A stretch of DNA of 64,000 nucleotides from contig CM007989.1 of NCBI GenBank assembly GCA_002189035.1, positions 1,984,001 through 2,048,000 on the forward strand. The letters run 5' to 3'. The DNA comes from Utricularia gibba. Its lineage: Eukaryota; Plantae; Magnoliophyta. This document shows positions 1 to 64,000 of this stretch, piece after piece. Within the stretch, counting starts at the first letter, position 1. Each line of letters starts with the position of its first letter. The position numbers and the translations under genes are program-made. Under the pieces are notes generated by a model that saw only the letters and a list, made by a program, of their open reading frames with translations, ran no database searches and was not told the DNA's origin.

Positions 1-4
1 TTAG

Positions 5-222
5 CAGATAAACTGCTTCTTGTTGCTGCCGTTTTGTCAGCCTCTTGATTTGGTTAATCCTCATCTGGTGAAGTTTCATTTTCATGTTGCAAATGTATAG
101 TCTTCATTTTTAGTCAGATTCCCTTCATACCGAATCTTTTTCACTCAGGATGCTGCTATGAGATCTACGTCAAGGCCATCACGCGCGAGGAAGCTCGCAA
201 GAAAGTCAGTGAAAGTGCTTAG
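5..222 (+). CDS. Last two coding exons of an unidentified gene entering from the left edge (about 5-52 and 118-222)
   Basis: GT at 53 and CAG at 115-117 bound a 65-nt intron; joined frame reads QINCFLLLPFCQPLDL/IPFIPNLFHSGCCYEIYVKAITREEARKKVSESA* with TAG at 220-222. Product not recognised. Confidence 0.45.
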
Positions 223-806
223 GTGTTCTTGAGTCATTCGTAATAATCCCCAAGGCCCCCCAAGGCTCGTCTGGGTACGCGAGCGAGTCAAAATGCAAGA
301 GCAGCAGCATCTCTTTGTTTTTCAGGTGAATCATGTGTTTGATGGAATACGCCATCCATTCCATAATAAGCACTTGTTGACACGGTACAATGTTATATGA
401 GATGCATGTCATAGATGGCAGATTTATCTGAGTTGAACAAGTTCCCTTTTTCCCCTTGGTGTAGGAAGCATCAAATATAACATTAAGAGCCCGCTCCCTA
501 AAGTTTCAAACTTTGTGCAGATAATATTACTTAAGCTATGAATTCTACACTTGGATATTGTCATCTTATTATACAGAGCAAGTCTGCCCTCAAAAGCAGC
601 AGAAAGATGAGTTCAGACTTCAAAGTGCATAAGGTTGGCTTGGGGAGAGGTGGCTTCAAGTGGTATTGGTTCATTTTACAGCAACATTGACGCAAATGCA
701 ACAGTAACAAGGAATAATTAATCTGATACGCCTGTTGAAGATGCTTCTTGTACCTCATAACCAAGTGCAGGGAAGACGAAGTAATTGGAAGTGAAGAGAG
801 TAATGA

Positions 807-3800
807 TTAGACAGAAGGAAAGTACTTGTTGAGATTGAACGGCAAGGAGTAGAACTCTTCACTTCTTGTATCAGTCTTGAAGGACCGGAACTTGTCCCAC
901 CAGTGCTTCCCCCTGTCCTTCCTAATCTGGTTGTCTTTCTTGTGAAGGGTGTTGTCGAGGAAGTATGCGAGCACCCCAGCCACGAAGGCTTTTGAAGAGA
1001 ACGGCACGTTCACCATGTCATTGAACTGGATAGGCAAGCACAGCAATCATAAGGATCTGGATACAGAGGGATGAAATCCAACAGATGCCTTCTCAAGCTT
1101 ACCCATCGTGCCGTTGTGTGGACAGGGCCATAGCCATTGATTGCAACATACTCATTGAAGTACTGTGGAATCGAGAGACCGAGAAAAATGGATAGCCCAA
1201 GGATGAACTTGGTCCTGAAACTGTTCAGGTTGCAGAACTGAAGGAAGCTCAGACCAGCTGAACCTGTGTGCATCACCAAGGACAGGAATCAGGAATGATG
1301 AACCATTTTATAGGAGCTAAAAAAGTGTTCCCAGGTCACAGACAGTGGTGGAGCTTCGTCAAACATGGTTAAGAAGCAAGGCATTGAGCCATACCAACAT
1401 ATGCGAAGAAGAGGCAGTACAAGGCTGCAACGATAGGGTCGGAATCGAAGCAAACACAGCTCCAAACTTGCCTGTTTGGTCACTTAGTCAGAGGTAATGC
1501 AGATGATGCGGTAGGAGGTAATAATTACAAGGGAGTAGTTGTTTACCTAGAATAGAAAAGAAGAGCATGAATCCGGCAGAAATCTGTACAACTCTACGGC
1601 TGCCAACACGAGTCAGGGCTAGTAGGCCAGCGTTCTCACTGCAACCAAGAGAGTAGCAGCACACACAAAGTGACGTGATGGAACAGAATTTAACTGGGAA
1701 TGAGCTTGCCTATATAGATATCTCACATTGACACAGAAGATCCACTAGCAGTCCCGAACAGTCCAGATAACAAGATGGCGATGCCCTGGTGGGAGTAAAT
1801 CAAACTTGATTGTTGTGTATAAAGTGAGCAGACTAAACAAGGGCTTGACTGATTCTAACCTGCCATCCAACACCACGGCTAAGGATAGATGGAGGCAAAG
1901 GTGTTGCACTGGCAAATCTGGACACAGCTATGAAGCCTCCAGTCGACTGAACTTAAAAGGAAAGCAGATGTTAGTTAGAAAATGAAGAGTTGGGCCCAGA
2001 CACGATCTCTAGGGAAGAGCAGTTTTTTAGAAGACCTCAACAAGAGCCACGAATGCAGCGAACATCATTGCAAAGGCTTCACCAGCATCAAAAGAAGGGG
2101 CCCCCCATTGAAAAGGGTATGGCACACTTATCCTGAAATAAGCAATGCAACCAACATGTGAATGATAGCCAGGGCTGCCTCCTTTGAGCAAAGTTCCAGA
2201 ACCAAACACTGGTTTACCATGGAGCTGCATCAATGAGTCCAGCACGATCTGTTCTGCAACTTACTTGTGTCTTTAATGGAGCACCATTATATGCACCACC
2301 AACAGTCAGCAGATGAGCATAGATCCACACAATTACCACAGAGAAGATGACTGCAAATCGGTCAAAAATGTTCTTTGCGGGCTTTATAACGTGGACTAGG
2401 TACTGTATTCATCCAGAGAATCATTCCATCAGGCGAATGATGCCAATTATAAGGAAGTGCAGCAACGCAACAATGTCTTTTGTCACATACCTGGGAGAAC
2501 AGCACTAAAATGACAAGCTCTGGCAACCCAACTTCCACACATTTGGCCACCTAAAGCATCACAGGAAGGATGGATTTTAGTGACTGGGAGACCAAAACCA
2601 GAAAGGATATGCACGTACCCCTGGAAAACCTAGTTCATAGAGACCGAAACCAGCAAGAGCAACCAAGGGAACTGCAGAAAGTGGGCTCAGAAACCTGCAG
2701 TAGTTGACATCAGAGGTTAGTTGCAGCTAAATAGAAGTAATCTGTTCGACAAGAATTTGGGTAATGAGAGTGAACCTTGAAACATTACGCCAAAGACCAC
2801 TGAAACCTAGGACTATTTGTATGGTTGAAGCAACGATAAGTGCTCCCTGAGTAGCACGCATTATTTTCCGGAACCTCTGGCAGGGAGGGGCATTCACCAT
2901 TAACATCATATACAAGAAAATTGAATACAATAACGAAATAATGAACTGATCCTTGACATGCTAATTTTCTTGTAAAACTGTGAAGCAAGTCTCATGGACC
3001 AGTGTGTTGTTAGAAGTAGCAAGATGAAACATAAAAGAAGCCATACAGACCGATTCAGGATCTGGGTCACTCCATCTGCCAGAAAGTATAATAGAGATGG
3101 TCGGCGCAACGAATGTGTAAGAACCTCCAATTACAACAGGCAGCCTTGTTCCAAACCAAGTTTGTAGCAGGGTATTTAGTCCGGCAACAAACAGCAAAGT
3201 CTGAATGACTCTTGCCTTCTCTTCCTGAAAAAAAGAAGCTGGCTTAAGGTTACACAAGAGCATAAATGGTCAAGAGAATCAAAATGCAAAGGACTTTAAA
3301 AAACTTGCATTTCCCCCTCCCATTTGAGGAACCAGAGCTGTGGGTATGATGACAGTTGTTCCAAGCATCACAAGATAGTGTTGAAATCCAAGAAGTATGG
3401 CTTCAGCTGCAAAAAGATGCATGAGTTCAAATAACAACACAAATCACCATTTCTTCCAGTAAAACTTCAGAAAATAATAGCATCACAGTGCACATCAATA
3501 TCAATCAATCTGAAAATAGGGGAATCTCATGACGAGAAAATCAAGGGTCACCATCTGTATTTCCAAATCGGTTGAAATCTCATCAACAGTAAATCTCAGC
3601 ATGAAATAAGGTCACCATCTGTATTTTCACAGCAAGTTCAAACTGGCCAGTTTGCAGTTGAAACCAATTTTTACCGCAAATGTCACCATCATCATATGGA
3701 TAGAAAGTAATCAGAATCATTGTTTTACACTTAACACTGCCCAAAAGGCTAAAGTAGAATGGAACAACTCCGAGGAATAACATTGAACTACAAGAATCAA

Positions 3801-4158
3801 TTCCAGTCTTTTCGCAAATTCAGTTGGTATCCAAAACAACAGGCTGCGGTCAAGGAAAATATTCTGCTAGAACTTTCAACCAAAACCCAGAGAGGGAATA
3901 TGCTCCAAAAAGGATGTGCAACATGAATTAATTAAAGATCATATGAAAGCTTTAGAAAATAGACACAAGTTAAGATTAAATACAAGGAGAGCGACCCAAA
4001 ACCACTTGGAATTAAGCATAAGAAATTAACAAGGAAACAGGAGACTAACGCCATGGAGGTGGACTGGTGATGCAGTAAGAAACATTGGGAAGCTGATCTT
4101 TGGGTGTGTGCGGCGCTGGCTCGTCTGATTTTGCTCCGGAACCTCCACCACCTGCCAT
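807..4158 (-). CDS. NAT6: Nucleobase-ascorbate transporter, NAT6/7-like, 14 coding exons; one apparent -1 frameshift at 1436-1438
   Basis: Starts MAGGGGSGAKSDEPAPHTPKDQLPNVSYCITSPPPW; contains ENAGLLALTRVGSRRVVQISAGFM signature; ends SEEFYSLPFNLNKYFPSV*. Exons joined by hand. Paralog number not certain. Confidence 0.93.
3225..3308 (-). other. GC-AG intron in NAT gene
   Basis: Exon ends CAA ATG GGA GGG GGA AAT then GCAAGT; acceptor TTTCAG precedes GAA GAG AAG GCA, restoring QMGGGN/EEKARVIQ. Confidence 0.85.
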
Positions 4159-4173
4159 TTCTTCCTTCTACTC

Positions 4174-4596
4174 CTAAACCGAAATTCCAGAAAAAGGTTT
4201 AAGAAAATAAAGCGTTGAGAGAGAGACCCAGATTTTGCAGGTGCCCCGAGAAAACCAAATCTACCAAAGACAAGAACAGCAAACAGAATAAAACAAGGGA
4301 AAATTGAACGTCTAGAAAAAAAAACCCAAATAAAAATACTGAGAGAATGGGAAGGAGAAATGAACCGACAGCAAAGAACACCACCACAGACCTCTTTAAG
4401 TGTGCAGTTACAATGTTAAAAAAAAAAAAAAGAAACCATGCTTTTAAACAGGGAAAGGTGTTGCAACCAAGCCTGAAACAAGAAAAAATGCACAGAAAGG
4501 GTAAACACCAAAGTGGAAAAACGAGAAACCACCCAAATTGTGGAGTACTTCAGCTCCCCGAGAAGCTGAAAAATAAAAAATTGTGCCCCACCTCAC
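4174..4596 (-). other. Probable 5' UTR intron of NAT gene
   Basis: Donor CAG/GTGAGG at 4596, T-rich interior, acceptor GTTTAG ending at 4174, 15 nt upstream of the ATG. Confidence 0.6.
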
Positions 4597-4750
4597 CTGA
4601 GTGAAAAAGAGAAAAAAAAGCTTGAGTTGAGCAGAGCAAAGATAGGAAGAGAGGAAACTAGAACAGGGATGGCGTTGCTCAACAGAAGAGAGATGGGACT
4701 AGAAAACGTCGAGGAGGAAAAAAAGTGGCTTTGCTAACCCCACACCCACC

Positions 4751-4755
<5 letters not shown>

Positions 4756-4785
<30 letters not shown>
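4756..4785. repeat. (TC)15 microsatellite at NAT promoter/5' end
   Basis: Direct reading of sequence; GAGA-type element. Confidence 0.95.
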
Positions 4786-4786
<1 letters not shown>

Positions 4787-7700
4787 AAATACGGGTGCAA
4801 ATTGCAAAAGCTCGCTCATAGCTATTCGTTTGTCTGGGTAAAACAGAAAATGAAAGAAAGTGAAAAGAAAAAAACACACACACACACATCGGAGAAGGGA
4901 ATCTCTAACCAGTTCTGCAAATGCTTTAATTATGAGGCGTTCCTTTGCCTTCTGCCTGTTTTCTGTTGCTGCAGTTACTCCAGCAAATGCCCTGCTTCAC
5001 TAATGCAAAGCTGCAACATTTTTTTTCTCTCTTTTCTTTTCTTCTTTTTTTTTTTGTTACGTCAACCCAGCAGCATCACATCCCACCATTTGAAAAGGCA
5101 CTCGCACCTACTTCATCATCTTCAACAAATTCCAGCGTCACAAATCCCACTATTCATTTACCAGTGCATTCTAACATGCCAAGTTGAATGTTTTAACACA
5201 GTATGACGTATATGAGATCAGACTGCTACTTCAACTCAAACCCATCGTTTAAATTCAAGCATGCTCATCTCACCTCGACTCCGATTATAGCTAGTATGAT
5301 CATTCGTTACTTTCGTTATAGAAATTGCAAGACTTGGCAGCTTTCGTTATAAAAAGTGATTGTGGTTATGATTCCCGAAGTTTCTTTAATCAAGGTCGAT
5401 GAGGACATGAAAAACGGAAGTGAAAGGGGGGAGGGTTGGAGCAGGAGAGCAAGAAAGTTATGACAGGAGCAGATGAAGAGTGCAGGGAATCTCTTATATG
5501 CATTCAACTTTATACTCTGTGTGTTCTGTCGGGATCTGCTTGCCGCTGCTATCTCCCCCCTTCATTCGAGAACTAACAATCCCTCCCCGCCAACGGAGTC
5601 TGGAGGGAAAAGAGAAGAGAAGACAGAAGAGCCTCCCTCCTCACCTGTGGACACACTTCCCATGTCATAAACTTTACACTATTTTCAGCCTCATCATACG
5701 AGAATCAATTATCCTCAATGGAAAGTGAGGGTGAAGACATCCGAATTAAGGGTGTTAAAAAAGATTCAACCTTTCAGTTAATGGCCTAAAAATTTTGAAA
5801 CACATGCTTTCTTGGCTTATTGGTTGATGCATATTATAGCCTAAGAAACGCTGTGTGACACATAATCAATCTTGGGTTAAGTCCCCACCCAAGTGACGTG
5901 TGCTAAGTTTTTTTCCTTACTTTATAGTGCAGGACAACCGCTTTCATCTCTACCCTGGAAAGGTGATGGTGAGATGGTCGCTTCTTTTCCTATATCTTAT
6001 CTGCAATTAAATATGAAGTCTGGAGGTGGTTAAGGAAGAGATGGTGTGCTGAGTGGTGGTGTCATGTCATGTCTGATGGTATCATTCAAGGGAATCCTCC
6101 TCATTCTCATTCCTGTTCTTCATAATTGCAGGAACAATGGAGATCCATTGAACTTTATGCCTGTTTTGCAGTAAGCAGTACATGGAGACAGGATTATGAT
6201 GATGTGCATTCTGGACACTGGGTGTGTATGCTCTGGAATACCTCCCCATCCCAATGCCCAGAAATTGATGATATCAATCTAATCCCCAGAACCTCTTAAA
6301 AAAAAAGGCTAGTTGCTATTTACCCCATGAGCAAACACAAGTGACTCTCTGCATAAGTAAATTGCACATTGTGCACCCTCCTCGCCCCATCTGGTTCAGT
6401 CAACACGAAGGGCCATTCTGCGTATCTTAAACACTGGGGCCAGGGGGGATTCCATATAGCAAGACTTTTCCTTTTTACCACTATGCGTACTGTAGGTGTG
6501 CATGGATGGAAGGCGTCGGCTATGGAGTCTGGGGAAAGATGAGATTGTGGAAGACAGTTGTCACCCTGTGGACCCCAACCTGGAGGGGTACGTACACATG
6601 TCTCTCTCCATCCCCCTATCTTGTGAAGGCGAAGGAAAGGAAAACAAGGGGAGGTGTCGAAGGAGGCTCATCACCTAATGTTTGTCTTCTTCAAATGTGT
6701 GTTGAAAGCTTTTAGTGATGATATTATTGGCACGAATTACCTACCTCCATGATCGACCTACAAAGGCAAAGGCCTCCTTCCTCCTAAAGGGAAGGGGCCC
6801 TAGCGCCCGCGTGCTAACCTCCGCATCATTGTAAAAAACACACCATTACTCATCCTTCCTTCCCCATGTGTAACTGTAGTAATCAGCAAGCACACCCTCT
6901 GTGGGATAGGGTGGAGGTAGAAAGAATTCAATGTTGTTTGGGCATACGGACCCAGCTCTAAGGGAACAACCCACTTTGTTCCTACACAAACCAGGATTCA
7001 ACTTAACTGGTCTCCAGAAGAAACAAGGATGGCAGCAGAACATGCTGTCTGTCATGAGATAGCACAAAAAGATGTGTGCTTTTTTCCCATTTCAAACTAA
7101 CATTAATCGTTTTTGGTGATCTCTTACACTAGACACACTCAAAAATTCTTCTGCTGAATCGAGAAATATCCAATCTGAACATCTGTATAAAGTGTTAGTT
7201 CCTTTTCTATAAACAAATGATGGCCATTTTGCTTCTATCAACCTCCTACTTCCTCATGTGGAGTTTTCACCTAACGATTTGCATAATGCAGTAGCCTACT
7301 TGCATGATTCAGTGTTTTGGGCCATCATTATTTGCATTTATTTATCGTTTTTCAATCATTATTACTGACTAAAGTAGTGTTAATGGTTTGAGATTATAAG
7401 ACAACATAATGTTTTGAACCAGTATGGAATCATATTCTGGAATGAACCAGCAATCACTCCTTGACATTTCTCTGTTGATGGCTGCTCAACAGGAAACCCG
7501 AACCAGCTCTTATTTGCACTTTTGCAGCACTAAACAGCTTGTATAGTTTCCATCCACAACCATATTAACTCTGCTGTAGTTACATGATTTGCTCTGGGGT
7601 CCAACAAACAGCATTACTCTAAAGTCTAACAAATCCCTGTCATGCATGTCGGTTTCCTAACCAGTTGCACTCTTTTCATATTAAGAAAAGTAGGTCATTC

Positions 7701-8175
7701 ATGGGACGAAGATGTGAGGCGCCGGAGCTTTCATAGAAAGCAGGCCACACCAATGCAGCAACTGCTAACTCACAGCAGCCCCCAACGCTGTTACTTTCAA
7801 CGTTTTCCGTCATTAGGCATGTGTTGTGGGGGTGAAAGATGAACGGGGGGGAAGGAACGGGATTGATGTTAGAGGGGTGGGGGCTGCTCCGGTGGGCGAC
7901 AAAGGACGGCGTTGGCATCCCCACCATCAATCACCTTGACCATTCTGCTGGTGCCTGTTTCCTTGCCCCTATGCGTAGATTTTGATGCCTTCTTCTCTTT
8001 ACGGAAGCTTTTTTGCCATCTTCTCTCCTGCGGTCGTAGTAGCGGTGGTTACATGGTCTCTGTTTAGGAATGATTCCGGCTGTCGCCAACTTGGCCGAGG
8101 AATTGGTTGGGAGGAGGGCTACCTGCATAAGAGAGTCTTAACTTTTACAGCATCAATCAATTAGGTATTCGATTT

Positions 8176-8231
8176 GGCCCATTTGGGTTTAAATGGGCTT
8201 TTGGGCCCAATATGTAATCATGACTAGCCCA
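8176..8231 (+). promoter_or_regulatory. Cluster of Site II (TGGGCY/RGCCCA) elements, GPN3 promoter
   Basis: GGCCCA 8176, TGGGCT 8194, TGGGCC/GGCCCA 8202-8209, AGCCCA 8226; typical TCP-bound housekeeping promoter arrangement. Confidence 0.7.
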
Positions 8232-8679
8232 AGTTCTGTAGGCTCGTTTCCCTTTTTCCACACTCTACTTCACTATCAAAATCCGAAACGTCGCAGGGTT
8301 TTGCGTGTCCTCGTCGGTCTACGCTCAGGTTTGTGCAATCTGGTTTCTTGGTCCATCTCGCTATAAATTTCCTCTTCATGGAGGTTTCTTTGTTATTTAT
8401 TTTTGTGGTTCTTTCGTTGCGTCTATGTTGCCGATTCTTGGGGACCTTGTTTTTTGCCAATTGAAGTCTATTCCTGGGGTTCCATTTTTCCTTGTTTCAT
8501 CTTTCTCGTTTTGCTTCGATAGTCCGTGACAAATTGGTGTTTTATAAATCATCACAATCAATCACACGTTTGTATGGGGGCTGTGATTAAGTTTCCTTTT
8601 TGATGATTTTACTTTGTATTGTAATGTTTATGATTTCTTAAGGTTGCGCAGCTGTCCCTCTTATTGGTGGCATTGTTAT

Positions 8680-8784
8680 ATGGGCTTCCTTGATTCTGTT
8701 AGATTGCTTCTAGCTGCTGCTGTCTGGGGTGCTACGTACACAGTGGTAGTTGTGCTTAAACTCTGCTGTTGCTCTCGAATTTGA
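8680..8784 (+). CDS. 34-aa upstream ORF in GPN3 leader (MGFLDSVRLLLAAAVWGATYTVVVVLKLCCCSRI*)
   Basis: ATG 8680, TGA 8782-8784, inside the exon that begins after GCGCAG at 8651 and runs to the main ATG at 8832. Confidence 0.65.
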   Translation: MGFLDSVRLLLAAAVWGATYTVVVVLKLCCCSRI

Positions 8785-8831
8785 GGATTCTGCACCTGCA
8801 AAGAGATATAAATCTGTAAATAACAGAAGTC

Positions 8832-10738
8832 ATGGGCTATGCACAACTTGTCATTGGGCCTGCGGGCAGTGGGAAGGTTAAGTTTGGATTTTATTTCATT
8901 AATCGGTCCATGAGATCGCATGTATTGTTTTCAAGATGTCTTGCCAGGTTTAGATTAATAACACTTAGTTTTAATTGTGGCCGCAGTCTACGTACTGTTC
9001 CAGTTTGCATCAACACTGTGAAACTGTTGGCCGCTCAATCCATATCGTAAACTTGGATCCTGCTGCAGAAAATTTTAACTACCCTGTTGCGATGGGTAAG
9101 GATTTGGAAATTGATATTCTGTTTCATTTAGTACGATGACCATTTGCTAACCCTGTGTTTTGTAATTTGAGTTTTCATTTTCAGATATTAGAGAACTCAT
9201 TTCTCTGGATGATGTGATGGAAGAACTTGGCTTAGGTCCAAATGGGGGCCTTATTTATTGCATGGAGTATCCCATATGTTACGAGTTTCTGTTCTCTACT
9301 TTTGCTGAATGCTGTAGAACATCAAGTGAAAAACTACTGCCAGTTTTCTTCCTATTGTTTATCTTTGTATCCTTAACTTAGTCTTCAGACATCTGGAGGA
9401 AAACTTGGACGATTGGCTGACCGAAGAGTTGGATAATTACCTTGATGATGATTACTTGGTTTTTGACTGCCCAGGTACGCTTCTCCATCCCTGTATCCTT
9501 GCTCATGGGGGTTGCGGATAACATGTGCACTGAACATCGAAATGCCATGAGGAAAACTAATTTTGCGTGCTTCAACTTCTTTGTCTCAATGGAATGCATA
9601 ATGAACCAAAAAGAGCAGTAATTAATTGTAGCCAAGTGCTCCATGTATTTGAACTCCATCTGTGGTGTAATGTTGACATTAATTTCTGATTAGTCAATTT
9701 TATACTGAGGTATGCAGGGCAAATAGAACTCTTTTCCCATGTACCTGTGCTTAAGAACTTTGTGGAGCACTTGAGGCGCAAAAACTTCAATGTGTGTGCT
9801 GTATACTTACTTGACTCACAGGTTGTCATTGTTTTTTATTTTATTGAGTGGCTTTCTTCTGATTCTGTTTAATTTAACAATGCTTTTGCGGCCCTGTGTT
9901 TAGTTTATAACAGATGTGACCAAGTTTATCAGTGGTTGCATGGCGTCACTTTCTGCAATGGTTCAACTCGAGCTACCTCATGTTAATGTTCTCTCGAAAA
10001 TGGACCTAGTGACAAACAAGAGGGATATTGAGAAGTGAGTTATGGTTACAACTGAGAAATCTTTTCGAGAAGCTTATGTGGGGAGCTTAACGATAACTGT
10101 TTCAATGCCATCTTAGTTACTTGAACCCAGAACCTCAGTCATTGTTGGCAGAGTTGAACCAACGAATGGCACCTCAGTTTGGGAAGCTTAATAAAACCTT
10201 GATTGATTTGGTATGTTTCTCCTCTGATACATATTTTCCTGATGTTTAAAAATGTGATCCCCAACCCTTGGTAGAATCAGAAGTTTCATGCGTGCAAATG
10301 TTGTGCTGTACACTATTTTCGTATGTAACTTGATCTTATGTTCTTCGGCATCAGGTGGACCAATACAGCATGGTTAGCTTTATTCCTCTTGATTTGAGAA
10401 AGGAGAAGAGGTACTGACATTACAAGGATCCATTTTTTTTTGTCAGCAACCAAAACTTTATATTGTTTCTTCCGTTGACTGTGTCTTGTATCACTGTTTT
10501 ACCCCCATTAGTTGCTTTTCTGTTTAAATTTCTGTTTTTTATGGAACTGAGATGCTTGTAATGTAATGGTTTATAAGATAACCATGCACTTGAAGAATGC
10601 AGTATTTTAGTTTACTAATATCTTTTTTTGCACGATTTTTTCAGCATTCAGTATGTGTTGTCGCAAATCGATTACTGCATTCAGTATGGAGAAGACGCAG
10701 ATGTCAAGGTGAAGGATTTTGATCCAGAGGACGACTGA
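8832..10738 (+). CDS. GPN3: GPN-loop GTPase 3, 9 coding exons
   Basis: [20 protein letters not shown]-loop, NLDPAAE, LGPNGG (GPN loop), FDCPGQIELF, SKMD; ends [18 protein letters not shown]. Confidence 0.96.
9267..9388 (+). other. U12-type (minor spliceosome) GT-AG intron in GPN3
   Basis: 5' end GTATCCCAT, branch point TCCTTAAC at 9370-9377 about 12 nt before CAG, no long polypyrimidine tract; joining gives YCME/HLEENL. Confidence 0.8.
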
Positions 10739-11065
10739 GAGCTGCTCATGCCGGTCTTTCGTGGATCCGAATCAGGGTTTAATCAACTTTGACCCAATAG
10801 GAGTTTATTTGAGGTTGTGCAGCTTCACTTGCCCTAGTATGTAGTGCAATATGTTTTTGTTACTAAAATTGTAAGCCTTTTTCAAGCTTGAAAATATGTT
10901 GGTGGCACACCCACCCTCACACTCTGATCATTGAATTCGTGATATATGAATATGAATGGTTTGGGGTATCATGCCATCCACAGGAAAGTTGCAATGATCC
11001 AAATTCCTGCAGTTTTTTGTGCACTGTCATAAGCAGCTGGCGCATGCCATGGCTAAAAGTGATGC

Positions 11066-12028
11066 CTAGGATTTAATTCCATCAAGTTGTGTACCTGTTA
11101 CTGCGAGCTCCAGCTCTGATAGCCCCTTCCATGTGTTCCATGATGCTGCCGAGTATGCTGGATGAAAAAGCCATTAAACCATGGAGGAGCCATTGCTGAC
11201 AACATGATGAATTAGGTGGTTACCTGAATCACACTCTGAAGTCGAGTTCCAGCTCCCACACAAGCACAGGTACGTGTTTGCTGCAATGTCATAGCCGCAG
11301 GATCCTCCGGTGGCTTCACAGGCACGGCATTGCCCTGTGCTCCCGTGCACAGAGTACTTGACATGGATACCGTATTCCCATTCTTCTGGCTTCATCGCTT
11401 TGAGGGGAGCCAGGCTGTAAGCACTGCTGTAGCCCTGGCAATCAAGCTTGGAAAGATTCACTCTCTTGATGGTCTGGAATCCAACCGAGCAGCAATCTGG
11501 AGTGCCGGAGTCGTACTTCCGGCTGTCCGACCGCGGCCTGATTATCTCCCAAGCAGGGCAGGCGTAGTACTCATCGCACCCCAGGCCTGAAACATTCCCA
11601 CAGAGCAAATGCCCCTGGAAGACCGGGGACCGAGCGGAGCAGCCGATGAGCATGAAGACGTTGTTGGTGGTGGGGCTCAGGTACATCGCCCGCCATGGCT
11701 CGACGACGAACCCGTTGCCCCGCCCTCCCAGGACTATGGAGCTGCAAGTGGACATGTGAGGCTCCTGCAGCACCAGGGAGCCGTAGGCGTAGTCGATATT
11801 CAGAACACGGTACGATCCTGAACTTATGTGAAGCATCAGTACATCATTGATGCAGAAGAGGAGCTCCCTGAACCCCTGATGCCCGCACCCCGGCTGAAGC
11901 CCAAATGGGTAATCGATCGTCAGGTTCCCGCAGATGGAACGGCATGCTTTGCTTTGGCCATAGGCATCCACAAGAATGTGGGATGCAACAAGAATGTAAA
12001 AGAAGAAGAAGAAGAAGAAGCAAGCCAT
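11066..12028 (-). CDS. Secreted WAK-associated protein (galacturonan-binding GUB_WAK plus WAK_assoc Cys-rich domains, no kinase)
   Basis: Signal peptide MACFFFFFFFYILVASHILV, CRSICGNLTIDYPFGLQPGCGH, C-terminal CRACEATGGSCGYD...CLC. Exon 1 11224-12028; short second exon 11066-11157 is tentative. Confidence 0.85.
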
Positions 12029-12863
12029 AGATGAGCGGCAATGGTGTGTGCTGACAGTGCGGGGGGTGACCATGATACCTTGCTTGAAGCTTATTAACAT
12101 GGCCCTTTGGTTTCAAAGCGAAGATGCAGCTTGCGTAGTGCTGCTTTATGACCACTCCCACGTGATCGGGGGAAGAAAATTAGCACCTTCGTCAAGGAAC
12201 TTGTTTTTTCTTTTGGGGCCGTTCTTTATGCTCTGTTGTCCGATTTGGCCATTCTCTTTAAATAAGAAAATAATATTATTAAAATATTTATGAATCATAA
12301 AAAAATATCTTTTAAATAAACTTATTTTAGTAGAATACTTTTAAATTTGTCGTAATAATATCTTTTGGTATTCATATCCATACTAATGATGCACTAGTAC
12401 CGAATGATTTGTAGAAAATAAATTATCAAGAAGGTACATGATAATTGGAATAATTTTTTATAATAAAAAATAGAAATATTATCTTGGGTATTAATTTATA
12501 ATATTAAATATCAAATATAATCATATTATTTAATATATTAGGAAAGGAACCAATATAGATTAGTGGGCCTCATGGTCTTTGGGTTTATTAAAGCCCGCGA
12601 CCCGAGGCCCAACACGGTCCACATTTTGAATATGTAATAACGTTCCTTTTTCAGGGTATCTATTGAATGAAAACCTAGCTTGCCATATATAAAATAAATA
12701 GTAAGCATTTTGTTATTTTTTGTCGTTTCTACTTGCTATAAAAAAATAATAATATATATGGTGAAATAGGTTGTTGGGATTCCTTCATTTCGTGCTCTGC
12801 GGTAGGCGACCTGACCTCCCTTGCTCGTGCCGTTCGGTTCTGTATCCAGGGGCAACGGCAATT

Positions 12864-15112
12864 ATGCAGGGCGCCGCCATCGCATTCTCGCCTTCTCTTT
12901 CACTAGCCCCGACTCGTCGGAGCCTCTTCGTTACTTCCCGCCACTCTCATTCAGGACACCCGCGGTTTGCCAACAATGGCGCTGCCGAATTTTCGCTGTC
13001 TCCGAAGAAGTCCAGTTGTTCGTTGGAGCCGGTTGGGTGGACTGTGAGGCCGATTCCGGAATTCGTTCGGTCCCGATCAGATGGGGCCGTGGCTCGGGCA
13101 GGAGCTGAGACGTCGAGCACGGCGGAGAGCCCTAAGTCTAAGAGTTTGGTGGATACACTGGTTCTTGGAGCGCTTTTCGGTGCTTGGTACCTCTTTAATA
13201 TCTACTTCAATATCTACAACAAGCAGGTGGTCATTCCTTTCTGATGCTTTTTTGGGAATGGCAGTTGGGTTTCTTTTTGTGTTGTTTTTTTTATGTGAAT
13301 ATTCTCTGGTTGTGATACCTGTCTTTTTGATAGGTAGCTTACCTTTTTCTCTAATTATATTAAGATATGCACCACGATCGCCTTCTGGTTTTTACTGATT
13401 TGGGGAGACAATTCCGGTCGTTCTATTGCTGAAAACTATGAATCTGCAATCAGAAAGTGAATTAGTTTTTAGATTATTTTCTTGGGTCGACAATGGTTTT
13501 TGTTTTCATGACAGGTTCTTAAGGTTTTTCACTACCCACTGACGGTCACAAGTGGACAATTTGCCGTTGGCTCCACTCTGGTTTTATTCATGTGGACATT
13601 CAAACTGTACAAAAGGCCTAAAATATCTGGTTCCCAGGTACTTGTATCCATCCTAGAACAAATCCTGTCTGAAATCAGCTAAAATACTCATTATATTTTA
13701 AAAAATACCGCGATCACTATGGCAGCTTGTTGCTATTCTGCCGTTGGCGGTGGTGCATACCTTAGGCAACCTCTTCACCAACATGAGTCTCGGAAAAGTT
13801 TCTGTTTCATTCACTCACACAATCAAAGCCATGGAACCTTTCTTCTCAGTGGTTCTTTCGGCCTTATTCCTTGGGGAGGTATGATTTATTCCTAGTATTT
13901 ATGGTTTCATTCTTGATGGCCATCTTACTTCATTTTTTGGAATGCTGTTTTAAACGTCAATTCTTTTCCGAACTCATTGGTGTGCAGTTGCCTACCTTAT
14001 TGGTTGTTTCTTCGCTCCTTCCAATTGTTGGTGGCGTAGCCTTGGCCTCAATGACCGAGACATCTTTTAATTGGTAAAGATGCGTATTTTAAATCTTCCG
14101 ATAAGAGGCACATGTTCAAGATTTTCTCAGAAATCTTAGCATCTGTACATTGACAGGCCTGGTTTTTGGAGCGCTATGGCATCAAATTTGGCAAACCAGT
14201 CACGCAATGTCTTCAGCAAAAAGTTCATGGTTAAGAAAGAGGTGCACTAAATATTTGCTAACAAGCTTCTTGTTGTGAATTTCATTCACTTCACACTTTA
14301 TTAAAGCGGAAGGAGACTTCAGTGGAGAATGGATCTCAACTTCACTTCCCTCTGTTTCAGGACTCGTTGGACAACATCACTCTCTTCTCAATAATTACAA
14401 TAATGTCATTCATCTTGATGATTCCCGTCACCTTAGCCACGGAAGGGATCAAGTTCACACCTTCATATCTTCAGGCAGCTGTAAGTTCATTCCAAAAAAC
14501 CAGGCCAATTGATTGAAAAGTTATTCAGGCTCTTTATCTTAATCCTGTGGATTTTCAGGGTCTCAATATCAACGACCTGTTCACCAAGTCTCTCCTAGCA
14601 GCCCTCTGCTTTCATGCATACCAGCAGGTTCTTGACAAACAATTCATCTTCCCCATACTGCTACTACTAACATGCTTTGCGGAATTTGACAATCAAGTTT
14701 TTTTCCATTTGCTCGTAGTTCCTCACCTAAATAGCGTCCTCATGATGATACACACATATATCCTGGGTTCTGAGAATCCAGCTAGATTCTCGTATTCTCT
14801 TATGCACCAACTTCCATGATTTTTCCTGGCCAGGTCTCTTACATGATCCTGCAGCGAGTATCTCCAGTCACCCATTCTGTTGGCAACTGTGTTAAGCGGG
14901 TGGTAGTGATCGTGACATCAGTTCTATTCTTCCGCACCCCCGTCTCCCTCATCAACTCCATAGGTAACAACAACCCACCAAACACTCTGTTCCATCCCTG
15001 CAGCTTGAAATGCATGCTGTCCTGTCCTGTGGCAGGCACCGGAGTAGCCTTGGCCGGAGTATTCTTATACTCCAGAGTGAAGCGAGTCAAGGCGAAGCCA
15101 AAGACAGCTTAG
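12864..15112 (+). CDS. PPT1: Plastid phosphoenolpyruvate/phosphate translocator (PPT1/CUE1-like), 9 exons
   Basis: Ser/Arg-rich transit peptide; [49 protein letters not shown], ends KPKTA*. All junctions GT-AG and in frame. Confidence 0.93.
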
Positions 15113-15450
15113 AGAGCAGTTTGAAGTTCAACGGTGAATGCCAGCGCTCGCTCTTTCTTTCGAGTCGAAGGTTTGGTTCAACGCATGTCAAATATTTCTC
15201 AACTCAATGTTCTGCATTTCAGGAGTATAAAGAAATATTGCCATTTCCTTTCATATTTATAATAATTTACCAGTTATTAAAATACAATAAATTATTAACG
15301 CTTTTAGGTTCTCTTTTAATGCTTGATACGCATTATATTATATTAACTCGGGTTAATTAATACAGTTAAAAAGACCAAATTGCCCCTTTGACCTAAATCA
15401 TGTCGACAATTTTTTAATTTCTACTTATTTTGGGGTTCTTATTTTGCCGC

Positions 15451-15456
15451 CACGTG
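15451..15456. promoter_or_regulatory. G-box (GCCACGTGG) upstream of SRO
   Basis: Exact CACGTG in GC..GG context, about 380 bp before the ATG. Confidence 0.5.
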
Positions 15457-15566
15457 GTGGGGGCATAACCTAACCTATAAATAAAACTGAAACCGCCTCA
15501 AGGGGATTTTTAACTGCTATGCGTGCGTGGTCGGTTATTTCTTCTTGTTCTTCTTCTTCAAGAAAA

Positions 15567-15579
15567 CTTGGCATCCAAG
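15567..15579. promoter_or_regulatory. Mitochondrial dysfunction motif CTTG-N5-CAAG (NAC013/NAC017 site)
   Basis: CTTG GCATC CAAG matches CTTGNNNNNCA[AC]G exactly, 40 bp upstream of a TATTTATA box at 15619-15626. Confidence 0.65.
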
Positions 15580-15830
15580 TTGTTGCTCCTTCGTCGGCTG
15601 AATTTTGATTCATGTGTGTATTTATAGCAGTTGCTTTCCCGCTTTTCCTTCTTTCTGTTGTTTTCGATTTCATTGGAGGTTCAAGGTGGGTTGTGAGATT
15701 CTCTGTCTATCTAATTGATTCGTGTTTATTGTTTTCGTTTTCCTTGCATGCAATCAGCCATTTTGTCTTCTTTTCCATCGGGGCAGGAATAAGAGGTAAA
15801 AAGCTTTCAGTATTTGAGGATTCGGGAACG

Positions 15831-16954
15831 ATGGACGCAGGGGAGCATGCCGCTGTCATGTTCGATGAAATTCCGGGATGCGATGAAGTTTCCGACTGTG
15901 AAAGTAGTACTACAACTAATATCATGGATGAGGATCAAATAGAGGAGGGAGTGGCTCATCATTTTCCTGGGACAGGGTTTGAGAGAGTCGATTCTGGCGA
16001 ACCAGCATACAAGATGATTGAGGAAAAATTGGTGTCCCGGTTGAGTTCATTGGGGTATGAGGCTCAAGTTGAGGGCATGTATAGGAATACCTTCACCACC
16101 GCGATGTCCCGCGCGAGGTTTCAATCGTTTCGTATATTTAGTACAGCAGTATGCAGAGAGAAAGGCAGGGGAAACCAGGCATCTTCGTATGATTTTGCAT
16201 GGTTTGGTGGTTCCATTTCCCTGATTCGTGAGGTTCTTCATCATGGTTTCACTTGTCCACCCCAAAACGGGGTTCTTGGCCACGGAATCCATTTTTCTTC
16301 CACTGAGAAACCTCTTAACAGGTACTATGTATCGCATGTCACTCAACTCTGATTGTTTTTTTTTTTTAAATCTCGGTTTCCCCTGTAGAAATTGACTTTT
16401 TCTCATTCTTCTTCACCAGTTTGCTATCAGCGATACCAGAAGCAAATGGCGAGAGATGCATGCTCCTTTGTCGGGTGATTCTTGGAAACTCCGAGGTTAT
16501 CCATCCGGGTTCTACACAAAGTAAACCGAGTTCCAGAGAATTTGACTCTGGGACGGACAGTTTATCATCCCCTACTACGTATGTAGTTTGGAGCTCACGC
16601 ATGAATACTCATATCCTGCCAGAAGCCGTGGTCATTTTCAAAACCAACCCCGCAAGTGGTAAGGGTTTAACATATAGCCGATTCCCATTTCTTGCCTCTG
16701 GACTTATGCTTAATGAAGCTCTCTTTGGTTTCACAGGATGCGGGATGAGCAAACCACGAATACCTCTTACCACGTTGGTGCGAGCACTTTCCAGGCTACT
16801 ACCTTGTGATGCGATGGAGATGATTGCCGGGATTTACGCCAAGTATAAAAGACAGAAGATACCAAGAACGAAAATGATTGAGACTGTGAGGCTCATTGCT
16901 GGAGACAGGCTACTACTTGAGATCTTGAAGTCTTACATGGAAGAAGATGAGTAA
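15831..16954 (+). CDS. SRO: SRO-family protein (PARP-like domain plus RST, no WWE; SRO2-5 type), 3 exons
   Basis: FAWFGGS, GHGIHFS, MLLCRVILGNSEVIHPGSTQSKPSSREFDSGTDSLSSPTTYVVWSSRMNTHILPE; C-terminal RST KIPRTKMIETVRLIAGDRLL. Introns 16322-16419 and 16659-16736. Catalytic His position appears to be Phe. Confidence 0.92.
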
Positions 16955-17243
16955 TCTCTTGTCCGCAGCACCAAGCTCAAGCCTTTCTTTCCAATATGAT
17001 GTGTACCTGCTACTGGATTTCGAATAATCTTAGAATACATAATATACTGAATTACACCTCTTTCATTGAGATGTTGCAAATGCAGAATCTTGAGATATGA
17101 ACAATTGAAAGCAAACAATAGAGTATTCAGAAGTATATATAAATCACACGTACAGCAAGAATCCCAACCAAAGTGTATCCCTTTGCATCTCGTCTCCTCC
17201 TTACCACAGTATAAGTTCAGCTGTACATCTACCCCCATCTGTA

Positions 17244-19449
17244 TCAGTTGGCTTGAGTGCTAACGATTTGGTTAGAAACCAGGAGGTTCTCCAGTGATCG
17301 GTTCTTCCGATTCCGAGACCGGCCTGCCTCCTTCAGCAGCTCAACCAGTCGCTTCTTCTCATCATCCACATCAGGATTTGCTGTTCCAAGTTTTTCTTCC
17401 CTCATTCCAACAATAAATTCAAGCACTCCAATGGCGTCTTCTAACCTGTGTTCAGGAGTCAGGTTTAGACAAGAATGGACATGTTTCTTCTAAGAATGGT
17501 TCTTTTGCTTTTTCAGACTTGATTTTTATGTCAATCATATGGCAAGATGACGGTTACCTTCCAACAGCATCATAGGTTGCGGCCAAATTGCTGTAAACTC
17601 CAATGGTATCAGGGTGATATGGTCCAGATTCATGCTCCAATATGGTTCTTGCCTCCTCAAACAACTCCAATGCCTCGTCGAAGGCGTACTGCTGCACACA
17701 CGCAAGCCCCATTTGGTTCAGTGTGATCCCAAAGAACGAAGATTTTTTCTCTCCGCTCTTTCGAAGTTTATCTGTTGCACTTTTAAAGGAAGTGTAGGAT
17801 TCGGAGTAGTTCCCAAACATGTAATGAATGACTCCCATTTGAGCCTCAATCCCTGCGATTGTGCTTTGCTGGCCAGGAGCATCATCGTATATTTTTAGTG
17901 CTTTCTGAAGAAGCTTCAGGGCTTGCTCGAGCTCATCCATGGCCTCATACAAGGCGGATAGATCTGTGAGTCCACTGGCAATTTCCTCCGGTGCAACTCC
18001 AGGAACTGGATGTTCATAGATTCTAAGAGCATTCTCACAGTAGGATCGTGAATCCCTGAACTTCCCAGTCTTGTTGTACAACTCTGCAAGGCGCACGAGA
18101 ACAGAAGCAACAGATGGATGATTTTCTCCCTTGGAGGCCTTGAGGGATGTAAGTGCTTTCTGATAGGCAAAAACAGCTTCATCATATCGGTTTAGTGACA
18201 AATATGTGTCTCCAATGCTACAGTCCACAGACGCAACCTCTGCCTCTTGGCCATTTGCAACCATTGCCATGCTTGCAAGCACCAACTGCTCAAGAGCTGC
18301 TTCATGATCTCCTTTTGACTCGTAGATCAGCCCCATGAGTCTCCGATCAGCAGCCTCCTCAAGAGAAGAAGGTGAACCATTGTCCCTATGAATGTCAATG
18401 GCGATTTGACAGAGTTTCTGAGCTTCATCAAACTGCATTGCTTGGACGTATGTCTCGGCCAAGTACCTACATGTTTCAGCAACTCTCATGTCGCCGTCTC
18501 CGAGGATGGCCCTTTGGACGTCTAAGCCAGCTTTGTAAGAATCTATTGACTTCTCAAGCTGGCCTAACATTGCGTAAGTATCTCCAAGCTGCATATAACC
18601 AGAGAACTTGGCAAGCGCATGATCCTGTCCTTCCTCAGCAACTGGGATTTCAATAGAGCGCTGCAAGACTGGGATTGCATCTCCGTACTGGCCGACAGCA
18701 CAGTGTATGGCAGCTATGACATGTAAACACATGACAACATCAAGATTCTTCTTAGCTCCAGAACACTTCTCAAATGAGATGGCAGCACGTTGAGCAAAGT
18801 CAAGAGCTTTTCGGGGATTATCTCTTGAAGACATCAAATCTCGGGCTTGTTTTAGCAAATAATGACCAATATCGGGGTTGCCCAGTGATGGATCATCCAC
18901 CTCATTCTTTGATTTGGAGCCCAGAAGAGGTGAATTCCTATACCTTTTCAAGGAAGCGCCGACTGGTGGTCCTTTCTTTGAACTCTTCACACCGTTTCTG
19001 TTATTTGAATATGGCTGTGGAGAGGATACAAGTTCTGTGGGTAGCTGATTAGCTGCAACATCCCCAGAAGGCTGTGGAAATGAAGAATTCCCATTCCTCA
19101 AACAGGAATCAGCATCGTCCTGAGGCTTCTCCGCCTCCCTCATCTCTCCGCCCACAAGATGTCTCAGCTCTGAATCTATCTGAGACTCCTCCCCATAAGA
19201 CCCGAAACTCGGCCTCGAAGGCGACTGATCGGAACTGTGCATCTCACACACATTCTTATAAAGCTGTTCGATCGAGGGCTCAGCAGGTCCTTCAACATTA
19301 TTATCCTTCGTTTCCCCATTCTGGGGATCTTGAGAACCCAAACTGAGGGCCGCATTTTCCACACCCGGAATCTGTTTGTCCATCGGAAGATGGACCTCTT
19401 CAATCACCTCTCCTTCTTCACGAATCTCACTCACAGCAACTCCAGGCAT
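17244..19449 (-). CDS. KLCR: Kinesin light chain-related TPR protein (KLCR/CMU family), 2 exons
   Basis: Long TPR exon 17558-19449 and final exon 17244-17445 with EEKLGTANPDVDDEKKRL motif; intron 17446-17557. Confidence 0.92.
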
Positions 19450-20323
19450 GGTAAAGAGATTATCTGAAAAAAAAGAACGGATCCAAAACAAAGAGCCCAA
19501 ATCAAGACCCGTACTTTAGATCGCGGACAACTCCCACATTAACAAAGCCAAGAACAAGCGCAGAACCTAACTTAGAACAGACCCCCACACAGCAAACTAG
19601 CAGCAATCGAGAAGGATAATGAACAAGGGCAGCAGGAGCTCAAAATCCCACCTTCACCAAGACCCCTTTTGAGATGATGCAGGAGTGAGTGGGAAGAACA
19701 CTTGCGTTCCTTTCGACGATGGGGATGGATTTGCTTCTTAGCCTCCTGCCACAGTGAGGCGACCGACGGTGGAGGGCACAAACGTAATTTCACAGAATGG
19801 GCGAGAATCAGATAGGTGACTTCCCGAGTTCCTGAGAACAACTCCCCAACTGTCGCTTCCCTGGATTTTTCATATTCTTCATGCACCACTCAGCGAGTGC
19901 CACCTGGATCCTTCAATTCCATTTCATTATACGAAATTTTATATTTTCTTTTTAATCAGTTCAACTTATCAAATTTTAAAGTAATATGCAATGAAATATA
20001 AATTACTGAATGGAAAATCAAAATGATACTAAATTAGTTGAAATTTAAATATCTATGGGTTAAGTCCATCGTTTCGAATCGAAAAGAAGAGTTGAAAGAA
20101 CTTATCGAGCTTCTTTCAAGAAGTGCCAGCCTCGTACACAGGAACATAGATTCAGAAGACTACAAGCGAGATTCTCATCATTCTATCGGTCTCGGAACTG
20201 ATCTCAGAATACGAATGAGATCAAAAAGGCCATCATTAATGCGAGCAAATACACCTGTCCGAGAGGCATCAAGATGTCTGCATGACAAACAACAAGCGGA
20301 GGTAATGATCCTCTGCATCGTGA

Positions 20324-23300
20324 CTACACTACACCTGCATCAGCATCAGCATCAGCATCAGTAGCAGCAACTCGGAGTAGCTCTTCCCATGTTGCAAGCT
20401 TTTCTCTGGGCTTGTTTTTCAGGCTCCCACGCCGTCTCTCCTCGCGATCGATCCTTTCCCATGCATCAAACGTCACGGTTTGGACATTTCGACTGCCCAA
20501 CAGCCGCAGGAGCCCTTCTCTTCCTGCCTTCCGGCTCCTGCTCAGCGCCCCTTTCAGGATGTCTTCAGATATGCAACCAACCTGCAGCAAAACATCTCTC
20601 GCTTTCACCTTCTTGATTATGATCCCAAGAGGAAGGGGGTTCCTCGAGATGAACTCACCGTCTCTTCGGCACAGTACATGTTTGTGCCTATGATTCCCGT
20701 TGGGCCTCTCTTCAACCACCCGCAAACATACAAGCCCTTCTCGAACTGCACATTATCTTGCGACTTGTCGGAGATGACACGCCCTCCAATGTTGGGAACA
20801 ATGCCTAGAATGAATGGATGGTGATGCAGAGAAAATAAGCATATTAACATAAGCCCTTGTCATTCAGCTTTATTCTGAACTCAATGAACCCAACTATCCA
20901 ACTACGGGAAGAGGAGAATAGATACACTTACCACGGTCAGCGACAAAGGGTAAACCATCGATAGCAAGTGATTTGTATCCAACACTCTTCAACGCCAACC
21001 TGATGGTTGGAGGCTTATAGGTTAGGCCATGAATCAACGTGGTTTGATGCTCGTGAAACACAGCCCATAAATTAGAAGAACTTGCCCACAAGATAAGTCT
21101 TCATACTCTCCTGAGCCAGTTGCGACTTGCTTCACCACCTCATCACCTTCTCCTGTGATTGCTAAATGTAGGAAGAGAAGAGATTTTAGTACATTGACAT
21201 GACCCTGGTACAAAAATATTTACATGGACACTCCTCTTGCAAGATTATGGGAAGCCTTATAACCTTTGAGTGTAGTTATCTCAAGCCTGACTGCCTTAAG
21301 TTGCCCACTCCCATTCTCTTCCTCCAGGAACCTGTTGGGTTGGCGGAAGAAGATGAAGTGGAGTTCACGTTGACCCGGAACCAAGGGCCCCTTGATGGTT
21401 GCCTTCGTAAGCAACTCATACACCCTTCTTCTGATCCTGCTATTTTTCATCTCTAGCTTTACACAGACATAAATTAGCTAGATTCTACAGTAATGCGCTC
21501 TCTCATACAGTGAAGGATCCTCGAAGACAAACCTCATCAGCAGCAGTTGTTATTAGATCATGCTGATGGATACAGATATGCAGATCCTTCATTCCTGCAA
21601 AAGGTAAATTTGAAACATACGAAACACTTTTAATAAATTCTTCGGATTGGGATGCAATATACATACCTAAAACTTCTCGAAGTTCTTTTGCTGTGAATGC
21701 AGCTTGTACTGGTCCACGTCTTCCAACCAAATAAACCTTCCTGGGATCACGGATATTAAAAAACCAAAAGCTTAGGACAATGAGTATTGCCTTTAGAATA
21801 TCAGAAGAGTAAATGAACCTTATGGAACTCTCTTCTAATGCGGCCAGAGCATGAGATGCAACATCAGTTGTTGCTAGTTCTGCAGTTGGTCTTAAAAGAA
21901 CTCTAGCTACATCGAGGGCAACATTACCCTGAAAAGGATTGAAGGAACTTTCCGTATACCACTAAAACCTACAAATAACGATAAGAATCCTAACAAGTCT
22001 GTACATCTTGCTAGCTAAAATAATGCTAATTAGAAACCAAGGTACTTCTTTCACTTTCATTATCATCAATTGAATTCTAATAAATTTAACAAACCAGGCC
22101 AAGAACTATTGCAGTGTCGGATCTTTTCAAATCTGGATTAAGTCCTCGACAATCCGGGTGCCCATTGTACCACCAAACAAACTCTCGTGCAGCATACACA
22201 CCAGAAAATCCCTGAATCATGTGACATTCAACCACATTCAATTTTTAGATTAGAATGGTTGAGCAAAGCTACAGCTTGTCGTAGGTATACAGAGGAGCAT
22301 TGCAAGTGACGAATAGATGTAATGAACTTTAAATGACTGGGAGTCCTCAGTCAACTGAAGAAATGAGAAGAACATAAGTTGTTCTCACAAACCTCCCCAG
22401 AGATGCCAAGCGATCTATCACTTTCTGCACCATATGCAAGCACAACCTGATAAGGTCAGCACATTACTAAATAATTTGATGACGGAGGGATTGGTGGATA
22501 AAAGTAAATTCTTACTCTTACCGCATTGTACATATCACGTAACTCAGACAATGTTATGGATTTCCCAAGAGTGACATTCCCATAAAATGAGCATCGCTCA
22601 TTTTGAAGAACCCGTGAAAACTGATTAACAACTATCTGTGGTAGGATCAAAGGTAGGTATAAACAATATATGCAAATAACATCTTCAAATCCTCAACAAA
22701 TGTTGAAGCATTCCACATTCGTTTAAAGAGTAATAAATTTTTGCCATTTTTTTTCATAATATACATAGTATCCAAGTTTTATTACACAATTCGATACAAA
22801 GGTTATTAATTCACATGCCAACCAAACCAAGATCTTTGGAAAAAATTCCAATTAACGCTATTCATCAAGAACATAATACACCATATTTAATATGGTCATT
22901 CTCTCACTCATATAGTTATTAACATCAAATCTGGTGTCAAAAAATGATATCATTTGCCAAAAACGTGATAAAAGATATTCAAACGAAAAGATAAAAATAA
23001 TCAGAGCTCAACAAGTTGAATTAAGAATATGGTGTCAAATTTGCACTTCAAACTATGACTAGAATCTGGAAGAAAACTGTAATGGAGTATTAAAAGTTTA
23101 ATCGATTCCATAAATTGATAGTTTATGAGAGAAATGTATTATGTTTTGGTATTCATCCAAATACGCTACCTTAGTTTCAGGGTGATCTGGAGCAACTCCA
23201 TATCGGACTAACCCAAATGGAGTAGGCAGACGATCGAGTATATCAACTTCAGCAGTTTCATGAGCCTTTAAAATCTAGAAAAAAAAAAAGACACGGCCTC

Positions 23301-23512
23301 GTGAAAAATAAAAACCAATCTTGGTTGAAGAATAAATAACGGGTTGAAGAATAAATAACGATAACCAGACCCCGATGATTCCCTCTAACACCATTTACCT
23401 TCTCAGCAGCGTAAACTCCGGCAGGTCCACTGCCAACAATACAAATCCGCAAAGGAACTGAAAGAGTGGCGAAGCTTCTCGAGAACCATCTACGCTTTGC
23501 CAAACGCAACAT
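20324..23512 (-). CDS. MFDR: Mitochondrial NADPH:adrenodoxin (ferredoxin) oxidoreductase, multi-exon
   Basis: Presequence [93 protein letters not shown]. Confidence 0.95.
20337..20360 (-). repeat. (GATGCT)-type hexamer x4 encoding a DADADADA C-terminal tail in MFDR
   Basis: GCATCA repeated four times on + strand, in the last codons of the CDS. Confidence 0.9.
21000..21085 (-). other. GC-AG intron in MFDR
   Basis: TGT GG/GCAAGT ... CATCAG/G TTG GCG; only this junction keeps [16 protein letters not shown] in frame. Confidence 0.8.
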
Positions 23513-24054
23513 GTCAGTCCCGAATTTCGGACGTATCGGCCGCGTTCCTACTGTCGTCGAGAGTTGCAAGAACGGGGTTCCAGCATATCCCAATTGGGCC
23601 TCCGTTTTTCGTTGAGTAGGCTTTTTGTAATGAGCCGGGCTGATTTCGGTTGGGTCCAAGAGATAAAACCATTAATAATTCAGTTATCAATAAAAGGATA
23701 AAAAATTTTAATAAAAATAAAAACTTTCTAATTTAAAAAATATTTTATTAAGGTAAATAATTTTTTAAAAAATTATTAACTGGTAACCACTGTAGATTTT
23801 ACTCTTCATTTTTACATAATTTTAATTTACTATAAGAAAAAAAAAATGTTTGAATTTGGTTTATTTAAGAAAAAGTTAATTTTATTAAATTATATTTAAA
23901 TATTTTTTAAAAAAATTGAAAATAAATTGGATAGAATGGACATCTGATCGGTCATCATGCAAGAAGTTGTCCCGTGCCAACTACCAAGATATGAATGTAG
24001 TAGTAACAAGTGTTTTAACCCGGAACCGGTAACCACCGGAACATCAAGTCCGGC

Positions 24055-24074
24055 AGCCGGCCGGCCGGCCGGCT
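24055..24074. repeat. Perfect 20-bp palindrome AG(CCGG)4CT in tufA 3' flank
   Basis: Direct reading; four more CCGG at 24020, 24026, 24036 and 24050. Confidence 0.95.
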
Positions 24075-24238
24075 CTTCAGAATGAACTTCGGTAAAGCAA
24101 TGGCTTGAGGAAGCAGAACACGGTGACAACTAACAAAACGTTGATTCAATGCTGAAACAAAAGATACAAATCCTCTCCATCTCCGAGTTTCAGATACAGC
24201 TAAGGGGCAAAGGAGATGATGATGACTCATTCACCTTT

Positions 24239-25698
24239 CTATTCAATTATGGACTGAATAACACCAGCACCCACAGTCTTCCCACCTTCTCTGATGGCAA
24301 ATCTCATACCTTGCTCACAAGCAATGGGTGTAATAAGCTCAACCTCCATCTTCACACGATCACCGGGCATGACCATCTTCGATTCCTCATCCTTATCGTT
24401 CATTATGCTGTTCACTTTCCCGGTGACATCCGTGGTCCTCATGTAAAACTGTGGTCGATATCCTGCAAAGAAAGGTGAATGCCTTCCACCCTCCTCCTTC
24501 TTCAACACATACACAATCGCTGTGAATCGTTTGTGGGGGGTGATTGTTCCAGGCTTAGCCAGCACCATTCCCTCAGAATGTCGATCTTCTGGACGCCTCT
24601 CAACAACAAGCCCACATTGTCCCCTGCCAGAGCCTCATCCAAAGTTTTCTGGAACATCTCAACTCCGGTGACTGTGGTAGTCCTTGTGTCCTTCAGGCCG
24701 ACCAAATCCACAGTATCACCCACCCTGATAGTCCCCCTCTCCACACGACCAGTTGCAACCGTACCTCTACCTGTAATCGAGAAAACATCCTCAATTGCCA
24801 TCAAGAATGGCAAGTCCGTCTGTCTCTGAGGAATGGGGATGTAGTTGTCAACCTCATCCATCAATTGGTAAATCTTGTCAACCCATTGATTCTCCCCTCT
24901 CTTGATCACAGGATTTGCCATCAAAGCCTCTAGAGCTAATAGAGCAGATCCGGAAACAATGGGAATATCGTCACCAGGAAATTCATACGAGGAGAGCAAC
25001 TCCCTGACCTCCAATTCAACTAATTGAAGAAGCTCCTCATCATCCACCTGATCCTGCTTGTTCAAAAACACCACCATATTTGGGACACCCACTTGCTTCG
25101 CCAGCAGTATGTGTTCTTTAGTCTGCGGCATCGGCCCATCTGCTCCGGATACCACAAGAATCGCGCCGTCCATTTGCGCAGCACCAGTAATCATATTCTT
25201 GACGTAATCAGCGTGCCCGGGGCAGTCGACGTGGGCGTAATGTCGGTTCTCCGTCTCGTATTCAACCGTCGCAGTGTTGATGGTGATTCCACGGGCCCTC
25301 TCCTCAGGGGCGGCGTCGATTTCATCGTACTTCTTGGGCGCCGAGTTTCCAACGGACGCCAAGGCCATAGTTAGAGCAGCCGTCAGAGTAGTTTTACCGT
25401 GGTCAACATGGCCAATTGTTCCAATGTTGACATGGGGTTTCTTCCTCTCGAACTTCCCGCGAGCAGCCCGTACCGAGAACCTGCGATTGATGGAGGTGGG
25501 AGCCAAGACCGCGGGGCGGAAGCGAATAATGGCGGACAAGGGTGTCAATGAAGACGACAGAAGTACGTTATTCAGGGAATTAGGAAAATTAGGATTCGCG
25601 TTCGAGAGGGAAGAAGAAGGGGAATACAGCGCCTTGTTCTGCGCGACGAAGGAAGAAGAGGCGACGGTGGTGGTCTTCACTGGAACGACGGCCGCCAT
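24239..25698 (-). CDS. tufA: Nuclear-encoded plastid elongation factor Tu, intronless; apparent -1 frameshift at 24570-24572
   Basis: Ser-rich transit peptide then [45 protein letters not shown]; C-terminal MVLAKPG...[10 protein letters not shown] lies in a different frame. Confidence 0.96.
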
Positions 25699-26290
25699 TG
25701 CTGCGAACAAGAGTGTGGGAAGATGAGGGTGGAAGCGAGAGGATAGAGTTTGAGAGGCGCTTGAGGGTAAGAACGATATGGAAGATAACACCCCTCCCCT
25801 CCCGCTGCGTGGCTGGCGGTCTATCATATAATTAATTCATTAATATTTCCTTAAAAAAGAAAATAACACATTTTTTTAAAAAAACTCGAATTCTATTTTT
25901 CCCATCAAAATCCTTTTTAAAAACACATTTATAATAAAAAATTGAAAAACACTTTTAAATGTCTAATATTTTGATAACAAAATTACATTTTAACGTGAGA
26001 ATTTGGTCATTTGTTAGTGATAGAACTAAAAGAACTGAGCAATAAAAAACGGAAAGTCTTGATAATTATGAAGTGGCAGAAGTGGAGGAACAGGGTGCTT
26101 AAAAGGGCACAGATTCTAAAGGGATCCGGTTCAATTCTAGCTCTCCGATGAACAAAATCTGGAACAGAAACTGAGCGCCATAAACGCCTTACAAACCTGC
26201 TTTACAGCTCTGGTTTGACTATCAAAAGCAGCCTCTCCATTTTCATGTGGTAGTAGTCCCCGCAAGAGAGAGCCAAAGGAAGGGGAGAAA

Positions 26291-29200
26291 TCACCACCTG
26301 TTGTTGGGAGGCTTCACCTTATAGATCCTGACTATCCAGTTTGAGGTTGTGAACGCCTCTTCCAGATGCTGGAGCTTGATGTCCTTGTTTCCAATTTCGA
26401 CCCCACGAGCTCGGTCGTACCTGTTTCCACGGTAGATGCCACAATGAATCATCGTTTTTGTCTTTCTAGATACTCCCTCCACACATGGAGTTGACAGAGA
26501 GCATATAAAGAAACTCACCCAGGCGGTTTTCCGTATTCTGTAGTGAGCTCCCCAAATCTATAATAGCACAGCTTGTACCTGATGAAAAACAAAGCATTAG
26601 TACAAGGACCCGGAACTGGATCCATAATACCATGGAAGTTCCAGTAAGGACACACAATGTTGGAACCATAAACCCGCTCATGCATTCATGATGAAAATGG
26701 CCAGGTGAATGCACCAAGTTTTTTAAATACTGAGGCCAAAATTAAATACAAATGGATTGTTGGGCAGAGAAATAAGCATGAGGGTATAGCATTAGCTACA
26801 GGTTGGTATAGACGTGAAGCATGCAATTGAGGACTGCCAAAGAGCAATATAAAACTATTGTAACTTGAATGAAGAATAAACTCACATCAAACAGTTCAGC
26901 ATCTTTGGCGGGGCACCTTTATCCACACGATAGTCACCATTAACAAGGTAATCAGGTTCTTTAATAACTGGGAAGACTCCACCTCCAATTCTTACCATCC
27001 ACAAAAATCTGGAAAAGAAAAAACGTTTCAAGCCTTATTAGACTAAGATGTAAAAGAATGTGACAAGAGAAACTCAGAAGACATATTTAACTAAATGAAT
27101 AATACTACTCTACAGCAGGAGACTTGAAAAGGTAAAATGCTGACTCATATTCCATGTATTCTTACTTGTTAATATCATCAGATGAATACCCAGTTACACC
27201 TCCAAAAACCACCAATACATAATCAACATCCAGGGATCTCATAATGTCATACGCTTCATCCTCATAAGATGCCATAGCCCGTCCAACAGTAGCAATATGC
27301 GTGTTATTCCAAGTGTTGTTATCAACGATCACAGTTCTATTCCCCATGGCAGTAATTTGATAACCGTAGTCCCACCATGACATGACCTTGGCATCTGGAG
27401 GAGTATTTTGCTGCAGCCAGAAGTACGCTTCACGGTAGTCATCAAATATTACCCTGTTTCCATGTGCACCCCTTGCCGCCAACACAATTGATGGAGATGA
27501 GTATGCCTCTGACGTCACCCATGTGCAATGAATTGCATATCTGCTTAGCAAATAAAATGCTCCAAACAGCAAAGCGGCAGCTCCATTTCTTTGAATAGGC
27601 AAATTCGTCTCCAAAGAGCCCTGCTAGGAGTACCAAAACAGCAGATTCAAATTACACAACATCCATAGCTACACCAGACACTTAATGACAGCCAACATAA
27701 AAATCCAAGGAAAAGGAACTCATGCAAATTTCATCTACCACAAGTGAGGAAAGATAACTGAGAATGCTATTCAACAGCTGCCACATATTTCAGAATCCAA
27801 ATCATTATTTCTTTTCTGAATATCATACAATAATGTTCAGAACCAAGAATTTATCTGTGTCCATGGCATCAAGGACCTAGGGATAGGTTCAGAAGGAAAT
27901 AGTTATCAGACAACAAAAACATAAGGCAGTGTACAAACCACTCATATCTTGTATACGATCAGAAAATGGAGATAGGGTCACAGATTCCAAAAAATGAAGA
28001 ATATTCTCTTCGACTCTGACTTTATAATTTTTATTTCTTTTTTGATCATGAAACTGAAATTCAATCACGGCAGGCAAAAAAATGTGAATAAAAAGCCTAA
28101 TTCAAGGTGGGGAGATTATAGCATAAAGAGATGAAACTGCATTGAAAAATTTCGAGAACTAAGAAAGAAAGTGGGGAGGTGTTAGAAACCAACTTCCGAA
28201 ACTACTCAGCCATTTACAATTATTTGTCTCGAAGCAGTACAAGCAGTATAAAATTGAACTTGAAAGATTCACATGCTGAGAGTTACGACATAAAATAATG
28301 CAAAAGGTGTACGATAATAGATCAAGAAAGAAGATGGTTCAATTGCATGCCTTGGATGAAGCCTTAGCATTAGTTGTCCCTTTGGCGGCAACCGAAGAGA
28401 GTAATTTGCTCTTCGCCCTAACCAACTGACATAAGTTCTTTAATGTGGCTGAGACTGCAATGGCACTAATAAGGCAGACCGCAGGGGTGGCAACAAGTAT
28501 TAGCCTCACCATAACGCCAGCAAAATACATACTCGTGAGGCCGTACATCACAATAAATATTGTGGCATCTGACAAACGTTTGAAGCAGAAATAAAGTCCA
28601 GCTGGGAATAAAAGTAGCAGAATATGATAGTCAAACATGAAGGATGACCATGCTGTAGGCTGATGTTCAGAAACTGAAGCAATTATTGGAATGTGGTCCT
28701 TTGCATAGGTAGGATCTAGAAGTGAATAAAATCTTCCAGTCCACGGTGAAATATAACCAGAAGCAGTGCCAACTCCCAGAGCTAGAGAACCCAAACTCAC
28801 AGCAGTAGTCACCCCGATTCTCAAGAATGTGTAGAACTTCTTTGGATCATTCAGCAAGTACTTAACCCAATCTAAAAAATAAAATACCTGCATCAGAACA
28901 TCCGGGTTAGCGAAACCCGAAATAAGTCAATAAATTGCACAATGAATGCTAGAGCTTCAGCCCTTAAAACTAAAGTCCTGAAGGCATTCATGTGGCCATA
29001 CAACAGTGGACATTGAAATACTGAATAAATCAACTTCATGAGAATACTGATGAATATCATTGTCATCTAAGCAAGCCATGATGATCTACCTGCATCAAGA
29101 AAAATACTCCCATGGCTGCCATATGCTCGCCTGATTGTACATGCTGGAAACCAACAAAACGTATTTGCATTGCCAATAGCATTCCCAGCACATACATGGA

Positions 29201-30396
29201 ATTATATGCTATATATAACCTCATTGAATACCTTTCAGTAATCAGCAGAACCAGAACATACAAGGGGATAAGATTAATGATGAATACATAACCACCCCAG
29301 GCCGAAACCATATAAAAGTAACCAAAAGCCGAGGCCAACGACCAAGAAAGTGAACCAGTGTTGACAGCTTTAACAAATAAATAGAAGGTAAGCAGCAGTG
29401 CAAATATAGCAACTCCCTCGTTATCATATGATCCGGCCACAGACCTTGATATATAACCAGGACAAATGGCAATAAGGGCAGCAGCAACGAGACCAGCACC
29501 TGAGTCCCACAATTCCTTTCCAAAAAAGTATGCAACAAGAGTGGTATTGGCAGCAAAAAATGGGGCAGTGAGCACGCAAACTTCTCTAATATGAACAAAA
29601 AACCTGTTAAAAAACAAGAATAGTTGAGAACAGGTGGACGTTATGAAAGACTGCATCCACTACCTAGATATTTGAAATGTGCAGCTGAACATTGAGACCC
29701 TGGCAAACTTAAGACATGCATTGACTTCAATGACCACCTACTGATGAGATAGTTGGGATGTACCATGGGATGAATACGACTGGAAGGCAGACGATTTATC
29801 TGTTACTTAGAATTCAAAATCTTGGTTTTATTATTTCAGGTTTTCAGGAAGATTAATGTCGATATTCGCATGCATCATACGTCGGCACCTGACTTGAGAA
29901 GATGCCACACTCATTAGTACACATTAACACAGATAATGCGGAGCTCTTGATTCTCTAGGAGATACTAAGCTAGTTCCCAGATGCAACACTACGCAAACAT
30001 GCAAAAAAAAGAATGCATTTACCGCAGAAACCGGAGAATCCAATAAATGAGGGCAGCAGTAACCATGAGGCCCGGATAAAGTGTGCCCCCGATGATCCTC
30101 CCTAGCGGATACCAGCTCTCGGAATCAAACCAGTTCCAAAACTCGTAAAAACCATTGCGAATCAGAAACTGAGTGACGCGGTAATTGAAATAGGGATCAA
30201 ACTCATGGATCATACTCTCGTAACGCAAGACACTGAATAAACGGGAAATGAATGCCAAAACATAAACCAAGCACAAGACTGCGACACGAATCAAGAGCTC
30301 CTGCTGCTTCGCCGTCAGCTTCAGTGGCTTCAGCAGTGAACTCAGGCCGGCCTCCGGCAGTAGATACACCGCCGATTGGCTCATCTTCGCTACCAT
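26291..30396 (-). CDS. STT3B: Oligosaccharyltransferase catalytic subunit STT3B, 6 exons
   Basis: [56 protein letters not shown]; ends KPPNNRW*. Confidence 0.95.
27624..28350 (-). other. GC-AG intron with TAGCAG tandem acceptor in STT3B
   Basis: TCC AAG/GCATGC followed in frame by TGA, so splicing is required; acceptors TAG (27624) and CAG (27621) differ by one Gln. Confidence 0.7.
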
Positions 30397-30660
30397 TCGT
30401 GAATCGGATCTGAACACCGTAGAAATCTATCGATTACGCGCCAGTCATCAACCCTAAATCCGCATCCCCCCGGGCATTTCTCCCTTCAGCTAGCGTCCGG
30501 GTGTCTTATTAATTCCCAAAATACCCTCCAATAATTTCTCACCCCCCTTAAATGAAAGCGCGCTCCATAATTCTCCAAGGGCCGCACTATGCCCTTCTTT
30601 GTTTCTCGACAAGAAACAAAAATAAATAAATAAATAATTCATTAGAGAAAATGGTAGGGG

Positions 30661-30970
30661 CACGTGGGAAAGTGCTTTTTGTTTACTAATTTGAACATGA
30701 AGAATTTTCTTAAGAAAACGTTGTGATAACAGTTTTATTAATAAAAATATTGATTTTTATTTTATAAAATATTATTAAAAATAATTCTCAAAAAATCTAA
30801 AAAGACATCCAAATACCATCTTGTGGCCAACATGATGGGAGTTGTGCAATTGGATTAGATGACACGTGTATTCTGGAGGGGACCCGGGGAAGAAGCTTCC
30901 ATTCCAGAAGAGGTTACATGACAAGAAGCAATCTTCTTCTTCCCACCTGCCTCATTGCTTGCGTCACGTC
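30661..30970 (+). promoter_or_regulatory. G-boxes and CGTCA motif in CYP94A promoter
   Basis: CACGTG at 30661 and 30863, GCGTCACGTC at 30961; TATA-like TATATATA near 31002. Confidence 0.5.
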
Positions 30971-31099
30971 TCTAGCTGCTGCCAACGCGCAGGCTGTTGC
31001 GTATATATACAAATGAGTCACAACTCCTCGCTTCATCACTTTTATCTCACAACCAGATACACAGGCCCAACTTCCGAAGTCTCAAGCTCAAGGTCAACA

Positions 31100-32629
31100 A
31101 TGGCGATCATCACTACTTCTCTGGTCCTCGTTGTCCTCTGTCTCATTGCTCCCCTGATACTCCTCCTCCTCAAACGGGAAAGATCCACCACTTCTTCTTC
31201 TGGAAAACTCCCTAAATCGTACCCTGTTTTCGGTTCCTACTTTGAGGTTCGCCGGAACATCGAAAGCTTCGTCCAGTGGACAGCGGGAATCGTTAATTCG
31301 ACGCCGTCCCTCACCTTCATCCTCCACCGGGCGTTGGGCCAGAGGGTGATTATCACCGCTGACCCTTCAAACGTCCACCACATTCTTAAATCGCATTTCC
31401 ACATCTATGAAAAAGGCGATTTCTTGAAGATCACTCTTCGCGACCTCCTCGGCGATGGGATATTCAACGCCGACGGAGACAAATGGAAATTCCAACGCCA
31501 GCTCGCTAGCCACGAGTTCAATACCAAATCCCTCCGTAAATTCATCGAGACCGTCGTGGAATCCGAACTCTCCGATCGCCTCATCCCGATACTCAGAAAC
31601 GCCGCCGCGGAGAAGACGGTTATAGATTTTCAGGACATTCTTCAGCGATTCGCTTTCGATAACATTTGTAAAATCGCGTTTGGATATGATCCCGAGTACC
31701 TGACCCCGTCGCTGCAGGAGTCCAAATTCGCCGTCGCGTTCGAAACGGCGGTGCGCATATCGAGTGGGCGGTTCAATTCCCTCGCCCCGGCGGTCTGGAA
31801 ATTTAAGAAGGCTTTCAATTTGGGATCCGAGAGGGAGCTCAAATCCGCGGTCGCCGAAATTCAGAGCCTCGCCAAAGAGATACTCAACCGTAAAAAGCAG
31901 CAAATCGGGACCGGGACCGCGGTCGCGGACGAGGATCTTCTGTCGAGATTCCTAAGCTCCGGCCACACCGACGACGAATTCGTGATGGATATTGTCATCA
32001 GCTTCATCTTGGCGGGAAGAGACACAACTTCCGCGGCACTCACGTGGTTCTTCTGGCTCCTCTCTAAGCACCCTGAAGTGGAGAGCAGAATACTCCAAGA
32101 AGTCAGCTCTAAAGTATCGGAATCTGCAGCGTACGACCAAGTGAAGGAGCTCGTATACACGCACGCCTCCATATGCGAAAGCATGCGGCTATATCCTCCG
32201 GTTCCGACGGACACCAAGTGTGCCAACGACGACGACGTTTTACCCGATGGAACGTTGGTGAAAAAGGGGATGAGGGTGACCTATCATCCCTACGCCATGG
32301 GGCGGGTGGAGAAGGTGTGGAGCGAGGACTGGCCGGAGTACCGCCCGGAGCGGTGGCTCGGAGAAGGCGGGGTGTTTGTGAACAGGGATGCGTACACTTA
32401 CCCCGTTTTTCAGGCGGGGCCCAGGATATGCCTGGGGAAGGAGATGGCTTTTCTGCAGATGAAGAGCATCGTGGCTGGCGTCCTCCGTGAGTTCAAGGTA
32501 GTCCCCGCGTCCGACGGAGAAGAGGACCCCGTCTATTTATCGTTCCTCACGGCGAAGATGAAAGGCGGTTTCCCCGTGAGGATTGAGGTCAGGGCGCCGG
32601 AGAAGACTCGCAGAATCAAATCAGTATAG
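31100..32629 (+). CDS. CYP94A: Cytochrome P450 CYP94A-like fatty-acid omega-hydroxylase, intronless
   Basis: TM anchor, DLLGDGIFNADGDKWKFQRQLASHEFNTKSLR, AGRDTTS, ESMRLYPPV, YRPERW, FQAGPRICLG heme motif. Confidence 0.92.
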   Translation: MAIITTSLVLVVLCLIAPLILLLLKRERSTTSSSGKLPKSYPVFGSYFEVRRNIESFVQWTAGIVNSTPSLTFILHRALGQRVIITADPSNVHHILKSHFHIYEKGDFLKITLRDLLGDGIFNADGDKWKFQRQLASHEFNTKSLRKFIETVVESELSDRLIPILRNAAAEKTVIDFQDILQRFAFDNICKIAFGYDPEYLTPSLQESKFAVAFETAVRISSGRFNSLAPAVWKFKKAFNLGSERELKSAVAEIQSLAKEILNRKKQQIGTGTAVADEDLLSRFLSSGHTDDEFVMDIVISFILAGRDTTSAALTWFFWLLSKHPEVESRILQEVSSKVSESAAYDQVKELVYTHASICESMRLYPPVPTDTKCANDDDVLPDGTLVKKGMRVTYHPYAMGRVEKVWSEDWPEYRPERWLGEGGVFVNRDAYTYPVFQAGPRICLGKEMAFLQMKSIVAGVLREFKVVPASDGEEDPVYLSFLTAKMKGGFPVRIEVRAPEKTRRIKSV

Positions 32630-33088
32630 GCCGCCGGTGGGATTTTGCCCTACTTTCAAGTTCCTTCATTTTTCCCTTGCAAAAGTCCAGTTTCTTCGTG
32701 TAGTGTATGTGAACACAATAAATGAAATATGGATTTGTTTCATTGAAAATTATTTATGTTCTACTAAAAAAAATAAAGAAAATAAATTTAAAAAACATTA
32801 AATATAAATAACAATTGTTATATCTTATAATATTTTTAGTATAAATTAAACATGATTTTAAAAAAAAATTAATCTGCATACAGAGCAAAGACATGAGAAG
32901 CTTCTGCCCGTTGCTTCATCATTATTTCAAAACTACTGAACATGAGGAATAATGAAGCTCCATGAATGCCCATACTAAGAGGAATACAGACATGCGCTAA
33001 GCCCCAAAACTGTAACCGCAACTATGGTAATAATGCAAAGGCAACTCAGGTGCTTCAAGCCTTTGGATGCGATGGGAGGGAGTGTGAA

Positions 33089-36000
33089 CTAAGACGTGGG
33101 CATGGTGGAGTATAAGACAGTAAAGAAAAGCTCAACTTCAGGTATGCTTTTAAGAATCTCGATGTACCGCGTGAGGTGGGGATCTGAGAGCACGAGCTGA
33201 CCCATTTGGGCTAGTCTGGGGATGAGTCTGGCGAGGGGTATCCCAGCTCTTAGAGTGTTTTCTCCGCACTGGGTTGATAGATCTTCCAAAACTACACTCA
33301 CCAACCTTCTCAGGGACAGCTCTACGATATTGGCGAACTCGGAGCTGCACAGTGGAAAACAGATCACGATAAATAAACCATTGTAAGAGTACCACTACGG
33401 CCTAGTTTCAAATGAGCACAAATGGAAAGAGCATCGTCATGCACACCCATTTATCTTATACATCTAGATAGAAATACTGGGAAACACAATATCAGAAAGT
33501 ACTAGTGAATAAATAATGTACGGTTTTCCAGTGTCAGACTCCAGTCACTGGCCCCATATGAAAAGGGAAAAAACAAAGTTGAGAAATAGCAGTTGGAAAC
33601 GAAACAAACACCTTGAAAATGTTGATGTGCAACATTACTAATCAGGAACCAATACATTACCTTGACAACACGGCTCGTGTTTCCTCCATGAGCAGCTCAA
33701 ACTTTCCAGGACGCAAGTCTGAGCTGCGGCTGGGAGGTGCAAGAAATTTGAAACTGCCAGCATCTTCAGGTATCAAATATTCAACCCAGTGGTGTGGGCT
33801 TTCCGTGATCATCAAACTGTTGAGAATGTGAACAAGTGTATCACCGAGCAGTGTATCATTGAACAACGCCTTCAAATCCTTCCTGAAAATGATTACTAAA
33901 CACGTCAGACTTAGTTTGGGATGCAGGATAAACAGCAAACATTGGAAACTACAGCAACAATGTTGTGTCCATTACATGAATTACACACGACATTTTCTAC
34001 CCACAACATAAAGCCTATCACAATTAGGAGCCCAAGACCAACCGCTCCTGGACCAAACTAAACGTGCCAGAAAATCAAAAACAATTTGGAGAAAGCAATC
34101 AGAAGTGATCTGACCAAGTGAATACCCTTGAGAAATTAACTAGAACATGCTAAACTCTCGAGAACAGTGGACATCTTCATACACTTTTCATGAAATGCAT
34201 ACAACATATAAAATATTTGAACATTTTAACGTACCCCTTGAGAATCTCCATTGTTGCTGCCTCTGCATTAGATATTAAGGAAGGCAAGCCATAATTAGAA
34301 AGGTAGTCAGCACACGCCAAAAACTGTTGCTCATCATTTTTGTCAATGAGTTCAGCTTCGTCCTGGAATGTAAGCATGTAACCCTCTTAATGAGCATAAC
34401 AAAGAATAATTTAAATCTTGGAATAAACGAGACCAATACAAACTTCTTCAGTACTCTAGATGGAGTTTTACCACACACAGTTTTACCTTCTGCATTATTA
34501 AGATATATATATACAACCTTCTCATGAAACAGTTTTTCCTGAAACAACTTTATGCATTATGAAGATTGAAGCATCTATTCCTTGATCTACAAAAACATCA
34601 GGCCCTGAAGGGTGCAGTTTCAAATTTTCGTAGGATGTGAACCAGAATTGGAATGGAAACAGAGAGACAGATTAGGCGCCCATAGATTCTAGAAGAAAAC
34701 GCCACTATCACCAACAATGCTATTCCCCTGTTCCCCTTAGACAATCTATTTTTGGGAATAGAACATTTCCCTAGCAATGGAACTCTATCCATCTATTTCA
34801 TAGCATCCTTCTTAAAGTCCTATGGTTTCATAACTTGGAAACCATCAAGAATCATGGTGTCTGTTGTTTATGAGGGATGACCGGCAAGTATGTTCAGTGA
34901 CTGAGAATACCTATACAAATTTACACCATCATGATTATATTTCAAGGAACCGACTCAGATGAAAGCAGAAAAATGTGTGACAAATAGTTCCATCAGGAAA
35001 CAAGATCATCTCATGAATCATCGTTTTATTGTGCATTGAAAACATATTTGTTCAAATAATTACCAGATGACTTGGACTGCCCAGCCCACGTGCAGTGTCA
35101 ACATATAGATGCCGGCTCAATATATTGACTTGAATCCTGATGAAGAGGTTCAGGATGGCCATTGACCAAAGTGACGATGCCAATCTTGTAAAACCTTGAC
35201 AAAATAACAGAAACCTAAGATATAAATAGGAAACTCAAGAAACAGATGGAACACTAGCAACATGAAAAGAGAGCCTACATAGAACATTGAGCCTATTCCA
35301 TAATTCAAGTTTCTTTGCTGTACTAAGTGTGTTTGGCTGGTCCTTGGCTTGAAGTAACTTTTGCATCAAATGAGTAAGGTCCAAGGTCTCCGAAAACTGA
35401 GTATCTAATAAATGTATTACGTGAGGAAGCGTTGTTGTATCAGCTATCCTCTGAACACTCACAAAATGTGAGTGGATTCTATGGGAATATACAAGCAAAC
35501 AAAGTGACATGAGCATTCGATCAATAATGGTTAGGGTAAAACAAATTACTTTTAGAAACCCACTAATCTTAACTGGGATTTAATCCGTTCCTCAGCTTCT
35601 ATTTCCTCGGTATGTTGCTTCTCAAGATCTTTGAGGCTACACTTCCAAGCGTCATAGACCTTGTAAACTACATATCCGCCTCCCAAAATTCCAAGTGTAG
35701 TGTACAATTTTCTTTTATGTCTTCTCCAGAATTCCCTAAAGTTAATTAAAAGAAGTAACAAAAATCAGAAGCAAACACATACAAATAAAATACTTGACAA
35801 CAACATAATTAGTCTTGAAGGCATAGTCATTGTCATGCTTACAGAGTTGCTTCACACCATCAAAGTACGAAATTTTAACCATTAGCTTTGCCACTCTCTG
35901 TTTTTAAAAGCATAGACTAAGCTGAATTTCATCAACAATGTGCAATCCACACACAACCTCAATCACCATCCTCTGCTTTTAAAAGAGGAATCTAGAATGA

Positions 36001-36122
36001 CAAAATCACATCAACGAAAATACAGAAAAAATACTCCACCAAAATGAAGAATAGCAATAGCTTTTCAACCCGAAAACTGAATCAAAAGGATAAGCGATGG
36101 GATAGAAGACGACTAACCACAT
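33089..36122 (-). CDS. PEX3: Peroxin 3, with a 5-nt first coding exon
   Basis: ATG TG/intron/G GAA TTC gives MWEFWRRHKRK; DTTTLPH, RIQVNILSRHLYVDTAR, SPHHWVEYL, PEVELFFTVLYSTMP. Confidence 0.92.
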
Positions 36123-36595
36123 TCAAGCGGTTGATTGAGACCCTCTTTCAGGTTTGAGTATCCCGTATCGCCAACCGTAAGAACCTCGGGTTTTCTCAAA
36201 ACCGTGACTAGAATAACTCAAGTTTGCCCATCCAACATACGAGAGCATTCACAAATTCCCGTAACTTTCTTTCCCAAACTCGGAACACAAAACGAGGATG
36301 GAGAAAAAAAGCCCTTCTATCCTTTTTTTCAATCAGATTATCTCATATGAATTCTGTAAGAACCCCGCTGGCACCAAAAAACATGCTTGATTCCTGTTGT
36401 TGACGTCAAACCAACTGAAGTTAACACCCAGAGAAGAATCCAGCAGCAAGGGCCAAGGAAGAAGCTCACCCATCAGCACACGGAAAAGAGGAAGGGGACA
36501 AAATTTATTTATTCATTTTTAATTATTTTGTGCAATTTTCTTACCATTTTTTTCAACACATTAATTATTATCCTTTTCCGCAGCCCAGTTGGAAT

Positions 36596-36626
36596 TGGGC
36601 CAGTGGCCCAATATGAAGAACCCTAA
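36596..36626 (+). promoter_or_regulatory. Site II pair plus telo-box-like AACCCTAA in PEX3/RACK1 divergent promoter
   Basis: TGGGCC 36596, GGCCCA 36605, AACCCTAA 36619; the module typical of translation-machinery genes. Confidence 0.7.
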
Positions 36627-36738
36627 ATCAGCTGGAGCTATCCATATATATATATATACTCCGCGCACATTTCCAGAGAGGGTGTTTTTGTTCACTTCCG
36701 CCTCCACTCCGCCGTCGCCGTTGTGTGAATCGTTCGCT

Positions 36739-38152
36739 ATGGCACAAGAGCAGTTGGTTCTCCGCGGTACTATGCGTGCCCATACGGATTGGGTCACCGC
36801 CATCGCGACTCCAATTGACAATTCCGATATGGTGGTCACCGCCTCTAGAGACAAATCCATCGTTTTGTGGGCTTTAACCAAGGAAGACCGCACATACGGG
36901 GTTCCTCGCCGCCGATTGACCGGTCATTCCCACTTTGTTCAGGACGTCGTTCTCTCTTCCGACGGCCAGTTTGCACTTTCCGGCTCCTGGGATGGTGATC
37001 TCCGCCTGTGGGATTTACAAACTGGTAAAACTGCTCGTCGCTTCTCGGGTCACACCAAGGACGTTCTCTCCGTCGCCTTTTCCGCTGACAACCGTCAGAT
37101 AGTGTCTGGATCGCGCGACAAGACTATCAAGCTCTGGAACACGCTTGGAGAATGCAAGTACACTATACAGGACCAAGACGCGCATTCTGATTGGGTTTCA
37201 TGCGTGAGGTTCTCTCCCAATACGCTGTTGCCAACCATTGTCTCAGGCTCGTGGGATAACACCGTCAAGATCTGGAATCTGACGAATTGCAAGCTGCGGT
37301 CGACTTTAGCCGGACACTCTGCCCATGTGAATGCTGTGTCCGTCTCACCTGATGGTTCTCTCTGCGCAAGTGGTGGGAAAGATGGTGTTATTCTTCTGTG
37401 GGACTTGGCCGAAGGAAAGAGGTTGTATTCATTGGACGCTGGCTCTGTCACTCACGCCCTCTGCTTCAGCCCCAACAGGTACTGGCTGTGTGCTGCAACT
37501 GAGTCCAGCATCAAGATTTGGGATTTAGAGAGCAAGAGTGTTGTTGTCGATCTCAAAGTCGATTTGAAACAAGAGAGTGAAATGGCTGCCGAAGAAACCG
37601 GTACCAGGAAACACAAGGTACTCACTCAACGTATCACTATCATTTTTACGTCATCATTTTTTTGGTAATTGTGATTAATCTACTAATCATGTGTGGTATA
37701 ATGCTATTCTCTCCTCAACTTTCATAACTTGTTACTATTATTGCCCTGAACAGCTAGGCATTTCTAATATTGTGTTTAACCGCGCATATATCTCGAGTTT
37801 ATCTTCTTTAACCCATATTTTTTACCTTGTGGGTATCTGAAAGCTGAGAACTTTTTCGTGTTTTTTGGCTGTTAAACGTGTCACCTACAATTATTTACTG
37901 TGAATGTGCGGTGTGAGCCACTCTTCCCAAAATCCATTTCTTTCAGTAGTGATGCGGAATGTTGGCCCTGATATTCCAGATCATCAGATGATCTGGAACA
38001 TCAGATGATGTTTCAGTGCAGAAATATCATTGTTTGTGTATTGTCTGCAGGTGATCTACTGCACGAGCCTCAACTGGAGTGCGGATGGGAGCACCCTCTT
38101 CAGTGGGTACACAGATGGTGTTATTCGCGTTTGGGGTATCGGCCGCTACTAG
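36739..38152 (+). CDS. RACK1: RACK1 (40S-associated WD40 scaffold), 2 exons (36739-37617, 38051-38152)
   Basis: [25 protein letters not shown], seven WD repeats, [11 protein letters not shown], ends [10 protein letters not shown]. Confidence 0.97.
37974..38012. repeat. Nested inverted repeats in RACK1 intron
   Basis: TTCCAGATCATC-A-GATGATCTGGAA (12-bp arms) overlapping AACATCA-GA-TGATGTT; CATCAGATGAT occurs twice 17 nt apart. Confidence 0.9.
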
Positions 38153-39179
38153 CCGACAGCAGCTAATCAATCCACTGTTTTTCGAGTTGTTCTGCAACCC
38201 TTTCTTTTGAGATTGAACTTGCTACATTTTGGTTTCGGTTGTTACTCGATTCATCATCTCATGGAAAGTTAGTCTTGTCGCTACTGTTTTAAGTTCTTTC
38301 TCTACCATGCTTACTGCGCCTATTTCTTTCACCAGTTTTAACAGTTGCTGCGGTTCTGAATGCTTTCACCAAAGGCTCTATTTTTTGTGATGCTGTTGGA
38401 CTGTAAAAATGGCCTCTTCCCCTTCCAAAGAAAAGAAATTTGTGTAGGCAGCAATCTTCGAACGTTCCAATCCTTTTGAATGCCATAAGGAGAACGAGTC
38501 TAGTTGTACGGATTAATTTCAACGTTTTAAAAATTATAATTTAATTCTTTTGAATTACAAGTTTTTCATATTAATGATTCTATTAAAGTTAAGTTACCTC
38601 ATAAAAATACAGATCACAATTTAAATATGATTCTATTACAATTTAACTATAGTTTAATATTTTTCATGAAAAAATATTATTTTTTATAACGAACAATTAT
38701 ATACCACAATTTAGTATTTTTCATATATTTTTTAAATATATTAATTTAGTATTTTTTTTCAATTTGATGTTTCATCCATGATTTAGACCGCGATCCCTAA
38801 GTACATGATTTAAAACGCTAGTTTGGACACGGACCACCCATGTCAGTTCCATACTCTATCAGTGCTCGAAACTATCACTCGCCCCATCAATGGACGATAT
38901 TCTGGAGTGTATTGTGGTGCATGCAAGCGTGTTATAGTCAAGAGAATGATGTCTAATCATGATAACAAACACCAGCATTTCTAGAACTGCATAAGGAAGC
39001 CTTTGGAAAGATTCTGAAGGACATTAATGATAACAGATAAGTCCAACAGCGCACCAAGATACGCATAATGAACACGTCTAATGCAAAAAAAAAAAAAGGA
39101 AAACCTCAGGAAACGCAAGTGAAACAGTGCATACTGCAGTGACACTAAAGAGGTAAAACCCAGGATTCAAACACTGCAT

Positions 39180-40777
39180 TTACCTCACAGTAACGATGTC
39201 ATCAATCTTCAAGATCATGCGCACACACTCCGTTGCCAAGCTGATTGCGCTTGTGCTCACAAGCAGAGGCTGCACCACATTCTCCTCCAAGATATTAGTG
39301 ATCTGGCCCTTCCTGACGTTGATCCCTGCATTGACCTCACCCTGTGCGTGCCTATTCCTCAATTCGGTGACTATGGTAATTGGATTCAAACCAGCATTCT
39401 CTGCAAGTGTGTATGGAATAACCTCGAGAGCTTCAGCAAACGCCTTGACACAGTATCCTTCCATCCCCTGGAGTACCTTCGCCCAGGCACCTAGCTGACG
39501 AGAGAGCTCTATCTCAGGTGCTCCCCCACCAGCAATCAGAAACTTCTTGTTAACCAAACACCTCACAACACACAGCGCATCATGTAAACTCCTCTCAGCC
39601 TCATCAAGTACTAGCTGGTTCGATCCACGCACCAGGAAGCTAGTGGTCCTCCCCATATCCTTGATCCCTGTGATTTTAACAATCTTTCCACCATCTCCTA
39701 ACGCAATCTCTTCAACCAAATCAGCATTCCCCAACTTCTCAGCACGGAAGTGTTCAATATTTGAAATGGGTAAACAATTCAATGTCTTGGTGATGAACTC
39801 TATTTCGTCCCTCTCAACATCTTTAATGACTAAAATCTTAGCCTTAGCCAGATAGTGCAACGATAAATCAGTGACAGCATCACGCAGGATACTCTTTTGG
39901 ATCAGAAGAACATTGCATCCCGCTGATTTAATTTTCTTAATCATCCCCAGAATGTAGTTTCTCTCCTCCTTCAAAATCCGATCCATCTGTGTATAGTCAG
40001 AAACAACAATACTTTGCTCTATATCGGTTTTAGGAGGTGAAATCTGGAACTGGATTACACCTATCTTGGCATTTTCCATTTTCGTTGGTCCTCCAGCAGC
40101 ATGACTCACTTTCTTATCAAACACCAGTCCCTTAACCATTTCAGTATCGTCAATAGTCCCTCCCAGCTTCTTAACGACTTTGATATCTCTCAAATCCACT
40201 AAATCGGGTTTATCAGGATCCACAACAGAAAGCACTGCATCAACAGCTAACGGAGCTAAAAGTGTAGAGTACTGCGAGACTACCTTAGAATTGAGGGACG
40301 TGGAAGCAGATTTTACCAGCGAGTCACGATCCGACAACTCCACAGGGATCGCCATAGCAGATAAAATCCCAACGGCTTTTATCGACGCCTTATGGAGGGA
40401 GTCGGAAACTATAGTAGGGTGAATGCCGGAGGTCAAAAGATAAAGCGAAGCCTTGAGCAGCGCGCCGGCAATGACGACAACAGTAGTGGTGCCATCTCCC
40501 GCAACGACATCCTGAGATTTAGAGAGTTCGACGAGAAACTTCGCCGCAGGCTGCCGGGCTTCCATCTTGTTGAGTATAGTGGCGCCGTCGTTGGTAATGA
40601 TAACCTCTCCTGATGCGGTGGCGATCATCTTGTCCATCCCCTTGGGGCCCAGACTGGTACGCACGGCGTCGGCCACCGACTGCGCGGCAGCAATATTCGC
40701 CATACGGATGTCATCTTTGCGCTTGTTGTCGACAAAGGTCTCCGTCGACCTCCCTTTGACACCGCCGGAGCCGCCAT
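39180..40777 (-). CDS. CCT4: Chaperonin CCT delta subunit, intronless; apparent -1 frameshift at 40752-40754
   Basis: [52 protein letters not shown]; N-terminus MAAPAVSKG joins [20 protein letters not shown] only if one base is added. Confidence 0.96.
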
Positions 40778-40789
40778 GTTCGAACCGAT

Positions 40790-40797
40790 AAACCCTA
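40790..40797. promoter_or_regulatory. Telo-box AAACCCTA in CCT4 leader
   Basis: Exact match 13 nt upstream of the ATG. Confidence 0.65.
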
Positions 40798-40892
40798 GCT
40801 CTCGAGATTCAAGTGAAATAGAAAGGGTGAGCAATGGACTCTCATCTCAAATTTGTGTTTTTATTTTATTTTTAAAGACAATGCATTTTAAA

Positions 40893-40894
<2 letters not shown>

Positions 40895-40930
<36 letters not shown>

Positions 40931-40980
40931 CTTCTTTGCAATCATATATTTAATATATAATATTGCAATCATATATTTAA
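40895..40980. repeat. (AAT)11 microsatellite followed by an 18-bp direct repeat
   Basis: AAT x11 at 40895-40927; TTGCAATCATATATTTAA at 40936-40953 and 40963-40980. Confidence 0.9.
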
Positions 40981-41387
40981 ACTTAATGATATAAAATGAT
41001 TTGTAATTATTTCATACTTCAAGGCCACACATTTCGTGTAGACCAGAAATGATTGGGAAAGTGTATTAGTAATTAATATTAGGTGTAAAATATTAATAAA
41101 TACAATAAAAATTTTCAATTAAATAAGATAAAATTTATGAGACATTAAAATTGAAATTTAGTATTTTAAATGTTAAACTATGATTACAATCATAATTCTG
41201 AGTAATTAAATTAAATATGTTAATTAATCCCCAAACTTGTTAAAATTAAGCTAGGAAAGGCTATTAGTTGAAAAAACAGGGGTGGAGCTGAGACGAGAGA
41301 GGAGATGCCAATTGCCATGTCGGTTGTGGACTGGCCAGCGGTGAAGATCGGTAGATCGATGGGGTAGGGTGATTGGGTAGGCAGTCG

Positions 41388-44300
41388 ATGGCTCACTGGA
41401 TCTCCTCGAAGCTCAAAGCGGCTGAAAATCTTTTACAGCAGGCAAGCGAATCTCAAGTGCTTCTATTTTCTGACCTTCATTCCCATGGAAAGGAATTATC
41501 GAGTTTTCTTTAATCTGGATCCCTGATGGTTTTCTGGGTTTCTGAATTTATGAGATCGCGTTACTTCTTGCTCATCTAATGGTGTTAGAGGCCATGTTCA
41601 ATGGTGACTAATGATGGTGTTTGTTTCGCATAGATTGATCAGCAAGCGGCAGAGTCACTTGGTAAGAATGAAAAGCCCGTTTCAGATGTTCGATTTGGTT
41701 TGGAGGAGTCACCTCGGGGGACTGGACCAAAACCTTTGATTAAGGAGCAGTTTAAGAAGAAGCCTCCCTCTTATGCGTCGCAAACTTCGCAAGTTCTTGC
41801 TAGAAGCAATAGTGATGTTAAGGGGGTTGATGGTGAGCCTCAAGTGTCAAGAAAAGCGAATTCGAGGGCCAATTCCGTTGGTGAACTTACAGAGAATGAT
41901 TGGACCGAATTACTGAGTTCACCTAATAGAACAGGAGTTTCCAATGGAAGGGGTGCAAACCAGAGTCGAGTATCTGGAACTCGAACCTCAAGGAATGATG
42001 GAAAGGTCGGGAACTATTCGAGAGTCTTTAATAAAAAAACTGAAAAAGATAAGCATGAGGGAGATAAGGGTTCAACAAAGTCTGTCATTGGATTAGAGAT
42101 TAATGGTGATGGTGCTGATATGAAATTAAATGATGTTGAAGACGCACTTCCAAGAGCTTCAGGTTTTGTTGTACTGGAATCTGAGAGTGGTAATGGGTCT
42201 CCGAGTCTTACTTCAGCAGGAGAGAGTGATAATGCAACAGATATAGGAGTTAATAGGAATGCATCAGATGAACTTTGTGACACCAACCAGAATATGAATA
42301 CCTTGAAACATTATTCTGGGATGACCCTGGTCTCTACGAATTCTTTTTCAACTGATACAATATCTGCTTCGCCAATGGATGGAGAATCCAATTCTGCTAC
42401 AGATTCAAGTTCATCATCTGATTCAGAAGTCGAAAGAGAAAGAAAGGAAGGAAGAAAGAAGAGACAACAAATCCTAGCAACAAGAGCAATCACCAAGGCT
42501 GTTGAAACAATCAAAGCACGTGAAAATCTACTTGCTAGGCTGGAGGGTGAGAAACTGAGCTTGGAGAAAATACTTGAGGAGCAAACCAAGCTGCAAGTGA
42601 AGGAGGTACATTTTGATGGCGTAAAATCTACTTCATCTTAAATTATTGTACATCGTATAATGTAACATTTGATATAATCTATTTCTCAGTTCCTTCCGTG
42701 CAGAATTGCCCTCCAATCAGATCGTGTGTTCTTGTTACAATAGATCTCATTTCCTACCATAGTATCTGACCCTTTTTGTTCTTTAGCAGGAGTTGTTCTT
42801 TCAGTTAGGATTTGATTGGATGCTTCTCAATTGATGTTTTTCAACTTCCCTAATTAGAGTTTCTTCAAATTAACTGCCGTTTTTCAGGCTTCTGACCTGC
42901 AGATTGTGATGATGGAAAACATGGAAGCGGTTGAACGAGAGCAAAAGAAACATAATGATACTCGAATGAAGACCTTTGCGAGATTAGCAAAACTAGAGGT
43001 ACATTTGTTCGCATTCTGTTGCTTACATAGTATATTTTGCCTTCATATGACATCCCTAAGTATTCTCTCTACATTATTATTATGTTTACATTATAAGAGC
43101 CACAGTCAATCCAAACTGTGAGATGTTACTCTGATTTGTTATTTCTGTTGCATGTCATATTGGCATCTCTAATGAATGTGTACGTATTGTTTGATCTCTT
43201 TCTGAGTTTAAATGTGGATTCTTTATTTGAGCAGTGGCTAGGATGGTTTCTGGGTAGGTATAAGTCTGCAAGTTTGCCCTGTTGCTAAGTAAGTATTAAA
43301 TTTTCTTGGTTCTTTACGCAGGCTGTCAATGCAGATCTTTCAAGATCTCTTGCTACTGTACAGAAGAATCTGGAGATTGAGGTAGTTGTCTATTCTTCTT
43401 CTATATGTCATAGACTGATTATAGAGAATTCGTTAATTTGTTACCATTAGTGAACTGCGTTGACTTCACCCACTGTTTCTAAGCGTTTTTCATCTTTTGG
43501 TGATCCATAAGAATCTTAAACAGAGTAAACAAGTACATCATAACTGGTGGAAGGAGTTGACTTAAAAGGAAATTTTTGCTGGAACACATATTGGCCACGT
43601 TACTCACTGATTATGTGTGTTTTATATGATTCACTAGGTTGATTATATAGCTGAACTTCGGCAACAAATTTACAGAAAAGAGGTTGCTTGTGAAGGTGAG
43701 GATTTCAAAATTGAACTTGTTTTGAGAGATGGCTTGTTTTGTAAGCTGTTTCTACCCTAATCGCATATTTTCAATTAAGCTATCCCAACACCATTCATAA
43801 GTAGGTTATTTTTGTCGCAGGCTCTTGTAAATCGTTGAAATTATACTTTGAGCACTATTCTTGATTGAATTTGCTCACAAATCAAATCTTATCTCAATGT
43901 TTGGATAGCTTTTGAATGAAAATTGAAATCTTCTTTTCTCTGCAGAGATGAGGTGGAAAATATTGCATTCTAACCAAAATTTTGGCAAGGTGAATAACGC
44001 CCTTGTTGATCTATAGACCATATATCCATCTCGAAATGAATGACATGTTAATGAAGTAGCAGGTGAATCCTTCAAAAGGGTTGAATTTGAAATAGAGATG
44101 CTTGCAGCTGAGTGTTCCTTCTTAGCTGATAAAGTGGGAAGGTTGCAAGAGCAGGTAACTTTGTCTCTTTCACTCATGCCGTGGAAACAGGTTCACAGTT
44201 TCTAGGCAATCTTTTTATGGATTGCACATTTACTCACAGACTGACTTTCATGTGCAGGAAAAGATTCTAGAAACAAGCATTCAGACCATCCAACACGAAA

Positions 44301-44999
44301 TTGAAGTTCCAACTGACATGGAAATTGAACTGAAAGGGAGGTTGAGCCAGTTGACTGATTTCTTGATAAAAAAACAGGCACAGGTATGATCATTTTGATG
44401 ATGGATATGGCTATATCTATCTCTTGGCAAGAAAAACTTGAGTTTATTACAATGGTTTTTGCATGGAAATGTTGAGTTTTATCCGACTACCATGCCATTT
44501 TTTTCATTCAAAGTGATAAATTGCCATTTTCCAGGTTGAGAAGCTAGTTTCGGAGAAGGCGATGCTACTTCTAAAGAACGAGGTAAATTAACCTACGTAT
44601 ACACAAGGGGACATTTTAGATTCCGGTCATAAAGTCTAAAGCCCTAAACAGGCGATCTCAAAGTTGCTCCATGGGAACAGCCCAACTGTTGATTCTGTCA
44701 GTCTTGCGAGTGCGTCATCGAGAAATGATCTCAACTTTGGTGTATCGCATGCTATATCCAACCCCAACCTCAAGGAGAGAATAAGAAGAAGCAAGCAACA
44801 CTTGGGATCACTGGTCCGGCACTTGGACTCCATCTTCTGTAGCATTGCAGTGGCAGCCAAAAGAAACTGGAGATTCAAAATCTGGGGTGTTGTGTACTTG
44901 GTGTTCCTTCACCTTTGGGCGGCTTACATTTTTTCCTCGCAGCCGAGCGCTATCATTTCGCTTGAAAATACCAGTAAGATTAGGGCAGCTGGCACCTGA
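41388..44999 (+). CDS. GC2: Golgin candidate 2 (golgin-84-like coiled coil with C-terminal TM)
   Basis: MAHWISSKLKAAENLLQQIDQQAAESLGK N-terminus, KKHNDTRM, EIELKGRLSQLTDFLIKKQAQVEKL, TM KIWGVVYLVFLHLWAAYIF. Confidence 0.9.
41442..41633 (+). other. GC-AG first intron of GC2
   Basis: CAG CAG/GCAAGC ... CGCATAG/ATT GAT CAG restores LLQQ/IDQQAAE. Confidence 0.85.
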
Positions 45000-45288
45000 T
45001 TTTCCCCCCTGGCTCCATGTATCCATCCTCCTTTGAATGAATGGTTCCTCCCTTCACTCGATGCTGGGTGTATAGAACGAGTGGGTTCCGCACAAATGAA
45101 CGATAGGAGCTACCAACATGAGAATCAACAGTGGCTTTCCTTTTTAATAGTTCAAGAGTATTTTTATTGCTACAGGAACAACCGAACTGGTAGTACAAAA
45201 GCCAGATTTTACTCTGCGATACATCAGGTCAACAACTTGAAAACAGTGAGATTGTATCCAACCAACCAGGACTATGAGTCTCTGGGCT

Positions 45289-46862
45289 TCACTGGCTTTT
45301 GCGAGCTCTTCCTCTCTTCCTTGCAGGAAAAAAAACCAGCAATGAGTGGGTTCTTGCCTACATTATTCAGGAACACAGGTGGCACTCATACCAGCCCTCT
45401 TGAGGAAGATGACGGCTGTAGAGTGGAAGCTCTAATAGAAAAACTGCTTTAAACCAGGAAGGAAGAGGGCCATAGAGTGCAGGCGGTAGCAAGATCAGCG
45501 GACTGAAAAGACATTTTTACAAATATCAGCTTCATTATTCTCAGCTAGACTTATTTGGCAGTGCCTTACCGGTTGAAAGAATGAACACAATTTCAAAGAA
45601 AAAAAACTAACCTCGTTGATTTTTTATACTGTCTGTATGCACTTACACTGCCATACTTTCTATCAGCGGAATCCTGGAGAGGCAGTAGTAATACAGTACA
45701 TTCATGAATATTGAATGTCTGTACTGAATTCATAGAGTAATGCATTAGCAGCATAGGAAATTGACCTCAAGGAGTGGGATGCCACTAACGAAAAGAAGCA
45801 GCAATGTAAGAAATATTGGTCCCAAAATGACCAGCCACTCAAAATTGACTAGCACAGGTGATGCAGCTATGAAAATTCCCCACCAAATAAGCATCTGAAT
45901 GAAAGGCAGAGAGGTGGTCACTATGTGAGGCTCAGTTAACTGAAAACAAGGCCTACCTGCCATTTTGTACTCTAAATGTTTCCTTCAGTTCAATAAAAAA
46001 CAAACTGAAGCCACCAAAGATCGAATCAATTCAGTAAGAAGATAATAATAAATGACACATTTTAGGTAATACAAACGCACCAACCTCGCCAAAGTAGTTG
46101 GGATGGCGAGAATATTTCCACACTCCGACATTGCACCACTTGCCACGATTTTCAGGAGCATTTTTGAAATTCAATTTTTGTTGATCTGCAGTTGCCTCAA
46201 TACTTAATCCTAAAAGCCACAGAATCCACCCTATAATGTCCCGAGCTTCTACTGGAGGATCTAGGTCAGATGCATTGACAATTGTCACAGGTAAACTCAC
46301 TGTCCACACCCAAACAGCCTGTGGAAGAGAATCGCAGAAAATTTCAGAGACAACTTCATACATGGTATCTCAAGCTCATGGTGTTTACAGACACAAACCT
46401 GGAAAGTCCAAAATACTGCCAATTTTCCCAAATTGCCACGCATTTCATCAAACCTACGATCCTCCCCCCACTGAATGATTCTGAAACACCAACAAAGACA
46501 GGTTTTGCATCAATTAACATAATAAAAATAGAACTCTGTGGTTCTATTTTCCTTTAAGTGCTGTCCTGTAAACCAAACTAACGATCACTTTTTCTTTAAG
46601 CAGACCTCAATAGTAAAAATACTGCAAGACGAAGACCCCAGATAACCACAAGCGCAGACAAAACCACCTGCAGGGAGGGCACTGAAATTCTATATAATTC
46701 AGGTATCAGAACAAAGGTATCCATCATCTCACCTGTCGAAAGTGTAATGATCCCTTAACAGCCAATGTTAAAACTGCAAGTATGATGAAATTTGTGCTAC
46801 CTGAGGAAAAATAAAAACTTGGGTATATTACAAAACAAGTACTGGTTTGAATGGCTTATCTC

Positions 46863-46898
<36 letters not shown>

Positions 46899-47155
46899 AA
46901 TCTATCGGAATAGGGAAAATCAAACAAAGAGTACGAATCAAAAGAGCAGCATACCGGCGAAATCAGTGACTTTGTCGAACCTCAGAAGAGCTGTGATCAC
47001 AAAGAAGAGCATTTGATAACCCACCTGCAGAAAAGGCAATCCCTATTGTTCGTCAAAATAAATAATCACACTTTAAAATAGAATATTTCTGGCAACAGAC
47101 GTACAGTGACGACGGCAGTGAGGCCTAAGAAGTGGGAATCGATGATGGTTCCCAT
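45289..47155 (-). CDS. DUF1295 / steroid 5-alpha-reductase-like membrane protein
   Basis: MGTIIDSHFLGLTA, DKVTDFAGSTNF, WGEDRRFDEMR, QAVWVWTVSLP, WKYSRHPNYFGE, SGIPLLE. Stop is 45367 if the last exon is unspliced or 45289 if a final small exon is used. Confidence 0.9.
46868..46896. repeat. A29 homopolymer in DUF1295 intron
   Basis: Direct reading (U-rich on the transcribed strand). Confidence 0.9.
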
Positions 47156-47532
47156 GAACGATCCACCAAAAAAAAAATCTCCTTCTGAAACTGAAGCAAC
47201 TTAGTCCAGTGGCAGATACGCGAGAATGAAGTACTGCTTTCAAATCTTTTTGCACTTTTCAACGGAGCAAGTTTGGAATCTGCGGCTACGAAGCCCCCGA
47301 GTTTTCCGACGCCACGCTGTACACTTCTGCGGTTATCATATTCCGGTTCTTCACCGGCTACCTCCCCCAGCTTGTTTATAATTAATTAATTAATCATATA
47401 TTTAAATATCTATATATAATTAAAATGATATTATATTTGATATCTATCTTAAAAATAAATAATTTAGAGATTAATAATAAAAAATAAATTATAAATTTTT
47501 ATTCTTTTAAATTTTCTTACTACAACGGGGCT

Positions 47533-48772
47533 TCAAATGAAACTACATCCTCTAGCTTTCCTCACATTTTGTGTCTGCATCAGCTCTCTCAACTGCTCTG
47601 CTTCACTCCACTTCCCTCCCAGTGCATAGAGATCAGCAATGAGTGAGTAAAGGCCACCTCCGGTCTCTGGTCTCACTACCTTCATCACCTCATTGATCAC
47701 ATTTTCAGCCATTTCCAACTGTCTGTGCATTTTGCACCATGTCAAGAAGGAACCCCAGATAGCAGCATTTGGATCAAATGGCATCGTTCGGATGACCCGG
47801 AGGGCCTCCACGAGCATCCCCGCCTTTCCTAGCAGCTCCACCATGCAGCCATAATGCTCAACTCCAGGCAGTAGTCCATACTGCTGCTGCATCATCCTGA
47901 AATACTTGCGCCCCTCGTCCACAAGCATAGCCTGCACACAGGCGTTCAGAATCCCAGTGAAGGTTAACTCATTGGGCGTCACCCCATCCTCAATCATCTT
48001 GTCAAAGAGCAGCAGAAGCTCTCTGCTAAAGCCATGATGTGCTGCACCACATATCAAGGCTGTCCATGTAGCCACATTGGTGTTTCTCATCAGGTTGAAT
48101 ACCAACTGTGCCATCTTCAGATGTCCGCATTTCGCGTACATGCTGACGAGACAAGTACCGTGTTCCATGTCTAGCTCCCAGCCGTTCCGAATTGAGAAGG
48201 CGTGCACAGATTTTCCCAGCACCAAACCTATCAATCCCATTTTGCTGCAACTTGCTAATATTGATCCCAAGGTGAAGTGATCAGGCTTTAGGTGCACATC
48301 TTTGGCATTCCTTGTGGTTAGCATTTGGCGGAAAAGGGCGAAGCCTTGGGGAAAAGGGAATGGTTCAAGCAAGCCGAGATAATCGCCGACCAAGATGCAA
48401 TATTCCTCTGAGGCATAGCATCGAACACCTTCCGGGCAGCTGCGATATCACCTTGTCTGGCGTACCCAGTGATCATCACATTCCAGCTGACTGCGTTCCG
48501 AACAGACATTTCGGAGAACAATGTGCAGGCCTCCTTGAAGCATTTCAGCGCGTAGGCAGAAAGCAGACAAGTGGCTACATAAACATTGTGGCAAAACCCA
48601 AGTTTGAGAAGATGGGCATGGAGGTGGTGTAGGACGCCGACGCTGCAAGACAACTGACTGCAAGATTTGAGAGCATGGAGGACGCTGAATGAGTCGACAG
48701 AAGCCGAATTGCGATGCGCCCGACAGTAGAGCTGCAGGCCTCGAGAGGTAAAGAAGCTGAGGCGGATTTCAT
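47533..48772 (-). CDS. PLS-class PPR protein with E domain, no DYW, intronless; frameshift at 48348-48351, start uncertain
   Basis: RNAVSWNVMITGY, PDHFTLGSILASC, VTPNELTFTGILNAC, PGVEHYGCMVELLGKAG, MPFDPNAAIWGSFL, ends RKARGCSFI*. Nearest plausible ATG (48772) is out of frame by one base. Confidence 0.85.
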
Positions 48773-48863
48773 CGTGGAAGCATCCCGGCGTTCGGAAGGC
48801 CAAAGGAAGCGGATTATCACATGAGGGTGCCCGAAGGAGCAACAGAAATGGAGGCGTGAACAC

Positions 48864-48965
48864 TTCACAGGCAACACGTCCTCCGTTTAGAACAATCAGA
48901 TCAGAACATCGATCTGCAATGATCAGCCATTTCCTTATAGAGCTCCAGATTTGAACGAAGCCTGG
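48864..48965 (-). repeat. Diverged direct copy of SKI2 segment 49903-50037 (intron end, 3' splice site, exon start)
   Basis: Identical blocks of 19 nt (48864-48882 = 49903-49921), 14 nt (48890-48903 = 49929-49942) and 30 nt (48905-48934 = 49969-49998), plus an 11/12 match (48954-48965 vs 50026-50037). Confidence 0.92.
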
Positions 48966-49220
48966 AAAGAAGACTGCTTTTCTTGCAAGGTGAAGTTTCA
49001 ACAGAAAAATGACAGTTGAGAAGAACTCCAAGAGCCTTTCCTGATTGATAATACTCCATGGACGCTACGGTTCAGTATTTGTGCTAAAACTTGATGGATG
49101 ATACAGCAACTAACTCTCACGAGCTCACTACTGCTCCCTGAATGATTCTTCAATGGAATGTGGCATTCTTCTACAGCCAGTTCTCTTGGAACTGCAAATC
49201 CATGGTCAAAGCAGAGAGCA

Positions 49221-52200
49221 TCAAATACCAGTGATGTACAAGCTTGCAGCGAAAACTACATCTCTCTTTATTGAATTAGAGGCAGCTTCCATCTTCTTGT
49301 AGAGTGCAGGATTACCCATGATCGCTGCGGCATTTCTAAACTCACGGCATGTTTCGTCCAACCTCATTATCGTTCGAACAATCATCCCTTCAGACACATC
49401 AGTCAGTTCGCATATGTCTGCAAATGGAGTCCCCTGCAAATTTACAACACCAGGGGTTTAGATTCTGTTTTCAGTGAGAAAATGGTCACTCTGAGTTTCA
49501 AAAAGTAGACCTTTGCCCATTCATAAACGACTTCAACAAGGCCAAACTTGAGGTTCTCCTGTGCATAATCCTGAGGGACAACTTGGAGGTTGAACTTCGC
49601 CTGTAGTTCTCCCAGTCGTATAGCTGAATCATACAATCTGAAACTCCAAAGATAATTGAAGAGTGGGATGTGAGAAATGATCATAGGGATGAGCTAATGG
49701 GGGAACAAAAAACAAGATCTATACGCAAGACTGGTTACCTCTTTTTGGCTTGAGACAACCTTGGAGTAAGAGAAGGTTCAGAAGCGTTCTTCTGCTGAAA
49801 GACAAAGGCAGACATTATAGCAACTGCTTCTTCTGGTTCTAGATCATTAAACTGATTCTCGAACAAGCACTCCGTGCATATCAGCTCCTCTCCGGAATTC
49901 ATTTCACAGGCAACACGTCCTTTGATTTGAACAATCAGATCACTATCTATGCATCCAATCTCCTTTAAAACATCGATCTGCAATGATCAGCCATTTCCAG
50001 ACAGAACATCAGTTAGCATCCGGGTAACAAAGCCTGGGATGTCTTTCTCTACTATTTACCCAAGCAGAATATTCGGTCAACATACCCGACCCTGAAATTC
50101 TGGCATCTGCTGAAGTGCCTCATCTGACATCTGAAATTTGAGAGTGTCCACTTCATCTTTATGCTTCTTCAACTCCTGAGCTAATTTCAAGTGTTCCTCA
50201 AGTTTGATGCAACCACTGCACTTGCTTTGCGACATCTTCTGCAACAAGTAAGTCAACTTATGGTAGGCCTCAACAACCTTGCTGTCCTTTAATTTCAAAT
50301 CTGCCAAGATGTTTTGGTGAATCATAAGCATTCAGAAATTGAGCATGTATATTGTGACTTGAAGAGCTGCAGCAGAAGCAGAATCCAAGTCTTAACATAG
50401 AATGAAAATTTATTAAGCAAGCCCATAGAAACATATTGAAGCACAGGATCAGCGATTCTAATTATTGATAGAAGCATCCACTCCTTTGAAGTGTTGCGAA
50501 GAGAACATGACCCCAGACCCACAACAGTTCAGTGAATACCTTTTAGTGGATCTAAAGCTGCTGGGTATTTATTACCATCTGGTTTTAGCTTCAATAGTTG
50601 CTGCACCACTTGTGAGAAGGCACCAGCACTAACATCTTCAAGAAGCCGACCCTGGTCTACTTTTATTGTGGAAGCACATATAGATAAAAACTCAGTGCTT
50701 GGGGTCCCTCTCACCTCATAACTCATACCAGCCACGGAACCATAGTGAGGCAAGTCTAAATTGACAACACCAGTTCTTTTGCGGGATCTGCCTGATGAGA
50801 AATATTCCTCATCCATTCCGCGTTTCGATTTTGGAACTAACACTTGGAAATCAATCGCTTTTGTATCTCTAATTTCAGAAGGAGCTTTGGCAACAGGAGT
50901 CCCCGGGGTCAGCACCAGCACTATATATTGCTTATAATTAGCAGGTGGTGCTTTCACAATAACGCCTAGTAAATGATCTTGGGCCTGCAACATTATTCAA
51001 AAAGGTATATGATTTAATGCAGAGAGCGCTGTAATGAATGATAATGGAAAACTCAAGGACATCAAAGACATCAGCTTCAACACAAAGCTCCTGGATATTT
51101 TTTAAAGACATGATTGAATGCAGAAAACGCTCTAAGGCATCAATCAACATAAAGCTCAACTAAAAATCATCTACTGCACATTGCTATATCTGACCATCCT
51201 CTTTCCATCTGCACAGTGCATGTATAAAAATGTGAAAATTACCCGAACCTACATGTTTTGCAGACAGAAACTTTGACCAAGGAACATAGTAAGTATTTTA
51301 AAGCAAGACTCTGATTGTACGCAAACAAGGAAATAAAAGCAAATCATGTCCAGCATAAGCAGTGTGCCTGACATGTTCATGCATAACTCACCGAATTAGA
51401 TTTCACAACCACCACTCTTCCCGGAGTTAGGTAATGATGTGCAGCAGGAGACAGCATGACAGCTTCACTGATAATTCTTCTCAAGTTTTCTGCTTCTGCA
51501 TGTAACTCATAATATTCCTCAATCGCTGGTTCACCTTTTATGCACCTAAAGAACATTACGAAATAACTTATCATTAGCCTGCTATACATAGTAAGAGTTT
51601 AAAGCCAGGGGAATTGGAGACAGCAGCAGGACAGGGAGATTTCAGCAATTCGTAGTGTGGAGGATTCCAGTGAAATATGGTATATACAAGAGATTACTTC
51701 AACGACTGGATCACTGCACCAAAAACGTACAAGACCGCTGGAATGTTTTAAAAGAAACAGTTCCAAAAAAAAAACATTCATCCAAATAGTCATCAAGGTT
51801 TTAGCAAGATAGATGTGGAAAGTTTTTCATAACTTATCAGTATCTGTCACATCAAACATCTGTCAAAACTATGGTATTGCGTACACTATCCTAATGCCAA
51901 GGCATTTATCCGTGCAATGAAAGAAAAGTGACAAGATAGTTGCAATGAGAGCATCCAAAAATTCGTCATTTTCGTTGCACAGGATACAAAAGCAAACTGA
52001 AATATGTAATAAAATATCCATGCCAGTATGGTCTTCCAAAGAATAGCAAGGTATGTAAATTAAAAAAAAAGGACAAGTTATGAAATCTAAAAATGAAAAG
52101 TTACAACTTCCACAGCATGAAGAACAATCACTTGAAATACTTTCACATAGAAGCAAAAAGACTTGTGCATGCTTTTGGTACAGAATACGCTTACTCAATA

Positions 52201-55200
52201 ACTTGTGTCTGTAGCGCAAGCTTCCGCATTAAAAGCTGTTGCTTCTCTGGGAGTTTCTTTTGTGAATGAAATTCAGCAAAACTCCTTTTCAGCATATCTT
52301 CCACCTGCAGGTGTGCTTCTCAGGATTTCAGATTATCAGATATCAAAATTCCACATAAAGCTGCTTTTCCTGATGGATTCATACCTTCAATTCTTCTACA
52401 CGAAACAGATGCAAAATCATGATGTATGTGAGGCGAAACTGAGATTCTAGCCTAGTTGCAGTACCAACCATAACATGGTTCAAATCCTTTTCATCAGGAA
52501 TTTCGTCACGGCACAGCACAACTACAGTGCCAATCTTGTCAAGCCCCCGCCTGCCAGCACGACCAGCCATCTGCGTATATTCCCCAGGAAGTAACTGCCG
52601 AAATTCTTTTCCATCAAACTTCCTCAACGAATCAAACACAACCTGGAAAATAGTACAGGAAAATCAAACACATTAACACTAAATAGGATATCGATAAAGC
52701 TGAACCATGGAGACATTCAAAAAATTGAGATGCTAGCTGCAGGGTCCCTGGAGATTGCAGTAGAGTTAAACTAACCAACATATTAATGTCCAAGCACATG
52801 ATAATTTCCCTCCATGTATATGGTAATGGAACACATGCAAGGCATTGAAACAAATGGTGTAAATTCTAGATGAAATGGCCGTTAAACATTGTGCCAGGGC
52901 TAGGAATGTTGCCGAACCTCACAATGACCCATCCGAAAATTGAATACAAGCCTTGTCTTGGTTTGCAAAAAGAAATACTAGGTATATATCTGTAGCCTAA
53001 AAGAAAATTTGAAAAGTGGAGGGCCACGACGACCCTTTAACATAGTCTAAAAAAAATCAATTGAATCAGGAAAAACGACTTTTTCATCAATTGTCTATAA
53101 AACCCAGTTTTCCCAATGAACAATATAAAAAGTTTCTCTAGGTCTAGGAAGTGAGAGGTGGTGTTTAAATTTCCCACAAATCTTTTTCCATAATGGACTA
53201 ATAATTAAGAACATGCATGCAAATTCAAAGATATCAATGCAACAGATATTTTGGATTGTTTTCGCAACTTACTGTCCTAGCTGGAGCATTAACTCCCATT
53301 GCAAATGTCTCAGTTGAAAAGAGAACCTAAACACATCCAAAGCAAACAAGGATTACATCATTCATATGCAGAAACTATTTTTACATGTAAATTCAGCACA
53401 TATGATGATAATCAAAGAAGTAATGATTATGCTATGAACATAATAATAAACGTTTTACTTAAACTAATTCACCTTAATAACTCCTCGACAGAAAAGCATT
53501 TCAACAACTTCCTTGACAATTGGAAGTAATCCTGCATGATGTACTCCAATTCCTCTATGAAGTAAGCCTTGAACCCTCACAACCTGCAAGCATATAATAG
53601 TCAAACTCAAGCCTCATAGTAAATCTCCATACCCAAATTAAATTTGACACCTGTGGAAGATTTCTATCAGATCCTTTCAGCCGTGAAAAAGCTTTATCAC
53701 AAAAAACTCGAATTTCACTTTTTTCAGAACTTGTTGTGAGGTCAGTCCCAGACAAGTTATCAGCAGACTTATCACATCGGTTTTTAGAAAAGCAGAATAT
53801 GACTACCTGAAAAGAAAAAAAAAACATAGTCAGGTTTTTGATTTCCACAAACAATTCAACATATAAGTAAAAATAGTATCAAGCGAAAGCATGAAAAAGT
53901 ACAAATTCATCACAGAAAATCCACTCATGCGTGAAATTGCGTCACTAATAAACAAATTAGTTATTGGAAATTGCTCCAACGGAATGAACGAGTGCATGGA
54001 AATGACTTTTTAGCATACTGGTAAAAGCGATCCCTTTGAAAGCTTATGAATCAGAGACATCCATACAGACGCTTCAGACCTCCAAGATCCCCAACTGTCA
54101 CTAGCACTTGTTTGATTTCCAAGATTAGTTCCATAGAGGTTCAATGCCTTTTGGGATCTGGACTGCTTATGCTTAGCATGATGAGAGTTTTCTTCTTTTG
54201 CACCAAACCTTCCAGAGGCAGCAGGTGAAACAGAATGAGATCCAGAGCTAGATACAATAGAAACCTTTTTCTTGTGAAAATCCTTAGCTGCCTTTAGCCC
54301 CTGGGGAATGATCTTCTCACTTTCGCAGACCTTATAAAGTTCTCCGGAATAGAAAAGGAAGTGCTCCAAGGGTACTGGTCTTATAGTAGTCCTGAGTTTT
54401 AATTTGAGAAAATATATGAGGTGACTAAGAACACGACAAGAAAGAAGATATGGATTTCTTCCTCACTATCTACCAGTGTACAACTAATGTTTGAAGGCGT
54501 TTGACAACTGTTTAACTAGGCTCTTAACATTATATCTACTAGAAAAAATGATTTCGGAGAGTTAGTTAACTGAGACTTGCAAGATTAAAAAAGCAATTAT
54601 CTTGGCGCACTATATTTGCAAGATTAACCATCATCTCCCCTTCCCACATTAAAAAATGTAAAACAGCTTTTGGGGGGCTGGGATAATATACGTTCAACAA
54701 AAACATCAATATACCCCGTGACATAGATTTGCTTTTGTTTTGTCCTACCGATCCAATCTGCAAACTCAGTTTTGTTCGGTACCTAAAGGACATACAGGAA
54801 TGAGTATTTTACCAGGAAGTGCAAACAACCAGAAAGAAAAAAGGAAAAATATAAAATAAAAGAAGCAGGTTTGATAGAAGGAAAATACTAAAACGGATTG
54901 TGGTTCACAAAAGTTAACAGCCTTACTAGCATGCTGCTTAAAGTATCATTGTATAGGAATAATGAATCATCCCAAGCTACACAGGTATACGAGTCAGAAT
55001 CATACAATGACATGCATTATATGTGAAATATAGCATCCCACCAAATTAATGCTAGCAAACCTATTAACTACAGCATATATTATCCTTCAGAATATGCTTC
55101 ATTACCAACAATGACAATCAGGGGGTGCTTGAGTTTCAATATTATTCGAAGTAGGTTAGTAACGAACTGATTATATGTGCCTTGGAATGTGAATACTCTA

Positions 55201-58200
55201 ACTATAGCATATATTATCCTCAGCGCCAATATTTCCAATAAAAAATCTGCTAATGAAATAAAACTTCTCCTTACATCAACACCATGAAAGAGAACTATAC
55301 AATATGGAGATGTAATGAATAAAAAAAACTCCATAGGGATACATACAGTGGCTGAAAGTAGGATAAAGTTGATGTGCCGAGGAAGCATGATGATAACTTC
55401 TTCCCAAACCACACCTCTTTCAACATCATTAACATAGTGCACTTCATCAAATATAACCTAATTTTCCATGAATAATCTGAGTAAGGAGTTATCACCTCAG
55501 AATGAGACAGAAGCCGGAAAATACTAGCACCAACAAGAAAGCCTCACCCATTCTATATCTCTTATGATATCTGCACCCTTGTACAGCATTGACCTTAATA
55601 TTTCAGTGGTCATAATGAGGCAAGAGGCCTCAGGCCTCAGACTGACATCACCAGTCAGGAGACCAACATCAAATTTCCCACAAAAATCTCGATACTTTTG
55701 ATTGCTAATGGTCTTGATAGGCGCAGTATACACAGCCCTCGTGCAGTGCTGGACATGTCAAAAGCATAATAAATTACTTTTCCCCAAGAATCTTAGCCAC
55801 AATAAACGTATACCAAATTGAATAATAATTAAAAATAAATATTTCAACTGGATGGTGAAAGGAGGTTCTTAGAATGTTCAATGAAAGCCATATGACAGAA
55901 TAAGTATATGAGGGTAAAAAAAATAAAACCACAACAACTTACCTTAGTAGCAAGAGCAAATGCATATTCTGCAACGACTGTTTTTCCTGCAGAGGTATGA
56001 GCAGCAACAAAGACAGAATCTCCTCTTTCCAGATAATATATGGCCTATATTGTAAAAATTCTTCATAAATCATAACAAGGTATGTCATCTATAGCTCTTG
56101 GAATATCTGAGCCACACTAACAAAATTCTTTCCTAGCATCATCCAAAGTTCATGCGATATATACAAATGATAAAAAAAATAGATCATGCCATCTTATGAA
56201 TATGGAATATCCGCCTCATGACAGAAAGAAAGCATTTATGCATGGTAACTTAAATTCCATTTTTGTCACAGATCAACGCTATTAACAACTTAAAAAATTA
56301 TAAATACCTCCTTCTGGAAAGGATCGAGTTCAAAAGGAAAATTAAGAGCCATATCAGGAACAAGTTCATGAAACCTCTCCACGATGTCTTCAGTGCTACC
56401 ACTACGAACCCAACCCTGAAAGAGAACTTAGTAAGAATCACAACTCCTCCACAATGGCTGGATAAGCTCTGGGAAATGTTATAGTTACTAACAATATCAA
56501 ATGACTCTGTATCATGAAACCATAACCTGCTTTGGCTGTAATCCTGGCATTGGTTTTTCTAAAACCTCATCTAGAATAGATGATTCTCCTTTGCTCGTGT
56601 TACCAAGTGCAAGTTTCTCATCCTCAGTTTGTAACTGAACAGATACGTTGGCAGGCTCTGGCAGAATGTCCAACTCTATGCCACCGCCGGATAAGAAAAT
56701 GTAATATCAGCACTAACGGGAACAGAAGAAGCTTAATAACTAAATGGTAACAAAACAATTTTGCAAAAACTTCAACTATTAGAACTTAAGATTTTTTTTT
56801 CCTGATCAATTTGAACGGCTGGGTCAAACATTGAACTGGTATCTAGAATCAATGTACTATCCCACAGTGATTAGACCTCTCAAATTGTTCATGGAATCAT
56901 CTTCCCAAGCTTTCTTGAACAAGTCATCAAACTGCAGCGATAGTTCATTCTGCATATGAATTGATTAAAAAATAAAAATAATGTTGGGGTATGATTAACA
57001 GTTTATATCTTGTATTCACAATGTAATGAGAAAGAAACTACATATCACCAGCTTTTCCTTGGATGTGCAGGTCTTTGTGCTTGGCATATGCACGTTCCAC
57101 TCGAACGAATGTTTCTTCATACATTTGGATGACAAAGTCACACGAATAAACATAGGAAGAAAGTCAAAACATAGTGCAATCACTTATTCCAATAGATTCC
57201 CGGTTGAGAATTACCTCTAGCTGACCTAGAGACAATCCATCTCGAAAACCTGGGCTAGTTCTTGTGGCTTAGCGCCATGCAAAAGTTCGTATGACCATTC
57301 ACCATTAGATGCACCATCAGGAAGTATTTTCCTAAGAGAAGCAGAATCTTCTAATCCTCCAGGACGAAAAGGACTGTTTGTTAGGCTACCTCTGACAAAA
57401 TCCTTGGAAGGTACAGTGCTACGTGGCAAAGCACTAGAATCCTCGAGTTCCAGCAAATTCACCTGCATAATGCGAACACTCTTTCACAAAGAAAAATCGA
57501 GAGCATGTATATAAGGTCATTAGACATGTGTTATCCCGGAAAAGAGCCCCAGTTTGCATCTTCATGATGTATTGCTTATTTAAGACTTCATGCCAAAAAT
57601 CTTAGAACAGTGACTGTTTTTAATTCACAACGAACCAGCAGCAAAATGCTAATAGCATACAATCTTACAATTTACTAGTCCTATGGGAAAAAGAAGATTG
57701 CAGTACCTCTATGGATTTTGGTTCCCATCTTTCCAGATTTTTTGCAAGTTTCTTACGCCTGGAAGGAATTTCCCAAGAGGGAACAACAGTAGACCAGGGA
57801 ACTGATGGTTCCAACTGAATCTTGGCCATTCCAAACCAATCAAATTCCCATTGTTTACCTGCTTTTTGTGGAGAAAAAATATCTTCATCCAAGCTTGGCA
57901 TTAAGTACTTATCCTTAATGTATCCCTCTATTGCATCCGGTGTCTCCTCCGGGAACGCCGGCGGCTACTCCAATATAAAAATAAATATAAGATTCAAATC
58001 ATAAATTAACCACACATCGGAGAAAAAAATAAATCACTGTTCACATAATAATCCCGTCCCAAGAAACACTGCCGCTCCCTGTAACTGACATTCAGATAAC
58101 AGCCCGAATAGAACATTTGACAGCACAAAAGAAGAACCCACAAGGATAAAATCAGGGAGAGAGTGAAGAGGCCTAGGGCTTTCCACCGGCGGAAGAGGGT

Positions 58201-58276
58201 CAATCTTCACATGGCCATCATGACCGGTGAACATGACCCTGAAGGAAAGCTCCCTCGCTGCCGGAATCTGGTCCAT
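49221..58276 (-). CDS. SKI2: SKI2 DExH-box RNA helicase, about 20 exons; apparent -1 frameshift at 57252-57254
   Basis: N-terminal [72 protein letters not shown], ends [16 protein letters not shown]. Confidence 0.96.
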
Positions 58277-58917
58277 ATATCCTTTCTGCACTACACCTCA
58301 AGCCCTCGAGCCAGCAACACTCTCAATACTCTCCCGCATAAAGACAGATTCTTCGCCGGAAAGCCACACAAGTCACTAGAATGCGCGGGGAACCTCAACG
58401 CAGCGCCTTACTGGTTAACGGTTATTTATGAGCACGATTGCTGAATGGTGCTAAAAAAATTCATTTCATTTTGATATCATTTTTGCTCCCTCATTTCCAA
58501 AATAAAAACTTTATTTTTTATTCTCAAAATGAAAATTAATAATTCTATAAAATATAATTATTTCTCATTTTTCAGAATAAAAATATAAAATTATGTTTTA
58601 AAAAATAATCATTTTATTCTAATAATGAACTGAGGGATAGAACTGTAAATTTTGAAAGCATTATTCACACAAATGGATGAAGTATGGAAAGAAAAATTAT
58701 GATTTTTTTATAAAGTAAACTTTTGGAGAAAGGAAAAATATGTATCAAATGAGACTTAGCCGCGTTAATTTACAAAAATGAGCATCACATCAGCTTTAGT
58801 ATTCTTTTTATTTTAATATATGAAGAGCAAAAAATATATCATTTTATTTAGAATAATATTAATTTTATTTTAATATATAAAAAATAAAACAATATATCAT
58901 TTTATTTAGAACGAGGT

Positions 58918-58964
58918 AGAGAGAGAGAGAGAGAGAGAGAAAGGGGGGCTCTCTCTCCTCTCCC
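58918..58964. repeat. (AG)n tract followed by a CT-rich tract in SKI2/DUF632 divergent promoter
   Basis: AG repeat 58918-58940, then CTCTCTCTCCTCTCCC at 58949-58964. Confidence 0.85.
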
Positions 58965-59238
58965 TTCCAACTCAAACGAGACACGTCTTCGGTCGCACTC
59001 ACTGTGACCGACGATTCATTTCCAACTCCGAATCTCAGCCGTTGAAAGGACCGAACGCGGGATGGGATTGAATTACTTTGAAAAATTTTAATGCTGAAAA
59101 AACCGTGGTCTTTCGTTTCCCTTTCGTCGTCTCTCTCCCTCGCCTGTAATTCTGCAGCGACACTCCGGCGGCGGTACCCAAGCCTCATCGGTCGCTTCTC
59201 TGCCGTTATCTTTATTGCCTGTTTTGTTCTTTGCTGCC

Positions 59239-62200
59239 ATGGGATGCGTTCATTCCAAGCACGAAGAGTCTCCAGCGGTGCTCTTATGCCGCGAGCGCTG
59301 TAAATACCTCGAGGAAGCCTTGCGGACCAGGGCTCTATTTGCAGAAGCTCATCTAGGTTATATTCAATCGCTCACAGAAGTTGGTCCCTCCTTGAACCGT
59401 TTCTTCGGTCAAGATCTAGAGGTTTCGAGTCACGCGCCTTCGTCCCCTGTTTTCCACGCCAAAGCCACTTCTCCGCCGCGGAAATCTCATCAGGGTTCTG
59501 ATTCAGGTCAACATATTAACTTCCACTCGGATGACTCCGAGGATGAAGACGACTCGGGTTCGGAGTCCCTTCATCATATCGACGGTGACTCACCGCTCTA
59601 CGGCGGATACGGCTACGGAATGCTTTACGAGAATATGAACATGAGCCGTCCTCATCCGGGAGCAGGTGGCGGGAGCTTTATGAATGTGAATTACATGAGA
59701 AATCAAGCTACGCCATCTGTAGTCTACACTCAGCGGCCAATGAATCCAGAAATTATGCAGTCTTATGTTCCCTATCCTTCGTCTTCCTCGTACTCTCCGT
59801 ATCCTAATCCTTATTCTGATTATGCTTCTTATGGTAATCCCCAGAGCGCCGCCGGTCCTTCGTATCCCGGCTACAATTACAACATTAATAACGGCGGATA
59901 CCCGGATCATCCCACATATGCTGGTCAAGGTATGATGCATTTTAGTACTTACTCCTCCCAGCCAACACCATATGGTGTCAATGTACCGTATCAATCATCG
60001 GTGCCTTCGACTTCAAAAGCTCCCCCACCTCCTCCGGAACCGTCGAATACGTTATCGTGGGATTTTCTAAACCCATTCGGCATCTTCGATAACTATTACC
60101 AATCTTACACACATCCCGGGATTCAAGGGAAGTAAGAGAAGCAGAGGGAATCCCTGATTTGGAGGATGATGATGAAGTAGTCAAGGAAGTTCATGGTCAA
60201 CAGAAATTCGTAGATGTTGGAAAAACTGGTTATTCTGGATCTGGTCTCCCTGATAAGAAAGTGCGAGCAATGACTGAAGTTGAAAATGAGGTGAGACCTC
60301 CTGCAGGCGTGGAGAATGATACGGTGGAATATGATGTGCATGTAGTGGATAAAAAGGTTATTGGTGGTGAAGGGAACTCCAAAGATCGGGCCAAGGCATC
60401 TAATTTTAAGCAGCATGCTGGTTTTGTGGGTGATTTGGAAGTTCTGAAGGAGATTGAAGACCAGTTTGGGCGAGCTGCAGAATCTGGAACGGAACTTGCC
60501 AAGCTTCTTGAAACAGAAAGATTTCCACCCAGAAGGAAAACTGGGCTTACGCGGGGTAAAACATGATTTTTCTGTGTAAATTTGTTACCAATTCAACCTG
60601 ATGGCAGTGCATAATTCGTGGATTTTTCACTTGATACTCGGAAGAAATCTATTATATTTTTCATGTCTTTGGCATGCTTTAGCACGTGGTGTTGATTTTT
60701 TTGCTTTGTAATGGAGTGCTAGGCCCATTCAATTTTTCTAAAATAATCTAGTAAGATGAAGTTATTCTAGATTGATGGTAAGCTTGGTTTATATTTTTGG
60801 CAGTTTCTTCAAGGCTATTGAGTTTACCAATGGTTTCCTCACTTGCTACAACATCCAAAAGTTCTCTTGATTCTGATTCTATGATGTCCGAGATCAATCA
60901 AGAAGTACAGTTTAGGGCTAAAAAGCTCTCCTCTGTTTTGGATAAAGTGTACCTGTGGGAGAAAAAGCTCTACCAAGAAGTCAAGGTACTGTTCATTTCA
61001 AAAACTCTGGTTCTTTTCATCTCCTTCCACATCTTTTTTTGTGCCTGTTTCAATGTTGGAAAGAGCAGCTTCTCTACCCATTTAAATTGTAAGCGGGTGA
61101 ATAAAGTTCTCTCGCCAGAAAGTGTCCTCATGGTTGTTGCTAGAATACAGAGTGTTTTTATGATCAGAGAAATGCAGATACAGCAGTCCATTTCGTCTGA
61201 ACTTTTCTTTTTACAGAATGCAAGGTCTCCACATTCATATTCAAAAAAGGTCTTTTCTACATCACGGCCTTCCTTTTTGCAGATCGAGGAAAACTTGAGA
61301 GTTCTCCATGCGATAAAGATCAGAAAACTTGAACACTTGGATGACAAGGGTGCTGAGGCGAGCAAAATTCATGCAACAAAGGAGTTGTTGAGTAGCCTGG
61401 CCACCCGAAAACAAATGGCTTTTGAGATTGTTGATAAGATATCTGTTAAGATAAGTAACCTGAGAGATGAGGATTTGTGGCCCCGGCTGTATGAATTCCT
61501 TCAAGGGTACGTGGGTATTTCCTCTCTGCAAATTGCTGAATCATATGCGTTTCGTCTATGTTTGTTTTTTGTCTGGTATAGTCAATTCACCCATCATCGT
61601 GCCTAAATCCGTTTTAGTAACTCAAAACTTGTCTTAGGGGCCTGAATTTTGTTCATCTTTGCGCAATGCATGCTCTTCCCTGGCCTAACAAATCCCATTC
61701 GCTTGTGCTTTTCAAAGATGCGCTAGCTATGCTTATTCACCCTCCATAGAATTCATATTCTTTATGAAATTCCCGATTTGTGGCTAACATCACCCAACTC
61801 TGCCTTCATGACTAATGTTTCCAGGCTTGGTATAATGTGGAAGTCCATGCTCCAGTGCCATCGCAACCAGCGTCAAGCAATCGGAGAAGCCAAACGTCTG
61901 GATGCCATTGCAGTCCGAAAGTATCTCACGGATGACCATTTCGAATCCACCCGAAAACTCGAGCGTGATCTTATCAACTGGACACTGAGGTTTTCCGATT
62001 GGGTCAGTGCACAAAAGAGGTACGTTCGAGCAATGAGCAACTGGCTGGTGAAATGTCTCTTTTACGTTCCTGAGGAGACACCGGATGGAACAGTTCCATT
62101 CTCTCCCAGGAGGGTCGGTGCACCCCCTATCGTCGTCGTATGTTTCCACTGGTGCCAGTCTTTGGAGAGTGTATCTGAGAAAGGCGTTGTTGCCTCGATG

Positions 62201-62545
62201 CGCGATTTAGCATCCACCATTGTCCATCTCAGGGAACAGGACATGGCCGCGATGCGGCAGAAGTTTCTTGTGAACAGGGATGAGAGGAGACTCAAGCTTC
62301 AGGACAGGGAAGCACAGAAGATAAAAAAAGATATGGTGGCTATTGAGAAAAGGCTCGCTGTGATCTCAGCGGACAGCAAGGGCGACATGTTGACTGGGCA
62401 TGTGTATCAAAGTGAGACTAGTAAAAATGGCAGCCTGCAGACAAGTCTACAACACGTTCTTGAAGAGATGGAGAAATTTGCTGCTAACTCACTGGAAATA
62501 TACGAGGAGCTGCAACAACAAATTCAAGAGGATCATCAGAAATAA
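59239..62545 (+). CDS. DUF630/DUF632 (NRG2-like) protein, 4 exons; apparent -1 frameshift near 60112
   Basis: MGCVHSKHEESPAVLLCRERC, PPPP..SWDFLNPF, EGIPDLED, LDKVYLWEKKLYQEVK, RDEDLWP, MWKSMLQCHRNQ, PFSPRRVGAPP. Confidence 0.92.
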
Positions 62546-63427
62546 GGGCAGATGAACAGCACGCAAACTCATCCATCCATTCATCATTTATGCATTTCGA
62601 GTCAAGATACTCAGAGGGGGTTCATGCACCCGACCCCAATAGGCTTCAACGGTCCTTCGCTTATGGATGAAGAAGCTGGAGAAAGCACTAGGGAATGCAT
62701 CTTGTGGCGGATGGCTGTGAGGAGCCAGTGGCAATGCATCATCGGAGGCAAACAAAGTGTTGGTCATGGTAAACTAGCCATGAAGGTCATGTAGTCATGT
62801 CACCATGGGAGGTACAAATCGACATTGTTTTCGTCGGTTGGTCGCCAATTTATGTAACAATGAATAATAAACCTGGAAATTGTTGATGGCATTTGGGATG
62901 GAAAAGCAATGGGCTGCCAGAACACGTAGCATAGTGAAAACATATCAAAGCCATAGCATGGTCACATGCTCAGTCATATTTAGCAACGATATGAATAAAC
63001 ATACACGATTGCGGCAGACTCCTGGCAGAAACAGTTTGCTCACGGCTTATCAGCGATCTGCATATGCAAGAATTTGGGCACGATAAAGGTCATGAATGTC
63101 TTCGAGAACTCCAAAAAAGAAAAGCATAGTATGCGAAGGATGAAGAAACATGGAAGTGTAGGTGCCTACAAAAGGGATGATGCCTCGAGGATACTGCAAA
63201 TGTAAGTAAAAGAAAAAGAAAACCTTGCAACAATGGATTTCGATGCGACCAAATAGGGAACACGATGAAAAGATGGGAGTTTGTGATAACGAGGCAGGAT
63301 GGGTTCAAGACAATGACCATGCATCTTAGACGCATTAGCAGATCATACAACATTACCCAAGAGGTGGTCAATGCACAATTTGCAGCAGCACAGCAAGCAG
63401 ACTATAACCAAGCATCCAAAAAGTGCT

Positions 63428-64000
63428 CTAATTCACCTGATTGAGAGGGTTGTCAGGGGATTTCTTCCAGAGTTTCCAAATCATATCCTTATACTGTGTA
63501 TGTGTTAGGCCGGGCTTCTCTTCCTTTATCTTTGGAAGCTCAGCTTCTTCAAAAGCCTACGCCAATTAAGAATGTTGATTGAAATTACTCCCAAATGTAG
63601 TAGTTTCTGGGAGGGTAAAAAACTAAGCCAGCGCGTACCTTGAACGCAGCTTTGAGTCGCTTTTCTGGGTGCTTATCCACGGGCAGGATATCGGCCACAG
63701 TAAGACGTGCAATTGCTTCATCCACCGTGCGGGCTTCAATTATAGTATCATCACGATTCGTGTTCACCATAGTCACCATCCTCTCGTACTCTTCCTCGTC
63801 TGATATCCTGCTCTGCTTCTTCTTCTCCTCTTCCGACTGCCGTTGAAGCGCCAATCGCTCTTCCTCTCTCCGTCTACGGAGCTCAACCTCTGTGACCTTG
63901 GGGACGGGCACTGAAACCCGACTCGCCTTTTTATCCGGCTTCTTCAAGCTTTTCTCGATATCTTTCTCCTCTTGCTCGGCCAACCGGCGTGCTTCAGCTT
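63428..64000 (-). CDS. CCDC124: CCDC124/Lso2/Oxs1-family coiled-coil protein, 3' part only
   Basis: NTNRDDTIIEARTVDEAIARL, DKHPEKRLKAAFK/AFEEAELPKIKEEKPGLTHTQYKDMIWKLWKKSPDNPLNQ; intron 63557-63638. Last residues uncertain. Confidence 0.88.

Follow-up and report, generated by a model that had tools for sequence, protein, structure and literature searches.

The short spacer between the SKI2 gene and the PPR gene downstream of it carries a degenerate copy of an internal piece of SKI2 (Table 1), which is probably the scar of a DNA double-strand break repaired by deletion and templated insertion (“filler DNA”). The copy, 105 nt long, consists of the tail of a SKI2 intron, its AG acceptor, and the start of the following exon, and is found ~1 kb downstream of its source, placed exactly on the expected start of the PPR gene.

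Table 1. Positions in the window (the whole 64-kb stretch of DNA analyzed) of the SKI2-derived copy, its source, and neighboring features
Feature	Position	Strand	Remarks
Copy (patch)	48861..48965	-	105 nt, from SKI2 intron tail and exon start; unique in the window
Copy, intron-derived half	48914..48965	-	Ends in the copied CAG; AG at 48915-48914; 43/51 identical, with 9-nt and 1-nt gaps
Copy, exon-derived half	48861..48913	-	Reads IDVLI in the SKI2 frame, then TGA at 48898-48896
Source of copy in SKI2	49900..50037	-	Intron tail 50037-49978, exon start 49977-49900 (start of DSHCT domain)
Real SKI2 intron, 108 nt, phase 0	49978..50085	-	GT at 50085-50084, AG at 49979-49978; predicted from GT-AG and reading frame
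SKI2 stop codon (TGA)	49221..49223	-	Last exon encodes the DSHCT C-terminus
AAGAAA hexamer	48979..48984	-	The 620 nt past the SKI2 stop contain no other hexamer within one mismatch of AATAAA; pattern only
GTG codon, PPR frame	48861..48863	-	Aligned with the SKI2 source ATG (Met of GRVACEM) at 49902-49900
E-class PPR gene (“At5g66520-like” in orthologues)	47533..48860	-	Readable in two frames; no in-frame ATG at the 5′ end
C-run with 1-nt PPR frameshift relative to all orthologues	48348..48351	-	From comparison with orthologues

A minus-strand reading, a repeat finder, and a gapped local alignment agree on the copy and on its source, bearing out the initial annotation of a same-strand SKI2 duplicate between these two genes. 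The two are identical at 91 of 104 aligned bases (BLASTN E=7e-10). The alignment of 48965-48861 with 50037-49900 consists of blocks of 12, 4, 44, 1, and 43 nt, with 13 differing positions and three indels: a 9-nt gap, a 1-nt gap, and the replacement of 26 nt of the source (49968-49943) by a single C at 48904. Within it, a 30-nt core (48905-48934, corresponding to 49969-49998) is identical; it includes 21 nt of intron, with the CAG, and 9 nt of exon, so that the intron-derived half of the copy matches the end of the real intron perfectly over its last 21 nt. Both the 30-nt identity and the 26-to-1-nt replacement had been reported beforehand, and both are seen in the gapped alignment. The core is absent elsewhere in the window, and none of 100 shuffled controls had any match to it. 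When the 64-kb window was compared with itself, the copy was the sole dispersed repeat at E<1e-4. Its template, collinear with it and in the same orientation, is found at a distance of ~1040-1064 nt. Because 52 nt of SKI2 intron sequence are included, the copy was made from DNA, as first proposed, and a retrocopy is ruled out.

The source gene functions in RNA decay and encodes a Ski2-like RNA helicase with Ski2_N, arch/beta-barrel, and DSHCT domains, identified by Pfam in searches run exon by exon, on separate exon ORFs. The source exon matches positions 3-71 of the DSHCT profile, and aligns with Mtr4/Ski2 structures in the PDB. Across the real intron the SKI2 frame reads ...FQGR / IDVLK...; an attempt to place this junction by PDB numbering gave spurious RecA matches only, the upstream exon being too divergent. 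The last three real SKI2 introns are 108, 101, and 77 nt long. Past the SKI2 stop codon, the copy begins after 255 nt and the copied AG is reached after 307 nt; the spacing between SKI2 and the PPR gene, on the same strand, is ~360 nt.

On the PPR side, recognizable homology (FTPPF...) resumes one codon after the GTG codon, right past the last base of the copy. The orthologous PPR proteins begin ML.KL.TP(R/P)L, while the PPR frame in the window reads ...GRVACEVFTPPFLL. In the protein alignment, over an N-terminus that is poorly conserved, the start methionine of the orthologues aligns inside the copy, and their first ~5 codons (ML.KL) have no counterpart, the copy being found in their place. 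There is no ATG in the PPR frame from 49031 to well inside the repeats. From this arrangement we infer that the beginning of the PPR gene was deleted when the copy was inserted.

Identity between copy and source is patchy. The longest perfect runs are 30, 19, and 14 nt, with mismatches clustered between them (200,000 permutations: P=0.008 for the top three runs summing to at least 63 nt, P=0.06 for a longest run of at least 30 nt). This clustering suggests patchwork copying, although it could alternatively come from selection or from multi-base mutations. The initial annotation held that the intronic blocks were better preserved than the exon, and took this as a possible sign that the splice signal is under selection, or that the copy is recent. 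Over aligned positions the reverse is the case, with 84% identity in the intron-derived half vs. 91% (48/53) in the exon-derived half; the 26-nt loss is confined to the latter. Of the three long perfect runs, two are exonic, and preferential conservation of the splice signal is not apparent. The scrambled stretch at 48935-48953 could not be matched to a second template, an 11-nt near-match to PPR sequence at 48727-48737 being at chance level only, and 48650-49221 contains no further SKI2-derived pieces.

The following sequence of events would account for this pattern. The very short SKI2-PPR spacer would have suffered a break, repaired with loss of the PPR 5′ leader and first few codons, and the gap filled with a patch copied from DNA ~1 kb upstream, by chance spanning a SKI2 intron/exon boundary. 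The route may have been polymerase-theta-mediated or synthesis-dependent repair, as in plant end-joining, in which case the 9- and 25-nt skips, and the perfect runs alternating with scrambled stretches, would reflect template slippage or switching. Templated insertions in experimental polymerase-theta-mediated repair are typically short, and the 105-nt patch is longer than these. Junction microhomology amounts to at most 2-3 nt (TG/ATG) at the distal end and CC at the proximal end, indistinguishable from chance. The deletion and the junctions are putative, placed by protein alignment over the poorly conserved N-terminus.

Such an event has precedents. Plant end-joining leaves templated insertions (“fillers”) together with deletions at its junctions. 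These insertions, which often match sequence in the flank of the break, have been attributed to repeated rounds of microhomology-primed extension and release (PMC10923293). The present window, from a long-branched member of the Lamiales, has a compact organization and few repeats; for compact genomes of this type, microdeletions arising in break repair have been suggested as a driver (PMC4972453).

Relatives were sought by word-index protein searches with the PPR N-terminal ORF, the SKI2 last exon, and the PPR C-terminal ORF, together with cluster listing. As to same-species or close-relative sequences, the highest identities obtained were 90% for the SKI2 exon and 65% for PPR. Exact look-ups of the 52-aa ORF over the copy and of the last-exon ORF found no same-species match, and an exact 30-mer scan of metagenome contigs found no same-species or close-relative sequence. 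In neither Perilla nor Orobanche does SKI2 occur less than 10 kb from the PPR orthologue. Downstream of SKI2, the nearest Logan contigs show no PPR gene over 0.6-2.1 kb, and the closest sequences found are 84% identical, in exons only, with PPR not adjacent.

As a second possibility, the patch might have been co-opted by the PPR gene: once its own start was lost, the SKI2 exon fragment would have supplied an in-frame ATG and a leader, making the patch, now or until recently, the PPR 5′ UTR and first codon; the ATG would later have mutated to GTG, unless GTG itself serves as a weak start. This seems rather unlikely, though several features of the junction agree with it. Past the 26-nt loss, the exon-derived half retains the SKI2 “GRVACE” frame, which coincides with the PPR frame; the junction is in frame, and the ORF is open through the patch. 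The SKI2 source ATG aligns with the codon directly before the resumed PPR homology, and the sequence directly past the patch is rich in C and T, as in a leader (AT 43%, C 36%). This codon is now GTG, however, and the last two matching bases, which follow a mismatch, may be there by chance (1/16), while the prior for an in-frame junction is 1/3. The PPR gene also carries the 1-nt frameshift at 48348-48351, and protein searches found no PPR transcript or same-species PPR protein. Its identity to orthologues is 57-65%, where these are 72-86% identical among themselves; this divergence is compatible with decay, but the whole lineage is fast-evolving as well.

A third possibility, which we consider improbable, is that the copy is what deletions have left of a once larger SKI2 3′-end duplication, or a fragment captured by a transposon of the Pack-MULE or Helitron type. 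Intron and exon sequence are both present, as they are in captured fragments, and the genome would be deletion-prone if it is of the compact bladderwort type (PMC4972453). Against this, the neighborhood of the copy contains no more SKI2-derived fragments, and no transposon ends, terminal inverted repeats, or target-site duplications were found in 48700-49240. The window has no other dispersed repeats, and the sequences flanking the copy are the 3′ region of SKI2 and the coding sequence of PPR.

The initial annotation raised a possible regulatory role: SKI2 transcripts would read through the poly(A) site, letting the donor at 50085 bypass the real acceptor and three exons to join the copied acceptor at 48914, giving a regulated, unproductive isoform without the DSHCT domain. 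Its positions for the donor GT, the ends of the real and copied AG, and the TGA are all correct, as is its frame arithmetic: this junction would read ...FQGR/IDVLI*, with a premature TGA, and since the DSHCT domain begins in the source exon, the whole of it would be missing. The context of the copied acceptor from -21 to +9 is identical to that of the working SKI2 acceptor, the upstream T content is similar (33% over the 100 nt upstream of the copied acceptor vs. 29%), and the ~360-nt same-strand spacing of the two genes makes read-through conceivable.

Other features make a splicing switch of this kind very unlikely. The donor and the real acceptor are 108 nt apart, whereas use of the copied one would require an intron of 1172 nt, compared with 77-108 nt for local introns. 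The CTAAC branch-point motif of the source intron, at -36 from the AG, has not been retained, the copy being diverged and missing bases around this position; the sole YURAY-type match in the copy is a CTGAT ~10 nt from the AG, short of the 18-50 nt taken as the usable range. This is a weak test, plant branch points being loosely defined. The only poly(A)-signal-like hexamer, AAGAAA, is ~15 nt ahead of the copy and ~65 nt upstream of the copied AG. No donor-like GT (at least 6/8 agreement with the donor consensus) was found between the SKI2 stop region and the copy, and, as described above, the splice signal shows no preferential conservation. The copied acceptor, beyond the probable end of the SKI2 mRNA and stripped of its branch-point motif, is most likely a silent by-product; given the identity from -21 to +9, it may nonetheless see some use. 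The RNA fold z-score (-1.97) is unremarkable, and a search for RNA families gave only a chance-level U4 match elsewhere.

Among the last SKI2 codons, at 49228-49227, is a weak phase-1 GT that, if joined to the copied acceptor, would be in frame with the PPR ORF. It is highly improbable that a read-through SKI2 pre-mRNA is spliced via the copied acceptor, whether to SKI2 lacking DSHCT from 50085 or to an in-frame SKI2-PPR chimera from 49228-49227; if it were, a repair scar would have become a new splice connection between neighboring genes. Finally, that the copy is an assembly artefact is hardly credible: two single-base oddities in the PPR gene (the C-run frameshift, and GTG for an expected ATG) could be read errors, but 13 differing positions and three indels distinguish the two copies, each of which has unique flanks, while assembly duplications are normally near-identical.

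The copy has at present no bearing on the regulation of SKI2 or on RNA decay. If it is a repair scar, it would indicate that, where spacers are a few hundred bases long, repair of a single break can leave the beginning of a gene overwritten by sequence copied from its neighbor. Such repair may disable the overwritten gene or give it a new head, scattering intact splice signals as by-products. Scars of this kind would be raw material for new exons, new starts, and chimeric transcripts, and may help to explain gene loss in compact plant genomes.

Several known systems invite comparison. Like the capture of gene fragments by Pack-MULEs and Helitrons, the event moved an intron-containing fragment to a new place; unlike them, it left no element ends, and involved only ~105 nt, 1 kb from the source. 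The copy also resembles alternative 3′ splice sites or terminal exons arising by duplication, in having, farther down the same strand, a second intact AG preceded by the same 21 nt, and it resembles unproductive splicing switches in that the copied site, if used, would give a premature stop. It differs from switches created by splice-site duplication in its place outside the coding region, 307 nt past the stop codon and beyond the sole poly(A)-signal-like hexamer, and in being without a branch-point motif and broken in frame, rather than a tandem in-frame duplicate of an exon.

The closest resemblance is to plant filler DNA, or templated insertions: a short stretch derived from nearby DNA on the same chromosome, at a site apparently missing sequence. 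The patchy identity and internal skips are as expected of repeated priming, extension, and release (PMC10923293), and the context, a compact genome thought to have been shaped by deletion-biased repair (PMC4972453), is also alike. The differences are that the template is ~1 kb away, not in the immediate flank of the break, and that junction microhomology is not demonstrable. As it stands, the copy is probably a natural example of a known process.

The sequence abutting the 5' side of the PPR gene next to SKI2, a Ski2-like RNA helicase gene, is best read as the scar of a double-strand-break repair that copied a piece of SKI2. The initial annotation had described a DNA-level copy of a SKI2 splice-acceptor cassette between the two genes, and this is correct: minus-strand reading, a repeat finder and gapped local alignment agree on a same-strand copy. 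The coordinates then proposed for the donor and both acceptors are right, as is the SKI2 frame past the copied AG (IDVLI, then TGA). Copy and source align in blocks of 12, 4, 44, 1, and 43 nt (91 of 104 aligned bases identical; BLASTN E=7e-10), with a 9-nt gap, a 1-nt gap, and 26 nt of source reduced to a single C. They share a 30-nt core, made up of 21 nt of intron ending in CAG and the first 9 exon bases, which has no third site in the window and was matched in 0 of 100 shuffles. At E<1e-4, a search of the 64-kb window against itself finds no dispersed repeat but this pair; a 37-nt near-perfect palindrome (92% self-complementary) is its one other match. The window as a whole is gene-dense, compact, and almost without dispersed repeats.

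Features discussed, in window coordinates
Feature	Coordinates	Strand
SKI2	about 58.4 kb down to TGA 49223-49221	-
SKI2 donor GT	50085-50084	-
Source of copy	50037-49900	-
Real AG end	49978	-
Source segment lost from copy	49968-49943	-
Source ATG	49902-49900	-
SKI2 last exon	49224-49436	-
Weak GT	49228-49227	-
PPR frame, open	49031 to 48318	-
AAGAAA	48984-48979	-
Copy	48965-48861	-
Scrambled 19 nt	48935-48953	-
Hairpin	48897-48916	-
Copied AG end	48914	-
Single C replacing lost segment	48904	-
TGA past copied AG	48898-48896	-
GTG in copy	48863-48861	-
PPR gene (possible pseudogene)	47533-48863	-
Putative paired frameshifts	48745-48775	-
C-run with one-base shift	48351-48348	-
Palindrome	37968-38004	

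The SKI2 exon ORFs, searched one by one rather than as a joined spliced protein, match Ski2_N, the Mtr4-like beta-barrel, and DSHCT; the source exon, aligned with Mtr4 and Ski2 structures, falls where the DSHCT region begins. The last exon, for which protein searches gave no match above 90%, has four lineage-private substitutions (M24, P43, S55, and V60, exon numbering) at sites where 88 plant sequences show at least 95% conservation, which fits a generally fast-evolving lineage. Sequence comparisons show a Lamiales affinity with a long branch; neither exact look-ups nor scanning metagenome contigs for a 30-mer gave a match.

The neighboring gene, on the same strand, is an E-class PPR with orthologues of 420-480 aa across eudicots, named 'At5g66520-like'. 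Its best matches are from Lamiales (57-65% identity; none of its ORFs had a match above 65% in protein searches), while the orthologues are 72-86% identical to one another. The expected PPR start follows the SKI2 stop by only ~360 nt, and the copy occupies positions 255-360 nt past that stop, directly abutting the PPR reading frame. Orthologues begin ML.KL.TP(R/P)L..., followed by a conserved ...FNSW.FAIR.ASSSSPLKALQLY segment; the frame in the window reads ...GGRVACEVFTPPFLLLL...LAFR...LQLY. Within the copy, the V of RVACE aligns with the orthologues' Met, and PPR homology resumes with FTPPF in the codon right after the copy's last base; the copy therefore stands in the place of the PPR leader and first codons.

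Past the 26-nt loss, the copy retains the SKI2 frame (GRVACE) and runs on into the PPR frame, ending in GTG where the source has ATG (the Met of GRVACEM). The PPR gene could conceivably have taken over the patch for a new leader and start codon, but this is improbable: the frame has no ATG between its upstream end and the repeats, and a one-base shift follows in a C-run. The new point, as we read the sequence, is that the patch falls exactly where the PPR gene should begin and in its frame, and that this gene has no ATG and is frameshifted. Recent pseudogenization could explain this, as could single-base errors in the assembly. Between ...HDEIR and LQLY..., another frame (KSASASLPLEA) is nearer to the orthologues' NASSSSPLKA than is the PPR frame (LSFFTSRG), suggesting a pair of one-base frameshifts in the N-terminal region that compensate each other. 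The Orobanche gracilis orthologue (L004:10001-11443), annotated as two adjacent ORFs of 185 and 282 aa, may also be interrupted, in a parasitic plant. In Perilla and Orobanche the PPR orthologue has no SKI2 within 10 kb, and in the nearest SKI2 contigs (84% identity, exons only) the 0.6-2.1 kb downstream contain no PPR, so that the adjacency appears to be missing from the other species compared.

Under the repair reading, a break would have led to loss of DNA from the SKI2-PPR spacer and from the beginning of the PPR gene, and a patch of ~105 nt, templated ~1 kb upstream, would have been inserted there. The 13 mismatches are clustered, with perfect runs of 30, 19, and 14 nt and scrambled stretches between (200,000 permutations: P=0.008 for the top three runs summing to at least 63, P=0.06 for a longest run of at least 30), a pattern that fits patchwork copying; a search for a second template for the scrambled 19 nt found none. 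Through the 26-nt loss, CAGATCG and TGATCTG came to form a hairpin of 7 pairs with a 6-nt loop. The same arms stand 32 nt apart in the source, and a template hairpin may have promoted the skip. Age estimates rest on general plant mutation rates: very roughly, the event may be young if the perfect runs are original patches (1 mismatch in about 75 nt), or some millions of years old if the mismatches reflect uniform decay (12.5%).

A SKI2 unproductive-splicing switch using the copied acceptor, as initially proposed, finds no support and, judged from the sequence, is unlikely. The copied acceptor does match the working one from -21 to +9, with similar upstream T content, but the real intron's CTAAC, 36 nt ahead of the AG, is missing; splicing from the SKI2 donor would require an intron of 1172 nt that passes over three well-defined exons, where the last three introns measure 108, 101, and 77 nt; AAGAAA, which within 620 nt past the SKI2 stop is the sole hexamer one mismatch away from AATAAA, precedes the copied acceptor; and no GT with at least a 6/8 donor-consensus match lies between the SKI2 stop region and the copy. 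A weak GT (5/8) in the last SKI2 codons would join the PPR ORF in frame, an unsupported one-in-three coincidence. Nor is the intron better preserved than the exon, as had been thought: 43/51 intron-derived and 48/53 exon-derived bases are identical, the 26-nt exon loss apart. With two of the three long runs in the exon, the mismatch pattern gives no indication that the splice signal was under selection.

Unlikely alternatives are a larger duplication, since eroded, or capture by a transposon (a search gave neither further fragments nor element ends) and misassembly (copy and source differ at 13 sites and three indels). A search for known structured RNAs found none.

Fillers, templated insertions at end-joining repair junctions, accompany deletions in plants and are often templated by flanking DNA; they are attributed to repeated cycles of microhomology-primed extension and release (PMC10923293). 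Deletion-biased break repair is a proposed path to compact genomes such as that of bladderwort, where a promoter or spacer normally measures a few hundred bases (PMC4972453). On the repair reading, the patch on the PPR start is another instance of this known kind of event.
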